64,000 nucleotides of DNA, from the sequence record OP114733, one strand, 5' to 3'. The stretch comes from Escherichia phage vB_EcoM-pEB20. The notes below the pieces were generated by a model that saw only the letters and a list, made by a program, of their open reading frames with translations, ran no database searches and was not told where the DNA came from. This document shows, piece by piece, positions 1 through 64,000 of the stretch (the stretch's first letter is position 1; the number at the start of each line of letters is the position of its first letter). Position numbers and translations under genes: made by a program.

Positions 1-69
1 TACTCGTCGGGTTTCTGCTCCTAAACATGTGAACGGTGGTTTTTACGACTTACTTAAGAAGGGTTAATT

Positions 70-495
70 ATGGCTTTTAAAGGTTTTGAAGTTGGTAAGA
101 AATATCGTATTATCAAAGGTCAAGAAGATAATTTCTTGAGAATTCTTAATACGACTGGTAAACGTCTTAATACTAATCTGCATACTACTTTATTGTCCAA
201 AGATTTTATTGTGGAAGAGATGATTGGTTACGGTGTTTCGGTTATTGCTGTAGAAGCCGTAGGCGATTATGGCCGAACTATTCATAGTATGCAAGGTGAT
301 ATTCTGCTTTATGGTGCAGAATTTAAATTCTTTGAAGAAGTTCCGGAACCAGATACAGCTGTCGATTTCAAAAAAGGCTCTATAGAATTTGTTGATGGTT
401 CGGTGATCGTATCAGGCGATGTGGTCATTACAGTTAAAAGTGAACAAGGGCGTTTGGCTGCAATTGATGCACTTCAGAAAATTAAATTTAAATAA
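70..495 (+). CDS. small early protein (141 aa) directly upstream of gene 39; goF/39.x position of T4
   Basis: ORF with AAGAAGGG ribosome-binding site upstream; followed by GGGCTTCGGCCC hairpin plus T-run; assignment by position and length only. Confidence 0.55.
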   Translation: MAFKGFEVGKKYRIIKGQEDNFLRILNTTGKRLNTNLHTTLLSKDFIVEEMIGYGVSVIAVEAVGDYGRTIHSMQGDILLYGAEFKFFEEVPEPDTAVDFKKGSIEFVDGSVIVSGDVVITVKSEQGRLAAIDALQKIKFK

Positions 496-512
496 GGGCT
501 TCGGCCCTTTTT
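496..512 (+). terminator. intrinsic terminator GGGCTTCGGCCC + T-run
   Basis: GC stem with UUCG tetraloop followed by TTTTT. Confidence 0.7.
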
Positions 513-536
513 GCTTTAGATTTCGGATGATAGAAT
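509..536 (+). promoter_or_regulatory. middle-type promoter for gene 39 (MotA box TTTGCTTTA + -10 TAGAAT)
   Basis: MotA-box consensus (a/t)(a/t)TGCTT(t/c)A at 509-518, 12-bp spacer, TAGAAT at 531-536. Confidence 0.55.
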
Positions 537-558
537 ACCTTCATAACGAGGAGACAAC

Positions 559-2376
559 ATGATTAAAAATGAAATTAAGGTATTGTCAGATGTAGAACAT
601 ATTAAGAAACGTAGTGGTATGTATATTGGTTCTTCGGCTAAAGAAGCCCACGAGCGTTTTTTGTTTGGTAAATATCAACAAGTTGAATATGTTCCTGGTC
701 TGGTTAAATTAATCGATGAGATTATTGACAACTCGGTTGATGAAGCTATTCGTACATCATTTAAGTTTGCAAATAAAATTGATGTGCAAATTAAAAATAA
801 TCAAGTTTCGGTGGAAGATAACGGACGTGGTATTCCTCAAGGTTTAGTTACTGACCAAACAGGTGAACAAATTCCTGGGCCTGTAGCAGCCTGGACTATT
901 CCAAAGGCCGGTGGTAACTTTGGTGATGACTCTGAACGCAAGACTGGTGGTATGAACGGCGTCGGGAGTAGTTTAACTAATATCTTCTCTACGTTGTTTA
1001 CAGGCATCACGTCAGATGGCGAAAACGAAATCACTGTTAACTGTTCAAACGGAATGGAAAACAAATCATGGTCTTCTAAGAAATCTAAAGGTAAAGGCAC
1101 TAAAGTAATCTTCACTCCTGATTTCTCTTCATTTGAAGAGCATAATTTATCTCAAATTTATTTAGATATTACTTTAGACAGACTTCAAACATTGGCAGTC
1201 GTTTATCCTGATATCAAGTTCACATTTAATGGTAAAAAGGTTGATGGTAATTTTAAACGATTTGCTAAACAATTTGGTGAAGATAACATCATTCAAGAAA
1301 ATGATAAAGTCTCTATAGCATTCACAACATCACCAGATGGCTTCCGTCATTTAACTTATGTGAATAACATCCATACTAAAAATGGTGGTCATCATGTTGA
1401 ATGTGTGATGGATGATATCTGCGAACATCTTTTGCCCGGTATTAAAAAGAAATATAAGGGTATTGAAGTCACTAAAGCTCGTGTTAAAGAATGCCTCACA
1501 ATGTTGATGTTTATTAGAGACATGAGCAACATGCGTTTTGATTCTCAGACTAAAGAACGTTTAACGTCAACGTATGGTGATATTCGTAATCATATCCAAT
1601 TAGATGCTAAGAAAATTGCTCAGGCGCTTCTTAAAAACGAAGCCTTGATTATGCCTATTGTTGAAGCAGCATTAGCTCGTAAATTGGCAGCAGAAAAGGC
1701 TGCAGAAACTAAAGCAGCTAAAAAGGCAACTAAAGCTAAGGTTCATAAGCATATTAAAGCTAACCAATGTGGTAAAGATGCAGATACGACATTGTTTTTA
1801 ACAGAAGGTGATTCGGCAATTGGTTATCTCATTGATGTTCGTGACCGTGAACTACACGGCGGATTCCCACTACGTGGTAAGGTGATGAATAGCTGGGGTA
1901 TGTCATATGCTGATATGATGAAGAACAAAGAGCTCTTCGATATCTGTGCTATCACAGGTCTTATTCTTGGTGAAAAGGCAGAGAATACGAACTATCGTAA
2001 TATTGCAATTATGACTGATGCAGATCACGACGGCCTTGGAAGTATTTATCCGGCTTTGCTTGCTTTCTTTAGTAATTGGCCTGAATTGTTTGAACAAGGA
2101 CGTATTCGCTTTGTTAAAACGCCTGTAATTATTGCACAAATTGGCAAAACTCAAAAATGGTTTTATACTGTAGCTGAGTATGAAGAAGTTAAAGATACAC
2201 TGCCTAAGCATAGTATTAGATACATCAAGGGATTAGGCTCCCTTGAAAAGTCAGAGTATCGTGAAATGATTCAGAACCCTGTGTACGACGTAGTTAAACT
2301 TCCTGAAAATTGGAAAGAACTCTTTGAAATGTTGTTGGGTGATGATTCAGAACTTCGTAAAGAATGGATGTCCTAA
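559..2376 (+). CDS. 39: DNA topoisomerase II large subunit (GyrB-like), uninterrupted 605-aa form
   Basis: GAGGAG RBS before ATG; Toprim EGDSA motif (LFLTEGDSAIGYL); position upstream of rIIA as in T-even phages. Confidence 0.9.
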   Translation: MIKNEIKVLSDVEHIKKRSGMYIGSSAKEAHERFLFGKYQQVEYVPGLVKLIDEIIDNSVDEAIRTSFKFANKIDVQIKNNQVSVEDNGRGIPQGLVTDQTGEQIPGPVAAWTIPKAGGNFGDDSERKTGGMNGVGSSLTNIFSTLFTGITSDGENEITVNCSNGMENKSWSSKKSKGKGTKVIFTPDFSSFEEHNLSQIYLDITLDRLQTLAVVYPDIKFTFNGKKVDGNFKRFAKQFGEDNIIQENDKVSIAFTTSPDGFRHLTYVNNIHTKNGGHHVECVMDDICEHLLPGIKKKYKGIEVTKARVKECLTMLMFIRDMSNMRFDSQTKERLTSTYGDIRNHIQLDAKKIAQALLKNEALIMPIVEAALARKLAAEKAAETKAAKKATKAKVHKHIKANQCGKDADTTLFLTEGDSAIGYLIDVRDRELHGGFPLRGKVMNSWGMSYADMMKNKELFDICAITGLILGEKAENTNYRNIAIMTDADHDGLGSIYPALLAFFSNWPELFEQGRIRFVKTPVIIAQIGKTQKWFYTVAEYEEVKDTLPKHSIRYIKGLGSLEKSEYREMIQNPVYDVVKLPENWKELFEMLLGDDSELRKEWMS

Positions 2377-2399
2377 GCTCCTTCGGGAGCTTCATTTTA
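2377..2399 (+). terminator. hairpin GCTCCTTCGGGAGC after gene 39 (weak T-tract)
   Basis: UUCG-loop hairpin; downstream TTCATTTTA is not a clean T-run. Confidence 0.4.
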
Positions 2400-2418
2400 A
2401 TTTTAATAAGGCTTAATT

Positions 2419-3519
2419 ATGAAAGTTATGTTTATCCCATCTCGCGCAGTCCCATTTAACCCAGAACGTGTACAAGGTGGTCTTGAAGCAGTACATTTAA
2501 ATGTGTTGAAATATCTTGTGTCCATCGGTGCTGATATTGATTATATCGGCTTTGATAATGACACGTTTGGTGACTGGAAGGTTAATCATCATCCTGTTGG
2601 TCATCTGACTAAATTCAGTCTAGGTATGAGTTATACTATGGCTCGTAAGATTGTTGAACTAGCCGGCATTAATGAGTACGATTTCGTTGTTACAATGGAA
2701 CCGACCAAACTAACCGTTCAGGCAATTAAAGACGCGGGTCTCTCTAAAGTTCATAAGAATTTTATGGCAACACCATTTGAACCGGTATCTCGTGGCATTG
2801 TTCAAATTTGGGACCAGACTATTCAAATTCATAAGAACGGTGGTAAGAGTTATGCTCCTACTAAAGCCTTCCGTGAATTTGAACGCAAATATTGTTATAT
2901 GACTTCAGGTCTGACTGACAAAATTGATTATGATTATTGGCGAGCAAATCCGTTGTTTGAAGCCGAAGATTATCCGGTTATTTGTTTGAATGATAAACCT
3001 GAAGTTCTTCCGGCGACTGATCTGATTATTAGTGCACAACGTTATGACACTAAAATGCGTCGTACTGATGTTGCTCTTGAAGCGATTAAAGCACTAGGCG
3101 AAAATGGTGTAGGATACTGTCCTAGTAAATGGGCACCACCGGCTAAGTATCCTGTTATTATTGATGCTCCACACAGTGAAATCATGGAACGTCTTAAAAC
3201 AGCTAAAGCACTTATCAATACGTGTCCTGACACGGGTACGGTAGAGAATAGTTCTATTGAAGCCATCTCTAAAGGTGTCCCTGTGATTCAGTTAGTTTTT
3301 AAGGATTATCCTCATGCGACATTCGAATACGACCCAGATACTATGCGTGTAGAAATTGATTCCTCTACTCCTAAGAAAGAAGTAGTTGCGCTTTACACAA
3401 AAGCTGTATTAGAATTCACTGACACATACGAAGCTCGAGTTAAACGTGCTGAAGCAGTATGGAAGAAGTATAACCGAGATGCAGTTGTTGGGATGTGGGA
3501 TAAAATCTTCACAGCGTAA
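2419..3519 (+). CDS. GT-B-like glycosyltransferase candidate (possible hmC-DNA sugar transferase)
   Basis: 366-aa ORF; MKVMFIPS N-terminus and C-terminal TVENSSIEAISKGVPVIQ resembling the nucleotide-sugar-binding motif of GT4-type enzymes; sits where T4 has gene 60/mobA; fold assignment is by eye. Confidence 0.5.
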   Translation: MKVMFIPSRAVPFNPERVQGGLEAVHLNVLKYLVSIGADIDYIGFDNDTFGDWKVNHHPVGHLTKFSLGMSYTMARKIVELAGINEYDFVVTMEPTKLTVQAIKDAGLSKVHKNFMATPFEPVSRGIVQIWDQTIQIHKNGGKSYAPTKAFREFERKYCYMTSGLTDKIDYDYWRANPLFEAEDYPVICLNDKPEVLPATDLIISAQRYDTKMRRTDVALEAIKALGENGVGYCPSKWAPPAKYPVIIDAPHSEIMERLKTAKALINTCPDTGTVENSSIEAISKGVPVIQLVFKDYPHATFEYDPDTMRVEIDSSTPKKEVVALYTKAVLEFTDTYEARVKRAEAVWKKYNRDAVVGMWDKIFTA

Positions 3520-3611
3520 ATCCTGAATCGCCTGAGGCACTATTACACATAAGATGATAGATTATATGGTCTTTAGTAATAGTGCCCTAGGAATCTACTG
3601 AAGAGAATATT

Positions 3612-3812
3612 ATGAGAACATATAACGTGGACTTGGAACTTTTTGATAAAGCAGTGCTCCGGGAATTCCGGCTTATCCAAAGATTTTTTGATATCGAGTC
3701 AGCAGAGTCCTTTAAAGAACGCTTTAAAGAAATTCGATATAAAATACAAACCGATACAGCTACTAAAGAAGAACTTCTTGAAGTAGCAGAAATTTTTAAA
3801 CGTAACTTGTGA
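3612..3812 (+). CDS. small protein at the rIIA.1 position
   Basis: 66-aa ORF ending 12 nt before rIIA start. Confidence 0.5.
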   Translation: MRTYNVDLELFDKAVLREFRLIQRFFDIESAESFKERFKEIRYKIQTDTATKEELLEVAEIFKRNL

Positions 3813-3824
3813 TGAGAGAAAAAT

Positions 3825-6038
3825 ATGATTATTGAAACGGCTAAAGAAACGATTATTGGTTCTGGTGGTAAAAGCACAGCATTTACTATTCAAGGCAATA
3901 GCAAAGTTTATAAGATTTTGTCTAATGACCTTTATACAAACAAAGAATTGGCTTGTGTACGTGAATTAATCACAAACTGTATCGATGGACAAATTCTTAA
4001 TGGTTGCACTGATAAGTTTATTGTTCAGGCACCAGGTCGTTTAGACCCACGTTTTGTAGTTCGAGACTTTGGTCCTGGTATGAGTGATTTCACCATTCGA
4101 GGTAATGATGAAGAGCCAGGAATCTATAACTCATATTTTGCTTCAACTAAAACATCGAGTAACGATTTCATTGGTGGATTCGGACTCGGTTCTAAAGCTC
4201 CACTAGCATATACCGATACGTTTAACCTTACGTCTTATCACAACGGTGAAGTTCGTGGTTACGTAATCTACCAAGATGACACAGGTCCACAGATTAAGCC
4301 AACCTTCGTAGATAAGATGGGTCCTGATGACCGGACCGGCGTTGAAGTAGTTGTGCCTGTTAACCCAGAGGATTTTGAAAAGTTCGCATCCGAAATTGCT
4401 TATGTTATGCGTCCTCTAGGTGATATTGCAGAAGTTCGTGGTGTTAAAGATATCAAATACTTCCCGGAATTCGATGATGTTTATTTAGCCAAGGAAGCTC
4501 CATGGGGTGAACGTGGTAATATCATGGCTGTTTATGGTGGTATTGTATATCCAATTGGAAGTGTTATTAAAGAACAAACATGGATGATGACGCGATGCAC
4601 TACAGCTTATATTAAATTCCCTATGGGTGAACTAGATGTAGCCCCGTCTCGTGAAGCATTATCATTTGATAAACGTACAGTAGCAAATATCCATAAACGT
4701 GTTGCAGAAATCGATGCTAAATTGTTCGCTGAAGATTCTAAGAAATGGATTGATTGTAAATACCCGCGTCATGTGTTCCGTGAAATTGATTCTCTTGGCT
4801 ATACCGCTCGTAAATACATGGAAAAGGCTGGGTCTAATATTGAATCACTGAAATATTCTAAAGAACAACTAACTTATTCTGAGTTGTACAAACGTTTTAA
4901 AATGGGACCTGAATGGTGTAATCTTGGCATCGTATACGATATCGTTGAATCCCCTCGTCTTCGTCGTATTCGTGAAAGCGGTAGCTCAACGGCAACCATT
5001 TCAATTAACAGTCTGATTGGCATTAACATTAAAAATGTTGAAATTGTTATTGACGACGTTAAGGGACGCGTTCCATTAATGCGAGCTCTTAATTCAATTG
5101 AAATGTCTAAAGACGAGGTTAAATTAACTGGTAAAGTTCCACGCGGTTTTGGTAAAAGTGTACTATTCGTTGACCCTACAGACGAAGATGCAATGAAACT
5201 TCTGGAACGCCTTAAAGTTATCTTTGATGGCGACAACATTAACATGTACAAGACTTCAGAGCTTTTACAAATCGTTAAGCCATGGATTGAAGTCAGGAAA
5301 CGGACTAATGAGCCTCGTCCTAAATCGCCAAGTGCTCATCGATTCTTTAAGAATGAAAATGACGTTTGGGTATCAGAAGACCTCTTTATTCCGGCAAGTG
5401 AAGCAGATGAAATCCAAGGTTATGCTATAGTTCGTAATCGTTCTAATGCTGAATGTCTTGACTCAGATAAAGGTTGGTTGAACTATGACTCCAATTTCTT
5501 GACCCGTATTGCTGATTTGTCAGGTATTAAAGAGTTCACTGTAGTTCGTCCACAGATTGCTAAGAAAGTTCGTAAACTTGGTGAAGTAGAATGCTTGTTC
5601 GAAAAATCAATTAACGACTATATTACGCTAATCGATAAAGTGGATTATGATGAGTATGTATCACCAAGTCGTAGAGCACAGCCTTATTTGAATCATATTA
5701 CTCGTAATGAAGAGCTTAACTTCCTTAGTAAGTATTTTAGCTCTAAGAACAAAGAAATCAGTAAAGACTTTGCAAAACTCTCAACAGTAAATAATCGTTG
5801 GGGATGGAATCGATTCGCAGGTGCTACTAATACAGACCTGAATAAGAAGTTAGAATTGTGTGCTAAAATTTTCGATAAGCTTAAAGATAATGCTTACGAT
5901 AATGATGATAAAATGGTTATTGAATTTGAAACCAATTATCATATTGTGTCAGAATACATGGGACGACGTGGTACTCTTTCCAAAGAACAGGTCGCTCAAA
6001 TCGTTAAATTCATGAAGGCCGTGGAAGCGGCCAAATAA
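3825..6038 (+). CDS. rIIA: rIIA membrane-associated protein
   Basis: 737-aa ORF; N-terminus MIIETAKETIIGSGGKS matches recalled T4 rIIA; followed directly by rIIB. Confidence 0.92.
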   Translation: MIIETAKETIIGSGGKSTAFTIQGNSKVYKILSNDLYTNKELACVRELITNCIDGQILNGCTDKFIVQAPGRLDPRFVVRDFGPGMSDFTIRGNDEEPGIYNSYFASTKTSSNDFIGGFGLGSKAPLAYTDTFNLTSYHNGEVRGYVIYQDDTGPQIKPTFVDKMGPDDRTGVEVVVPVNPEDFEKFASEIAYVMRPLGDIAEVRGVKDIKYFPEFDDVYLAKEAPWGERGNIMAVYGGIVYPIGSVIKEQTWMMTRCTTAYIKFPMGELDVAPSREALSFDKRTVANIHKRVAEIDAKLFAEDSKKWIDCKYPRHVFREIDSLGYTARKYMEKAGSNIESLKYSKEQLTYSELYKRFKMGPEWCNLGIVYDIVESPRLRRIRESGSSTATISINSLIGINIKNVEIVIDDVKGRVPLMRALNSIEMSKDEVKLTGKVPRGFGKSVLFVDPTDEDAMKLLERLKVIFDGDNINMYKTSELLQIVKPWIEVRKRTNEPRPKSPSAHRFFKNENDVWVSEDLFIPASEADEIQGYAIVRNRSNAECLDSDKGWLNYDSNFLTRIADLSGIKEFTVVRPQIAKKVRKLGEVECLFEKSINDYITLIDKVDYDEYVSPSRRAQPYLNHITRNEELNFLSKYFSSKNKEISKDFAKLSTVNNRWGWNRFAGATNTDLNKKLELCAKIFDKLKDNAYDNDDKMVIEFETNYHIVSEYMGRRGTLSKEQVAQIVKFMKAVEAAK

Positions 6039-6047
6039 GGAAACATT

Positions 6048-6983
6048 ATGTACAATATCAAATGCTTGTCCCAAGAAGAACAGTTAGAAGCTTACGATCT
6101 GGTTGAATCAGGCAAATGGACTCGTAAAGAAATTGCCGATTACTTCGACATTTCAACAGATACTCTTCGTAAGATTGTTAAGAATTTTAAAGCTGAAGAG
6201 AAAGCAGCTGAATTTGAAGACGAAGAACAAGTCCCAGAAAATAATGAACCTATTATTACCGGTCATCGCCCAGAAATCGTATGGAACGCGTCATCTAAAT
6301 TTATTTCAATCATTGAAGGACGCGTAGCATACAATGCGACCCCATCAAGTCATGCAAATTTTGAAGAAATTAAAGCTAATTTGGTCGCAGGAAACCTTAG
6401 TAAAGCTGTCGAACTTATTAACATCAAGAAAGCTATTACTAAGTTTGTTGACGGTAATGTTACTATTGAAGGTGGTAGTTTATTTTATCAAGGTATAGAA
6501 ATTCGTTCAGGACTGGTTAATCGTATTATTGATTCCATGGAAAAAGGCGAAGACTTTAAATTCTATCTGCCGTTCCTTGAAAACCTGTTAGAAAACCCAA
6601 GCGAAAAAGCTGTACAACGTTTATTCGACTTCTTGGTTGCAAACGATATTGAAATCACTGAAGACGGGCATTTCTATGCGTGGAAAGTAGTTCGTAAAGA
6701 CTATTTAGATTGCTATAGCGGCACATTTGATAACTCGCCTGGTAAAGTTGTTTCAATGCCTCGTACTCGTGTTAACGATGATGATACACAAACTTGTTCC
6801 CGTGGTCTACATGTTTGTGCTAAATCATATATTCGTTACTTTGGTTCTAGCTCAGATAAAGTTGTTAAGGTTAAAGTTCATCCACGTGATGTTGTATCCA
6901 TCCCGGTTGACTATGGCGATGCTAAGATGCGTACTTGTCGTTATGAAGTAATTTCAGACGTTACTGAATTATTTGTAGAATAA
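6048..6983 (+). CDS. rIIB: rIIB protein
   Basis: 311-aa ORF immediately after rIIA; followed by GGGGACTTCGGTCCCC-T5 terminator. Confidence 0.85.
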   Translation: MYNIKCLSQEEQLEAYDLVESGKWTRKEIADYFDISTDTLRKIVKNFKAEEKAAEFEDEEQVPENNEPIITGHRPEIVWNASSKFISIIEGRVAYNATPSSHANFEEIKANLVAGNLSKAVELINIKKAITKFVDGNVTIEGGSLFYQGIEIRSGLVNRIIDSMEKGEDFKFYLPFLENLLENPSEKAVQRLFDFLVANDIEITEDGHFYAWKVVRKDYLDCYSGTFDNSPGKVVSMPRTRVNDDDTQTCSRGLHVCAKSYIRYFGSSSDKVVKVKVHPRDVVSIPVDYGDAKMRTCRYEVISDVTELFVE

Positions 6984-6988
6984 TAATT

Positions 6989-7009
6989 GGGGACTTCGGT
7001 CCCCTTTTT
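6989..7009 (+). terminator. intrinsic terminator GGGGACTTCGGTCCCC + T5 after rIIB
   Basis: perfect 6-bp GC stem, UUCG loop, T-run. Confidence 0.8.
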
Positions 7010-7023
7010 CTTTAGGGGTAATT

Positions 7024-7311
7024 ATGATTCATCCATTTGACGTATCAGAATCCAAAATTGCTAATCTTCGTGGTCATCATAAGTGTAAATCAGTTTATTG
7101 TGTTAAATTGGTAAAACATCCTGGCGATGCACACTACGGCTGGTTAGAATGTGACGAAGTTGTTATTGAAATCCCACCGGTGGATGCAGAATATCTTGAA
7201 GAAGGTGACCGCATTTATTTTGGCGAACTACACATCAGAGGTATCTATGGTAAAGACGAACTTGGGACTGTTGAGGCTGAAGAGTCTTCCGACATTTATC
7301 CTGTCGAATGA
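7024..7311 (+). CDS. hypothetical protein (95 aa) between rIIB and denB
   Basis: ORF-track ORF; overlaps the preferred denB start by 65 nt. Confidence 0.45.
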   Translation: MIHPFDVSESKIANLRGHHKCKSVYCVKLVKHPGDAHYGWLECDEVVIEIPPVDAEYLEEGDRIYFGELHIRGIYGKDELGTVEAEESSDIYPVE

Positions 7312-7804
7312 GTTTTTGACTAGCGAAATGAAGGTTAAGATCGCTGATACTGCTCGGTACTCGTTGAAACAAGATCCAGGTCAAATAAAAGAAGACGTTG
7401 TTCGACGTTGTAAGGTCGCAGTCTTTGCAGAGTATGTAGTAGCAAATTGGCTAGACGGATATGTTAATAAAGGTAATGAAGACGTAGAAGACCCGTACAC
7501 GTATGCATGGGACGTTTTAGCTCATCCTAAGTACTGTGGTCTACGCGTAGAAGTAAAGACCCATCAGATGGATTCGAAATGGATTTCGGTTACCACAGGA
7601 TACGGTGGTGATTATCCGGGTGGTAATGGAATCAATATAGGGCCCTTCTTGAATCATCGAGTCGCAGATTGCATTATTATATTAGATGTCAAAGAAACCT
7701 CACCTGACGTCTTCTCTTATTCTATAAAGTTCGTGGGAGATCATGAAGACCTAAAGAAAATCGTCCGCAAGAGCAACTACAACGGGTGGTATCTTCATCT
7801 TTAA
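7247..7804 (+). CDS. denB: endonuclease IV (denB)
   Basis: Conserved core EMKVKIADTARYSLKQDPGQIKEDVVRRC...NYNGWYLHL matches recalled T4 EndoIV; start placed at ATG 7247 (AGAGG RBS 5 nt upstream) giving 185 aa, the T4 length; ORF track begins at 7151. Confidence 0.75.
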   Translation: MVKTNLGLLRLKSLPTFILSNEFLTSEMKVKIADTARYSLKQDPGQIKEDVVRRCKVAVFAEYVVANWLDGYVNKGNEDVEDPYTYAWDVLAHPKYCGLRVEVKTHQMDSKWISVTTGYGGDYPGGNGINIGPFLNHRVADCIIILDVKETSPDVFSYSIKFVGDHEDLKKIVRKSNYNGWYLHL

Positions 7805-7816
7805 TTTCATAAAAGT

Positions 7817-7846
7817 GTTTACAACTAAGTAGGACTATGATATAGT
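7817..7846 (+). promoter_or_regulatory. early sigma70-type promoter (GTTTAC-N18-TATAGT)
   Basis: T4 early promoter consensus; 7-bp inverted repeat AGGACTA/TAGTCCT (7831-7837 / 7846-7852) brackets the -10. Confidence 0.6.
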
Positions 7847-7872
7847 AGTCCTATCTAAAAGAGGATAACATC

Positions 7873-8136
7873 ATGAAATTTAAATTTTTCTACGCAAAAC
7901 ATAAAGTAACAGGCGAATTTGTTTCAATGTACAACACCGCAGATGACGAAGGGATGATTTATACCCATTTGGGACTATCTCATTGGGACTCAGACGTGCC
8001 TTATATGTCATCTGAAGCCGAAATAACTCGTTTAGTTAATGGACATATGAACGACCATTTTGGTGTTATTCTTTCTAAAGACCTTAAAGAGGTTATCAAC
8101 AAAGGATATATGGAACTCGCGGAAGTTGAGATATGA
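7873..8136 (+). CDS. hypothetical protein (87 aa)
   Basis: ORF with AGAGGA RBS, preceded by early promoter at 7817-7846. Confidence 0.55.
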   Translation: MKFKFFYAKHKVTGEFVSMYNTADDEGMIYTHLGLSHWDSDVPYMSSEAEITRLVNGHMNDHFGVILSKDLKEVINKGYMELAEVEI

Positions 8137-8219
8137 GCTCTAAAATGTGGATAGGAATATGGTTGCTTAGTATCCCAATGATTTGTATAATATTTTCAAT
8201 TGTGTTGAGGTACTTATGA
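8133..8219 (+). CDS. small hydrophobic peptide (28 aa)
   Basis: ATGA overlap with upstream stop; MSSKMWIGIWLLSIPMICIIFSIVLRYL is a single predicted TM helix; below ORF-track size cutoff. Confidence 0.3.
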   Translation: MSSKMWIGIWLLSIPMICIIFSIVLRYL

Positions 8220-8326
8220 AAAATGCACTTCTTATTGTACTAAGAACAATTTGTGATACGGGTTTTTACATTGCATGTTCGTTCACTGGAACATGGTTGG
8301 CTTTAACATATTTTAATGTAATTTAA
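8216..8326 (+). CDS. small hydrophobic peptide (36 aa)
   Basis: ATGA overlap with previous small ORF; hydrophobic sequence MKNALLIVLRTICDTGFYIACSFTGTWLALTYFNVI. Confidence 0.3.
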   Translation: MKNALLIVLRTICDTGFYIACSFTGTWLALTYFNVI

Positions 8327-8328
8327 TT

Positions 8329-8358
8329 GTTTACATCACGGTAGGATTATGGTATAGT
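8329..8358 (+). promoter_or_regulatory. early promoter (GTTTAC-N18-TATAGT)
   Basis: consensus match; inverted repeat GTAGGA/TCCTAC flanks the -10. Confidence 0.6.
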
Positions 8359-8386
8359 AGTCCTACTGAAACATGAGGAACACAAA

Positions 8387-8587
8387 ATGGCTAAGCTTTT
8401 TAAAGATGTTGAAATTGGTGAAAAATTTGTTCTGAATAATGGTCAGCAGCTTATTCGTGTAGCTTCTATAGCCGGACAAACTCATAACTGTATCGCCCCA
8501 ACGTGTTGGACTCGATTCTTTATTGAAGATGACACTGAATGTTTAACTGTTGAAGAGCTTTTTGAACGTTCTGATATGGCCGAATAA
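8387..8587 (+). CDS. hypothetical protein (66 aa)
   Basis: ORF with GAGGAA RBS; preceded by early promoter 8329-8358. Confidence 0.5.
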   Translation: MAKLFKDVEIGEKFVLNNGQQLIRVASIAGQTHNCIAPTCWTRFFIEDDTECLTVEELFERSDMAE

Positions 8588-8589
8588 AA

Positions 8590-8619
8590 TTGTACAAACT
8601 CTTGAGAGCAGAGTATAAT
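8590..8619 (+). promoter_or_regulatory. early promoter upstream of ndd (TTGTAC-N18-TATAAT)
   Basis: consensus match; 8-bp inverted repeat TGAGAGCA/TGCTCTCA (8603-8610 / 8620-8627) brackets the -10. Confidence 0.6.
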
Positions 8620-8663
8620 GCTCTCATGGATTACAAAAACATTAATCAATTGAGGAAATTAGC

Positions 8664-9110
8664 ATGTCCAAATATTTAACTCGTAAAGACCTTCTGGCAG
8701 TTGGTGGTGAAGTTGTTGCAGTAGTTCGTAATGGCGAATACGGTTCCGAAGTTTCTAAAGAGTTTCGTTCTCGTGAAGGTTTTTACTTCTTTGTTAAAGG
8801 TTCATCTGATTGGCGACAAGTAGCAGCACGGTTCTTTGTAGGACGTCAACGTTCTAAACAAGGGTTGGATGCAATTCTTTCTCACATTCGTCAAGGCCGT
8901 TCGCAACTAGCCCGTACCATGGGCACTAACAATATTGAATATGATGTAATCTTTGTTGCAGCTAAGAACATGAAACCACTGACCACTGGTTATGGTAAAG
9001 GTCAATTGGCTCTAGCATTCACTCGCAACCATACATCAGAATATCAAACACTCACTGAAATGAACCGTCTTCTGGCTGATAATTTCAAATTCATTCTGCA
9101 GAGTTACTAA
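8664..9110 (+). CDS. ndd: nucleoid disruption protein Ndd
   Basis: 148-aa ORF; [46 protein letters not shown]...[12 protein letters not shown] matches recalled T4 Ndd. Confidence 0.85.
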
Positions 9111-9162
9111 TTTATACAGGCCTATTAAGTTAGGCCTTTAATTTATTTTTGAGGTAATTAAA

Positions 9163-9309
9163 ATGATAGCATGGATTATTGCATTGCTGTGTTGGACATT
9201 TTTATTCGTTAGCACTTTAGTTACAGGCGAAACAACAGTATTTCAACAGGCCATATCACAAGGCACCTTAGCGGTCTTAGCTCTTCTTAACGTGTTAAAA
9301 GGCGAGTAA
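9163..9309 (+). CDS. small membrane protein (48 aa), ac/stp locus position
   Basis: Hydrophobic ORF MIAWIIALLCWTFLFVSTLV...; lies between ndd and gene 52. Confidence 0.35.
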   Translation: MIAWIIALLCWTFLFVSTLVTGETTVFQQAISQGTLAVLALLNVLKGE

Positions 9310-9449
9310 TGATTAAGAAAATCTTAGCAGGAGCCTTCGGGCTCTTGTTGTTGCTTACGGTTCTGTACTACGGTGTGATGTTTGGACTAATCCAAGTAGT
9401 GCTTTTCATTTCAGATGTTATAATGGATATTCGTTCATTAATATGGTGA
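9309..9449 (+). CDS. small membrane protein (46 aa)
   Basis: Start overlaps previous stop; hydrophobic GAFGLLLLLTVLYYGVMFGLIQVVLFI. Confidence 0.35.
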   Translation: MIKKILAGAFGLLLLLTVLYYGVMFGLIQVVLFISDVIMDIRSLIW

Positions 9450-9453
9450 AAAT

Positions 9454-10779
9454 ATGCAATTGAATTCTCGTAATCTAAAAAGTATTATTGATAACGAAGC
9501 CTTAGCATATGCGATGTACACCGTTGAAAACCGTGCAATCCCAAACATGATTGATGGATTTAAGCCGGTTCAACGTTTTGTGGTCCATCGTGCGTTAGAT
9601 TTGGCTCGTGGTAATAAAGAAAAATTTCATAAACTTGCGTCAATTGCAGGCGGTGTTGCAGATTTAGGTTATCACCATGGTGAATCTTCTGCACAAGATG
9701 CAGGTGCATTGATGGCTAACACATGGAACAACAACTATCCACTGTTAGATGGCCAAGGCAACTTTGGTTCTAGAACAGTCCAAAAAGCTGCAGCATCTCG
9801 TTATATTTTTGCTCGTGTAAGTAAAAATTTCTATAACGTATATAAAGATACTGAATATGCTCCAGCTCATGAAGATAAAGAACACGTTCCGCCAAAATTC
9901 TATCTTCCTATTATTCCGACAGTTCTTTTGAATGGCGTCTCTGGTATTGCAACCGGTTACGCAACAAATATTCTGCCTCATAGTTTTAAATCAGTCAAAA
10001 AGGCTGTATTACAAGCTCTTCAAGGTAAAAATGTCACTAAGCCAAAAGTTGAATTCCCAGAATTCCGTGGTGAAGTACATGAAGTTGATGGGCGTTATGA
10101 GATTCACGGAACATATAAGTTCACATCTCGCACTCAAATGCAGATAACTGAAATCCCATATAAATTCGACCGTGAAACGTATGTGAGTAAGGTTCTTGAC
10201 CCGTTGGAAGACAAAGGTCTAATCTCATGGGAAGATGATTGCGGTGAACACGGCTTTGGGTTTAAGGTGAAGTTCCGTAAAGAGTACTCGCTTCCTGATG
10301 ATGAAGAGCTACGTCATGAAAAAATCATGAAAGATTTTAGTCTCATCGAACGTCGTTCACAAAACATCACAGTGATTAATGAAACGGGTAAATTAGCGGT
10401 CTATGATAACGTAGTGGACTTAATCAAAGATTTTGTTGAAGTCCGTAAGACTTACGTTCAGAAACGTATTGACAACAAAATCCTTGAATCTGAAAAAGCA
10501 TTTAAACTGGCTTTTGCTAAGGCACACTTCATCAAAAAAGTTATCAACGGTGAAATTGTGATTCAGGGCAAGACTCGTAAAGCTTTGACTGAAGAGCTAG
10601 CACAAATCGAAATGTATAAAGAACATGTCGATAAACTGGTAGGTCTTAACATCTTCCATATCACTTCCGACGAAGCACGTAAACTAGCAGAAGAAGCTAA
10701 AGCTAAGAAAGAAGAAAATGAGTATTGGAAGTCTACTGATGTTGTGACAGAGTACACTAAAGACTTGGAGGCACTTTGA
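9454..10779 (+). CDS. 52: DNA topoisomerase II medium subunit (GyrA-like)
   Basis: 441-aa ORF; N-terminal region MQLNSRNLKSIIDNEALAYAMYTVENRAIPNMIDGFKPVQR matches recalled T4 gp52. Confidence 0.9.
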   Translation: MQLNSRNLKSIIDNEALAYAMYTVENRAIPNMIDGFKPVQRFVVHRALDLARGNKEKFHKLASIAGGVADLGYHHGESSAQDAGALMANTWNNNYPLLDGQGNFGSRTVQKAAASRYIFARVSKNFYNVYKDTEYAPAHEDKEHVPPKFYLPIIPTVLLNGVSGIATGYATNILPHSFKSVKKAVLQALQGKNVTKPKVEFPEFRGEVHEVDGRYEIHGTYKFTSRTQMQITEIPYKFDRETYVSKVLDPLEDKGLISWEDDCGEHGFGFKVKFRKEYSLPDDEELRHEKIMKDFSLIERRSQNITVINETGKLAVYDNVVDLIKDFVEVRKTYVQKRIDNKILESEKAFKLAFAKAHFIKKVINGEIVIQGKTRKALTEELAQIEMYKEHVDKLVGLNIFHITSDEARKLAEEAKAKKEENEYWKSTDVVTEYTKDLEAL

Positions 10780-10855
10780 GTGCCCTAGCCTTAGGATTTC
10801 TCGGTGCAATAGCTGCACTAGTGATTTGGCTGTATTTGTTGGACAAACATGATTA

Positions 10856-10875
10856 GGGAGCTTCGGCTCCCTTTT
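10856..10875 (+). terminator. intrinsic terminator GGGAGCTTCGGCTCCC + T4 after gene 52
   Basis: GC stem, UUCG loop, T-run. Confidence 0.75.
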
Positions 10876-10896
10876 GTGCATTTTTCTCACAAAACA

Positions 10897-10925
10897 GTTT
10901 ACATGTGCTTCAAACATGATATTAT
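10897..10925 (+). promoter_or_regulatory. early/middle promoter (GTTTAC-N17-TATTAT with embedded TGCTTCA MotA-like box)
   Basis: consensus match; near-identical copy at 11219-11247. Confidence 0.6.
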
Positions 10926-10970
10926 AGACCTATCAAAACAAAACAACCAAATTGGAGAAATAAAATGTCT
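10897..10970 (+). repeat. promoter/leader cassette, copy 1 of 2
   Basis: about 90 percent identical to 11219-11290 including TGCTTCAAACATGATATTATAGACCTATCAAAACAAA and GGAGAAATAAAATGTCTAAA. Confidence 0.8.
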
Positions 10971-11180
10971 AAAATGAAATTAACCCAAAACACAACTACT
11001 CGTTTCGGTAAAGTTAAACCTGGTATGAATGCTCCCCGTAAAGCACTTGTTGAAGAATTAAATTTCTTAGAAGTTGAAATCAATTCTTTAGTGGTTCGCG
11101 GTTCAAATGGTCATCATTTAGAAAAGCTTCGTTCTAAAAAGGCAAAACTTATTGGCCTTATTAAAGAAATGAGTTTGTAA
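10965..11180 (+). CDS. hypothetical basic protein (71 aa), stand-alone module
   Basis: ORF with its own promoter/leader (10897-10964) that duplicates the motA promoter/leader; GGAGAAATAAA-ATG RBS. Confidence 0.55.
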   Translation: MSKMKLTQNTTTRFGKVKPGMNAPRKALVEELNFLEVEINSLVVRGSNGHHLEKLRSKKAKLIGLIKEMSL

Positions 11181-11218
11181 ATTTTACCAGGGCTTTTGGA
11201 AAAAGAGCCCAAAATAAA

Positions 11219-11247
11219 GTTTACTTTTGCTTCAAACATGATATTAT
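11219..11247 (+). promoter_or_regulatory. early/middle promoter of motA (GTTTAC-N17-TATTAT with TGCTTCA box)
   Basis: consensus match; duplicate of 10897-10925. Confidence 0.6.
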
Positions 11248-11290
11248 AGACCTATCAAAACAAATACTAATTTGGAGAAATAAAATGTCT
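11219..11290 (+). repeat. promoter/leader cassette, copy 2 of 2 (motA)
   Basis: see 10897-10970. Confidence 0.8.
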
Positions 11291-11917
11291 AAAGTTACTT
11301 ACATCATCAAAGCTTCCGAAAACGTTCTGAATGAAAAAACTGCTGCAATAATGGTTTATATCATTAAGAACAACTTCACCACTGCTGCCAATGTCCGTGA
11401 AGCTCTGGAAGCAGAATACAATGCATCGGTTGTTAACTCTAACATTGGTGTATTGATTAAGAAAGGTTTAGTCGAAAAATCCGGTGATGGACTTGTAGCA
11501 ACAGGTGAAGCAATGGATATTATCCAAAAAGCTGCAGACCTCTTTGCCCAAGAAAATGCTCCAGAACTTCTTCAGAAACGTAACACCAGAAAAGCACGTG
11601 GAGTTACTCCTGAAATGCATGAATTAGCAAACTTTGTTTTTGAAAATATTAAAGATAAAGTTGAAGTTAAAGAAATTGGTGAAAACCGTAGTAACTTAGA
11701 AGTTCGATTTGCAAAACGAGTTCTAGGTATTCGTCAGATCGAAATTCGTCGAGATGGTTCTCTTAGAATCTTTGCATACAACATGTCAGAAACTGAATCA
11801 AAGCTGTTTACTTCTCTTGAAAATGATGTTAAGATTAAGATCGGTGGTAAATATACTTATATTGACTTCCCTAATGTGTCCAAAGAAATCATTACCCTTG
11901 TAACTAACGTACTGTGA
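11285..11917 (+). CDS. motA: middle-transcription activator MotA
   Basis: 210-aa ORF; MSKVTYIIKAS...NSNIGVLIKKGLVEKSGDGL matches recalled T4 MotA. Confidence 0.9.
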   Translation: MSKVTYIIKASENVLNEKTAAIMVYIIKNNFTTAANVREALEAEYNASVVNSNIGVLIKKGLVEKSGDGLVATGEAMDIIQKAADLFAQENAPELLQKRNTRKARGVTPEMHELANFVFENIKDKVEVKEIGENRSNLEVRFAKRVLGIRQIEIRRDGSLRIFAYNMSETESKLFTSLENDVKIKIGGKYTYIDFPNVSKEIITLVTNVL

Positions 11918-11927
11918 GGAATACATA

Positions 11928-12257
11928 ATGAATAAGCTGAATATTATTAACGAACTTCGTAAATGTGCAGAACCTACTCAGGAAGGATGGGATATTTGGT
12001 ACCACGGGGCTTATTTAGGGACAATTGTAAAGATTAAAGCAGGCCAATATACGGTTATTCGTGAAAATAATGACGCGCCATTTGGCCTTCGTAAAAACTA
12101 CATGGCAGCGATCAGTTCGTTTGTTGATACAGCTTACGAAATCTATAAAGAAGATTATAAAGAATATCAGCAGTCACAACCGGTTATTCGTTCGATTGGT
12201 GTAAATAAACAAGCACAAAAATCTATTTGGCAGCGTATTAAAGGATGGTTTAAATGA
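11928..12257 (+). CDS. hypothetical protein (109 aa)
   Basis: ORF-track ORF in the motA-asiA interval. Confidence 0.5.
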
Positions 12258-12715
12258 AAACTTTTAAAGAACGTTTAGCTCTGTTAGATAAAGCTTTGTC
12301 GCGTGAGACTCCGGAAAGTCTGGCTGCTAAATTAGCTTCTTACGGTGGTGAATATACAGAACAAAATGTTTTAGATGAAGTTCCTGAAATCTGTTGGCAG
12401 ACTCTGTATTGGGATGAAAACCAAAAGTATCAACGACGAATTGTCTGCGCAGCCAACCGTTTTAAATTAAAAGATGGACGAACTCTTATTATTCCAGGTG
12501 CTCGTCATTATTCTAAAGATATGGCAGAAGTTTTAGATGTAGTTAAACCTCAATTAGTTACTCAACAAGTTTGTGATGATGACCAAGGGTTTATTGACCA
12601 ATATAGTAATTATTGGACACGTGAAGAAGCAATGATTATTGCAACTTACGCTGGACAAGTACGTATTGAACGTGGTGGTAATGAAAAAGAACTTTACTCT
12701 GAGGACCTTTACTAA
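12254..12715 (+). CDS. hypothetical protein (153 aa)
   Basis: ATGA-coupled to upstream ORF. Confidence 0.5.
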
Positions 12716-12996
12716 TGAATCTTAAACAACTCCAGATTGATGCTATTGAAGCCCACATTAATCATATCAAACGCCTGAATGCTATGATGGAAGAAAATTA
12801 TGGTATGTATGCTAATCAGCCCGGTTGGGATGCTTTAGACCATCCTTATTTGGTTAATTTATGTAAAGGTGATACGTTAGCAATTATTCGTGATGGGTTA
12901 AAACCTTTCTTGCGCGACATGTATATTAAAATGAACGAAGAAATTATTGGCTCGTTGCAATATCAATTAAGGAAATTAGATGATGAGAATAATTGA
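12715..12996 (+). CDS. hypothetical protein (93 aa); occupies the arn (anti-restriction) position of T4
   Basis: TAATG-coupled ORF; size and position resemble T4 Arn (about 92 aa) but sequence identity not verified. Confidence 0.45.
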   Translation: MNLKQLQIDAIEAHINHIKRLNAMMEENYGMYANQPGWDALDHPYLVNLCKGDTLAIIRDGLKPFLRDMYIKMNEEIIGSLQYQLRKLDDENN

Positions 12997-13198
12997 TTCT
13001 AAAGCAGATTATTTTAATTCTGTTAATGATAAGAATAAAGCTTTAATTCGTCACTTTATTACTGAGATGGGATATACTGTCTCTAAAGATTTGAAAGAGC
13101 ACATTATAGAATGTTCTGTGGCTAAAAAGTTTTCTTTCACAGACAAATGTTTAAACGAGGTTATAAATCATTATGAACAATCTTGTAGCAAAACATGA
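12980..13198 (+). CDS. hypothetical protein (72 aa)
   Basis: ORF-track ORF. Confidence 0.4.
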   Translation: MMRIIDSKADYFNSVNDKNKALIRHFITEMGYTVSKDLKEHIIECSVAKKFSFTDKCLNEVINHYEQSCSKT

Positions 13199-13281
13199 TT
13201 TCAATAAGGCTTCCGTCCATAAGGACAAAAAGAAATCAGAACTTCAATCTAAACGTAAACAAAAACATAAGGGTAAAGACT

Positions 13282-13581
13282 ATGCTTACTAAAATCAAAG
13301 AAAATCCTGCCACTGAACTTGTTATTCGTTGTGAAGAACTTGCAGAGCTTTATCAGGTTAACCGAGAAGTGTATCGTAGTGTTGTTGTAGATATGGCAGA
13401 CGAAGTATGTTCTCGTATTCCTTTTAGTGTCGATTTCAATGACATGAAGCCTGGTGAAATCACTATCGTCTTTGGTTCCGACTATACTGAAGAACGGGCT
13501 CTTAATGTCCTAGAATATGAAATGTCATTCTTTGACATACAGGACTACATTGATAGTTATAAGGAACAATATGAGTCATAA
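13282..13581 (+). CDS. hypothetical acidic protein (about 99 aa)
   Basis: ATG at 13282 preceded by TAAGGG RBS; ORF track extends to an ATGA-coupled start at 13195. Confidence 0.45.
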   Translation: MLTKIKENPATELVIRCEELAELYQVNREVYRSVVVDMADEVCSRIPFSVDFNDMKPGEITIVFGSDYTEERALNVLEYEMSFFDIQDYIDSYKEQYES

Positions 13582-13732
13582 TCTTCAGAACGTAGTAGAG
13601 GCCGAACGGGAGCGTGAGGCTTTAGTCTATAATGAACTATTAGCTTTGTTCTTAGCCTTAAACTCGTACGAACAGGAAGACTACATCAATTACGTTAAAA
13701 GCGTAGAAAAAGCCATTTACAATCAACACTGA
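13571..13732 (+). CDS. hypothetical protein (53 aa)
   Basis: ATGAGTCATAA overlap with upstream stop. Confidence 0.35.
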   Translation: MSHNLQNVVEAEREREALVYNELLALFLALNSYEQEDYINYVKSVEKAIYNQH

Positions 13733-13744
13733 TAATGGTACTAT
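13716..13744 (+). promoter_or_regulatory. early promoter of asiA (TTTACA-N17-TACTAT)
   Basis: consensus match about 35 nt upstream of asiA ATG. Confidence 0.55.
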
Positions 13745-13778
13745 ATCCATATCAACTAAGTGGAATGAATAAAACGTT

Positions 13779-14051
13779 ATGAATAAAGACATTGAAATCG
13801 TACGTGAAATTATTACTATTGCTTCTATTTTGATTAAATTCTCTAGGGAAGATATTGTTGAAGACCGAGCAAGTTTCATCGGATTCTTGAATGAGATTGG
13901 AATTAAAAAAGATGGTCGGCAGCTAAATCAGAATTCGTTCAGAAAACTAATTACAAATTTAACTGCCGAAGAAAAGAAAACACTGATTAGTGAATTCAAT
14001 GAAGGTTTTGAAAATATTTATCGTCATTTAGCGATGTATTCTAACAACTAA
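13779..14051 (+). CDS. asiA: anti-sigma-70 factor AsiA
   Basis: 90-aa ORF; MNKDIEIVREIITIASILIKFSREDIVEDRASFIGFLNEIG... matches recalled T4 AsiA. Confidence 0.93.
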   Translation: MNKDIEIVREIITIASILIKFSREDIVEDRASFIGFLNEIGIKKDGRQLNQNSFRKLITNLTAEEKKTLISEFNEGFENIYRHLAMYSNN

Positions 14052-14711
14052 TTATTTAGCCCTTCCTAGTATTCGGATCGCTTGGTTGCATATAGCCGCT
14101 AAGCGATCTTCCTCAAGTATATTACTCCCCTTATACCAATACATCGTCACAGTTCCAGCGTAGATGTTATCCAAATTAAAGTATGGACAACTATACATAT
14201 AAGAAAGTTCGGCAGTCTTAGATTTTGTAGGCAAAAATGCAAATTCTGATTTAGATGAGAAATGACGGCCACTTAAATGAATTATATATTCATTGGCCGT
14301 TTTATCCACCGGGAATCCGCCAAGGGACTTTTCAGAAATTGTGCTAGGTAGTTTGCCTTCATAAGCTATAAGGTCGACGAAATAATTTAAGTTTTTAGGT
14401 CTGAAAGAATACACAGCACTAAAATCTGCACCAGATGAGATATGAACTATTTGCAGTTGTTCTAGAGCCGCAGATTCAAAACGTAAAGCTCGTTCTTTTT
14501 GGATTATTTCAGTATAAGTATCATACTTAGCTCTTACATAATAATCCAGCAAAATACTTCCTTTGTACCATATTAGTGCCATTAGGAACAAAAGAATAAT
14601 TACCGCTACTCGGGACATTAAAACCTTTCCAGTAGCGTTATCTTTGAAAATACGATCTAGCAACCCAAATAGAATATCACTAGGTGAAAATGACACTTTT
14701 GGTGTTGCCAT
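14052..14711 (-). CDS. t: holin T
   Basis: 219-aa ORF; SFSPSDILFG...NATGKVL...FRPKNLNYFVD...YMYSCPYFNLDNIYAG matches recalled T4 holin. Confidence 0.93.
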   Translation of the reverse strand: MATPKVSFSPSDILFGLLDRIFKDNATGKVLMSRVAVIILLFLMALIWYKGSILLDYYVRAKYDTYTEIIQKERALRFESAALEQLQIVHISSGADFSAVYSFRPKNLNYFVDLIAYEGKLPSTISEKSLGGFPVDKTANEYIIHLSGRHFSSKSEFAFLPTKSKTAELSYMYSCPYFNLDNIYAGTVTMYWYKGSNILEEDRLAAICNQAIRILGRAK

Positions 14712-14720
14712 AATACCTCC

Positions 14721-15272
14721 TTACTTAAAGATATTTATAATCGCTTTGAAAATAGATTTGTTTTCAAGGTCAGGGAATTTAGGGAATTCGCCGCCAAGAT
14801 GTTCATGTTTTTCTAAAAGGGCAAAGAATTTTTTGAGCTCTTTAAATTTTCGTTTTTCTTCTCTATTAGCAACCTCTGCGTCAATAAGAGAACTTAAAAC
14901 ACCGAATAATTTATAGAGTTCATGAATTTTCTTGTCACGTTGAACTACGCGTTTATATGCTTCATCTTCCTTCCACCCGTCACCGGACCAAATGTCAAAT
15001 TCACCAGGTTCTTCTGTAGTAACATTTTGAAGAGTACCTGGAGTGTCAATAACAATTTTTTGCTTATCATAAGTCCATACTGTTTTTCCACGATGGTCTT
15101 CGACATATACCCATTCTTGTTCGCGTTCATCAAATACAACAGCATAGCCTTCTTTAGGGTCTAAAGGTTTTTTTGGTGTCGAATGAGCCGGAAATCCTAC
15201 GCCTTTTAATGGTTTATAATTTTCTTCTTTGTAAAATTCTTTAGTGTCAAAATAATAGTGATAGAGTTTCAT
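14721..15272 (-). CDS. 38: gp38 tail-fibre assembly chaperone (T4 type)
   Basis: 183-aa ORF; M.LYHYYFDTKEFYKEENYKP...ALLEKHEHLGGEFP matches recalled T4 gp38. Confidence 0.92.
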   Translation of the reverse strand: MKLYHYYFDTKEFYKEENYKPLKGVGFPAHSTPKKPLDPKEGYAVVFDEREQEWVYVEDHRGKTVWTYDKQKIVIDTPGTLQNVTTEEPGEFDIWSGDGWKEDEAYKRVVQRDKKIHELYKLFGVLSSLIDAEVANREEKRKFKELKKFFALLEKHEHLGGEFPKFPDLENKSIFKAIINIFK

Positions 15273-15274
15273 AT

Positions 15275-15296
15275 TATAAAAAGGGACCGAAGTCCC
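15275..15296 (-). terminator. hairpin GGGACTTCGGTCCC + T-run (minus strand) between genes 37 and 38
   Basis: UUCG-loop hairpin with T5 on the minus strand. Confidence 0.6.
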
Positions 15297-15302
15297 TTCT
15301 CC

Positions 15303-18300
15303 TTATGCTAAACGAACGATATAGTTAAAAGCAACGTTTTTAACTGTGTTTTCTGTATTTCCTGTGGCATTTACAGTTATTGTATGTCCATGGGAACCAA
15401 TTGCAACAGTATGAGAATGAGCACCAATACCCACAGTATGCGTATGAGCACCAATACCCACAGTATGAGCATGGTTACCCGTAGCGCTAGTAGTTCCTGA
15501 CCAACTATGAGTGTGGGCACCATCTGAAGAAGTTTTGGCTATATTCGACTCTGCAGTAGCACCATTCACGGTTCCAGTGAATTTAGCGTTGGCGTTTGCA
15601 CCTACACTATTATATCCGTCATAGAATATGTTATTGGGTATGCCGGCTTGTATCTGAGGGCCTGAACGCGCGTGTTGGTGCGCACCGGCGGAACTAGTAT
15701 TACCGCTCACTGTATGGTTATGGTTACCAGTGGTATTACTGGTCTTAGTACCATAATCAAAGCTTGAAGTCGTTTTGCTACCGTAATCAAAACTAGAAGT
15801 GGTCTTAGTACCCAAATCCGTGTTTGATGCACTTGCACTATGGCTATGTGACTTAACACCGTCTGCTTCTGTACTTAATACAGCACGCCCAGATGGTTTA
15901 CCCTTGATAGTTTGACCACGCATATCAGGCAGAGCGCCGGAAGGATACACCGCAGCTAACTTAGGATACAAGTCAGTATCAAACGTCTGGCCTTCCATGA
16001 CGGCATAACCTTCAGGAGGTGTATCAGTAGGCCAAGGAATCGGAGCACCAATTGGATAACTCGACACAATATCTATCTTAAGGTTATTTATTGTGGTATT
16101 CAAGTTAGCAAAATTACCAGAACCACCAGTAATATTACCGTCAGTACCAATACGAACATTACCAGCGCCTAATTTACCAGGAGAATAAAAATCACCGTTT
16201 TTATTAAATTCCCATCCAAGATCCTTTATAACAGCACCAGTAGAAACGCCGTCACCACCTTCGTGATAATGAACTCTAAAGTTACCACCATTAATTAAAG
16301 TACCAATAGAATAGCAACTATTATTTTGAACGTATCTTTGTTTCACAATAGGAACATAAGTGCTTGTATCTGTTCTATCAATATTCATATAGAACGGAGC
16401 ACGAACGTTTTCATTATTTTGTGAAGCAAAAGAACCGGCTCCAGCAGGTCGTGCAGTATCAGTACATTCAGCGTCGATATATGCCGATTGTCCTAATTGC
16501 ATACGGTAATTAGGAGAAATGCGACTATGACTAGTTATAACAACAAGTTTACTATCATTATCAACGGTCACCATATTACCGCCTGCACCGTCATCACCTA
16601 ACGTGACGGAATGACGCATTTGAACCATACCGTTATGAAGTGCGATGCTCAATGGACGAAGATTACCTATTTCACCATTTTCTCCTTGGTCTTTAAGAGT
16701 AGGAATAATGTGCAATGCCGTTTCTGAACGACGGAAAATTGCGCCATATTCGGCGTTCCAAATTCTCAATGCATTTGCTGTTCCACCAAATTTAGCTTGT
16801 CCGTTTACAGATAATCCATTATTTGCAACTAAACTTGATTCACTAACAATAGAACCGGCCGATATAATACCACCACCCACACGTAAAGCGCCAGAAATTC
16901 TAAATTGAAGAGAACCCACAGTTTCAGAACCCGTTGGAGCTAAACGTTGAGAATAAAAATGATAGCCCTGACCGTCATACAATTCAAATACGGTTTCACG
17001 ATTACCGGCAGTAGGGTCGAATGCATTACCCCAAGCTTTCATAGTTAGATAACTTTTATTTTGTCCTGCACGGGTCCCGGCGTTCCATTGGATAGTTCTC
17101 GAGCCATCAACTTTGCTAGGGGCACCAAATTTAAGGCCTTCGGTATTATTAGAACTATTTAAAAATAATTCGTTGTCTAATTTAACAGGTTGGATAGAGG
17201 AAATAGTGCCGTCAGCATAAAACTGTACATTATTAGAGCCAGTTACCAATTTCAAAATACCGGGGTTAACTTCCATGCCTTCTTGGGTATTAATGTTAGT
17301 TTTGCCTTTACCACGGAAATAGTGGTTCATTTTACCGCCTGAGTTATAGCCAATATGTGTCTGGCCGTCTCCAGCAGTGTTTTCATCAGCTTGTGTTTGA
17401 ACCGATAAAAACGCGGCGTTGTTTCCAGGCATGTTCCATGTAGCACCTTGGTCTTCTGAGCGACCAAATATACCTTTACGAGTACTACGGAAACTATCTG
17501 GAGTAACAGATGCAACGGAATAACCTCCACCAACTAAATCATAAACACCTTGCTTAATATATTTCAGACCGGTTACAGTGTCACCGAGAACAAGATACTT
17601 ATCGCCCATTACACCGACGTTACCATAATCACTAGACGGGAAACCCGTAGTGAATGTACCTAATGCAAGGCTATTACGGCCTGCCATTCGTCCGTCATTA
17701 CGAATGCCATATTGTTTAGATGATGGAGTATTACCTGTCCACCAAGACATTTCATCAGCCTGGCCAGTCTGAGCAGTACAAAGCTCATGCCACATAGTGC
17801 CACCTGATTTAGCTCGAACTTTACGAAGATAGTTTACTCCGTTAGTTTCACCAGTTCCAGGATAAACATACTGAACTAATGATTGCGAATCGTATTGTCC
17901 AAAGGCTTTATAATCATGATTAATTAAATTAACACTAATAGTTGGTGTACTAATAGAAGTTAAAGCAGTTAATTTGCGTGCCTGGAAGATACCGCCATCA
18001 GTAGAAATGAAATGAAATTCTGAATTTTGAGCCCCTGCTGCGGTTCCTTGACGAACGCGCATTGTAATTACGCCTTCATTTTCAGACTGCGGTTTTGAAT
18101 ATAAAACACCTCTCTCTGATCCATTTGTATTTTCAAACCAAAGATGGGCATTGGAAGTATCATTTGTTGCTCTTGCGTAAAATGACCCTCGCATAGATCT
18201 AAAAACTAAGGCGGATACGCCTTCAGTAGAACCAATAGGTCCATTTACGGTCATTCCACCTGTTTGTACATAATCGCCGTTTAATTTCAAAAGACCATTG

Positions 18301-18491
18301 ATAGTTACATTTCCATCAACTTGCCCGCCTTTAGTAAAACCCAGATCAATGATATTTCCTGAATCGTCTTTAGTAAAAATTGTTCTATCTTTTAAGTTTA
18401 TAGCCAATTCACCTTCGGCTAATACTGAAGCAGCAGGACGTGCACCTGCGGTTTTGCTTCTTTTAAATTGTATTTGTTTTAAAGTAGCCAT
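15303..18491 (-). CDS. 37: long tail fibre distal subunit gp37
   Basis: 1062-aa ORF; N-terminus [21 protein letters not shown]...; C-terminal His-x-His array and ...[16 protein letters not shown] as in T4 gp37. Confidence 0.93.
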
Positions 18492-18499
18492 AAGTCCTC

Positions 18500-19159
18500 T
18501 TAATAATAGCCGAAATCTTGAACAGAATCCTTAATTACGATTTGGTCAAATCGTGGAACATGATTAGCCTCAGATGCCGGATTCTGTGAGAAAAAGTTTG
18601 GTGCTGTTAAAGTACCGGTCATGGTATCGCCAGAACGCAATACACGGGAATTTGCGTTATCCGTAACAATATTTATTCGTCCATCAACATAATCTTTTCT
18701 TGTGAGATCATTTGCTGCAATGGGCGCTGCGGCTTCGGCTCGCACCTGACGCTGTGAATTTATATTACCACGGGCCGAAATTTCACCGTCACGAACGTTA
18801 AAAACAATTGTCCTGGGTCCTGTTCCTTGAGATGATTTAAATCCGATACCATACCAAGATACTATATCAAGGTTAACCTTATCATAAGTTGCTCCATCAC
18901 CTGGCCCAACAAACACCCCGGTCAGACCATTGCCAGCTGCCGGGACTTGAATACCCTTGTTAAAGATAACTCGGCCTAGATAAGTACCGCCATTAGCTTT
19001 AGAAACGAAATCGTTATCAGCCGCTTGTGGTTTATTATATTCCGAATAGAGTTTAAACGTTTTATACAGGACGTCATCACCTGCTGGCATTAAAGGGAAA
19101 TTACCTTGGTGCCATATAACGGCACCGCCAGTTGTACTACCAGCTTTTAAATCGGCCAT
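18500..19159 (-). CDS. 36: long tail fibre distal connector gp36
   Basis: 219-aa ORF between genes 35 and 37. Confidence 0.85.
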
Positions 19160-19183
19160 AGTTGTCTCCTTATATGTATACCA

Positions 19184-19191
19184 TATTTATA
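19184..19191 (-). promoter_or_regulatory. late promoter TATAAATA for gene 36 (minus strand)
   Basis: octamer on minus strand about 25 nt upstream of gene 36 start. Confidence 0.5.
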
Positions 19192-19216
19192 CAAAAATGG
19201 GAGACCGAAGTCTCCC
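19191..19216 (-). terminator. hairpin GGGAGACTTCGGTCTCCC + T-run (minus strand) after gene 35
   Basis: 8-bp stem, UUCG loop, followed on minus strand by ATTTTTG. Confidence 0.65.
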
Positions 19217-19221
19217 AAAAT

Positions 19222-20349
19222 TTATTCTGATGCTTCTTTAAATTCTTGTCCAAATACCTTACCGGTATCAGTTGAAGATTGAGTAGGTAATGTCATTATG
19301 TCTGGGGCACTTAAAGATTCTGAAACATAATTTACACGAATACCATTTATACCAAACTCGGCAGGTTTTGAAACGCTTCCATTACATGATACTTCAGTGA
19401 ATATAACGTTTCTTAATCCACCTTGCCCGACTGGAGCTGTACGATAACAATAAATCGTGAACCCGTCAGCACCAGCAGGAATTTCTATGTAGTCTTCATA
19501 TATCTTCCATTCACCTGCAGCCCCATCAAAGTTTGTATCCTTAAATGAAATAGGTGAAGTAGAAGGAGATTTAAAGAAACGAATAGAAAGTCGTGTCGTC
19601 CCTTGTGCTAACAAATCAGCATCGGCCATTAGTTGGAATTTCATATAAAGGAAATCTCCAGCCTTCAATTTATACCCAGCGAGAGGTGTAATAAGGGACG
19701 TTGTAGGCATCCTTTTAATTTCATTATTAGTACCTCCAACAGCAGATAAAAATGTGTCTGATGATTCGTACGTACGACTAGGGAAGCCGGTAGCACCAAT
19801 ATCATCAATCGTGTCGTACACAACATCAAGTGGTGTACTATAGTCGGTTGAAGTTTTCTTATTACTATACTTAATATGTTCTAGTGCTATAGCATTCTTA
19901 CCAGAAATATAAAACGCCGAATAAGAAATGTCCACTATATTTAAAACTTGTTGAGCTAATGGAATAGCAGAACTCCCAGCTTTAGTAAACCATGCAAGAA
20001 CTTCGGGTGGAAAGTTTGTTTTAGCATTAGTAACAAGAGCAAATATAAAATTAGAAGCATATGTGTCCATGTAAGTAACAAATGCACTTGACGTGGCGTC
20101 GTTTTCAGTAGAGAAATTATATGACTTAGATTCAACTACCGCACCTGTTGTAGGATTTATTACACGAATGTTTAATCCAACGGAAAAAACCTGGGACCCG
20201 AGTGGATTATCTTGGAACTTAATATAAGCAGGAGATGTTGATAACGGACAAGAGCCCGCTATGCTTAATTTAAATCGTACTGAATTGCTTTCCGATAAAA
20301 ATGGCGTTTGGACGTATCCTTGTCCAAACTTAGCCATAAATTTTTCCAT
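19222..20349 (-). CDS. 35: long tail fibre hinge protein gp35
   Basis: 375-aa ORF between genes 34 and 36. Confidence 0.85.
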   Translation of the reverse strand: MEKFMAKFGQGYVQTPFLSESNSVRFKLSIAGSCPLSTSPAYIKFQDNPLGSQVFSVGLNIRVINPTTGAVVESKSYNFSTENDATSSAFVTYMDTYASNFIFALVTNAKTNFPPEVLAWFTKAGSSAIPLAQQVLNIVDISYSAFYISGKNAIALEHIKYSNKKTSTDYSTPLDVVYDTIDDIGATGFPSRTYESSDTFLSAVGGTNNEIKRMPTTSLITPLAGYKLKAGDFLYMKFQLMADADLLAQGTTRLSIRFFKSPSTSPISFKDTNFDGAAGEWKIYEDYIEIPAGADGFTIYCYRTAPVGQGGLRNVIFTEVSCNGSVSKPAEFGINGIRVNYVSESLSAPDIMTLPTQSSTDTGKVFGQEFKEASE

Positions 20350-20357
20350 AATACCTC

Positions 20358-23300
20358 TTATTCAATCCACTCGAATTTAACAGATTTATTCACAGGGTCT
20401 GGAATAATGCGGACATTACCAATCCTTAAGAAATCCCTTATTGTCAAGTTTCCGATTGTTGCATTATCAGAAGGTAAAGCACCAATATCAGATGGCTGAG
20501 GAGGGTTTCCACCATCAAATACCTGAACAAAACTTGACCAAGAATTTTTAGTTTTCTGCCATGTACGTGTCCAACGGGTTGTACGTGCTTCTGGAGTTGT
20601 TGGATAAGTAATCCAATCTTGGTAAAGCGAATCAAGTGTGTTACCAAACTGAGTCAATGTACCAGGAGATTTAACTTCTTCACCACGTTCTAAGTATGGA
20701 AGCCCAGTCACTTCATTAGTTTTTTCAACCATTTTAAAATAACCCGGGAACTGGTTATAAGTGGCTGAATCGTTAATATCGATTGACCAGAATCCTACGG
20801 TATCAGATGTTGGTGCACGGGTATATAAGTCAGCAGTTTTAGAACCTTGTGAACGAATTCCTGGATAAACCGTTAAACCACCTGAATTTATAGTAACACC
20901 TTTGGCAATAACAAGCCCTTCGGCAATTGTAACCTGACCGGATGTATTATTAATAGCTAAAGGACGTAATCCATTAAAACCACCAGTCTGATCACCTGCT
21001 GCAGTGAGCAAAAAATAGGTATTAGTGCCATCATTACGAATAAAGAATCCGTAATCACCACTAATTGCTCTGAAAGCATTTGCAGACTTGCTGATGAATT
21101 CACCATTAGCAGTAACTGAACTACCAAATGTTGCAACGCCGTTCGCGTTCAAAGAACCCGAAGCATTAACGTTTATTGGCATTACAGTACCATTGATACT
21201 AAACGTTATATTCCCAGCTTTATTGCGTTGAGAATAAAAGTGATTAGACGTTTCATCGCCAACTTCAAATATCGTAGAACGACTTGTATCAGAACCACCA
21301 GCGAATTGGTTACCCCATACTCGGATATTCATGGTTTGAAACGGGTTATTTCCAGTTTGTGGTCCTTTTTCAAATATCAAACGAGTTGAAGCACCTGTAT
21401 TACGAATAGTAAATGTGCTATTAGCAGCTAAAGAACCACCAAATTCACCAGTACTAGATGATACAAGAGGGGCACTCAGATTCGTTTGTTGGGTTAATGT
21501 TAGTGAACCATTAACCGTCTGTGCAATGTCCCTACGAATGAACTGAGATGAATCTAGACCATCCAATAAATTCGTGTCAGCAGCTTTTGCTTTTAATGGC
21601 AAATAATTTGCTAATACACGGTTTAATTCATATGGTGATACTGCATAGCTATTTTTCTCGTATAGCTCTAAGTTCTGTGTAGAACCGACTGTATCATTAC
21701 CAACGAATGTAATTGAACCGGATGAAGTTTTAACAAAACCTCTTATCGCCGTAGTAGCAGCCCATGTTGGTTCACTCTGGACAATCCATTTTAAATTCTT
21801 AGGAGATACAGCAGTATTAGCAGAAGTTCCTGTTACAGTTTCAGCCTGAGTAGCAACTTTAATTACGCCTTCAGACGTTTCAGTGGACTTAGTCCCTAAA
21901 AGCTTTTTAGGAGTAATAAGAACATCATCTAAAGTTCCTGCATTAGATTCTGCCTGGGTCGCTACGCGAAGTGTACCACGTTGTGTTTCATTTGCTTTAG
22001 AAATATCAAGAGTATAATGGTTCCACAAGGTTCCTTCTTCAATAAGTCCGGAATCAGAATTAACACTGGTACGGTCAGAAGAATCAAAATGAGTTTTAAT
22101 TTTCAGTGGAGTTGAGATACGAGTATCATCAGTTCCAGTATCAAATTCAACTTGCGTAGCAATTTCGGCTATGCCGGATAATCCTTCTGTCGCTCTCCTA
22201 TCATTTAACGTCTTAGGCGTTACTGCACGTGTATAATCAGCCCCAGCATTAGTTTCTGCTTGCGTAGCAATTTCAATTAAACCAATACGTCCATCAGTAG
22301 AAGTTTTCTTATGTAGTGTTTCAGGAGTTACTACAGCGTGAGAATAACCTGCTTGTGATTGACCAGCAATTACTTCACTATCAATAGCTAAAATTACTGC
22401 GCCTTGTTGAGCATAAGTTGCTTTATATTGGTCAAGGGCTTTAGGAGAAATAGTTAAATTATTTACGGTTTTATTATAAACGTTAGTGCCTGCAGCCCCA
22501 CGAGTTTCAGCAGGAGTAGCAGAAGTAGTCGATACATATTTAACTATACCAGACAGCGTTTCAGAGCCCTGACGTGCCTGCAATTTCTTAGGCGTAATAA
22601 TCGTTGTGTCATCAAGACCAGCATCGGTTTCAGCCTGAGTAGCAATTTCAGCAAGACCGCGACGAGTTTCAGTTGCTGTACGCTCATTTAGTTTTTTAGG
22701 CGTAACAATAGTATCGTCCACAAATGATGCTGTGGAATTCTGGTTAACTTGTGCTGTTGTAGCAATTTTAGCGATACCACGTCGAGCTTCAGTTGCTGTA
22801 CGATTTGCCAACGTTTCAGGAGTAATAGCCACTTCTTTAGCTGGAGTATTCTCTAAATCAACATTTGCTTGCGCTTGAGTAGCAAGAGCAATAACACCTA
22901 AACGAGCTCGTGTAGCATCAGATCCAGCATCAACACGTTCTACCGTAGGGACGTTTTGTTGAACAACCCAATAACGTGTACCAGCAACGGTGTCTTCGAT
23001 ATACGATAATTCTAATACAGGAACATATGAAGTAGTGCCATTGAATTCTAGTTCAGTAACAGAGACCCATTGAGCACCAGGTGGATATTCAGAACGTTTA
23101 GGGAACTGAAGCAACGCAACAGAAGAAGCAATTGTATCACCTTCGGCCGCTTTAATTTTTACTGTTTGGCCTTTACGCATGTAGTTCATTGAAATTTTAA
23201 CAGTGTCACCACTCAAAATTCCGGTAGGCAGCGTAAGATTGATAGTTCCGGTTGTAGCATTATTTGTGCCAAAAATAAGAACTTCTTCATTTGGACGAAT

Positions 23301-24233
23301 ATTTGAATCCGCACGGATAATACGAAGACGCGATTTCTGGTCGCCTTCCCATATACGCCATAAACTATTTGCAGCATCAAAAACAAAAAACGCGTCGGAG
23401 TCATTTCTGCCTTCGGCAGTATGAGTCCCGACTTCACCAATAGACGTTGTATCATCAAATGTTTTAACAATTGTATGATACAGTGGGTTTAATCTATCTA
23501 AATCGACTAGGCTGATTATATCACCATTGTTAGCATTACGTGGAAGTGTAATGTTGATTGGTGCTGCACTAGTAAAACGACGAACGATAAAATCATTTGC
23601 TTGTGCTTGATATGGTGTCGCAGGTGTAACAGTGATTGATTCTTTACCGTAATCAATGATATACATCTGCCACAAACGATTGCTAAACACAAACACTAGT
23701 TGTGAACGTGGTCGTGTCATTAAAACTGTACGAACTTGTTCACCTCTAAAGTTTAAAATACTCTGCACAGACGCGTTAATCTGTACTTTAACTGTCCCGG
23801 TTCTTCCACCAATATCAGCCAAAACAACAGTATCACCATCAACCGGCGCATTTGGCAACGTGAAAACCATATCATTGCCGGCACCAGTGTTAACCGAAAT
23901 CGATTCACCTGAAGAAAGTTGATAAGTCCCAGAAGCGACAGTTATCCATTGTGCATCGGTACGAACTGTACGCCATTGTAAAAGGTTAAATGCCCCGGAA
24001 GGAGACACGATATCATTTATTGCTTGATATAAACGGTTGTCATAAAGAACAACAAATCCTTTGTTATATCCACGCGTAGAATCATATACTTGAACGGTGT
24101 TTTCTTGTACCAGGAAGTCAACGTTTACGCCATCAGTACCTACTGTACGGTCGGCTAATGCTACGTTAACAATCTTGTCGCCACCGGCGTCCAGACCGTC
24201 TTCGGCTCTGAACTTACGTTTGATGTCGGCCAT
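20358..24233 (-). CDS. 34: long tail fibre proximal subunit gp34
   Basis: 1291-aa ORF; N-terminus MADIKRKFRAEDGLDAGGDKIVNVALADRTVGTDGVNVDFL matches recalled T4 gp34. Confidence 0.93.
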   Translation of the reverse strand: MADIKRKFRAEDGLDAGGDKIVNVALADRTVGTDGVNVDFLVQENTVQVYDSTRGYNKGFVVLYDNRLYQAINDIVSPSGAFNLLQWRTVRTDAQWITVASGTYQLSSGESISVNTGAGNDMVFTLPNAPVDGDTVVLADIGGRTGTVKVQINASVQSILNFRGEQVRTVLMTRPRSQLVFVFSNRLWQMYIIDYGKESITVTPATPYQAQANDFIVRRFTSAAPINITLPRNANNGDIISLVDLDRLNPLYHTIVKTFDDTTSIGEVGTHTAEGRNDSDAFFVFDAANSLWRIWEGDQKSRLRIIRADSNIRPNEEVLIFGTNNATTGTINLTLPTGILSGDTVKISMNYMRKGQTVKIKAAEGDTIASSVALLQFPKRSEYPPGAQWVSVTELEFNGTTSYVPVLELSYIEDTVAGTRYWVVQQNVPTVERVDAGSDATRARLGVIALATQAQANVDLENTPAKEVAITPETLANRTATEARRGIAKIATTAQVNQNSTASFVDDTIVTPKKLNERTATETRRGLAEIATQAETDAGLDDTTIITPKKLQARQGSETLSGIVKYVSTTSATPAETRGAAGTNVYNKTVNNLTISPKALDQYKATYAQQGAVILAIDSEVIAGQSQAGYSHAVVTPETLHKKTSTDGRIGLIEIATQAETNAGADYTRAVTPKTLNDRRATEGLSGIAEIATQVEFDTGTDDTRISTPLKIKTHFDSSDRTSVNSDSGLIEEGTLWNHYTLDISKANETQRGTLRVATQAESNAGTLDDVLITPKKLLGTKSTETSEGVIKVATQAETVTGTSANTAVSPKNLKWIVQSEPTWAATTAIRGFVKTSSGSITFVGNDTVGSTQNLELYEKNSYAVSPYELNRVLANYLPLKAKAADTNLLDGLDSSQFIRRDIAQTVNGSLTLTQQTNLSAPLVSSSTGEFGGSLAANSTFTIRNTGASTRLIFEKGPQTGNNPFQTMNIRVWGNQFAGGSDTSRSTIFEVGDETSNHFYSQRNKAGNITFSINGTVMPINVNASGSLNANGVATFGSSVTANGEFISKSANAFRAISGDYGFFIRNDGTNTYFLLTAAGDQTGGFNGLRPLAINNTSGQVTIAEGLVIAKGVTINSGGLTVYPGIRSQGSKTADLYTRAPTSDTVGFWSIDINDSATYNQFPGYFKMVEKTNEVTGLPYLERGEEVKSPGTLTQFGNTLDSLYQDWITYPTTPEARTTRWTRTWQKTKNSWSSFVQVFDGGNPPQPSDIGALPSDNATIGNLTIRDFLRIGNVRIIPDPVNKSVKFEWIE

Positions 24234-24263
24234 TCGTTTTTCCTTTATTGTTTCAATAATACT

Positions 24264-24271
24264 TATTTATA
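24264..24271 (-). promoter_or_regulatory. late promoter TATAAATA for gene 34 (minus strand)
   Basis: octamer on minus strand about 30 nt upstream of gene 34 start. Confidence 0.55.
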
Positions 24272-24274
24272 CCA

Positions 24275-24304
24275 GTTTACGCTTTCAAATGAGTATGTTA
24301 CTAT
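24275..24304 (+). promoter_or_regulatory. early promoter of rnh (GTTTAC-N18-TACTAT)
   Basis: consensus match in the 34/rnh divergent intergenic region. Confidence 0.55.
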
Positions 24305-24336
24305 AGACAAGTTGACTAACTGAACAAGAGGTTCAT

Positions 24337-25254
24337 ATGGATTTAGAAATGATGTTGGATGAAGATTACAAAGAAGGTATTGCACTTGCCGACTTTAGTA
24401 ACATTGCATTGGCAGCCGCATTAAACAACTTTGAAGACGGCGATAAAATTACTGTTCCGATGGTTCGTCATGTAATCTTGAATTCAATTCGTAAAAACGT
24501 AGTGATGTTCCGTAAGCAAGGCTATACAAAATTTGTATTGTGTATGGATAATGCTACTTCAGGTTATTGGCGTCGTGACTTTGCTTACTACTACAAGAAA
24601 AATCGTAAAACCGATCGTGAAGCTTCAAAGTGGGATTGGGAAGGATATTTTACTGCGCTCCGTCAAGTTGTTGATGAGATTAAGAAATACATGCCATACG
24701 TTGTAATGGATATTGACAAGTATGAAGCGGATGACCATATCGGTGTATTAACTAAATATTTGTCATTAGCTGGACATAAGGTATGTATTGTTGCATCAGA
24801 TGGTGACTTTACACAATTACACAAATATCCTAACGTTAAACAGTGGTCACCACCACAGAAAAAATGGGTTAAAATTAAGAACGGTTCTGCTGAAATTGAT
24901 TGCATGACTAAAATTCTTAAAGGTGACCGTAAAGACGGCGTTGCATCTGTTCGAGTTCGTGGCGACTTCTGGTTTACCAGAGTTGATGGTGAACGAACTC
25001 CGAGCATGAAAACAACGATTATTGAAGCAATTGCCAATGACCGTTCTCAAGCTGAAGTATTATTAAGTGCAGAAGAATATAAACGGTATCAAGAAAATTT
25101 GGTTCTCATTGATTTTGATTATATCCCTGATAATATTGCTTCAACCATTATAGAGTATTATAACTCATATAAACCACAACCTAAAGGCAAGATTTATTCA
25201 TACTTTGTAAAATCTGGTCTTTCTAAATTAACAAGTGTAATTAATGAATTCTGA
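24337..25254 (+). CDS. rnh: RNase H (5'-3' exonuclease)
   Basis: 305-aa ORF; MDLEMMLDEDYKEGI...YWRRDFAYYYKKNR...KYEADDHIGVL matches recalled T4 RNase H. Confidence 0.93.
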   Translation: MDLEMMLDEDYKEGIALADFSNIALAAALNNFEDGDKITVPMVRHVILNSIRKNVVMFRKQGYTKFVLCMDNATSGYWRRDFAYYYKKNRKTDREASKWDWEGYFTALRQVVDEIKKYMPYVVMDIDKYEADDHIGVLTKYLSLAGHKVCIVASDGDFTQLHKYPNVKQWSPPQKKWVKIKNGSAEIDCMTKILKGDRKDGVASVRVRGDFWFTRVDGERTPSMKTTIIEAIANDRSQAEVLLSAEEYKRYQENLVLIDFDYIPDNIASTIIEYYNSYKPQPKGKIYSYFVKSGLSKLTSVINEF

Positions 25255-25261
25255 GGTAAAC

Positions 25262-25531
25262 ATGGCTAAGAAAGAAGCAGTTGAATTTAATCAAGATGTG
25301 CATGGTGAAGAACTGGCTAAACTAGTCAAGGAAGCTTCCGATAACAAACTTAAAATTTCTGGTTATAATGAACTGATTAAAGACATTCGTACTCGTGCTA
25401 AAGAAGAACTTGGCGTCGATGGAAAAATGTTTAATCGTTTGTTAGCTCTTTATCATAAAGACGCTCGTGACCAATTTGAAGCTGAAAACGAAGAGGTAGT
25501 CGAGCTTTATGACACAGTTTTCACTAAGTGA
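25262..25531 (+). CDS. dsbA: dsDNA-binding late transcription enhancer DsbA
   Basis: 89 aa from ATG 25262 (GAGGTAA RBS); position rnh-dsbA-33 as in T4. Confidence 0.75.
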   Translation: MAKKEAVEFNQDVHGEELAKLVKEASDNKLKISGYNELIKDIRTRAKEELGVDGKMFNRLLALYHKDARDQFEAENEEVVELYDTVFTK

Positions 25532-25847
25532 TATTAAACCGGTAGATGAGGCCGGTTTATCTGAACAAGAATTAGCAGTAAAACACGATAAAGATGATAT
25601 CGCTAAATTGCTTGACCGACAAGAAAACGGATTCATTATCGAATCCATGGTTGAACAATTTGGTATGTCTTATTTAGAAGCAACAACTGCTTTCTTGGAA
25701 GAAAATTCTATTCCAGAAACACAATTTGCTAAATTTATTCCTACAGGAATTGTTGAAAAAATTACAAGCGAAGCAATTGACGAAAACATGCTTCGCCCAT
25801 CAGTTGCTCGTGGTGAAAAAACTAATACGTTAGATTTCTTATTATGA
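25509..25847 (+). CDS. 33: late transcription accessory protein gp33
   Basis: 112-aa ORF (T4 length) between dsbA and 59. Confidence 0.75.
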   Translation: MTQFSLSDIKPVDEAGLSEQELAVKHDKDDIAKLLDRQENGFIIESMVEQFGMSYLEATTAFLEENSIPETQFAKFIPTGIVEKITSEAIDENMLRPSVARGEKTNTLDFLL

Positions 25848-26497
25848 TTAAAATACGCATGCCTCCTGACGGAGAACGTTATATTAACGGAAAATCGGTA
25901 TACAAACTATACTTGATGTGCAAACAACATTTTAATGGTCGGTATGACGTAATCAAATATAACTGGTGCATGCGTGTTTCGGATAATGCGTATCAAAAAC
26001 GCCGAGATAAATATTTCTTTGAAAAACTAGCAGAGAAATATAAATTGAAGGAACTCACCTTGATATTCATAAGCAACTTAGTTGCTAACCAAGACGCATG
26101 GATTGGTGAGATATCAGACGCTGATGCATTAGTTTTCTATAGGGAATATATTGGACGTCTCAAACAAGCCAAGGAGACGTTTGCTGAAGATGTACGTAAC
26201 ATCTACTATTTCAGTAAGAAAGTTGAAGTTAGTGCGCTTCAAGAGATATTTGATTATAATAACAACGTTCAGTCGAGCTACATATTCAAATTGCTACAAA
26301 GCAATATAATTTCATTTGAGACTTTCTTATTGTTGGACTCATTTTTGAATATTATAGATAAGCACGACGAACTCACCGATAACTTAGTCTGGCAAAATTA
26401 TTCTACCAAATTAAAGGCATATCGAAAAATACTTCAAATCGATGGAAATGCTGCTAAGAAATTGTTCATAGAAACAATCAAATCATGTAAGTATTAA
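25844..26497 (+). CDS. 59: helicase loader gp59
   Basis: 217-aa ORF (T4 length) immediately upstream of gene 32. Confidence 0.8.
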   Translation: MIKIRMPPDGERYINGKSVYKLYLMCKQHFNGRYDVIKYNWCMRVSDNAYQKRRDKYFFEKLAEKYKLKELTLIFISNLVANQDAWIGEISDADALVFYREYIGRLKQAKETFAEDVRNIYYFSKKVEVSALQEIFDYNNNVQSSYIFKLLQSNIISFETFLLLDSFLNIIDKHDELTDNLVWQNYSTKLKAYRKILQIDGNAAKKLFIETIKSCKY

Positions 26498-26526
26498 GCT
26501 TTATTTTATCTGTGTTAGAATTACCG

Positions 26527-26534
26527 TATAAATA
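26527..26534 (+). promoter_or_regulatory. late promoter TATAAATA upstream of gene 32
   Basis: exact T4 late-promoter octamer. Confidence 0.5.
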
Positions 26535-26544
26535 AAACATACCA

Positions 26545-26611
26545 GCTACGAGGTATAAGTGTCGTAGCAACCAACTGTAAAATTTAATTAATCTAAATAA
26601 AGGCAAATAAA
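26545..26611 (+). promoter_or_regulatory. gene 32 translational operator: leader hairpin followed by unstructured A/U-rich region
   Basis: hairpin GCTACGA-N10-TCGTAGC at 26545-26568 (about -67 to -44 from AUG) then AU-rich tract with repeated UAAA; matches the known architecture of the T4 gene 32 autoregulatory leader. Confidence 0.6.
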
Positions 26612-27511
26612 ATGTTTAAACGTAAAAGTACCGCAGACCTCGCAGCTCAGATGGCTAAACTGAATGGTAACAAAGGTTTCTCTTCAGAAGATAAAGGTGA
26701 ATGGAAGCTGAAACTCGATGCATCCGGTAATGGTCAAGCGGTAATTCGTTTCCTGCCGGCAAAAACAGATGACGCACTTCCATTTGCAATTCTTGTTAAC
26801 CACGGGTTCAAGAAAAATGGTAAATGGTATATTGAAACCTGTTCATCTACACATGGTGATTATGACTCTTGTCCGGTATGTCAGTACATTAGTAAAAATG
26901 ACCTGTACAATACAAACAAAACAGAATATTCTCAACTGAAACGTAAAACTTCTTATTGGGCTAATATCCTGGTTGTTAAAGACCCACAAGCTCCAGATAA
27001 TGAAGGTAAAGTATTCAAATACCGTTTTGGTAAAAAGATTTGGGACAAAATTAATGCAATGATTGCAGTCGATACTGAAATGGGTGAAACTCCTGTTGAT
27101 GTAACTTGCCCATGGGAAGGTGCTAACTTTGTGCTGAAAGTTAAACAGGTTTCTGGTTTCAGTAACTACGACGAATCTAAATTCCTGAATCAATCTGCGA
27201 TTCCAAACATTGATGATGAATCTTTCCAGAAAGAATTGTTCGAACAAATGGTTGACCTTTCTGAAATGACTTCTAAAGATAAGTTCAAATCGTTTGAAGA
27301 ATTGAATACTAAATTTACTCAAGTTCTTGGTACTGCCGCTCTTGGTGGTGCAGCAGCTGCCGCAGCTTCTGTTGCAGATAAAGTTGCTTCTGACCTCGAC
27401 GATTTTGATAAAGACATGGAAGCCTTTAGTTCTGCAAAAACTGAAGATGACTTCATGAGTTCCTCGTCTTCTGACGATGGCGACCTCGATGACCTGTTAG
27501 CTGGTCTATAA
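26612..27511 (+). CDS. 32: ssDNA-binding protein gp32
   Basis: 299-aa ORF; [36 protein letters not shown]...; acidic C-terminus; matches recalled T4 gp32. Confidence 0.93.
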
Positions 27512-27517
27512 TAAAAC

Positions 27518-27539
27518 GGGAGACTTCGGTCTCCCTTTT
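27518..27539 (+). terminator. intrinsic terminator GGGAGACTTCGGTCTCCC + T4 after gene 32
   Basis: 7-bp stem, UUCG loop, T-run. Confidence 0.8.
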
Positions 27540-27565
27540 GAGTATCTGTAAATTGCCAAAAAGTT

Positions 27566-27594
27566 GTTTACTTCTTCCCTAGATGTGATATTAT
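27566..27594 (+). promoter_or_regulatory. early promoter (GTTTAC-N17-TATTAT)
   Basis: consensus match; leader ATCAACAACATGAGGAAA shared with promoter at 49708. Confidence 0.6.
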
Positions 27595-27624
27595 AGTTCC
27601 TATCAACAACATGAGGAAATCAAA

Positions 27625-28017
27625 ATGGAAATCGGAAAATCTTATATCATTAACCCTTTATTTAAAGACGACTTTGTTCAAGAAGCACCACATAATAACG
27701 CTAAGATGTTAAAATTGATTGAACTCCATGGGCCTAGTTTTGTTGTAAACGGAATGGAACCTGATTATGATGACGATACGCCAAACGTAGTAAGTGTAAC
27801 TATGGAAGACGGTACTGTATGTTCTGCCGGTGGTGAAATTGAAACTTATTTTGAGATTTATCCTGACGAGTTCAAATACTTTACTGAGGTAGATTTAGTA
27901 AAGCCTCAATCTACTAACAAAGGTATAGCTTTAGGTGTAACAAAAATCCATTGTATCGTAGATGAAACCAACGTCGACGAAATCATCAAACTTTTGCAAA
28001 AAACTTTTAAAAAGTAG
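27625..28017 (+). CDS. hypothetical protein (130 aa), frd.x position
   Basis: ORF with GAGGAAA RBS and its own early promoter. Confidence 0.55.
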   Translation: MEIGKSYIINPLFKDDFVQEAPHNNAKMLKLIELHGPSFVVNGMEPDYDDDTPNVVSVTMEDGTVCSAGGEIETYFEIYPDEFKYFTEVDLVKPQSTNKGIALGVTKIHCIVDETNVDEIIKLLQKTFKK

Positions 28018-28045
28018 TTTATAACAAGATAGGGCTACTATAACA
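28017..28045 (+). promoter_or_regulatory. early promoter (GTTTAT-N16/17-TATAAC)
   Basis: consensus-like; perfect 10-bp inverted repeat GATAGGGCTA/TAGCCCTATC (28028-28037 / 28046-28055) brackets the -10. Confidence 0.5.
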
Positions 28046-28078
28046 TAGCCCTATCAAATAAAAGTGAAGGAGAATAAA

Positions 28079-29774
<1,696 letters not shown>

Positions 29775-30029
29775 ATGATTTTACGTTTTATTAATTCATA
29801 TGGCACCACAATTTTTGAAATGAAAAATCCTACCGAACTAGATATCCCTTCACCAAATAGTGAAATCACAGTTAAAGGTGAACGATTCATTTGTTATTCA
29901 CATGAACGAATTTATGAATATCGTGAATTCTGTGGTGGATTCGGTGTGGAAAAAGAGCCTCTGGTTTATTTCGATATCACAGTCTTGACTCCTAAAGAAT
30001 ATGAAGAAATTATTGCTGAGGATAATTAA
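29775..30029 (+). CDS. hypothetical protein (84 aa)
   Basis: ATG abuts td stop. Confidence 0.5.
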   Translation: MILRFINSYGTTIFEMKNPTELDIPSPNSEITVKGERFICYSHERIYEYREFCGGFGVEKEPLVYFDITVLTPKEYEEIIAEDN

Positions 30030-30116
30030 CGCTTCAGTTTAAAAGTGTATAATAAATTAACGGGATAAATACTATCCCGTTTGGAGTAATGTCTATCAAC
30101 CTATACTGAGGAATAT

Positions 30117-32372
30117 ATGCAAGTAACTAAGAGCAGTGGTGTATCCCAAAATTTTGATGCACAGAAAATTATTCAAGTCTTAACTTGGCAATGTGAAGGA
30201 ACACAAATTGACCCATATGAATTGTACGAAGAAATTAAGACCCATCTTGTCGACGGGATGAGCACCAAAGATATCCAGAAGATTTGTATTAAAGTTGCAG
30301 CTAACTCGATTTCTGTCGAAGAACCTGATTATCAGTATGTCGCCGCTAAAGGGCTAATGTTTGCACTTCGTAAAGATGTATATGGGCAGTTTGAACCGCC
30401 TGCTTTTATCGACCATATTTCTTACTGTGTTAATGAAGGCAAATACGACCCTGAGCTGTTGTCTCAATATTCAGCAGAAGAAATCATTTATCTCGATTCA
30501 CAGATTAAACATGAACGAGACTTTGACCTGACTTATGCTGGTGCTATGCAGCTTAAAGAAAAATACTTGGTTAAAGATAAAACAACTGGGAAGATTTATG
30601 AAACTCCACAGTTTGCTATCATGGCTATTGGCATGGCCTTACACCAAGACGAAACTCATGACCGTTTGAAACATATTATTCGTTTTTATGATGCCGTTTC
30701 TACTCATCAAGTTTCATTGCCAACCCCAATTATGGCAGGTGCTCGTACTCCAACTCGCCAGTTCTCTAGTTGTGTAGTTATTGAAGCCGGTGATTCGTTA
30801 AAATCTATTAACAAAACTTCAGCATCAATTATTGAATATATTTCTAAACGAGCTGGTATCGGTATCAACGTTGGTATGCTTCGTGCAGAAGGTTCTAAGA
30901 TCGGTATGGGTGAAGTTCGACATACAGGTGTTATTCCATTCTGGAAACATTTCCAAACTGCAGTAAAATCTTGTTCTCAAGGTGGTATTCGTGGCGGTGC
31001 TGCTACAGCGTATTATCCGATGTGGCACTTAGAAGTAGAGAACCTATTAGTTCTGAAAAATAACAAAGGTGTGGATGAAAACCGTATTCGACATATGGAC
31101 TACGGAATTCAGATTAATGACCTCATGATGGAACGCCTTGGTAAAAATGATTATATTACTTTATTTAGCCCTCACGAAATGTCAGGCGAACTATACTACT
31201 CGTTCTTTGAAGATCAAGATAAATTCCGTGAGCTTTATGAGAAAGCTGAAAAAGACCCAACAATCAGAAAGAAAAGAATCAAAGCACTAGAACTCTTTGA
31301 ATTGTTCATGACTGAACGTTCTGGCACTGCTCGAATTTATCCACAGTTTGTTGATAATACGAATAACTACACTCCCTTTATTCGTGAAAAAGCTCCAATT
31401 CGTCAGAGTAACTTATGTTGTGAAATCGCTATTCCAACTAATGATGTGAATGGTCCTGATGCTGAAATTGGTTTATGCACATTATCTGCTTTTGTATTAG
31501 ATAAATTTGATTGGCAAGACCAAGATAAAATTAATGAACTTGCTGAAGTACAAGTACGTGCACTTGATAACCTGTTAGACTATCAAGATTATCCGGTTCC
31601 AGAAGCTTTAAAAGCTAAAAAGCGTCGAAATCTCGGTGTTGGTGTGACGAACTATGCTGCATGGTTAGCTTCTAACTTTGCTTCATATGAAGACGCTAAC
31701 GATTTGACTCATGAATTGTTTGAGAGATTGCAATATGGCCTTATCAAAGCTTCAATCAAACTCGCCAAAGAAAAAGGATGTTGCGAGTATTATTCAGACA
31801 CTAAATGGTCTAGAGGCGAATTACCTATCGACTGGTACAATAAAAAGATTGACCAAATCGCAGCCCCGAACTACGTATGTGATTGGGAAGAACTTCGAGC
31901 TGAACTCAAAGAACATGGAATTCGTAACTCAACGTTGTCTGCACTCATGCCTTGTGAGTCAAGCAGTCAAGTATCAAACTCTACAAACGGGATTGAACCG
32001 CCGCGTGGTCCAGTGAGTATTAAAGAATCTAAAGAAGGCAACTTCCGTCAGGTTGTTCCTAATATAGAACATAACATGGGTCTTTACGACTACGCGTGGA
32101 AACTTGCTAAGAAAGGTAATAAACCTTATTTGACCCAAGTTGCTATCATGTTGAAATGGGTGTGCCAATCTGCTTCTGCTAATACTTACTATGACCCTGC
32201 AGTATTTGAGAAAGGTAAAGTGCCAATGTCAGTAATGCTTGACGATCTGCTTTACTTCTGGTACTTTGGCGGAAAAAACCTCTACTATCATAACACTCGT
32301 GATGGGTCAGGTACAGATGACTATGAATTAGAAACACCTAAAGCTGAAGATTGTTCTGCTTGTAAGCTTTAA
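30117..32372 (+). CDS. nrdA: ribonucleotide reductase large subunit (class Ia)
   Basis: 751-aa ORF; active-site NLCCEI; C-terminal CSACKL cysteine pair. Confidence 0.92.
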   Translation: MQVTKSSGVSQNFDAQKIIQVLTWQCEGTQIDPYELYEEIKTHLVDGMSTKDIQKICIKVAANSISVEEPDYQYVAAKGLMFALRKDVYGQFEPPAFIDHISYCVNEGKYDPELLSQYSAEEIIYLDSQIKHERDFDLTYAGAMQLKEKYLVKDKTTGKIYETPQFAIMAIGMALHQDETHDRLKHIIRFYDAVSTHQVSLPTPIMAGARTPTRQFSSCVVIEAGDSLKSINKTSASIIEYISKRAGIGINVGMLRAEGSKIGMGEVRHTGVIPFWKHFQTAVKSCSQGGIRGGAATAYYPMWHLEVENLLVLKNNKGVDENRIRHMDYGIQINDLMMERLGKNDYITLFSPHEMSGELYYSFFEDQDKFRELYEKAEKDPTIRKKRIKALELFELFMTERSGTARIYPQFVDNTNNYTPFIREKAPIRQSNLCCEIAIPTNDVNGPDAEIGLCTLSAFVLDKFDWQDQDKINELAEVQVRALDNLLDYQDYPVPEALKAKKRRNLGVGVTNYAAWLASNFASYEDANDLTHELFERLQYGLIKASIKLAKEKGCCEYYSDTKWSRGELPIDWYNKKIDQIAAPNYVCDWEELRAELKEHGIRNSTLSALMPCESSSQVSNSTNGIEPPRGPVSIKESKEGNFRQVVPNIEHNMGLYDYAWKLAKKGNKPYLTQVAIMLKWVCQSASANTYYDPAVFEKGKVPMSVMLDDLLYFWYFGGKNLYYHNTRDGSGTDDYELETPKAEDCSACKL

Positions 32373-32427
32373 GACTTTTGATTATAATTTACTCATGGAT
32401 GAGTTAATAACTAAGTGAGAAAATATA

Positions 32428-33606
32428 ATGAGTACAGTTTTTAACACGCAACAAGTCGATGTTTTGAATGAACCGATGTTCTTTGGTTCTGGTCTTGGCC
32501 TCGCACGGTATGATATTCAGCGTCATAAAGTTTTTGAAGAACTTATTGAAAAGCAATTGTCGTTTTTCTGGCGCCCAGAAGAGGTAAACTTGATGTTGGA
32601 CTCTGCGCAGTTCAATAAGCTTCCTCAGTTCCAACAGGACATCTTTACAAACAATCTTAAGTATCAATCATTATTAGATTCTATCCAAGGCAGGGCCCCA
32701 TCTGCGGTACTTATGGCACTGATTTCTGACCCTTCATTAGATACGTGGGTTGCAACATGGACATTCAGTGAAACTATTCACTCTCGTTCGTATACTCATA
32801 TTATGCGAAATCTTTATACCGATCCATCTAAGGTATTTGATGAGATTGTATTAGACGAAGCTATTATGAAACGCGCTGAATCCATTGGACGTTATTATGA
32901 TGACGTTCTGATTAAAACCCGTGAATGGGAAAATGCTAAAGAAATTTTTAAGTGTTTTTCCGAAAATGAATATGATTTAGATGCATATTCAAATAGTCTT
33001 ATGCACATGGAAGAATGTAAACATGACCTAATGAAGTCTCTTTATCTCTGTTTGCATGTTATCAACGCCTTAGAAGCTATTCGTTTTTACGTATCATTTG
33101 CATGTACTTTCAACTTCCATAAAAATATGGAAATTATGGAAGGCAATGCAAAGATTATGAAGTTCATTGCTCGTGACGAACAACTCCACCTCAAGGGTAC
33201 TCAGTACATTATCCGTCAACTTCAATCTGGTACTGATGGTGATGAGTGGGTTCAAATTGCTAAAGAATGTGAACAAGAAGCAGTTGACATTTTTATGGAA
33301 GTAAATAGTCAAGAGAAGGAATGGGCTGCACACCTCTTTAAAGACGGTACATGTCCAGGTATCAATACGCAGAGTATGTGTGCTTTTGTTGATTACTTGA
33401 CTGTGTCTCGTATGAAACAGTGCGGGTTACCATGCCCAATCACTGATGCTCCGACCAAGCATCCGTATCCTTGGATTCGTGAATATCTGAACTCTGATTT
33501 AGTTCAAGCAGCTCCTCAGGAAGTTGAAATCAGTTCTTATCTTGTCGCACAAATTGATAATGATGTAGACCAAAATGTAATCAATTCATACAAAAAATAT
33601 TTCTAA
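32428..33606 (+). CDS. nrdB: ribonucleotide reductase small subunit, intron-free
   Basis: 392-aa uninterrupted ORF directly after nrdA; followed by GGGACTTCGGTCCC hairpin. Confidence 0.88.
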   Translation: MSTVFNTQQVDVLNEPMFFGSGLGLARYDIQRHKVFEELIEKQLSFFWRPEEVNLMLDSAQFNKLPQFQQDIFTNNLKYQSLLDSIQGRAPSAVLMALISDPSLDTWVATWTFSETIHSRSYTHIMRNLYTDPSKVFDEIVLDEAIMKRAESIGRYYDDVLIKTREWENAKEIFKCFSENEYDLDAYSNSLMHMEECKHDLMKSLYLCLHVINALEAIRFYVSFACTFNFHKNMEIMEGNAKIMKFIARDEQLHLKGTQYIIRQLQSGTDGDEWVQIAKECEQEAVDIFMEVNSQEKEWAAHLFKDGTCPGINTQSMCAFVDYLTVSRMKQCGLPCPITDAPTKHPYPWIREYLNSDLVQAAPQEVEISSYLVAQIDNDVDQNVINSYKKYF

Positions 33607-33610
33607 GGAC

Positions 33611-33630
33611 GGGACTTCGGTCCCACTTTA
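33611..33630 (+). terminator. hairpin GGGACTTCGGTCCC after nrdB
   Basis: UUCG-loop hairpin; weak T-tract. Confidence 0.5.
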
Positions 33631-33632
33631 TT

Positions 33633-34043
33633 ATGAAAGATATCGCCGCCGAATATTCCTTTATTAAATATACAGAATTGGAGCTATTAGAAGATGCAAC
33701 AATTAAAACAGTTGATGTCCCTAATAAGAAAAATGTCATATATGCTATTGCTATAGATGACGAACTTGTGTATATTGGTAAAACCAAGAATTTAAAGAAA
33801 CGCATTAACTATTATCGAACAGCCATAAATCGAAAAGACCAGACTTCAGATTCAAGAAAATCACTTATGATTTTGGATGCCTTAATGCAAGGCAAAAAGG
33901 TTGAATTCTGGGCCCGCCAATGTTTTGACCTTTCAGTCACCAACGAACTCGGTTCAATGACCATCGCAACAATGGACCTTGAAGAACCACTTTTTATCAA
34001 AAAGTTCAACCCGCCTTGGAATATCCAACATAAGAAAAAGTAG
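33633..34043 (+). CDS. denA: endonuclease II (GIY-YIG family)
   Basis: 136-aa ORF; IYAIAIDDELVYIGKTKNLKKRINYYR matches recalled T4 EndoII. Confidence 0.9.
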   Translation: MKDIAAEYSFIKYTELELLEDATIKTVDVPNKKNVIYAIAIDDELVYIGKTKNLKKRINYYRTAINRKDQTSDSRKSLMILDALMQGKKVEFWARQCFDLSVTNELGSMTIATMDLEEPLFIKKFNPPWNIQHKKK

Positions 34044-34072
34044 TTTACATACCACAAGGATTGTGGTACAAT
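34043..34072 (+). promoter_or_regulatory. early promoter of rnlA (GTTTAC-N18-TACAAT)
   Basis: consensus match; 7-bp inverted repeat ACCACAA/TTGTGGT inside spacer. Confidence 0.55.
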
Positions 34073-34089
34073 TTAAAAAAATTAACTGA

Positions 34090-35223
<1,134 letters not shown>

Positions 35224-35225
35224 TG

Positions 35226-35255
35226 GTTTACAAACACCAAGGAAGGTGTTACTAT
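35226..35255 (+). promoter_or_regulatory. early promoter of alc (GTTTAC-N18-TACTAT)
   Basis: consensus match; inverted repeat AACACC/GGTGTT inside spacer. Confidence 0.55.
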
Positions 35256-35285
35256 GGCTTTTATCAACAACACGAGGAGAAAATT

Positions 35286-35786
35286 ATGAATATGCAATTG
35301 ATTACTAACGATATGGTCGTAAACGCTTTTGGAGACACAACTGACGGAATCCGGGTCTTTAAGAAAGGACGTCCAGTTGGTTATCTTACTGACCTACGTG
35401 TTACACTGGCCAAAAATCTTAAAAAGAAAGTAAAACAAAAAGAGTATTCAACCCGATACGCTGAAGAGAAACGCGAAGCGATGCCAGAAGCAGTTAATGC
35501 TATGGTAGAATTTCTTCAAAACAATTTGACTAAATATGACGCTAATGTGTTCATTAATATTAGTCAACCAAACGTACATATCGCAGGTATCAAATTCTAT
35601 ATTATTTGCGACCCTCTTACCGACAAATTCAACCGTCTCGGAATCTCAAGCCCATATCATACAGCAGAAGAGTTGTGTGTATTGTTTGAATCATACAAAA
35701 TCCAAACTGACGGGCCTAAAACAGTTCTTATCAATGGATTATCCCGAGATGAAATCATTGAGATTATTAAAACATGCTTAAAGTAA
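35286..35786 (+). CDS. alc: Alc host-transcription inhibitor (position and length based)
   Basis: 166 aa from ATG 35286 after GAGGAGA RBS; early promoter at 35226-35255; between rnlA and pseT as in T4; ORF-track start 35223 lies inside the promoter. Confidence 0.65.
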   Translation: MNMQLITNDMVVNAFGDTTDGIRVFKKGRPVGYLTDLRVTLAKNLKKKVKQKEYSTRYAEEKREAMPEAVNAMVEFLQNNLTKYDANVFINISQPNVHIAGIKFYIICDPLTDKFNRLGISSPYHTAEELCVLFESYKIQTDGPKTVLINGLSRDEIIEIIKTCLK

Positions 35787-36130
35787 ATCCTATTTACGCT
35801 ATAGTAGCAGCTTTTGCTCTAGTTTCTACGGTAACAATAGTTGTCTTAAACAACAAAGTTGATTCGTTGAATACTGAATTAGCTTCTGTCAAAGAGGCCG
35901 CTAAAAACAATGCTAAAGTATTAGACGACTTCAAGGTTCAGTATCAGTCTATAGAAGAAATGACATATAAGAATCGTGTTTTAGTTGACCAACTTAAGGC
36001 CGAAAATGAAAAGCTCCGTAAGGATTCGAAGAAGAAGAACGTGGTGGCAAGTAAGCCAGGATTGGTCGAAAAACAAATCAACAGGTCCTTCGATTCCTTT
36101 GCAGAAGACCTCAGGAAGCTCTCAGAATGA
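35774..36130 (+). CDS. i-spanin (inner-membrane spanin subunit)
   Basis: 118 aa; N-terminal TM helix IYAIVAAFALVSTVTIVVL then coiled-coil-like segment; gene pair architecture as T4 pseT.3/pseT.2. Confidence 0.7.
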   Translation: MLKVNPIYAIVAAFALVSTVTIVVLNNKVDSLNTELASVKEAAKNNAKVLDDFKVQYQSIEEMTYKNRVLVDQLKAENEKLRKDSKKKNVVASKPGLVEKQINRSFDSFAEDLRKLSE

Positions 36131-36417
36131 TTAAATTAACCGCAGTTGTATTATCTATTGGTCTCCTAGTTGGATGTACTCAGGATGTGCTAGTAAGCCC
36201 TAAAGAAACTTTACATCCTTCATGGCCTACGCCTATTTCCGAATACAACCAGAAATGGCAAGTAAAGGTTATCAACGGTAATCCATGGGTTGGAATGCCA
36301 TTTGAAGACTCTCAAGAATTTCGTATCTGGTTAAACGACGTAAAAAGATATGTACATGACCAGAAGACTATGTTATGTTATTATCGTAGTGGTTTAAAAG
36401 AGGAAAAATGTCAATGA
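36127..36417 (+). CDS. o-spanin (outer-membrane lipoprotein spanin subunit)
   Basis: 96 aa; signal peptide with lipobox LVGC; ATGA-coupled to i-spanin. Confidence 0.7.
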   Translation: MIKLTAVVLSIGLLVGCTQDVLVSPKETLHPSWPTPISEYNQKWQVKVINGNPWVGMPFEDSQEFRIWLNDVKRYVHDQKTMLCYYRSGLKEEKCQ

Positions 36418-36632
36418 CTAAAGAACAGCATGAATACATTAAAGGGCTTATCTATGAATCTGAAATGGCGGCTATGATTTATGGACGCCAGATTCAACGA
36501 TTAGAATCTTTGCCTCCGACTAATGACCGTCTACTAGTTCAGTCTCGTGCTAATCTGAAAAATGAATACCAAAACAAGTGGGCAGTGGCGACTAAAGCTC
36601 TTCATGAGTATATCGAATCTTTAGTAAAATAG
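36408..36632 (+). CDS. hypothetical protein (74 aa)
   Basis: ORF overlapping o-spanin end. Confidence 0.5.
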   Translation: MSMTKEQHEYIKGLIYESEMAAMIYGRQIQRLESLPPTNDRLLVQSRANLKNEYQNKWAVATKALHEYIESLVK

Positions 36633-36662
36633 TTTACAAACTCTCGGGAGCAGAGTATAATG
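36633..36662 (+). promoter_or_regulatory. early promoter (GTTTAC-N18-TATAAT)
   Basis: consensus match; homologous to promoter at 8590 with compensatory change in stem. Confidence 0.6.
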
Positions 36663-36694
36663 CTCCTATGGATAATAAAATTGAGGAAATCTAA

Positions 36695-36993
36695 ATGAAA
36701 ACATTGTTAGAGAATTACATCAAACTATCTGATAAGTATTCTGAAATGCTCCATGCGGAAGACCGAGAAGAATATGATATGGATTTGGCTAAAGAATTGG
36801 ATGCCGCTGGTAAAGCTCTTCGTAAAGCTGCCAAAGAAAAGGGAATGGATATTCCGCAGCTAAAAAGTCATCTGTATAAATTTAACTCTTCAAATATTAG
36901 CAGATATTCTAATAACAAATCATATGCAGAACAATGTAAAGGACGGCGAGAGCATAACATTCGTATTCTTGAAACTTTCTTAGGAATAAAATA

Positions 36994-36994
<1 letters not shown>
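36695..36994 (+). CDS. hypothetical protein (99 aa)
   Basis: ORF with GAGGAAA RBS and its own early promoter. Confidence 0.55.
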
Positions 36995-38081
<1,087 letters not shown>

Positions 38082-38273
38082 ATGAAACGATTATATGAAG
38101 TGATTGAGGCCATCGAACAGCATAAAGAATATTTGTTTGTAGTATGGCCTTTAGTAAATGGACAGTTCGGTATTGATGTGCTGGACTATGAACATGAAGA
38201 ATGGTTGGACGGCGGTATATTTGATAACGTCGACCAGGCAATTGAATGGTTAAATGAAAACTATGTACGATAA
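38082..38273 (+). CDS. hypothetical protein (63 aa)
   Basis: ATG abuts pseT stop. Confidence 0.45.
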   Translation: MKRLYEVIEAIEQHKEYLFVVWPLVNGQFGIDVLDYEHEEWLDGGIFDNVDQAIEWLNENYVR

Positions 38274-38478
38274 ACATCATGAAATCGAAGATGAAGCATA
38301 CAAAATGCTTCGTAAACTAGTGGGACTTAATATGAGTCCTACATTAATCAACAAACTCGCAGGAATTCGTAATGATCTGAATACTCGTTACAAAGGTGAA
38401 TATCATGTAGAGTTTGTTCCTGTAGGTGAACCAACCGAGCGATTTGTTGTTCGAGTTAAAGTAAATACTGTGCACTGA
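38254..38478 (+). CDS. hypothetical protein (74 aa)
   Basis: ORF-track ORF. Confidence 0.45.
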   Translation: MKTMYDKHHEIEDEAYKMLRKLVGLNMSPTLINKLAGIRNDLNTRYKGEYHVEFVPVGEPTERFVVRVKVNTVH

Positions 38479-38485
38479 GGTAATT

Positions 38486-38761
38486 ATGTTCCCAACTTAT
38501 TCTGAAATTGTAAAGGTAGTCTTCAGTCAGATTATTGCTAATAATATGTTTGAAGTGCTTGATAATGCAGCCGAACTCAGAGTTCATGCTCAACTAACTC
38601 ATGTACTCAATGCTTTGCTCCCAGACCAAGTAGATTCTATTGCTATTACTCTTCTCCCTGGGTCTGCACACGTCATAGTGGTATTTGATCTTGACGGCGA
38701 TTTAGTTATCCAATGTGATATCAATTTCGGTACACAAAAAATTGAATGCAAAGCAATTTAA
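38486..38761 (+). CDS. hypothetical protein (91 aa)
   Basis: ORF-track ORF. Confidence 0.45.
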   Translation: MFPTYSEIVKVVFSQIIANNMFEVLDNAAELRVHAQLTHVLNALLPDQVDSIAITLLPGSAHVIVVFDLDGDLVIQCDINFGTQKIECKAI

Positions 38762-38763
38762 TG

Positions 38764-38793
38764 GTTTACAACATGGTGGAGTTGTGATACTAT
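38764..38793 (+). promoter_or_regulatory. early promoter (GTTTAC-N18-TACTAT)
   Basis: consensus match; inverted repeat GGTGGAGTT/AACTCTACC brackets the -10. Confidence 0.55.
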
Positions 38794-38821
38794 AACTCTA
38801 CCAACAAATGAGGAAATAGAA

Positions 38822-39058
38822 ATGCTAAGTGAAAACCCAATTACAGTACACGAATTTCAGATTAAAGTAAAAGAATTTGCTCAAGCACTCATCAATAAAG
38901 TGTCTGAACGTTTCCAAGATGCAACATTACGAGTTATTCAAGAATCTCCACGTTCTTTTCTCATAATCGTTAATCCTAAAGATGGTGACCAAATTACTAA
39001 TCTTAAATTAGGCAGTGATGGTCTTGTTGAAGCAACTCGAGTATATGGAACACTATAA
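38822..39058 (+). CDS. hypothetical protein (78 aa)
   Basis: ORF with GAGGAAA RBS and its own early promoter. Confidence 0.5.
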   Translation: MLSENPITVHEFQIKVKEFAQALINKVSERFQDATLRVIQESPRSFLIIVNPKDGDQITNLKLGSDGLVEATRVYGTL

Positions 39059-39178
39059 TGAGAGCTATCTCATTACTATCGAGAATGGTCATAAATCTGA
39101 GCACTACCAACTTAGCCTGTCTAATCCGGTTAAAGGTATTGTTGAATCAGAATCTGTTTATATCTCCTAAGGATTGTT

Positions 39179-40171
39179 ATGTTACCTGTCGTCGGAAAAC
39201 TTATTTCTCCAAAAGAACTGGCTGAGATTATTCCTTTGTCGGAAGCTTACGCATCACAAGTGGCTTCTCATCGCGAACAAGTTAATTCGATTATGAATGG
39301 TGAAGACCCACGCAAACTTATTGTTGTAGGTCCTTGTTCAATTCATGACCCTATTGCTGCTGTTGAATACGGCAAACGTCTGGCTGAACTTCAAACTCGT
39401 CTTCCTAATGTTCTGTTAGTGATGCGCGTTTATTTTGAAAAGCCTCGAACTACCGTAGGTTGGAAAGGTCTTGTAAATGATCCATATCTTGACGGAAGTT
39501 TTGATATGAACCACGGTCTTATAGTTGCACGAACATTGTGTCGTAAACTTCTACGTATGGGACTTCCATTAGCAACTGAAGTATTAGACCCATTCACGAT
39601 TAAGTATCTTTCTGGTATTTTCTCATGGGTTGCTATTGGCGCCCGTACGACTGAAAGTCAGACACATCGTGAAATTGCTTCAGGTCTACCGATGTGCGTA
39701 GGCTTCAAGAACGCAACCAATGGTTCTATTAAAGTAGCTACAGACGCGATGTATAGTGCCGCCTGGCCTCATCGGTATATGGGTATGGACGTCGATGGTA
39801 CTGTAGGCATTGTTGAAGCTGAAGGTAATCAGAATACGCATATCGTATTGCGTGGCGGGACCAACGGCCCGAACTATCATTCTTCTGATATTCAAGAAGC
39901 TTCTAACAAAGCAAGGGCAGTAGGTCTGAATCATTATGTAATGGTTGACTGTAGCCATGCAAACGCTGCCGGGCATTATAGCAATCAAATTGGTATTGGT
40001 AAAAATTTAGCAGCTAATGATTTGGTCAAAGGAATTATGATAGAATCATTCCTACATGAAGGAAATCAAAAAATTTCTGATAATATGTCCTATGGCGTTT
40101 CCGTTACCGATGCGTGCATCAGTTGGGAACAAACTAAAGAGCTGTTAACTTATATTAATAAGGTTCAATAA
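39179..40171 (+). CDS. 3-deoxy-D-arabino-heptulosonate 7-phosphate (DAHP) synthase, AroG-like
   Basis: 330-aa ORF; LIVVGPCSIHDP and RVYFEKPRTTVGWKGLVNDP motifs, IGARTTESQTHRE, HEGNQ, DACISWE all align with recalled E. coli AroG; TAATG-coupled to cd. Confidence 0.88.
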   Translation: MLPVVGKLISPKELAEIIPLSEAYASQVASHREQVNSIMNGEDPRKLIVVGPCSIHDPIAAVEYGKRLAELQTRLPNVLLVMRVYFEKPRTTVGWKGLVNDPYLDGSFDMNHGLIVARTLCRKLLRMGLPLATEVLDPFTIKYLSGIFSWVAIGARTTESQTHREIASGLPMCVGFKNATNGSIKVATDAMYSAAWPHRYMGMDVDGTVGIVEAEGNQNTHIVLRGGTNGPNYHSSDIQEASNKARAVGLNHYVMVDCSHANAAGHYSNQIGIGKNLAANDLVKGIMIESFLHEGNQKISDNMSYGVSVTDACISWEQTKELLTYINKVQ

Positions 40172-40752
40172 TGAAAGCTAGCACATACCTTCAGATTGCA
40201 TATCTGATTTCTCAAGAATCAAAATGTTGTTCATGGAAAGTTGGCGCAGTCATTGAAAAAGATGGACGCATTATTTCTACAGGTTATAATGGCTCTCCTT
40301 CAGGTGGTACAAACTGTTGCGAACATGCATCCGAAAACGGTTGGTTGAAGAATAAACCAAGCCCGGTCATCGTTGCTGGTCATAAAGAAGGTACTACAGC
40401 ATTTGGACGGGTGGATAATTTTGTTTTGGCTAAAGAACATCGAGCGGCTCATAGTGCATGGTCTGCTAATAATGAAATCCATGCTGAACTGAATGCAATT
40501 TTATTTGCAGCTCGTAAAGGTAATTCTATTGAAGGTGCTACGTTGTATACGACGCTTTCTCCATGTCCTGATTGCACTAAAGCTATTACACAGTCAGGTA
40601 TTAAAAAGGTTGTATACGCAGAATTATATGACAGATCTCCTGAAAATTGGGCAGACATTCTAAAACAAGCCGGTATTGAAGTAATTCAGTACTCTCGTAA
40701 TAATCTTCGTTCTCTGAATTGGGAACAAATCCGAAACTTTTGTGGTGAATAA
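40171..40752 (+). CDS. cd: dCMP deaminase
   Basis: 193-aa ORF; MKASTYLQIAYLISQESKCCSWKVGAVIEK...SPCPDC zinc-binding motif; matches recalled T4 Cd. Confidence 0.93.
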   Translation: MKASTYLQIAYLISQESKCCSWKVGAVIEKDGRIISTGYNGSPSGGTNCCEHASENGWLKNKPSPVIVAGHKEGTTAFGRVDNFVLAKEHRAAHSAWSANNEIHAELNAILFAARKGNSIEGATLYTTLSPCPDCTKAITQSGIKKVVYAELYDRSPENWADILKQAGIEVIQYSRNNLRSLNWEQIRNFCGE

Positions 40753-40753
40753 T

Positions 40754-41050
40754 ATGATTTTAACTGAACAAGAAACTATGGTTCTTCGTGAACGTATTAA
40801 AACTATTCTGTCTGTAGGCGTTCATTGTGTTGTATTTGAAAAGGCTAACGGTGAGGTACGCACTATGTTTGCTTCGCGCGATGAACTTGAAGTCAAATAT
40901 GAAAATAACAATCCGGCAACAGAAGTTCGTTCTGAACCTCGTGAATCAGTTCGAGCATTCGATACCAAGTTAGGTCAGTGGCGTTCTTTCCGCCTTGATA
41001 AAGTAATTTCGGTTGATGGTACTCCGGTAGAACGTTTGCTTCTTATGTAA
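40754..41050 (+). CDS. hypothetical protein (98 aa)
   Basis: ATG 40754 one nt after cd stop; ORF track begins at GTG 40742. Confidence 0.5.
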   Translation: MILTEQETMVLRERIKTILSVGVHCVVFEKANGEVRTMFASRDELEVKYENNNPATEVRSEPRESVRAFDTKLGQWRSFRLDKVISVDGTPVERLLLM

Positions 41051-41107
41051 TATGCTTTACGAATAGTATGGTATTATTAATCTATCGTCAAACAACAAGG
41101 AAATAAG

Positions 41108-41440
41108 ATGTCTGAAGTACAACTCCCAATTCGTGCTGTTGGTGAATACGTCATTCTGGTTTCTGAACCCGCTCAAGCAGGTGATGAAGAAGTTACCGAA
41201 TCAGGACTTGTGATTGGTAAACGTGTTCAAGGTGAAGTTCCTGAACTATGTGTAGTTCATTCTGTAGGTCCTGATGTTCCTAAAGGTTTTGTTGAAGTCG
41301 GTGATTTGACTCCACTACCAGTTGGACAAATTCGAAATGTTCCACATCCATTTGTGGCTTTGGGACTTAAACAACCTAAAGAAATTAAACAGAAATTCGT
41401 AACATGCCACTATAAAGCTATTCCGTGTCTTTATAAGTGA
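41108..41440 (+). CDS. 31: co-chaperonin gp31 (GroES-like)
   Basis: 110-aa ORF; [34 protein letters not shown]...[10 protein letters not shown] matches recalled T4 gp31. Confidence 0.95.
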
Positions 41441-41448
41441 TATAAATA
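41441..41448 (+). promoter_or_regulatory. late promoter TATAAATA upstream of rIII
   Basis: exact octamer immediately after gene 31 stop. Confidence 0.5.
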
Positions 41449-41564
41449 ACTATATGAAGAGAACACTCTTCTAAGCGGTAGCCTACAACTGAGAGACTTG
41501 TCGAAAGAAGGTGAAATTCAGACGAACGTGGCTACTAAATATTATCTCGAATTGAGAATTTAAA

Positions 41565-41813
41565 ATGATTAAACAATTACAACACGCTCTTGAACTGCAA
41601 CGAAACGCATGGAATAATGGTCACGAAAACTACGGCGCGTCGATTGATGTTGAAGCCGAAGCACTGGAAATCTTGCGTTATTTCAAACATCTGAACCCGG
41701 TACAGGCAGCTTTGGCCTCTGAACTGGAAGCAAAAGATGAACTGAAATATGCTAAGCCTTTGGCTTCTGCAGCTCGTAAAGCAGTACGTCATTTTGTTAT
41801 TACCCTTAAATAA
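41565..41813 (+). CDS. rIII: lysis-inhibition accessory protein rIII
   Basis: 82-aa ORF following gp31 and a TATAAATA late promoter. Confidence 0.8.
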   Translation: MIKQLQHALELQRNAWNNGHENYGASIDVEAEALEILRYFKHLNPVQAALASELEAKDELKYAKPLASAARKAVRHFVITLK

Positions 41814-42107
41814 GTTTTAGGTGATTCGCTACCTTAGTGCGGCTAGAAAATCGAGGAGCCGTCGAACTGTCTGATTAATGATTTGCGAATCATTATAGTT
41901 TTAAGACCCCGACAGTTTTACGGTGTACCTCTTGAATGTATTTTATACTATCACGCGTCAGAAAAAGGTTATCTGTCTAAGTCGTGGTTGGTATGATGAC
42001 GGGTTTATGGTTATCCTGTCGTTAAATATCCAAAACCTATGTTCCCCTTGAGGGCTTGCGCAGGCAATGTCAATAAGTCCTGCATTTTCATTTAAAGAGA
42101 ATTTATA

Positions 42108-42287
42108 ATGGCAAAACAAGCTAAAGCAAAGAAAGCAGTTGAAAAGAAAGTTGATGGTACCTCTAAACGCGCTGGATACAAGCGTGGGTCGAACTCTCGT
42201 ATTAATCAAACAGTTGAGAAGATCATGCGCAGAGCACGTGCAGTTCTTCGAGATGATGCTTCTCGTTTTGGAAAGGTTGTTGCATAA
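42108..42287 (+). CDS. small basic protein (59 aa)
   Basis: MAKQAKAKKAVEKKVDGTSKRAGYKRGSNSR...; followed by GGGAGACTTCGGTCTCCC-T4 terminator; below ORF-track cutoff. Confidence 0.45.
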   Translation: MAKQAKAKKAVEKKVDGTSKRAGYKRGSNSRINQTVEKIMRRARAVLRDDASRFGKVVA

Positions 42288-42292
42288 TTTTA

Positions 42293-42314
42293 GGGAGACT
42301 TCGGTCTCCCTTTT
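42293..42314 (+). terminator. intrinsic terminator GGGAGACTTCGGTCTCCC + T4 (identical to 27518-27539)
   Basis: identical hairpin/T-run sequence reused. Confidence 0.8.
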
Positions 42315-42346
42315 GTGCGTTTAGGGCAGAAAAAGTTTAAAAAGAT

Positions 42347-42375
42347 GTTTACTCTCCTGTAGGATGTGTTACTAT
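42347..42375 (+). promoter_or_regulatory. early promoter (GTTTAC-N17-TACTAT)
   Basis: consensus match; homologous to promoter at 42791. Confidence 0.55.
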
Positions 42376-42417
42376 AGACTTGTACCACCTAATCAATAAA
42401 ACAACCTGGAGAACAAA

Positions 42418-42786
42418 ATGAAAATCAATCTGAACTCATACATCAAATGTAAAGACCACGATGGTTATAAAGCTATCGAAATTAAAGAATTCCAGTGGAT
42501 GTTATACAAAGAGCAATTTGAGTTCGTAGGTTGTATGACCCCTGAAGGTCCTTCTGATGATTTCTCTTGGAAAATTGTGTTAGCAAACTTTTTCACAGGT
42601 GACACATACGAATTAAAAACTATTATTACCGGTAAAATTCGTTCAGAAACATATGTTGACGAAGAAACTGGTTACTCTGAAGATGTTACATGGTATCAAA
42701 ATGGGCGCATTACAGCAGATAACCTGATCGAAAAAATGAAAGCCAAAGGTGTTTTAAATTTAGACAATTGGATTAAAGTTGCATAA
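42418..42786 (+). CDS. hypothetical protein (122 aa)
   Basis: ORF with GGAGAA RBS and its own early promoter. Confidence 0.55.
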   Translation: MKINLNSYIKCKDHDGYKAIEIKEFQWMLYKEQFEFVGCMTPEGPSDDFSWKIVLANFFTGDTYELKTIITGKIRSETYVDEETGYSEDVTWYQNGRITADNLIEKMKAKGVLNLDNWIKVA

Positions 42787-42790
42787 AACA

Positions 42791-42819
42791 GTTTACTTTG
42801 GTACAGGTTATGTTATTAT
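42791..42819 (+). promoter_or_regulatory. early promoter (GTTTAC-N17-TATTAT)
   Basis: consensus match; 9-bp inverted repeat GGTACAGGT/ACCTGTACC (42800-42808 / 42822-42830). Confidence 0.6.
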
Positions 42820-42860
42820 AGACCTGTACCAACAAACAACTTAAACATCTGGAGAATAAA

Positions 42861-43226
42861 ATGAACTACACCAACTTCGAACGTAAATATGTTTCTAACG
42901 GTATTGCTGGTTCTTCTGAAGTTATTTGCTTATGGAAACACGAAAACGGTACAGTTTGTGAAATCGAACAGTGCATGACTCCTAATTACGTTTATATGCG
43001 ATTTGAAAATGGTATCACGGTTTCAATCACGATGGAAGGTTCAAATTTTAAAATTGCATTAGATGATGATTTCCGTCAGCGTGATTTAGGTACTCATCCT
43101 TGCTGGAATGGTGTTAATCGTAAACTTCTGGTTAAAACTTGGATTCGTCATATCCTGAGTAACCGAGCTAAACCTGAACATCTCGAAGCAATCTTTGATG
43201 TAGTTCTTAACGAATTTGATATCTAA
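42861..43226 (+). CDS. hypothetical protein (121 aa)
   Basis: ORF with GGAGAA RBS and its own early promoter. Confidence 0.55.
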   Translation: MNYTNFERKYVSNGIAGSSEVICLWKHENGTVCEIEQCMTPNYVYMRFENGITVSITMEGSNFKIALDDDFRQRDLGTHPCWNGVNRKLLVKTWIRHILSNRAKPEHLEAIFDVVLNEFDI

Positions 43227-43233
43227 ATTAATT

Positions 43234-43249
43234 GGGAGCTTCGGCTCCC
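43234..43249 (+). terminator. hairpin GGGAGCTTCGGCTCCC (no T-run; identical stem-loop to 10856-10871)
   Basis: UUCG-loop hairpin directly before RBS of next ORF; may be an RNA stability or processing element rather than a terminator. Confidence 0.4.
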
Positions 43250-43261
43250 ACTGAGGAAATT

Positions 43262-43876
43262 ATGTTTAAAGTTAATACTTTTTATAAAATGAATTTTAAA
43301 AATGGGGATATTACTCCACGCCTTAAAAACATGTTCTCATATGACCTTATTGAGCCTTTTGAAGTTTTAGAAGTTACTGATGCCGGCTCAGTTTGTGAAA
43401 TTAGAACTTCTGAAGGTAAAATTTATCAGGCCGGTGTTGGTAAATTCAGTAATTGTTTTACTTTAATATTCTCGACCGATTTAGATGAGCATTTTATTGA
43501 ATGTCCTAACCCTAAGGTCTATGAAGTTCCACATCAAGAAACTAAGAAAAATGGACCGCACGAATATACGAAGGTTGAAACTCCTCACGGCGTGATGTGG
43601 CGACATAACTCTCCTTTTGGAAGTAAAGGAACATTTGCTCAACTGGCTAAGCCCTACGACGATGAAAAATATGTAGTAGTCCTTTTATCTGAACAGGGTA
43701 CTCAAGACCGTGGATGCCAGCGTTCCGGTTTATTGAGTGAACTCGAAGCTCATAACCTAGCACGTGAATTCGTTGAGAAAAATCCTGGTTCTGAAGCTCT
43801 AGTCATGAAAGCAATTACTCAATATATCACTGCTCAACCTGTTGTTCATCCGGTAGAAATTAATTTCATTAAGTAG
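43262..43876 (+). CDS. hypothetical protein (about 204 aa)
   Basis: ATG 43262 follows hairpin and GAGGAAA RBS; ORF-track start 43232 lies inside the hairpin. Confidence 0.55.
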   Translation: MFKVNTFYKMNFKNGDITPRLKNMFSYDLIEPFEVLEVTDAGSVCEIRTSEGKIYQAGVGKFSNCFTLIFSTDLDEHFIECPNPKVYEVPHQETKKNGPHEYTKVETPHGVMWRHNSPFGSKGTFAQLAKPYDDEKYVVVLLSEQGTQDRGCQRSGLLSELEAHNLAREFVEKNPGSEALVMKAITQYITAQPVVHPVEINFIK

Positions 43877-43930
43877 TGTACATCCAAGGACGGATTAGAG
43901 TATAATGATTTCTTTAGTAAGTGGAAAAAT

Positions 43931-44128
43931 ATGAAATTTTTAATAGCACAAACAGTCCAATTAAAAGGTGTTGGAATCCCTGGGATGATTTTTAAAGTTC
44001 TCAACGAATTTAAAACTGCCGCTGGAATTATCAATGAAGCGTATGCTGTTCAATGGGTTGATGGGACTTCTGACATACGTATGGGTAAAGAGTTATCTCC
44101 TATTAAAGGGTTGAAACATGTTGAATAA
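43931..44128 (+). CDS. hypothetical protein (65 aa)
   Basis: ORF-track ORF. Confidence 0.45.
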   Translation: MKFLIAQTVQLKGVGIPGMIFKVLNEFKTAAGIINEAYAVQWVDGTSDIRMGKELSPIKGLKHVE

Positions 44129-44336
44129 ATTAATCCAGAAATTGTTTGGTACGGAAATGATTGAAGTTACTTATCGTGTAACCGACGTTTTTCCATATTA
44201 CGCGGAAAACCGTTTAGAACCATACGTTACGTCAATTAAAATGCCTAAAAATGACAGAAATTTATCTATCGAAGACCGTATACCTGGATACGGACATTGG
44301 GCTGATGTTGAAATTATAAGTGTTAAAGATGTCTGA
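44118..44336 (+). CDS. hypothetical protein (72 aa)
   Basis: ORF-track ORF. Confidence 0.45.
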   Translation: MLNKLIQKLFGTEMIEVTYRVTDVFPYYAENRLEPYVTSIKMPKNDRNLSIEDRIPGYGHWADVEIISVKDV

Positions 44337-44787
44337 ATTAGAAATAAGAAGTAATTTCAAATGGCCGTCATGTGCATTAAGTAACTTTGCTCAATGGCCT
44401 TTTGTTATGGATGGTATTCAATTCGGAGGTCTTGAAGGATTTCTCCAAGGATGTAAGGTGAAAAATGTTGAACAACAAAGACGTATATTTGGGTTGTCTG
44501 GATTGGCTGCACAGCAAGCTGGAAGGTCTTACGCAAGAGCTCAGGACCGTGGGACTCTCTTCTGGTTAGGAGTTCCATTTTCAAGATACTCTGAAGCGTG
44601 GAAAGAATTATACACAAATGCATATTTTGAAGCCGCGATCCAAAACAAGGGGTTTCGTGATGCCTTACAAGCCTCTAAAGGAAAAATTTTGAAGCACAGC
44701 ATGGCCAGCCACCTAACAAAAGATGATACAATACTAACTGAAGCTGAATTTATTGATGTGTTAAACCTATTAAGAGACTCTTTATGA
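44329..44787 (+). CDS. NADAR-domain protein (YbiA/DUF1768-like), candidate ADP-ribose-processing enzyme
   Basis: SNFAQWPFVMDGIQFGGLEGFLQGCK aligns with E. coli YbiA SNFAAWPIKVDGKTWPTSEHYFQAQK; start taken at ATG 44329 (ORF track begins at GTG 44320). Confidence 0.65.
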   Translation: MSELEIRSNFKWPSCALSNFAQWPFVMDGIQFGGLEGFLQGCKVKNVEQQRRIFGLSGLAAQQAGRSYARAQDRGTLFWLGVPFSRYSEAWKELYTNAYFEAAIQNKGFRDALQASKGKILKHSMASHLTKDDTILTEAEFIDVLNLLRDSL

Positions 44788-45608
44788 AGCCTACTATTTT
44801 GACTGATATTGATGGTGTATGTTTAAGCTGGCAATCTGGACTTCCTTATTTTGCCCAAAAATATAATCTTCCATTAGAACATATTTTAAAAATGATTCAG
44901 GACGAAAAATTTATTTCTCCTGGTAAACTATTCAATACCGACGATAACCTCGGTAAACAATTAATAGAAAAATATAATCGCTCTGATTTTATTCGTTACT
45001 TAGCGCCTTATTCGGATGCTCTTCGAGTTATCAATAAACTAAAAGAAGACTATAATTTTGTAGCCGTGACGGCGCTAGGTGATTCAATTGATGCTCGATT
45101 GAATAGACAATTTAATTTGAATGCTTTGTTCCCAGGCGCTTTCTCTGAAGTAATGATGTGTGGTCATGATTCTTCAAAGGAACAATTATTTGAACTAGCT
45201 AAAACAAAATATAACGTGATTTGTTACGTTGACGATTTAGCTCATCACTGTGACCATGCGGCAGAAATTCTTAATGTACCGATTTATTGGTTGGCTCGTG
45301 GTGAGCGTGATGCCATTCCTCGTACTGCACAACGTGTACACACGTGGGATGATATTGAATCTCGTTTGGTTCTGCCTAAGAATAATTCAGATTCAGATCG
45401 TGAAGACCTTTTAAAACGATTGGCGGATTTGCTTAAAGAATCTGGTGCAACAAGTCCAGGTGCATGGCCTAATCAAATTGGTGGCCCCTCGACAACACGT
45501 ACTCCATATACCTGGCGAACCCCAGGACCAACTGATATGCAGCCGTGGTGGACGATTCAAAACTTTCCTTTAGATTCGTCTAAATGGACTTGGTCTATAA
45601 ATTGTTAA
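44784..45608 (+). CDS. HAD-superfamily hydrolase-like protein with Pro/Trp/Thr-rich C-terminal tail
   Basis: 274-aa ORF; N-terminal ILTDIDGV (DxDG motif I); ATGA-coupled to NADAR ORF. Confidence 0.55.
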   Translation: MKPTILTDIDGVCLSWQSGLPYFAQKYNLPLEHILKMIQDEKFISPGKLFNTDDNLGKQLIEKYNRSDFIRYLAPYSDALRVINKLKEDYNFVAVTALGDSIDARLNRQFNLNALFPGAFSEVMMCGHDSSKEQLFELAKTKYNVICYVDDLAHHCDHAAEILNVPIYWLARGERDAIPRTAQRVHTWDDIESRLVLPKNNSDSDREDLLKRLADLLKESGATSPGAWPNQIGGPSTTRTPYTWRTPGPTDMQPWWTIQNFPLDSSKWTWSINC

Positions 45609-45617
45609 GGGATAATT

Positions 45618-45887
45618 ATGTTTGTAGTTCATGATATTACAGATGGCAAAAACACAACGCGTGACTACGGTCACGTTAACATGTTCTTTCGAGACTGGCC
45701 ATTGTTTCGTTCAGTAAAAGACGCAGAAATATTTAAAGAGTGTGTTGAACAAGGGTTCATCTACATTTCAGAATATTATGTTGAAGGACTCGGTAAATGG
45801 ATTACCACTTATCAGAAAACGCTGAAATCGCTTCTAGATGAAGTGGCTTATAATAGAACCGTAACCAAAATTGAGGACATCAAATGA
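45618..45887 (+). CDS. hypothetical protein (89 aa)
   Basis: ORF-track ORF overlapping ligase start. Confidence 0.5.
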   Translation: MFVVHDITDGKNTTRDYGHVNMFFRDWPLFRSVKDAEIFKECVEQGFIYISEYYVEGLGKWITTYQKTLKSLLDEVAYNRTVTKIEDIK

Positions 45888-47377
45888 TTTTAGATATTTT
45901 AAACCAAATAGCTGCGATCGGTTCTACTAAAACAAAACAAGAAATCCTTAAGAAAAATAAGGACAACAAATTACTTGAACGTGTGTATCGTTTAACATAT
46001 GCACGTGGTATCCAGTATTATATTAAGAAATGGCCAGGACCAGGTGAAAGGTCCCAAGCATATGGTCTTCTTGAATTAGATGACATGTTGGATTTTATTG
46101 AGTTCACATTAGCCACTCGTAAACTCACTGGTAATGCTGCAATTAAAGAGCTCATGGGTTATATCGCTGACGGTAAACCTGATGATGTAGAAGTCCTTCG
46201 TCGTGTAATGATGCGCGACCTTGAAGTAGGTGCTTCAGTGTCTATCGCGAATAAGGTGTGGCCTGGACTTATTCAATTGCAACCACAGATGTTAGCATCT
46301 GCATATGACGAGAAATTGATTACTAAAAATATTAAATGGCCTGCATTTGCTCAATTAAAAGCCGATGGTGCTCGTTGTTTCGCTGAAGTTCGCGATGATG
46401 GTGTTCAATTCTTTTCTCGTGCCGGTAATGAATACCATGGTCTTACTCTATTAGCGGATGAACTAATGGAAATGACTAAAGAAGCTCGTGAAAGACACCC
46501 TAATGGGGTTTTAATCGACGGTGAATTAGTTTATCATTCATTCGATATTAAAAAGGCTGTGAGCTCAGGAAATGACCTGTCGTTCTTATTTGGTGATAAT
46601 GAAGAATCCGAAGAAGTACAGGTTGCAGACCGTAGCACTTCAAATGGTTTAGCAAATAAATCTCTTCAAGGGACTATTTCTCCTAAAGAAGCGGAAGGTA
46701 TGGTTCTTCAAGCCTGGGACTATGTTCCTTTAGATGAAGTCTATTCTGACGGCAAAATTAAAGGTCAGAAATACGATGTTCGTTTTGCTGCTCTTGAAAA
46801 TATGGCTGAAGGCTTTAAACGAATTGAGCCAATTGAAAATCAGTTAGTTCGTAATCTTGACGAAGCTAAAGTGGTTTATAAAAAATATGTTGACCAAGGT
46901 CTTGAAGGTATTATCCTTAAAAACCGTGATTCATATTGGGAAAACAAACGTTCTAAGAACCTAATTAAATTTAAAGAAGTTATTGATATCGCTTTAGAAG
47001 TTGTAGGATACTATGAACACTCTAAAGACCCTAACAAATTAGGTGGTGTCGAACTCGTATCACGTTGTCGTCGTATTACAACCGACTGTGGTTCAGGGTT
47101 TAAAGATACAACTCATAAAACAGTTGACGGTGTAAAGGTTCTTATTCCTTTAGACGAGCGTCATGATTTAGACCGTGAACGATTAATGACCGAAGCTCGT
47201 GAAGGTAAATTAATTGGACGTATCGCTGATTGTGAATGTAATGGTTGGGTTCATTCTAAAGGCCGTGAAGGTACTGTAGGTATTTTCCTTCCAATTATTA
47301 AAGGGTTCCGTTTTGATAAAACAGAAGCGGATTCATTTGAAGACGTATTTGGACCGTGGTCCCAGACAGGTTTATAA
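45884..47377 (+). CDS. 30: ATP-dependent DNA ligase
   Basis: 497-aa ORF; adenylation motif KADGARC; position upstream of alt. Confidence 0.9.
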   Translation: MILDILNQIAAIGSTKTKQEILKKNKDNKLLERVYRLTYARGIQYYIKKWPGPGERSQAYGLLELDDMLDFIEFTLATRKLTGNAAIKELMGYIADGKPDDVEVLRRVMMRDLEVGASVSIANKVWPGLIQLQPQMLASAYDEKLITKNIKWPAFAQLKADGARCFAEVRDDGVQFFSRAGNEYHGLTLLADELMEMTKEARERHPNGVLIDGELVYHSFDIKKAVSSGNDLSFLFGDNEESEEVQVADRSTSNGLANKSLQGTISPKEAEGMVLQAWDYVPLDEVYSDGKIKGQKYDVRFAALENMAEGFKRIEPIENQLVRNLDEAKVVYKKYVDQGLEGIILKNRDSYWENKRSKNLIKFKEVIDIALEVVGYYEHSKDPNKLGGVELVSRCRRITTDCGSGFKDTTHKTVDGVKVLIPLDERHDLDRERLMTEAREGKLIGRIADCECNGWVHSKGREGTVGIFLPIIKGFRFDKTEADSFEDVFGPWSQTGL

Positions 47378-47565
47378 TGAAAGCTTATTTAGAAACAGTA
47401 ATTGTCGCTAATAAAGATGGTGGCGATGTTTCCACCTCTTGTTCCCAAATTGTATTAGATTTTCCTAATAACGATTCCTATCATATTTTTATGGACAATT
47501 TTGATAAGTACGAAAAAGGCCCTAATTTTGAAGTTTATCGTACTTTGCTCCCGATTGTGGATTAA
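47377..47565 (+). CDS. hypothetical protein (62 aa)
   Basis: TAATG-coupled to ligase stop; followed by AGAGCCTTCGGGCTCT-T4 terminator. Confidence 0.45.
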   Translation: MKAYLETVIVANKDGGDVSTSCSQIVLDFPNNDSYHIFMDNFDKYEKGPNFEVYRTLLPIVD

Positions 47566-47584
47566 GAGCCTTCGGGCTCTTTTT
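47565..47584 (+). terminator. intrinsic terminator AGAGCCTTCGGGCTCT + T4 before alt
   Basis: GC stem, UUCG loop, T-run. Confidence 0.7.
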
Positions 47585-47620
47585 GGCATAAATATAAATT
47601 ATTACTAAAAGGAAAACACT

Positions 47621-49708
47621 ATGTCTGAACAATTAAATGAAGTGTTTGAATCTGAAGGCAGTCTTCCTGTCGTCAATTTGAACCCTAAAGCTAAAGTTCC
47701 ACAAGTCTGGAAAATTGGTGATATCGATACAAATATTGTAGTTCGTTTATTCTCTTACCTTTCCGAAGGCGATGCTGTAAAACAAGTTAAACTCGGCGAC
47801 AAATACGCTCATGTTGTTATTATGAGTCTGTCTGAAAAGGGTAATCTCGCTGAATTGAAAAATGGCCTTGGTCCTGCTCCTATTGATGCAATCAACACCA
47901 TTTTCAATACAGTATATGAACAAGTTAAAGCTCTTCGTATGGATGCAGTTCTGTTCCGATTCCCTACCAAGAAATTGAAAGGACGTGGACAACAGCTTCA
48001 AACTCTTCTTGCTCGTTTAGTTTCTACTAAAACTGGTGGTCGTTTTAAAGTATTGTCGGCAATGTATCAATTCACAGGTAAACACACCTATGTGATGATG
48101 GTTCGTAAAAATGCCAACATTGAAGATATTAAAGGCATCCCTAACATTAACACAGAGTTGTACACGAAAGTAGATTCTGATGTTGGCGAAGTTTATGTGA
48201 GTAAAAAGACCGGCGAAACGGTCACCAAAGAAACGGCTATCGCTGGTTCTATTGCTGCTGTAGAAGAAAAACGTAAAGATAAGCCTGTTATTGCTCGTAC
48301 TAAAATTTCTCGTCGTGCTATTGCAGCAAGTCAATCTTTAGAAGCTGACCGACAAGAAGGTGAGTTATTCCAGAAATACGAAAATTCTGCTAAAGAAGTT
48401 AGTGGCCCAGCTACAGCCGAATTACTTCCTGAAGCATATGAAATCGTACTAGCCCAAGCATCATCCACAGCAAAAGGCACTTTAGTTGCTGATATCGAAA
48501 ATAAGATTTATAATCGTATTGATGAATCCTTTAGATTTGCTGATGAAGTTTCTTATGGTAGTGTTATTAAACCAACTTTAGAAAAGTTTGCTAAGAAAAT
48601 TAAAACTGAAAAAACAACATCTGTTAAAGCATTAGCTGCTTTTGTTGAAGCTGCAAATGAAATTGCAGACTCTATTAAAGACGAATGGTTTGAAGATTTT
48701 AGACGTGATAATTTCCAACTGGCCGACGATGTTTTAGCTGAAGTATCTGAAAAAACTTGGAAACAACGTAAATCAGCGTTCTTGTCTAATGTGATGTATA
48801 CTTATGCACGAGAATCGGCTAGAGGCACCTTTAATATAACAATGAATCGGGTCCCTCAACAATACTCTGTTGCTGAAAAACGAGCTATTCGTGAATATGC
48901 CTCTTCTGCGTATACCGATATCAATAATATGTTGTTAGGTCGTTATAAACCAGATTTTTACGATGTTGCAGATGAAGATGAAGTTAAACGCGCTATCGAT
49001 GGTCTTGATTCGGCGTTTTTAAATGGAGACCGTTTACCTGAAGGACTAACGTTATATAGAGCTCAGTCTATCAGAATGCCTATTTACGAAGCAATGGTTA
49101 AAAATAAGGTATTCTACTTCAGAAACTATGTTTCCACTTCACTAGCTCCTATTATTTTCGGTGGGTTTAAAGAGAACGTTGCCCTTGGACTTGCTCCTGA
49201 AGAAGTTCGCAAAGAGCTTAACATTGACAATAATGATGAAGGTGTTACTATTTCTCCTAGCCTGGTGCGTACCGCTATGCATGCGCCAGAACAAATTCGT
49301 GTTAATGTTGGATGGGCTATTGATGGCGCCCATAAAGTTAACGTGATTTATCCGGGACAGTTGAGTAATCACCCTAATGAGCAAGAAATTATTTTGCCTA
49401 GAGGCATTCTCTTGCAGATAAATAAAATTACAGATGCGTCATCTGACACTGGTGCAGGTTTAGAATCCAACCTTAAATTTATTCAAGCTGAAGTCATGTC
49501 CTCGGACCAGTTGGATGAAGCCGTCATTTACGATGGTGATGTTCTCATGGAAACAGGCGAGGTGGTTGCTATGACGGGTGAAATCGAATCAGATGAGCCG
49601 GTATCTTTTGCCTCATTTGTAGAAAAAACTAGTGCACCTAAAGGTTTGAAATTGTTAGCATCTTTAATGGATTTAGAATCAGTTCCGTTTAAATTTGTCC
49701 AAGGATAG
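47621..49708 (+). CDS. alt: Alt-like ADP-ribosyltransferase (packaged head protein)
   Basis: 695-aa ORF at the alt position downstream of ligase; size close to T4 Alt; sequence identity not verified. Confidence 0.7.
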   Translation: MSEQLNEVFESEGSLPVVNLNPKAKVPQVWKIGDIDTNIVVRLFSYLSEGDAVKQVKLGDKYAHVVIMSLSEKGNLAELKNGLGPAPIDAINTIFNTVYEQVKALRMDAVLFRFPTKKLKGRGQQLQTLLARLVSTKTGGRFKVLSAMYQFTGKHTYVMMVRKNANIEDIKGIPNINTELYTKVDSDVGEVYVSKKTGETVTKETAIAGSIAAVEEKRKDKPVIARTKISRRAIAASQSLEADRQEGELFQKYENSAKEVSGPATAELLPEAYEIVLAQASSTAKGTLVADIENKIYNRIDESFRFADEVSYGSVIKPTLEKFAKKIKTEKTTSVKALAAFVEAANEIADSIKDEWFEDFRRDNFQLADDVLAEVSEKTWKQRKSAFLSNVMYTYARESARGTFNITMNRVPQQYSVAEKRAIREYASSAYTDINNMLLGRYKPDFYDVADEDEVKRAIDGLDSAFLNGDRLPEGLTLYRAQSIRMPIYEAMVKNKVFYFRNYVSTSLAPIIFGGFKENVALGLAPEEVRKELNIDNNDEGVTISPSLVRTAMHAPEQIRVNVGWAIDGAHKVNVIYPGQLSNHPNEQEIILPRGILLQINKITDASSDTGAGLESNLKFIQAEVMSSDQLDEAVIYDGDVLMETGEVVAMTGEIESDEPVSFASFVEKTSAPKGLKLLASLMDLESVPFKFVQG

Positions 49709-49737
49709 TTTACAAACACATGGATGTGTGATACTAT
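49708..49737 (+). promoter_or_regulatory. early promoter (GTTTAC-N18-TACTAT)
   Basis: consensus match; leader shared with 27566 promoter. Confidence 0.55.
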
Positions 49738-49766
49738 CATCCCATCAACAACATGAGGAAAACGTT

Positions 49767-50060
49767 ATGAAATCTATGCTTCGCTTTAATGGTCAAGAAC
49801 TAGTAGTTGAAGATGCTATCCCAGCGGATGATGTTTTTAACGAAGCTGTGATTGACGAATTGAATCGAGTATTCCCAGGTGCATTCCATATTGCTATGGA
49901 ACCTCTTAAAAACTTTCGTGACCCTGAGCACACTGATCAAATTTTTATCGGTGTGGTGACAGGTCATTTAGAAACAGAGGTACCAATGGTCGTATTAGTT
50001 AAATACTCTAAAGATGATACTCCATTCCGAGCACCAGCATTCCTTTCATTCCGTAAATAA
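49767..50060 (+). CDS. hypothetical protein (97 aa)
   Basis: ATG 49767 after GAGGAAA RBS and early promoter; ORF-track start 49695 lies upstream of the promoter. Confidence 0.5.
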   Translation: MKSMLRFNGQELVVEDAIPADDVFNEAVIDELNRVFPGAFHIAMEPLKNFRDPEHTDQIFIGVVTGHLETEVPMVVLVKYSKDDTPFRAPAFLSFRK

Positions 50061-50069
50061 ACCCCTAAA

Positions 50070-50091
50070 GGGAGACGTTGTCTCCCTTTTT
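50070..50091. terminator. bidirectional hairpin GGGAGACGTTGTCTCCC + T5 between convergent + strand ORF and gene 54
   Basis: stem-loop with T-run on + strand; lies between convergent transcription units. Confidence 0.6.
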
Positions 50092-50092
50092 C

Positions 50093-51055
50093 TTATAGTC
50101 CTAAAACTCTTGACGCAGAATTCACAACACCTGTCAATGTGTTTATATTAGACACACCACCAGCAGTCCCACCTAATCTAGAAAGTCTTGATACTGCACT
50201 TCCTAGGCCAGAATCATTCTGATTATTTCCAAACATTCCTGAAACACTACTAATAAGTCCTGATTCCAGCCATTCTAAAGCAGCCTGTCTATTTACAGCA
50301 CCTGATTGCATAACGCGATAAGCAAATGTTACATCAAAAACTGTTATCTGATTATCACCATCATACGTTAACTCAGGAGAAGAGACACTAACAGGAATAC
50401 ATCCGGTGAACATGACAGCGGTATGTGGTAAACCATTTCGCGCATGTAAATTAACCTGAATATCTGCTTCGACGTCTTGTGGTAAAGCGCGAAGACCCGT
50501 TACAGGGTCTTGGACCGAGTTTACCCAGTCTTGCATTGCTCTAAAGTTAGATGCTTCAGAATCCATTCTAAAGCTTATTACTAACGGGTCCATTTCACGG
50601 CCGGTAATTCGGATGTTCGGGGAGTTATAGTTGAAATCCGTTTCGTAAGATAATCGGTTCTCAGGCATTTTTACAGAATAAATCATTAAACCTGTATTAT
50701 TATATGCCATATTGAAGAAGTCTATCAGATAAGCTCCTACTGTGAACTCACCTAACAAGCTTTGTACCGTACGTTGACTCATTGCTCCAATCAGATATTT
50801 ACTTATACCTGATTTTCGAATTAATTTCTGTGTTCCTGCTGTAATCAGGGTTGTTACGCCCTGATTGATATCACCTTGAGTCAATCCTAGCCAATCGGAA
50901 TCCAACCCTAAGTTATTATAAGCAAAACTACCAATTGACGAAATTAGTGAAGACGATTTGGTTGATGGCGTAGTAGCAAATACACAACTAAACATATTGT
51001 TTCGTTGGAAATCCGCATTTATAGCTTGGTTATTAAATTCTTCTAAAGAGTACAT
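50093..51055 (-). CDS. 54: baseplate-tail tube junction protein gp54
   Basis: 320-aa ORF (T4 length), position next to gene 48. Confidence 0.8.
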   Translation of the reverse strand: MYSLEEFNNQAINADFQRNNMFSCVFATTPSTKSSSLISSIGSFAYNNLGLDSDWLGLTQGDINQGVTTLITAGTQKLIRKSGISKYLIGAMSQRTVQSLLGEFTVGAYLIDFFNMAYNNTGLMIYSVKMPENRLSYETDFNYNSPNIRITGREMDPLVISFRMDSEASNFRAMQDWVNSVQDPVTGLRALPQDVEADIQVNLHARNGLPHTAVMFTGCIPVSVSSPELTYDGDNQITVFDVTFAYRVMQSGAVNRQAALEWLESGLISSVSGMFGNNQNDSGLGSAVSRLSRLGGTAGGVSNINTLTGVVNSASRVLGL

Positions 51056-52164
51056 TAGAAAGTCCCCGCATAAAGTGAAGAACGGTTTAATGTAATAATT
51101 TCTCGCATTGTTATCTCTAACGTAAATGTTGATGGTAAGTTAGGAGCAACAGCGAGACCATTAAATTGTCCATTTGGAGTTTTATCAAAACGTACGCTTT
51201 GAATTTGACATGGGCCAAATACATCAGTTAACCCGTCAAATTTAGACGTGTGTCCAAAGTTTTTAACCATCCAAATTGTAGGGTTGCTTACAACTAATAC
51301 ATTTGTTAATGACGCAGTAATCTTTTCAAACAATGTCTTATTTTTTACTGCATCGTCTGGTGTCATAGGCTCAATAAACGTTGAACGGTACCATTCGTCT
51401 AAATAACTTTTAATCTCTTGGGCGTACTGTGATTTACCGGTCTCACCATAAGAGAAATAGTTAAAATACTGGTAAATGTTTATAATAGCCATAAGGTCTT
51501 CAGTTGAACGCGGAGTTAAATCCCATGTAAAGACTTTAGTACGGTTCTCAGCACCGCCGTACATACTACGAGAAGTCGTATAAATCTGCTCGTTATTATC
51601 AGCCATAAGCCCTTGAGTAATAGAATCTAATGCACCAAAAACTGCAGTAGAAGCAATGTTACTTAAAACACCCGTAGCAGTACCTCCACCTTTAGTAATA
51701 AGGCTATCACCGATATCGTTAAAACGATGTGAAGTTGTATCAACGTCGGATTTGGAACGTGGCAAAAGTATATTAGCAACAGGAGTTTTGTTTATAGTAG
51801 ACTTATTAGCTCCGGCAGGAAGCAATCCATTTGAGAATTTAGTCACTGCATCTTTCACATTATCAGTTAAATCTGATATGATACCATTAGATGAAGTACC
51901 GGCATACGCCGGACGTAAATTCCTGAGGGATCCTGAATCGCGTGCAGACATATTGTACGCGGTAAATAATAATCCATTCTTATAAAGGTCTGTTACCTGG
52001 AAGTCTCCTGTGGAGTCATTTCCGGCTGCTCTTCCTGTAGGAAATTGAGCAACATAAGTTTTAGTAGTTGTTTCGGTTTTAGTGCTTTGCCCGGCACTTT
52101 CTGAGACTGGGATTGCTTTATTTAAATCCTTTGCATCTACTACTATTTCTTTTACACTAATCAT
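51055..52164 (-). CDS. 48: baseplate-tail tube junction protein gp48
   Basis: 369-aa ORF between genes 29 and 54. Confidence 0.8.
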   Translation of the reverse strand: MISVKEIVVDAKDLNKAIPVSESAGQSTKTETTTKTYVAQFPTGRAAGNDSTGDFQVTDLYKNGLLFTAYNMSARDSGSLRNLRPAYAGTSSNGIISDLTDNVKDAVTKFSNGLLPAGANKSTINKTPVANILLPRSKSDVDTTSHRFNDIGDSLITKGGGTATGVLSNIASTAVFGALDSITQGLMADNNEQIYTTSRSMYGGAENRTKVFTWDLTPRSTEDLMAIINIYQYFNYFSYGETGKSQYAQEIKSYLDEWYRSTFIEPMTPDDAVKNKTLFEKITASLTNVLVVSNPTIWMVKNFGHTSKFDGLTDVFGPCQIQSVRFDKTPNGQFNGLAVAPNLPSTFTLEITMREIITLNRSSLYAGTF

Positions 52165-52172
52165 AATAATCC

Positions 52173-53945
52173 TTAATTAACACCGGTGGCATGGAAAATT
52201 CCAGGAGCCGTTGTACTTGTTACAGGGGTCATATTCTGGACTACGGTATTCTTTTTGACGACATTATTTGTGTTACTAATCGCCGCTACCGGTTGCTGTT
52301 GTTTAGATTCAGAAGCACGTCCTTTCTCTATTGACTGAACTTGTTTTGCTTCCGGAGATTTAGACGAAGATTCAGGCTTAACTGTTGTCTGAGCCTTTTT
52401 GGCTTCAGCCATTTTATTATTTAGCTTTTCAAATCTAGCATCTAATTCCTTTTTAACAACAGGAGTTTTATTAAGTTCAGGGTCTTTAATAAGTTTACTT
52501 AAATCAGCATAAGACTTCTCGACGTTTTTAGCATTTTCCGGATTAGTCATATCGATTTTATCGATATAATCCTCAAATCTAACCAGTGCCGCACGAGTTT
52601 CATTAGCTTTTATATACGCCTCTTTACGCTCCTCTTCAGGTAACTCTTTTAATTTTGCTGATTCCGCAGCACGCTCATCGCTTGTACTAAACTCTTCTTT
52701 ATTGTCATTACCACGAACCCAGTTAGTAACGAATGTTTTGCCGCGTTGTAACATATCAAGACCTTTAGAAACGGTTCCTAATTCCCCATCGTCACGCTTC
52801 ATTTGATATTTAGCGACTTTCTCTTGGTCTTCTTTCTTTAATTTGTTCCCAGTAGTTTCTTGGAATCCTTCCAAAGCACGTCCTTCTATTTCGTCCGCGG
52901 TATCACCAAAACCTATAGCACGCAATATAGACGCAGAGAGTTTAGCCATTCCTAATTGAATTAGTTCACCTAAGTTCATTAATGCTGTTCCTACACCTTT
53001 GACAATAGCAACGGTTAAACCACCCCAGTCTCCAGCTTCCCACAATTGTTTTATAGAGTCAATAGAAGTGAATATATCACTTAAGAATTTACCCCACTCT
53101 TTAGCTTCATCGGAGAATTTAGTAAAGTTTTCATCAAATAAATCCCAGGCAGAAGTGAACTTGTCTGTCCAATATTTGAAATGGACTATCAATAAATCAA
53201 TACCGATAACAATACCAAGAATAAGTGCGGCCATTTTTGCTGCTTCAATAGCAGCCGTTATAGTGTATTTGAAAAGCATTCCAGCAATTCTGTCTGAAAT
53301 TGATATTGATTTATTAAACCCGGTTTGAACTGTTTTGGTGAGCATTGCAATTTTATCGCTCAATTTAAAGCTAATCCCGCCTTTAGAATCGGAAGTAGAA
53401 TTAGCACTTTCTTGAACCGGCGCTGGGAAGAAATCTTCGTCTGGCTTATTATCAATCTTTTCAGGTGTAGGGAATGCTTTAAACAGCTCATCAGAAGTTT
53501 CATTCTCAACCACTTTAACAGGTATTGCGTTCTCAATTACTTCAAGAGAGGTGCCTCCTGTATTTTGAATAGCGGTAGATGTTTGTAATTTTTGCTCTAA
53601 TAATGTAGCTAATCGGTCTAACTTAGAGCTTATTGCACTAGAAACTTCGTTTATACTTTTAGTGACTTCAGTTTGTTTTTCAATAACTTCTGCGATAAGC
53701 TCTGTGCCTTCAGCAGTATTATCTGTCGAATTCTTTAAGTCTCCAATTGATTCAATAATTCCATTGCCTTTATCTTCTACACTTTGTGATGTGAGTTCAG
53801 ACGCGGCTTGGACATCGTCTAGTTTTGATGAAATGTTATTCAATGCTTCTAATGAATCGGTAGCTGCATCAGCAGCTACTTTTTGTGGTTTATTATCGGC
53901 AATGACCTTATTTCTACGCATGGATTTCATTTCTTCAGGTTTCAT
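52173..53945 (-). CDS. 29: baseplate hub / tail length determining protein gp29
   Basis: 590-aa ORF (T4 length); N-terminus [17 protein letters not shown] resembles recalled T4 gp29. Confidence 0.85.
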   Translation of the reverse strand: MKPEEMKSMRRNKVIADNKPQKVAADAATDSLEALNNISSKLDDVQAASELTSQSVEDKGNGIIESIGDLKNSTDNTAEGTELIAEVIEKQTEVTKSINEVSSAISSKLDRLATLLEQKLQTSTAIQNTGGTSLEVIENAIPVKVVENETSDELFKAFPTPEKIDNKPDEDFFPAPVQESANSTSDSKGGISFKLSDKIAMLTKTVQTGFNKSISISDRIAGMLFKYTITAAIEAAKMAALILGIVIGIDLLIVHFKYWTDKFTSAWDLFDENFTKFSDEAKEWGKFLSDIFTSIDSIKQLWEAGDWGGLTVAIVKGVGTALMNLGELIQLGMAKLSASILRAIGFGDTADEIEGRALEGFQETTGNKLKKEDQEKVAKYQMKRDDGELGTVSKGLDMLQRGKTFVTNWVRGNDNKEEFSTSDERAAESAKLKELPEEERKEAYIKANETRAALVRFEDYIDKIDMTNPENAKNVEKSYADLSKLIKDPELNKTPVVKKELDARFEKLNNKMAEAKKAQTTVKPESSSKSPEAKQVQSIEKGRASESKQQQPVAAISNTNNVVKKNTVVQNMTPVTSTTAPGIFHATGVN

Positions 53946-54475
53946 TCAAGCAATCCAATAATTTCTGCTATACCCTTAATAGGACCATTAGGGCCTGGAA
54001 TAGCAATAGTTGTCGAAAGGTCTTCTGCCCATTTGATTACAAAAGCAGGCATCTCAAGGAAAGAAATTTCTTTCTCTTCGTCATTAACTTTTATTAAGCA
54101 ATTTGATAGCATTTCACTGATTGTAGCGAATTGTTCAAATTTGCCTGGGGGTCTAAAATAAAAAGTATTACCTTGAAATTGGAATTCTGTTCGTTGGCAT
54201 ACATAGACGTCATCTAGTTTATAAGTGAATCCATCTTTTTCAACTTCGGACTTAAGTTTGTTATTAAATTCCAATATGTGTAGACATGCAAAATCAAAAT
54301 CTGCGGGACTCATATTTTTACAAATAGAATCAGCTAAGATTTTCATGTTTTCGTCAGGACCTTTAACGTCCTTTAAAAGATTATAATGTTTGAGCCCTAA
54401 TTTAGGAATCATTACCTTTTTATTAGACTGTGGTAGAATTATTTTCTTTAGAGGTAGAATCAGATTTAAGTTCAT
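53942..54475 (-). CDS. 28: baseplate hub distal subunit gp28
   Basis: 177-aa ORF (T4 length). Confidence 0.75.
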
Positions 54476-55595
54476 TTTTAACCTTAACTGGGTTAACAGG
54501 TTCTAACACCATTGAGTTGGTAAACATGTACAGATGAGTTTGTGAGTTGTTATTTGATAACTCATGAATAACTTCATCTACGTAAAATTCGGATTTGAAT
54601 TGGTTCTTTTGGTCAACAAATATAATTTTAGTAGCAGGCGTTATGTTAAAATTACCTGTAGTAGTGCATTTAGCATATCCGTCATATTGAGCCATTGTCT
54701 GAAGACGACTTGCTTCTTCAAATCCATTACGATAGGTCATTTCAGAATATCCGCCGGATCTTGACACAAGAATAGCATTATCACCATCGCCTGTAACAAT
54801 AACCGGAATAGATGTATCTAAAAATGAATGGGCGAATATTGTGGCGTTTTTAATAGGGTCTCTTGTAAATTGGTTGGCTTTAGTCATCCAGGTGAAATCC
54901 CATACTAATGGATACTCAAGCTCTTGAATATACTGACCTACGGTATTTGGCTCACCTACAATCATCTTAATGCCTTCCTGACCAATAAGAGTATCGTAGT
55001 CAATCATGTTTACGCCTAAAATATCTTGCCATACGAATACGAACTTATCACTCGCTGTAGCAAGTCCTAATTCTCTGACATATGCCAAATAATCATCAAA
55101 TGTGCTTGTCCAAGGGATATCAGGAACATAAGCATTAATAGTGTTTATTGGCGGAGTAATTAACGCACGGTCTTTGTATATGACACCTAACATTTCACGT
55201 ATAGATTCGCCTGCGTCCGGGAAGAATGGACGCCCAAATTTAAGGTTCTCTATAGAATGTATTGTTCCAAGCTCAATTGCAATAATATTGTCACCTTTTG
55301 AGTCCACAGACACAGAATAATGTCTACATCCATAAATTCGAGTTCTAACTTGGAGAGGTGTGTTTGAATTTGAAACAGAGATTTGAACTATCTGTCTACC
55401 GTCCATTTTAGTGTGGATGTTTTTAGTGTCATAAAATTGAAGAATCCCTTCATTTCTTCCATATAGCGAATCTCGCATGGTTAAAGTTGTTATTGTTGCC
55501 GCGAGTTCAACGTATCTATTTTCTTGCCAAGCCGAATAATCTTGGTATAATTTAACGCTTAAGTTAGGATATCCTGGACGTTGGAATACTTTCAT
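54423..55595 (-). CDS. 27: baseplate hub subunit gp27
   Basis: 390-aa ORF (T4 391 aa). Confidence 0.8.
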
Positions 55596-56344
55596 TTTTT
55601 ATGGTCCTTTTCTACTAATGTTAAAGCAATACCACGTTCAACAGGAATCATTTGCATAATAGAATCCAATGTGTATTGACTCTTTACCAGTGAATGGTTT
55701 ATCTGATAGAATGTAAAAATCTCATCAGGGTTAACTAACAATTTAAAAACCTCTAAGATATCAGTATATGTTTTAACATGACGTTCACAACAGCCTAATC
55801 TAAGGGTCAAATTAATAGGGTTCATAGAAGCAATAACCTTCTCGAGCGAGTCAATGTCTATTGCTTCTATTACTTGGATTTGGTTCTCTTCAGTCAAATC
55901 ATTCCATGGGTACCATTCATCATTATAATATATTTCTTTTATGTTTTCACTTATCATTAATGCCTTGTTGTCATAAAACTTTTCAGGGAAAGAAAAACGT
56001 ATTTTTATACCAGCAACATCAAGTTCAGGTTCGACTAGTTCTTTTTGATATATCTCAAATGGTGCAGTTTTTTCTTTAGAGCATTTAGGGCAAGTGAAAA
56101 TAACGGGAACTTTTGTTTTGCCTATAGAGCCTGCAAAAACTTGCAGGAATATAAATGGTTGCCATGTTTTAGGGTACTCGCCAAAATAATCATCAATCAG
56201 ATCGGCAATTATTTCTTTTTGTTCTTGCGGCGAACGATGTTCGATATCATTTCTAACTAGTAAAAAGTCTCTATAATCCGCTACGGTGAACGGCTTAAAA
56301 CGATGAACACCATCCGGTAATTTACAACGAATTATATTAGCCAT
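55592..56344 (-). CDS. 51: baseplate hub assembly protein gp51
   Basis: 250-aa ORF (T4 249 aa), divergent from gene 26. Confidence 0.75.
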
Positions 56345-56361
56345 AATTACTCCTTTTCTAT

Positions 56362-56373
56362 TATTTATAAATA
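56362..56373. promoter_or_regulatory. overlapping divergent late promoters (TATTTATAAATA) for genes 51 (minus) and 26 (plus)
   Basis: TATAAATA present on both strands within a 12-bp near-palindrome between divergent baseplate genes. Confidence 0.5.
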
Positions 56374-56391
56374 CACAATAAAGGAGTTAAC

Positions 56392-57018
56392 ATGTACAAA
56401 TATACGTTTACAGTACGTTTAGGCGATAAAGAAGTGAATTGTAGAGCCTTTACTTTAAAAGAATATTTAGGACTCATAGGTGCGCGGGCTACCGGTACTA
56501 TTGAATCCGCAGTGAACAATATTATCACTAATTGCTCTAATGCTAAAAACTTGACTAAACAAGAAGCCGAGTTATTGTTGGTAAATCTGTGGGCACATTC
56601 ATTAGGTGAAGTGAATCAAGAACACACCTGGAATTGTTCCTGTGGGCATTCATTTCAAGTCTATATGAATTTATTGCACACTCAATTAGATGAACAGGCC
56701 GATCCCTGGTATTCGTTCAGCGGTATTAAAATTAAGTTCCGTCAACCTAAATTATTTGACGATAAAAATATCGCATTAATGATTGCTTCATGTATTGAGG
56801 CCGTTTTTGTCAATGGAGAGTCCATCCCTGTTGAAGATTTAACTGAAGCAGAAATAAACGACCTTTACGGCCTTATAACGGAAGATGACATGATCAATAT
56901 TAAAAATCTTTTAGTGTCGCCATCAATTTATCTGGCAACCCCTATTAAATGTCCCAAATGTGGGGCATCACACGTTCACACAATACGAGGCCTCAAAGAA
57001 TTCTTTGAGTTACTATAA
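56392..57018 (+). CDS. 26: baseplate hub subunit gp26
   Basis: 208-aa ORF (T4 length) after TATAAATA late promoter. Confidence 0.8.
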   Translation: MYKYTFTVRLGDKEVNCRAFTLKEYLGLIGARATGTIESAVNNIITNCSNAKNLTKQEAELLLVNLWAHSLGEVNQEHTWNCSCGHSFQVYMNLLHTQLDEQADPWYSFSGIKIKFRQPKLFDDKNIALMIASCIEAVFVNGESIPVEDLTEAEINDLYGLITEDDMINIKNLLVSPSIYLATPIKCPKCGASHVHTIRGLKEFFELL

Positions 57019-57416
57019 TGTCTAATATCAATAAACTTTATTCAGATATCGACCCAGAAATGCGTATGGATTGGAACAAGGACGTTGCTCGTTCTGTAGG
57101 ACTTCGTTCTATTAAAAATAGTCTTCTTGGTATAGTGACAACTAGAAAAGGCTCACGCCCCTTCGACCCTGAATTTGGATGCGATTTGGTTGATGAACTT
57201 TTCGAGAACATGACACCACTTACAGCCGATACGATTGAGCGTAATATCCAGGCAGCTGTTCGTAACTATGAGCCACGCATCGACAAACTTTCTGTAAGTG
57301 TAACGCCAGTATATGATGACTATACGGTTATAGTAGAGATTAGATTTTCGGTCGTAGACAACCCTGACGATATTGAACAAATTAAACTTCAGTTAGCGTC
57401 AAGCAATAGAGTGTAA
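57018..57416 (+). CDS. 25: baseplate wedge / sheath initiator gp25
   Basis: 132-aa ORF (T4 length), TAATG-coupled to gene 26. Confidence 0.8.
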   Translation: MSNINKLYSDIDPEMRMDWNKDVARSVGLRSIKNSLLGIVTTRKGSRPFDPEFGCDLVDELFENMTPLTADTIERNIQAAVRNYEPRIDKLSVSVTPVYDDYTVIVEIRFSVVDNPDDIEQIKLQLASSNRV

Positions 57417-57441
57417 TGCTTCAAGGCAACCTATGTATAAT
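57415..57441 (+). promoter_or_regulatory. MotA-dependent middle promoter of uvsY (AATGCTTCA box + TATAAT)
   Basis: MotA-box consensus at 57415-57423, 12-bp spacer, TATAAT at 57436-57441. Confidence 0.65.
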
Positions 57442-57495
57442 GGTTTTAGGTCCTTCCGATACAGCCGGGAGATTATTAGTTAAAGAGAGAATATT

Positions 57496-57909
57496 ATGAA
57501 GCTGGAAGATTTACAGGAAGAGTTAGACGCAGACTTAGCTATTGATATGACAAAGTTGCAATATGAGACGGCGAATAATGTTAAGTTATACAGCAAATGG
57601 CTACGTAAGCACTCATTTATTCGTAAAGAAATGTTGCGTATAGAGACTCAGAAGAAAACTGCTCTAAAAGCAAGATTAGACTACTACTCGGGACGAGGTG
57701 ACGGTGATGAATTCAGTATGGACCGATACGAGAAATCTGAAATGAAAACTGTCCTGGCTGCAGATAAAGATGTGCTTAAAATAGAGACTACTTTACAATA
57801 CTGGGGAATTTTACTTGAGTTCTGTAGTGGTGCACTTGACGCAGTTAAGTCTCGTAGTTTTGCACTTAAACATATCCAAGATATGCGAGAATTTGAAGCG
57901 GGGCAATAA
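57496..57909 (+). CDS. uvsY: recombination mediator UvsY
   Basis: 137-aa ORF (T4 length) preceded by MotA-box middle promoter. Confidence 0.8.
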   Translation: MKLEDLQEELDADLAIDMTKLQYETANNVKLYSKWLRKHSFIRKEMLRIETQKKTALKARLDYYSGRGDGDEFSMDRYEKSEMKTVLAADKDVLKIETTLQYWGILLEFCSGALDAVKSRSFALKHIQDMREFEAGQ

Positions 57910-58133
57910 TGCGTTATTCAATTGAAGATGCCTTTAATAATGACGAAGAATTTGAAACTGAAATTAAATTCTTAATGGAAAAGTATCGTCTACGTCGTCA
58001 GGATATTCGTATCCTGGCAGACCACCCGTGTGGTGAAGACGTCCTTTATATTAAAGGAAAATTTGCCGGATATCTTGATGAATATTTTTATTCTAAAGAT
58101 ATGGGCATTGATATGCATATGAGAGTTGTATAA
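57909..58133 (+). CDS. hypothetical protein (74 aa), uvsY.-1 position
   Basis: TAATG-coupled to uvsY. Confidence 0.5.
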   Translation: MRYSIEDAFNNDEEFETEIKFLMEKYRLRRQDIRILADHPCGEDVLYIKGKFAGYLDEYFYSKDMGIDMHMRVV

Positions 58134-58165
58134 ATAGATATGTAATTTCAACTTAGGAGGCAATC

Positions 58166-58333
58166 ATGTCAGATAAGATTTGTGTTGTCTGTAAAACTCC
58201 AATCGATTCTGCATTGGTTGTTGAAACAGACAAAGGTCCAGCACATCCTGGTCCTTGTTATAATTATGTCCAACAATTACCGGTTTCAGAAAGTTCAGAA
58301 GAGCAATTGAACGAAACCCAACTTTTACTATAG
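58166..58333 (+). CDS. small Cys-containing protein (55 aa), uvsY.-2 position
   Basis: AGGAGG RBS; CVVC...PC pattern suggests a small zinc-binding protein; below ORF-track cutoff. Confidence 0.45.
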   Translation: MSDKICVVCKTPIDSALVVETDKGPAHPGPCYNYVQQLPVSESSEEQLNETQLLL

Positions 58334-58393
58334 TGTTACCTTTTTTTGCCTATGGTTTTTGGCCCTTCCAAAAAAGGTCGGGCCTTTTTTTAA

Positions 58394-58624
58394 TTAGAAG
58401 TCTTCTTCCACATCCTCATCATCGCCTTCAAGTTCGGCACGCTTACCTGCTAAGGCATCCCTGACAGAAATATCATCTGTATCTTTTAATTCCGTTTCTT
58501 TTATACGTTTCTTATAATAAGCTTCCAATTCTTCAAGCCCTTCTAGGGTATGACAACTAGCAATTTTACCCATGAATTCGTCAATAGATGCTTCGTATAA
58601 AAATTGTTTAAATTCAAGTACCAT
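58394..58624 (-). CDS. uvsW.1: UvsW.1 small acidic protein
   Basis: 76-aa ORF downstream of uvsW, separated from it by a hairpin and AGGAG RBS. Confidence 0.7.
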   Translation of the reverse strand: MVLEFKQFLYEASIDEFMGKIASCHTLEGLEELEAYYKKRIKETELKDTDDISVRDALAGKRAELEGDDEDVEEDF

Positions 58625-58649
58625 TTTTATCTCCTAAGGGCCGAAGCCC

Positions 58650-60164
58650 TTATAAATTAATTGTTTTCATTACATAGTTAAATTTCTCATCAGCGTAACG
58701 TTGGATACGATCAATACCGTGTTTTAACAAGTAATTAAGATGAGTATACTTCTTTTTAGTATTTAATGATTTAGGTTTTACACCTGCGTCATCTATGAGA
58801 TCCCAAACTGTAGCAACAGATTTAGAACCATGCTTGCGAAGCACACGACCTACGGTTTGAAGTACGATAATTTTTGATTTAACACCATGGGCAAAAATAA
58901 CATGATGAAGATTCTTGACTGAAATACCAGTAGAGAATACTCCATATGATGCGACAATAATAATGCCTTTACCATTTTCTGCCATGACTTTAAGCGCATT
59001 ACGTGTTTCAGTATCAACTTCACCTGATACGTAATAAACTTTTTCGTATCCAAGCTCTTTAATAGCTTCAAATATTTCTTTACCGTGTGTAACGTGTTTA
59101 AACATTACAAAGGCGTTCTCGTCTTTCTTAGCCAATTTTACTGAAAGTTGAGCAATCCACTTTGTACGTCGTTTTAGTCCTGTAATAATTTTAACTTCTT
59201 CTTGGTATGTTTTACCTTTTAATTTGGTGGCGAATTCGTCTGGATAACGAAGGAAAATACTATTAATCTTAAGCTCAGTTACCTGTCCATCTTCCATTAA
59301 TTTAGACGTGCTAACAGGACGGAAGATTTCGCCGAACATACCTACGTACTGCATTACATTGGCTTTTCCGTCTCTTAATGAGCCAGATAAACCGAATTTA
59401 AACATACAATTATTTAATCCTGCGATGATTGAAGAAATACTTTTGCCTGTTGCTAAGTGGCATTCATCGTTCATCATCATACCGAACTGAGAGAACCATT
59501 CTTTAGGCTGCTTAACTACCGTTTGCCATGTGCCAACAATAATTGGAGCGTCGTTTTTAGCTCTGTCTGCTTTATCAGCGCCACCGCCAATTTTCTTAAT
59601 CATCGAATGACTAAACAAGCGATAATCAACAAAATCGTTAGCCATTTGGGTTGTCAATGCTGTTGTAGGGACGATAATGAGAATTTTACCTTCATAGTTC
59701 TCTAGATAATACCGAGCTAAAAGTGCTTGGATTAGTGATTTACCTGCTGATGTCGGAAGGTTTAAAATTCGACGACGATTAACTAGTCCTTCATATACCG
59801 CGTCTTTTTGATACCAATGTGGTTCGATTTTGGCATTGCCAGAATAAATTTCTTGTTTAGAAAGCCATGCGTCAAAATCTTCCCTGGTAAGGTCTTCGGT
59901 CTCAAAGATTTTAGGGTCAATCCATACAGAATAACTCATATTGTTACAGAACTTTTTTATTTGTCCTACAAGTCCATATGGTAACAAACGGTTGTAATCT
60001 AAAAGTCGAATTCTACCATCCCATTGCCCGTAGCGATATTTTGGGTTAAATTTATACCCGTCAGCTTCAAAGCTAAAAAAGTCACGAAGTTCGTAAAACG
60101 TACTTTCGTCGCATTCAATGCGCACGTGACTAAAATCATAAAAATGTACTTTAATGTCAGTCAT
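58650..60164 (-). CDS. uvsW: UvsW SF2 DNA/RNA helicase
   Basis: 504-aa ORF; Walker A TSAGKS and DECH box (MMNDECHLATG). Confidence 0.9.
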   Translation of the reverse strand: MTDIKVHFYDFSHVRIECDESTFYELRDFFSFEADGYKFNPKYRYGQWDGRIRLLDYNRLLPYGLVGQIKKFCNNMSYSVWIDPKIFETEDLTREDFDAWLSKQEIYSGNAKIEPHWYQKDAVYEGLVNRRRILNLPTSAGKSLIQALLARYYLENYEGKILIIVPTTALTTQMANDFVDYRLFSHSMIKKIGGGADKADRAKNDAPIIVGTWQTVVKQPKEWFSQFGMMMNDECHLATGKSISSIIAGLNNCMFKFGLSGSLRDGKANVMQYVGMFGEIFRPVSTSKLMEDGQVTELKINSIFLRYPDEFATKLKGKTYQEEVKIITGLKRRTKWIAQLSVKLAKKDENAFVMFKHVTHGKEIFEAIKELGYEKVYYVSGEVDTETRNALKVMAENGKGIIIVASYGVFSTGISVKNLHHVIFAHGVKSKIIVLQTVGRVLRKHGSKSVATVWDLIDDAGVKPKSLNTKKKYTHLNYLLKHGIDRIQRYADEKFNYVMKTINL

Positions 60165-60214
60165 GTCAAATTACCATGTAATAAATATAGTTATATTTAT
60201 AATGAGGAAATACC

Positions 60215-60883
60215 ATGATCGATAAAGACTATATTGAAGAGTTACGTGCTCTTTCTGATAAAAAGGAAGCCAAAGCTAAACTGTTCGAATATGCGGAACA
60301 ATTTGGCATTAGTGTTAAGAAAACAAAATCATTCGATAATATTGTTATTGATATCGAAGAAGCTCTTAACGCACTGGCTGATGAACCATTACCTGAAACT
60401 GATGGATTATCTATCACCGATTTAATTACTGCCGCAGATGATGTGGACGGTGTTAATTTCACTAATGAAGAAGTTAAAGAAGAAGCTATTCTGTTGTTTG
60501 ATTCTCCAACAGAACAAGTTGAAGTATTAGAAGTTGTCGAACAAGAAAAAGAATTCGACCATGATAAATTCGAAGAAGCAATTACTCAGGTTGTTGAATC
60601 TGAAAAAGAGCCTGAGCCAGAGGTAAATAAAGAAGTAAAATTTGTTCTGCCTGAAAATTTTAGTCCTACACTCATTAAATTAGGCAAAGGCCCAGGATAT
60701 GTTACTGTTCCTTGGTGGATTTATCAATGGATAGCCGAAACCCCGGATTGGAAATCTCGTCCAACCAGTTTTGTGCACGCTTCTGCTCACCAAACATTAT
60801 TTAGCTTAATTTATTATATTAATCGCGATGGATCAGTTCTAATTCGTGAAACTCGTAATTCTTCTTTCGTAACATTAAAATAA
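60215..60883 (+). CDS. inh: prohead protease inhibitor Inh
   Basis: 222-aa acidic ORF directly upstream of hoc; position and size as T4 inh. Confidence 0.7.
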   Translation: MIDKDYIEELRALSDKKEAKAKLFEYAEQFGISVKKTKSFDNIVIDIEEALNALADEPLPETDGLSITDLITAADDVDGVNFTNEEVKEEAILLFDSPTEQVEVLEVVEQEKEFDHDKFEEAITQVVESEKEPEPEVNKEVKFVLPENFSPTLIKLGKGPGYVTVPWWIYQWIAETPDWKSRPTSFVHASAHQTLFSLIYYINRDGSVLIRETRNSSFVTLK

Positions 60884-60892
60884 GGATAACTT

Positions 60893-62311
60893 ATGGCTTT
60901 TACAGTTGATATAACTCCTAAAACACCTACTGGAGTTATAGATCAGACTCAGCAGTTTACTGCTACTCCCAGTGGTGAAACTGGAGGTGGAACTATTACC
61001 TATGCATGGAGTGTAGACGATGCTCCTCAAGTAGGATCGGCAGAAACTTTTGATTATGTGTTAAAAGGACCCGCTGGAACAAAAACAATTAAAGTTGTTG
61101 CAACAAATACACTTTCTGAAGGAGGCCCGGAAACGGCTGAAGCGACAACAACTATCACAATTCAAAATAAAACTCAGACAACTACGTTGGCAGTAACTCC
61201 TAATAGCCCTGACGCTGGAGTAATTGGAACAGCTATTGAATTTACTGCCGCTTTAGCTTCGCAGCCATCGGGCGCAAACGCTACTTATCAATGGTATGTA
61301 GATGATTCACAGGTTGGTGGAGAAACTAACTCTACATTCAATTACACTCCTGCCGAAAGCGGGGTAAAAAGAATTAAGTGTGTGGCCCAAGTAACCGCAA
61401 CAGATTATGACGCACTAAGCGTTACTTCTAATGAAGTGTCACTGACTGTTAATAAAAAGACACAGACAACTACGTTGGCTGTAACTCCGGCTTCTCCGGC
61501 GGCAGTAGAAATTGGAACAGCAACAACATTCACTGCTAATGTAAGCAATCAACCTGCTAGTGCCGTTATTGCTTATACATGGAAAGTTGATGGTTCTACT
61601 ATTAGTGGTCAAACGCAATCAACCTTTAAATATATACCAACATCTGAAGGAACTAAGTCTATAACTTGTTCTGTCACGGTGACTGCAACCAATTATGATG
61701 ATAAAACAGTAGAATCGTCACCGGTGTCTTTGACCGTAAATAAGAAGACAATGAATCCACAGGTTACGTTGACCCCTCCTTCTATTAATGTTCAGCAAGA
61801 CGCTTCAGCCACATTTACTGCTAATGTCACTGATGCACCACCAGAAGCACAAATTACTTATTCATGGAAGAAAGATTCTTCTCCTGTAGAAGGATCAACT
61901 AACGTGTATACTGTCGATACCTCATCTATCGGAAGTCAAACTATTGAAGTTACTGCAACTGTTACCGCTACTGATTATGATAGCAAAACTATTACAGCAG
62001 AAGGTCAAGTTCAGGTAACCGATAAAGTTGCTCCAAAACCAGAAGGTGAACTACCTTATGTTCATCCTCTTCCGCACCGTACTTCAGCTTATATCTGGTG
62101 TGGTTGGTGGGTTATGGATGAAATCCAAAAAATGACTGAAGAAGGTAAAGATTGGAAAACTGACGACCCGGATAGTAAGTACTACTTGCATCGTTACACG
62201 CTTCAGAAGATGTTGAAAGACTATCCAGAAGTTGATGTTCAAGAATCACGTAACGGATACATCATCCATAAAACTGCTTTGGAAACTGGTATCATCTATA
62301 CATATCCATAA
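60893..62311 (+). CDS. hoc: highly immunogenic outer capsid protein Hoc with four Ig-like domains
   Basis: 472-aa ORF; N-terminus and C-terminal capsid-binding region ...LPYVHPLPHRTSAYIWCGWWVMDEIQKMTEEGKDWKTDDPDSKYYLHRYTLQKM match recalled T4 Hoc; contains a tandem duplicated Ig-like unit. Confidence 0.93.
   Translation: MAFTVDITPKTPTGVIDQTQQFTATPSGETGGGTITYAWSVDDAPQVGSAETFDYVLKGPAGTKTIKVVATNTLSEGGPETAEATTTITIQNKTQTTTLAVTPNSPDAGVIGTAIEFTAALASQPSGANATYQWYVDDSQVGGETNSTFNYTPAESGVKRIKCVAQVTATDYDALSVTSNEVSLTVNKKTQTTTLAVTPASPAAVEIGTATTFTANVSNQPASAVIAYTWKVDGSTISGQTQSTFKYIPTSEGTKSITCSVTVTATNYDDKTVESSPVSLTVNKKTMNPQVTLTPPSINVQQDASATFTANVTDAPPEAQITYSWKKDSSPVEGSTNVYTVDTSSIGSQTIEVTATVTATDYDSKTITAEGQVQVTDKVAPKPEGELPYVHPLPHRTSAYIWCGWWVMDEIQKMTEEGKDWKTDDPDSKYYLHRYTLQKMLKDYPEVDVQESRNGYIIHKTALETGIIYTYP
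61172..61747 (+). repeat. tandem duplication of an Ig-like domain coding unit within hoc (2 x 288 bp, diverged)
   Basis: protein units aa 94-189 and 190-285 both run TQTTTLAVTP...VSLTVNKK with matching internal landmarks. Confidence 0.8.
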
Positions 62312-62317
62312 TCGTAA

Positions 62318-62340
62318 GGGGCCGAAGCCCCTTTCTTCGT
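62318..62340 (+). terminator. hairpin GGGGCCGAAGCCCC + T-rich tract after hoc
   Basis: GC stem with GAAG loop followed by TTTCTTCGTTTTT. Confidence 0.6.
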
Positions 62341-62407
62341 TTTTAAAGCATACAAAACACAACTTGAGATTGATGTATATAATGGCACAAACCAAATAAT
62401 ATGGGAA

Positions 62408-62608
62408 TTGATTATGAGAGCTGAAGTTGAAGTTTATACATTACATGAGGCGGGATTTTCATTCGTAGAAATTGCTCAAAAAATTGGTTTACAACCTAAA
62501 GAAGTTGGATTACTATGGACTAAAGCCGAGACAGCTCGGTCAAAGTTTAAAGCAAAAGAAAAAGTTGTATACCGTAAACGTTTGATTAACAAAAAGGTGA
62601 AGAAATGA
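62408..62608 (+). CDS. hypothetical protein (66 aa)
   Basis: ORF-track ORF. Confidence 0.5.
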   Translation: MIMRAEVEVYTLHEAGFSFVEIAQKIGLQPKEVGLLWTKAETARSKFKAKEKVVYRKRLINKKVKK

Positions 62609-62856
62609 GTTTTGCGCAGGAATTAAGAGAAAGGGCTCTGGCCACTAAAGCCAATTTGTTGAGTGATTTTATTACTAACTTCTCTGTGATGGCAGAGAAA
62701 GCCGCTGACAAAGGCCAGACACAATTCACGTACTATCCATCAAAGAATGATTTAACTATCACCGAACAAGTCGGGCAGTGGTTACGTGATAATGGCTTTC
62801 AGTATAAAATTAATCACGACCAGCGTGATGGACACTGGATAGAAATCAAGTTCTAG
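62605..62856 (+). CDS. hypothetical protein (83 aa)
   Basis: ATGA-coupled ORF. Confidence 0.5.
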   Translation: MSFAQELRERALATKANLLSDFITNFSVMAEKAADKGQTQFTYYPSKNDLTITEQVGQWLRDNGFQYKINHDQRDGHWIEIKF

Positions 62857-62975
62857 TATGCTTTACATTTTTTGATGGTATAATGAATCTAGGTTCTATC
62901 CATTCAAATTAAACATCTGGTCAGAGACAGAGTCTCTGCTAATTATTTTGATATTATTATTTATAATGGTGATTT

Positions 62976-63974
62976 ATGTTTAAGAAATACAGCAGTCTTG
63001 AAAACCACTACAACTCTAAGTTTATTGAAAAACTCTACACTAATGGTTTGACTACTGGTGTTTGGGTAGCACGTGAGAAAATCCATGGGACCAACTTCTC
63101 GTTAATAATTGAACGTGACAACGTCACATGCGCCAAGCGCACAGGCCCTATTCTTCCAGCAGAAGATTTTTATGGTTATGAAATCGTACTCAAGAAGTAT
63201 GATAAAGCTATTAAAGCCGTTCAGGAATTCATGTACACAGCTCGAGCCGTATCATATCAAGTCTTTGGTGAATTCGCTGGTGGTGGAATCCAGAAAGGTG
63301 TTGACTACGGTGAAAAAGATTTTTATGTGTTCGATATCCTTATCAATACAGAAAGTGGTGATAATACGTATTTGACCGATTACGAAATGCAAGATTTCTG
63401 TAATGAATTCGGTTTTAAAATGGCACCAATGCTTGGACGTGGCACATTTGATGCTCTTATCATGATTCCAAACGACCTTGATTCTGTCTTAGCCGCTTAT
63501 AATGCTACTGCGTCAGAAGACCTTGTCGAAGCAAATAATTGCGTATTTGACGCTAATGTTATTGGCGATAATACGGCAGAAGGTTATGTTCTGAAGCCTT
63601 GTTTCCCTAAATGGCTGCCAAACGGTACTCGTGTAGCTATTAAGTGCAAGAACTCTAAATTCAGTGAAAAGAAAAAGTCTGATAAGCCTATTAAAACTCA
63701 GGTTCCATTAACCGAAATTGACAAAAACTTGCTTGATGTTCTAGCTTGTTATGTTACATTAAACCGTGTTAATAATGTGATTTCTAAGATTGGGACTGTA
63801 ACGCCAAAAGATTTTGGCAAAGTGATGGGATTGACTGTTCAAGATATTCTGGAAGAAACTTCTCGTGAAGGTATTGTATTAACATCATCTGATAATCCGA
63901 ATCTTGTTAAGAAAGAATTAGTCCGAATGGTGCAAGATGTTCTGCGTCCTGCATGGATTGAATTAGTATCATAA
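62976..63974 (+). CDS. rnlB: RNA ligase 2
   Basis: 332-aa ORF; [21 protein letters not shown]...[18 protein letters not shown] (ligase KxHG motif) matches recalled T4 Rnl2. Confidence 0.95.
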
Positions 63975-63982
63975 CGAAAAAA

Positions 63983-63998
63983 GGGACCTTACGGTCCC
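63983..63998 (+). terminator. hairpin GGGACCTTACGGTCCC after rnlB (window ends before any T-run)
   Basis: GC stem with UUACG loop; truncated by window end. Confidence 0.45.
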
Positions 63999-64000
63999 TT

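Follow-up and report, generated by a model that had tools for sequence, protein, structure and literature searches.

In phage T4, monomers of the head decoration protein Hoc occupy the centres of gp23 hexamers, and the phage can grow without them (PMC10385173). Across the Hoc family at large, a conserved C-terminal capsid anchor is combined with a variable string of Ig-like domains, and Fokine et al. (2023) counted between 1 and 10 Ig domains in a survey of 650 homologues (PMC10385173); polymorphism between three, four and five domains within close T4/RB69 relatives and the exchange of modules between alleles are not described in that study. Three types are closest to the gene considered here, and their layouts can be written as module orders, with D1 and A for the first and second Ig-like domains, L for the last one and C for the C-terminal domain. 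T4 Hoc (NP_049793, 376 aa) is D1-A-L-C. RB30-type Hocs (AY101183, 472 aa; AR1, wV7, GADU22, CHD94UKE2, pJBK) are D1-A-A'-L-C, and the annotation of the RB30 hoc gene in AY101183 states that an [quoted passage not shown]. RB69-type Hocs (NP_861884, 471 aa; also DalCa) are D1r-B-E-Lr-C.

We analysed hoc in a stretch of 64,000 nucleotides from Escherichia phage vB_EcoM-pEB20 (OP114733), referred to here as the window. Its module order is D1-A-B-L-C, with D1, A, L and C of T4 type and B of RB69 type, so that the protein shares features with each of the three types. Like T4 Hoc, it is encoded at the inh/24.3 locus, and D1, A and the last Ig are 85-90% identical to T4 at the amino acid level, with 97% identity in the C-domain; unlike T4 Hoc, it has one Ig more and resides in a genome of a different genus. 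With RB30-type Hocs it shares the length, the D1-A-x-L-C layout and the sequences of the junctions from A to unit 3 and from unit 3 to L, but RB30-type unit 3 is A-type, 83-88% identical in amino acids to pEB20 unit 2, whereas the core of pEB20 unit 3 is RB69-type and only 57% identical to unit 2. RB69-type Hocs likewise have four Ig domains and a C-domain, their second Ig is the closest to the pEB20 third, and RB69 has the same genome backbone as pEB20. However, the D1r, E and Lr modules of RB69-type Hocs are 47-67% identical in amino acids or unrelated to those of pEB20, and B is at position 2 rather than 3.

The hoc locus and its domain layout

The window belongs to a Mosigvirus, as the genes flanking hoc are 97-100% identical to those of RB69 and APCEc01. 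The gene order inh-hoc-24.3-24.2-rnlB is the same in T4, RB69 and the pEB20 stretch, and the adjacent inh is 98-99% identical to RB69 and APCEc01 and 73% identical to T4 (Table 1). A consensus scan, which matches patterns only, placed a terminator-like hairpin downstream of hoc; in DalCa, a terminator is annotated at the equivalent position relative to hoc. The hoc product matched PHROG 1149, "Hoc-like head decoration", with E = 5e-137, as well as PHROGs 21694, 14282 and 11091, each carrying the same description, and Pfam searches gave PKD (PF00801) at 38.4 bits (cutoff 23.5) with I-set also above cutoff. The PHROG match, the gene order shared with T4 and RB69 and the C-terminal domain bear out the identification of the gene as hoc, which had first been made from the letters of the window without database searches. 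The same protein is already deposited as UYE94979.1 (phages vB_EcoM-pJBB and pEB20; 472/472 residues identical), where its GenBank label is merely "capsid protein", and vB_EcoM-pJBB has been published as a Mosigvirus in a paper that makes no mention of Hoc.

Table 1. Features at the hoc locus of pEB20, with nucleotide positions counted from the first letter of the window
Feature	Position (nt)	Strand	Residues (aa)	Remarks
inh, prohead protease inhibitor gene	60215..60883	+		Directly 5' of hoc; ends 9 nt before hoc ATG
AAGGA	60882-60886	+		At inh end, upstream of hoc ATG
hoc CDS	60893..62311	+	1-472	472 aa + stop; head outer capsid decoration fibre
Ig-like domain 1 (D1)	60893..61171	+	1-93	T4-type; carries E29, G33
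Direct repeat	61161..61248 with 61449-61536	+		Conserved linker and first strand of unit; 88 nt, 73% identity, spacing 288
Ig-like domain 2, module A	61172..61459	+	94-189	T4-type
Ig-like domain 3, extra unit	61460..61747	+	190-285	No T4 counterpart; T4-type start, RB69-type core
RB69-type (B) recombination patch, putative	61478..61744	+		In unit 3; breakpoints about 61477-61493 and about 61729-61744
Ig-like domain 4 (L, last Ig)	61748..62023	+	286-377	T4-type; counterpart of T4 domain 3
C-terminal capsid-binding domain (C)	62024..62308	+	378-472	97% aa identical to T4 Hoc residues 281-376
Terminator-like hairpin, then T-run	62316..62343	+		Just past hoc stop

A sequence-only reading of the window had proposed that this Hoc, at 472 aa against about 376 aa in T4, gained an Ig-like domain through tandem duplication of a 96-aa unit. 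Both lengths are exact (T4 Hoc in NC_000866 is 376 aa), and pairwise alignment with T4 Hoc revealed a single in-frame block of 96 aa that is missing from T4, the remainder being about 89% identical. The two units as they had been delimited, residues 94-189 and 190-285 (nt 61172-61747), coincide with the units found here. Units 2 and 3 align without gaps over 55/96 identical amino acids (57%) and 167/288 identical nucleotides (58%), and their local alignment score of 264 corresponds to z = 39 (200 shuffles), compared to z = 9-16 for other Ig pairs within Hoc. Thus, alignment at both the protein and the DNA level agrees with the proposed homology of the two units. The motif (Y/F)TW(Y/K)VD given for both of them was slightly off, as unit 2 reads YQWYVD and unit 3 reads YTWKVD. 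A fourth domain in T4 Hoc would have spoken against a gain, and T4 Hoc has three Ig-like domains plus the C-domain. At the DNA level, the repeat is recognisable only at the starts of units 2 and 3, and Tandem Repeats Finder reported no 288-nt period at this level, the copies being too diverged.

An AlphaFold2 model built with 27 homologues contains four beta-sandwiches, with strands over residues 4-91, 99-187, 194-283 and 290-376, and its pLDDT values are mostly >90 over the Ig domains and about 92-97 over residues 190-285. The best PDB matches to this model in Foldseek were four-Ig fragments (Dscam1, Sidekick, ICAM-5 D1-D4), and the three-Ig crystal structure of RB49 Hoc (3shs) was also matched with E = 5e-10. 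The C-terminal domain was modelled poorly (pLDDT 28-60), so the model is silent on capsid binding. Within this domain, H395, R396, W402 and W406 are conserved and correspond to H299, R300, W306 and W310 of T4 Hoc, residues that touch gp23 or come close to it in the cryo-EM model of T4 (PMC10385173). On the sequence comparisons and the predicted structure, Hoc here is a string of four Ig-like domains followed by a C-terminal sequence for capsid binding that is conserved, in line with the layout read from the sequence beforehand.

T4-type and RB69-type segments of hoc

The genes around hoc are RB69-like: uvsW, inh, 24.3 and rnlB are 97-100% identical to RB69/APCEc01 and 70-79% identical to T4, GADU22 and DalCa. 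Compared to T4, inh, 24.3, 24.2 and rnlB have dS values of 1.5-2 or at saturation, and D1, the last Ig and the C-domain of hoc have values of only 0.40-0.45. At the nucleotide level, D1 is 86-91% identical to domain 1 of T4, CHD94UKE2 and APCEc01 and 70% identical to that of RB69, and domain 4 is 84-96% identical to the last Ig of T4-type Hocs and 60% identical to that of RB69. Unit 2 is 90% identical in amino acids to T4 domain 2 and 91% identical in nucleotides to unit 2 of GADU22 and CHD94UKE2. The Mosigvirus APCEc01 has a three-Ig Hoc of T4 type and the Tequatrovirus DalCa one of RB69 type, which indicates that hoc alleles are common to both genera and makes hoc here an island of foreign, mixed ancestry in an RB69-like backbone. 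Transfer between Tequatrovirus and Mosigvirus appears to be much less restricted for hoc than for the adjacent genes.

In DNA, the core of unit 3 shares 87-89% identity with Ig domain 2 of RB69-type Hocs but only about 60% with unit 2 of its own gene, and the comparison of unit 3 with RB69 unit 2 gave 87% nucleotide and 81% amino acid identity. When the 288-nt unit was used as a blastn query, matches covering at least 80% of it came only from RB69-type/DalCa-type phage records (31 records, 86-89% identity), and no phage record exceeded 90% identity. The records covering most of the unit are those of RB69, other Mosigviruses and Tequatroviruses such as DalCa, and in each the matching segment is the second Ig domain. 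A closer match was found in P0009, a 472-aa Hoc from a Logan assembly (locus L005) that is 91% identical to pEB20 Hoc overall and whose unit 3 is 98% identical in nucleotides and 99% in amino acids.

To locate the breakpoints, pEB20 hoc was aligned with four-Ig T4-type genes in register, and with RB69-type genes after a shift by one unit. From 119 nt upstream of unit 3 through its base +18, informative sites were T4-type at 58 positions and RB69-type at 1. Over bases +19 to +285, this relation was reversed, with 78 RB69-type and 10 T4-type sites (90 sites in the core), and downstream of the core 38 sites were T4-type and 1 was RB69-type. Fisher tests on the two breakpoints gave p = 3e-29 and 7e-22. 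The left crossover lies inside the codons for LAVTPASPAA and within the second copy of the direct repeat, and the right crossover lies inside the codons for VSLTVNKK. Judged by these sites, hoc is an inter-allelic mosaic of contiguous blocks that have different nearest relatives and are separated by statistically supported breakpoints.

On the 5' side of the patch, the end of A is followed by KKTQTTTLAV, and the 119 nt upstream together with the first 18 nt of unit 3 match the A-to-A' junction of GADU22, CHD94UKE2 and RB30. This junction is confined to alleles that have at least four Ig domains and a second A-type unit, so the recipient was probably a four-Ig allele of T4 type, as is present in sibling Mosigviruses such as pJBK (P0010). 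The direct repeat at the starts of units 2 and 3 is a likely substrate for out-of-register or module-swapping recombination.

Hoc lengths and module orders among relatives

A search of 5.8 billion sequences was carried out, and its 120 best protein clusters were sorted by length. Hocs of 376-379 aa made up 81 of these clusters, 30 were of 468-472 aa and nine of 567-570 aa, and these three classes correspond to three, four and five Ig units of 96 aa. The phage GenBank collection holds four-Ig T4-type hoc genes in AR1, wV7, Sf21, GADU22 and many others. In evenly spaced rows of a tblastn ranking, about 10-11 of 60 were four-Ig T4-type and about 13 of 60 were three-Ig, rough figures which suggest that four-Ig T4-type genes are about as frequent as three-Ig genes among close relatives. 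Counts of records at a query coverage of at least 80% are unusable for this tally because three-Ig genes reach about 80-82% coverage. These comparisons correct the view of the three-Ig Hoc of T4 as the norm among close relatives, and they remove the novelty that the sequence-only reading had implied for a longer Hoc, since four- and five-Ig Hocs are common and the RB30 repeat was already annotated. Hocs of other genera also vary in length (374 aa in KSKp and 468 aa in ValerieMcCarty03, both Jiaodavirus; 469 aa in the Dhakavirus JS10), with the last Ig as the doubled domain, and the Jiaodavirus and Dhakavirus Ig gains are independent.

For the comparison of module orders, 120 proteins (118 database Hocs plus those of pEB20 and T4) were split into units and clustered. 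Beyond the types named above, the 568-aa Hocs have the order D1-A-A'-A''-L-C, a 567-aa Hoc (P0039) has D1-A-B-E-Lr-C, and the P0009 cluster has the same order as pEB20. Among the 30 Hocs of 468-472 aa (pEB20's included), 29 have a near-copy of domain 2, of A type, as their unit 3. The pEB20 unit 3 falls in a small separate cluster whose only companions are P0009 and unit 3 of P0039, and only 3 proteins out of 120 have a D1-A-B architecture. The left junction between T4-type and RB69-type sequence had no exact match in IMG/VR or in JGI metagenome contigs, which sets a weak upper bound on its frequency. Variable Ig number in Hoc, the RB30 annotation of an extra-domain repeat and this exact protein in GenBank were thus all known already, and what is new is confined to the origin of the extra domain from another allele and across genera, of which we found no description in a literature search outside PMC2909354 and PMC3147960, two classic papers on Hoc.

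Probable origin of the extra domain and expected consequences for the fibre

The history that we favour, with a probability of about 0.72, is an old duplication of domain 2 followed by a later overwriting of the core of the second copy from an RB69-type allele. In the first step, an old tandem duplication of domain 2 would have given rise to D1-A-A'-L-C, a widespread four-Ig allele of T4 type that is carried by RB30, AR1, wV7, GADU22 and pJBK. In the second step, homologous recombination with an RB69-type hoc allele would have overwritten about 265 nt of the A' core, with crossovers in the conserved unit start (TQTTTLAVTPASPAA) and the conserved unit end (VSLTVNKK). Genuine A and A' pairs (RB30, GADU22, CHD94UKE2) differ by dS 1.1-1.6 and dN 0.12-0.13, with dN/dS about 0.1, and by these substitution rates the A/A' duplication is old and both copies are under purifying selection. 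For B of pEB20 and B of RB69, dS is 0.22, dN 0.12 and dN/dS 0.55, with the differences concentrated around residues 222-240. The RB69-type donor is unsampled and B is only 87-89% identical to any RB69-type domain 2, compared to flanks that are 98-100% identical to RB69, so the timing and direction of the exchange are not fixed; as an alternative route, a B patch introduced into a three-Ig allele and followed by unequal crossover would give the same product. Further points against the recombination proposal are the T4-type readings at 10 of the 90 informative core sites, the presence of A beside B with a different junction in P0039, and the fact that the unit tree alone cannot separate A/B orthology from ancient paralogy.

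The explanation offered by the sequence-only reading, an in-lineage tandem duplication of domain 2 with the copies slowly diverging in place, is favoured by the adjacency of the two units, their equal length of 96 aa and their standing as each other's closest match within Hoc (57%, z = 39). Synonymous sites between units 2 and 3 are saturated (dS 2.3, pS 0.71; dN 0.42, dN/dS 0.19), and genuine A/A' tandem duplicates do exist in relatives, as annotated in RB30. However, the unit-3 core matches RB69-type domain 2 (87% vs 61% nt) and is sharply delimited from the T4-type sequence that flanks it on either side, and true duplicates keep about 83-88% amino acid and 78-81% nucleotide identity to the A-type unit 2, with a dN of about 0.12 between copies as opposed to 0.42 here. 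The units of pEB20 are adjacent, in frame and equal in length as in a simple RB30-type tandem duplication, but the core of the second groups with RB69-type domain 2 rather than with its neighbour. Plain in-place divergence is therefore strongly disfavoured by the breakpoint pattern, and we consider it highly improbable. The earlier statement that the copies have diverged is correct, whereas its reading of this divergence as the age of a duplication is not supported, as most of it reflects the split of two Hoc allele lineages.

It is also conceivable, although we regard it as unlikely, that A and B are ancient paralogues from an ancestor D1-A-B-(E)-L, of which T4-type alleles lost B (and E) and RB69-type alleles lost A while pEB20 keeps part of the original string. 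The D1-A-B-E-L string of P0039 has A beside B as this history would predict, A and B form sister clades in the unit tree with E outside, and loss through recombination between 288-nt direct repeats is mechanistically easy. Yet several precise and independent deletions would be required, and the A/B junction of P0039, KKENNSAVAVTP, is that of the RB69 D1-to-B linker, whereas that of pEB20, KKTQTTTLAVTP, is the T4-type A-to-A' linker, a difference that suggests separate recombination events and not common descent of the junction. When T4-type and RB69-type alleles are compared, A and B are each other's best match, and their amino acid identity of 54-59% lies between the values for T4- vs RB69-type D1 (61-67%) and last Ig (43-47%), as would be the case for positional counterparts whose divergence kept pace with that of the alleles; the A-B divergence matches the T4-vs-RB69 divergence of the flanking domains, which also speaks against ancient paralogy. 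The rarity of D1-A-B architectures and of the junction fits poorly with an ancestral string as well, and the presence of just one domain-2-type unit in each of the few outgroups examined (JS10, KSKp, ValerieMcCarty03) leans in the same direction.

Misassembly is a classic problem with repeat units such as those of 288 nt here and with mixtures of T-even phages, and a chimera of reads from a T4-type and an RB69-type phage was considered for this reason. This explanation was rejected because the D1-A-B-L architecture is found in nine distinct proteins from independent sources (NCBI, ENA, Logan), one of them on 22 contigs. The nine share a near-identical unit 3 (93-96/96 residues) despite variable D1 and A, the P0009 contig has the same junctions as pEB20, the reading frame is intact, and B differs from every RB69-type sequence (dS 0.22). 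An artefact of this kind is accordingly very unlikely.

A more general picture, which we put forward tentatively and at somewhat below even odds, is one in which Hoc Ig domains are exchangeable cassettes, the near-invariant unit ends (VSLTVNKK and T-Q-T-T-T-L-A-V-T-P) act as recombination joints, and the resulting fibres of three to five domains are maintained by selection. If this picture is true, in-register and out-of-register crossovers between the alleles of T-even genera would produce the orders D1-A-L, D1-A-A'-L, D1-A-A'-A''-L, D1-A-B-L and D1-A-B-E-L, and the variation would be kept by selection on surface adherence or antibody escape. The long tail fibre adhesin genes of T-even phages are mosaic, with recombination at conserved motifs swapping segments. 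They resemble the hoc case in that variable modules are exchanged between related phages through crossovers in short conserved stretches, and they differ from it in encoding another protein with another function; we know of no role for Hoc in host range.

As a kind, the feature is ordinary and its discovery incremental, but it indicates that hoc alleles, as well as individual Ig modules, are exchanged between genera. In practical terms its value is modest. For the use of Hoc in display or vaccines, fibre length and epitopes differ between otherwise near-identical phages, and Hoc domain content is a variable for studies of phage-mucus adherence.

By analogy with T4, the C-domain should seat one monomer per gp23 hexamer centre with the Ig string pointing outward. 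With the extra domain, the fibre is expected to extend some 4-5 nm beyond the 18 nm of T4, an estimate derived from about 45 Å per domain in the 180 Å four-domain T4 fibre. As the sequence-only reading suggested, a longer fibre might change adherence to mucus or surfaces. The computed pI is 6.0 for unit 3, 4.1-4.4 for the other Ig units and 4.6 for the whole Hoc, so unit 3 would add a differently charged surface to the string. In the domain 1 pocket of the phiPNJ-6 Hoc, E29 and G33 have been reported to be essential for MUC2 binding (PMC11150434). Residues 26-36 of pEB20 D1 read PSGETGGGTIT, with both E29 (Q29 in T4) and G33 present, and by this sequence match pEB20 Hoc carries mucin-pocket residues of the phiPNJ-6 type.

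Ancestry of hoc and divergence of its RB69-type unit

The genes around hoc in the window (uvsW, inh, 24.3 and rnlB) share 97-100% identity with their RB69 and APCEc01 counterparts, marking the surrounding backbone as RB69-like Mosigvirus. When measured against T4, the window hoc modules gave dS values of 0.40-0.45, whereas the flanking genes gave values of 1.5-2 or were saturated, and the hoc segment encoding the capsid-binding C-domain has 93-94% nucleotide identity to all Tequatrovirus and Mosigvirus phages compared. From these sequence comparisons, hoc appears to have been exchanged between genera.

Differences between the B module of window Hoc (the RB69-type version of domain 2, here the third Ig unit) and that of RB69 are clustered in one stretch, which reads PASAVIAYTWKVDGSTISGQTQ in the window versus PSGAAIAYTWKVDGVAVDGQKQ in RB69. 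Across the whole B unit, dN/dS between window and RB69 was 0.55, compared to lower values (0.07-0.28) in the other comparisons. Relaxed or diversifying selection could account for the cluster and the raised dN/dS, as could another small mosaic piece.

Variation in Ig domain number

The five-Ig Hoc P0039, also carried on a Mosigvirus backbone, joins T4-type domains 1 and 2 (D1-A) to RB69-type B-E-Lr, where E is a further Ig domain and Lr the last one. Because the junction between the two types lies at the NKK linker, we interpret P0039 as a second, independent out-of-register recombinant of T4-type and RB69-type alleles. Another class (P0001-P0008, 568-570 aa), found in phages including Escherichia phages UGKSEcP1 and UGKSEcP2, reaches five Ig domains because A-type domain 2 is present three times in tandem, showing that Hocs are polymorphic in how many 96-aa units they carry (3, 4 or 5). 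The fourth Ig domain in Hoc of ValerieMcCarty03 (compared to KSKp) and of JS10 arose from duplication of the last Ig domain rather than domain 2. Hoc has gained domains repeatedly and independently.

Features of the window and compared loci (L-numbers)
Feature	Location	Strand	Remark
RB69-like Mosigvirus backbone around hoc	window 58650-63974		identity of uvsW, inh, 24.3, rnlB
Window B vs RB69 B difference cluster	window 61555-61615		Hoc aa about 222-240
E29-T-G-G-G33, Hoc aa 29-33	window 60977-60991		domain 1
P0039, 567-aa Hoc	L006:3001-4704		Logan SRR17833564 contig; five-Ig chimera
hoc, Dhakavirus JS10	L010:301-1710		469 aa
Second 'Hoc-like head decoration' gene, JS10	L010:1755-2007	-	annotation
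hoc, Jiaodavirus Klebsiella phage ValerieMcCarty03	L011:301-1707		468 aa
hoc, Jiaodavirus Klebsiella phage KSKp	L012:565-1689		374 aa

Neighbouring genes, domain 1 and database labels

The second Hoc-like gene of JS10, directly 3' of hoc on the opposite strand, has no counterpart in the window. In T4, uvsW and inh are separated by the homing endonuclease gene segE, but the window has only a ~50 nt gap there (60165-60214) without segE; T4 also has segD between genes 23 and 24.

E29 and G33 of phiPNJ-6 Hoc have been described as essential to bind MUC2 (PMC11150434). Window Hoc has the same two residues, a match of residues only, whereas T4 Hoc has Q29.

Annotation of hoc is inconsistent, since UYE94979.1, identical to window Hoc, is labeled just 'capsid protein' at NCBI, another 472-aa cluster (P0018) is labeled 'endonuclease [Shigella sonnei]', and several further records use 'capsid and scaffold protein' or 'capsid whiskers protein'.
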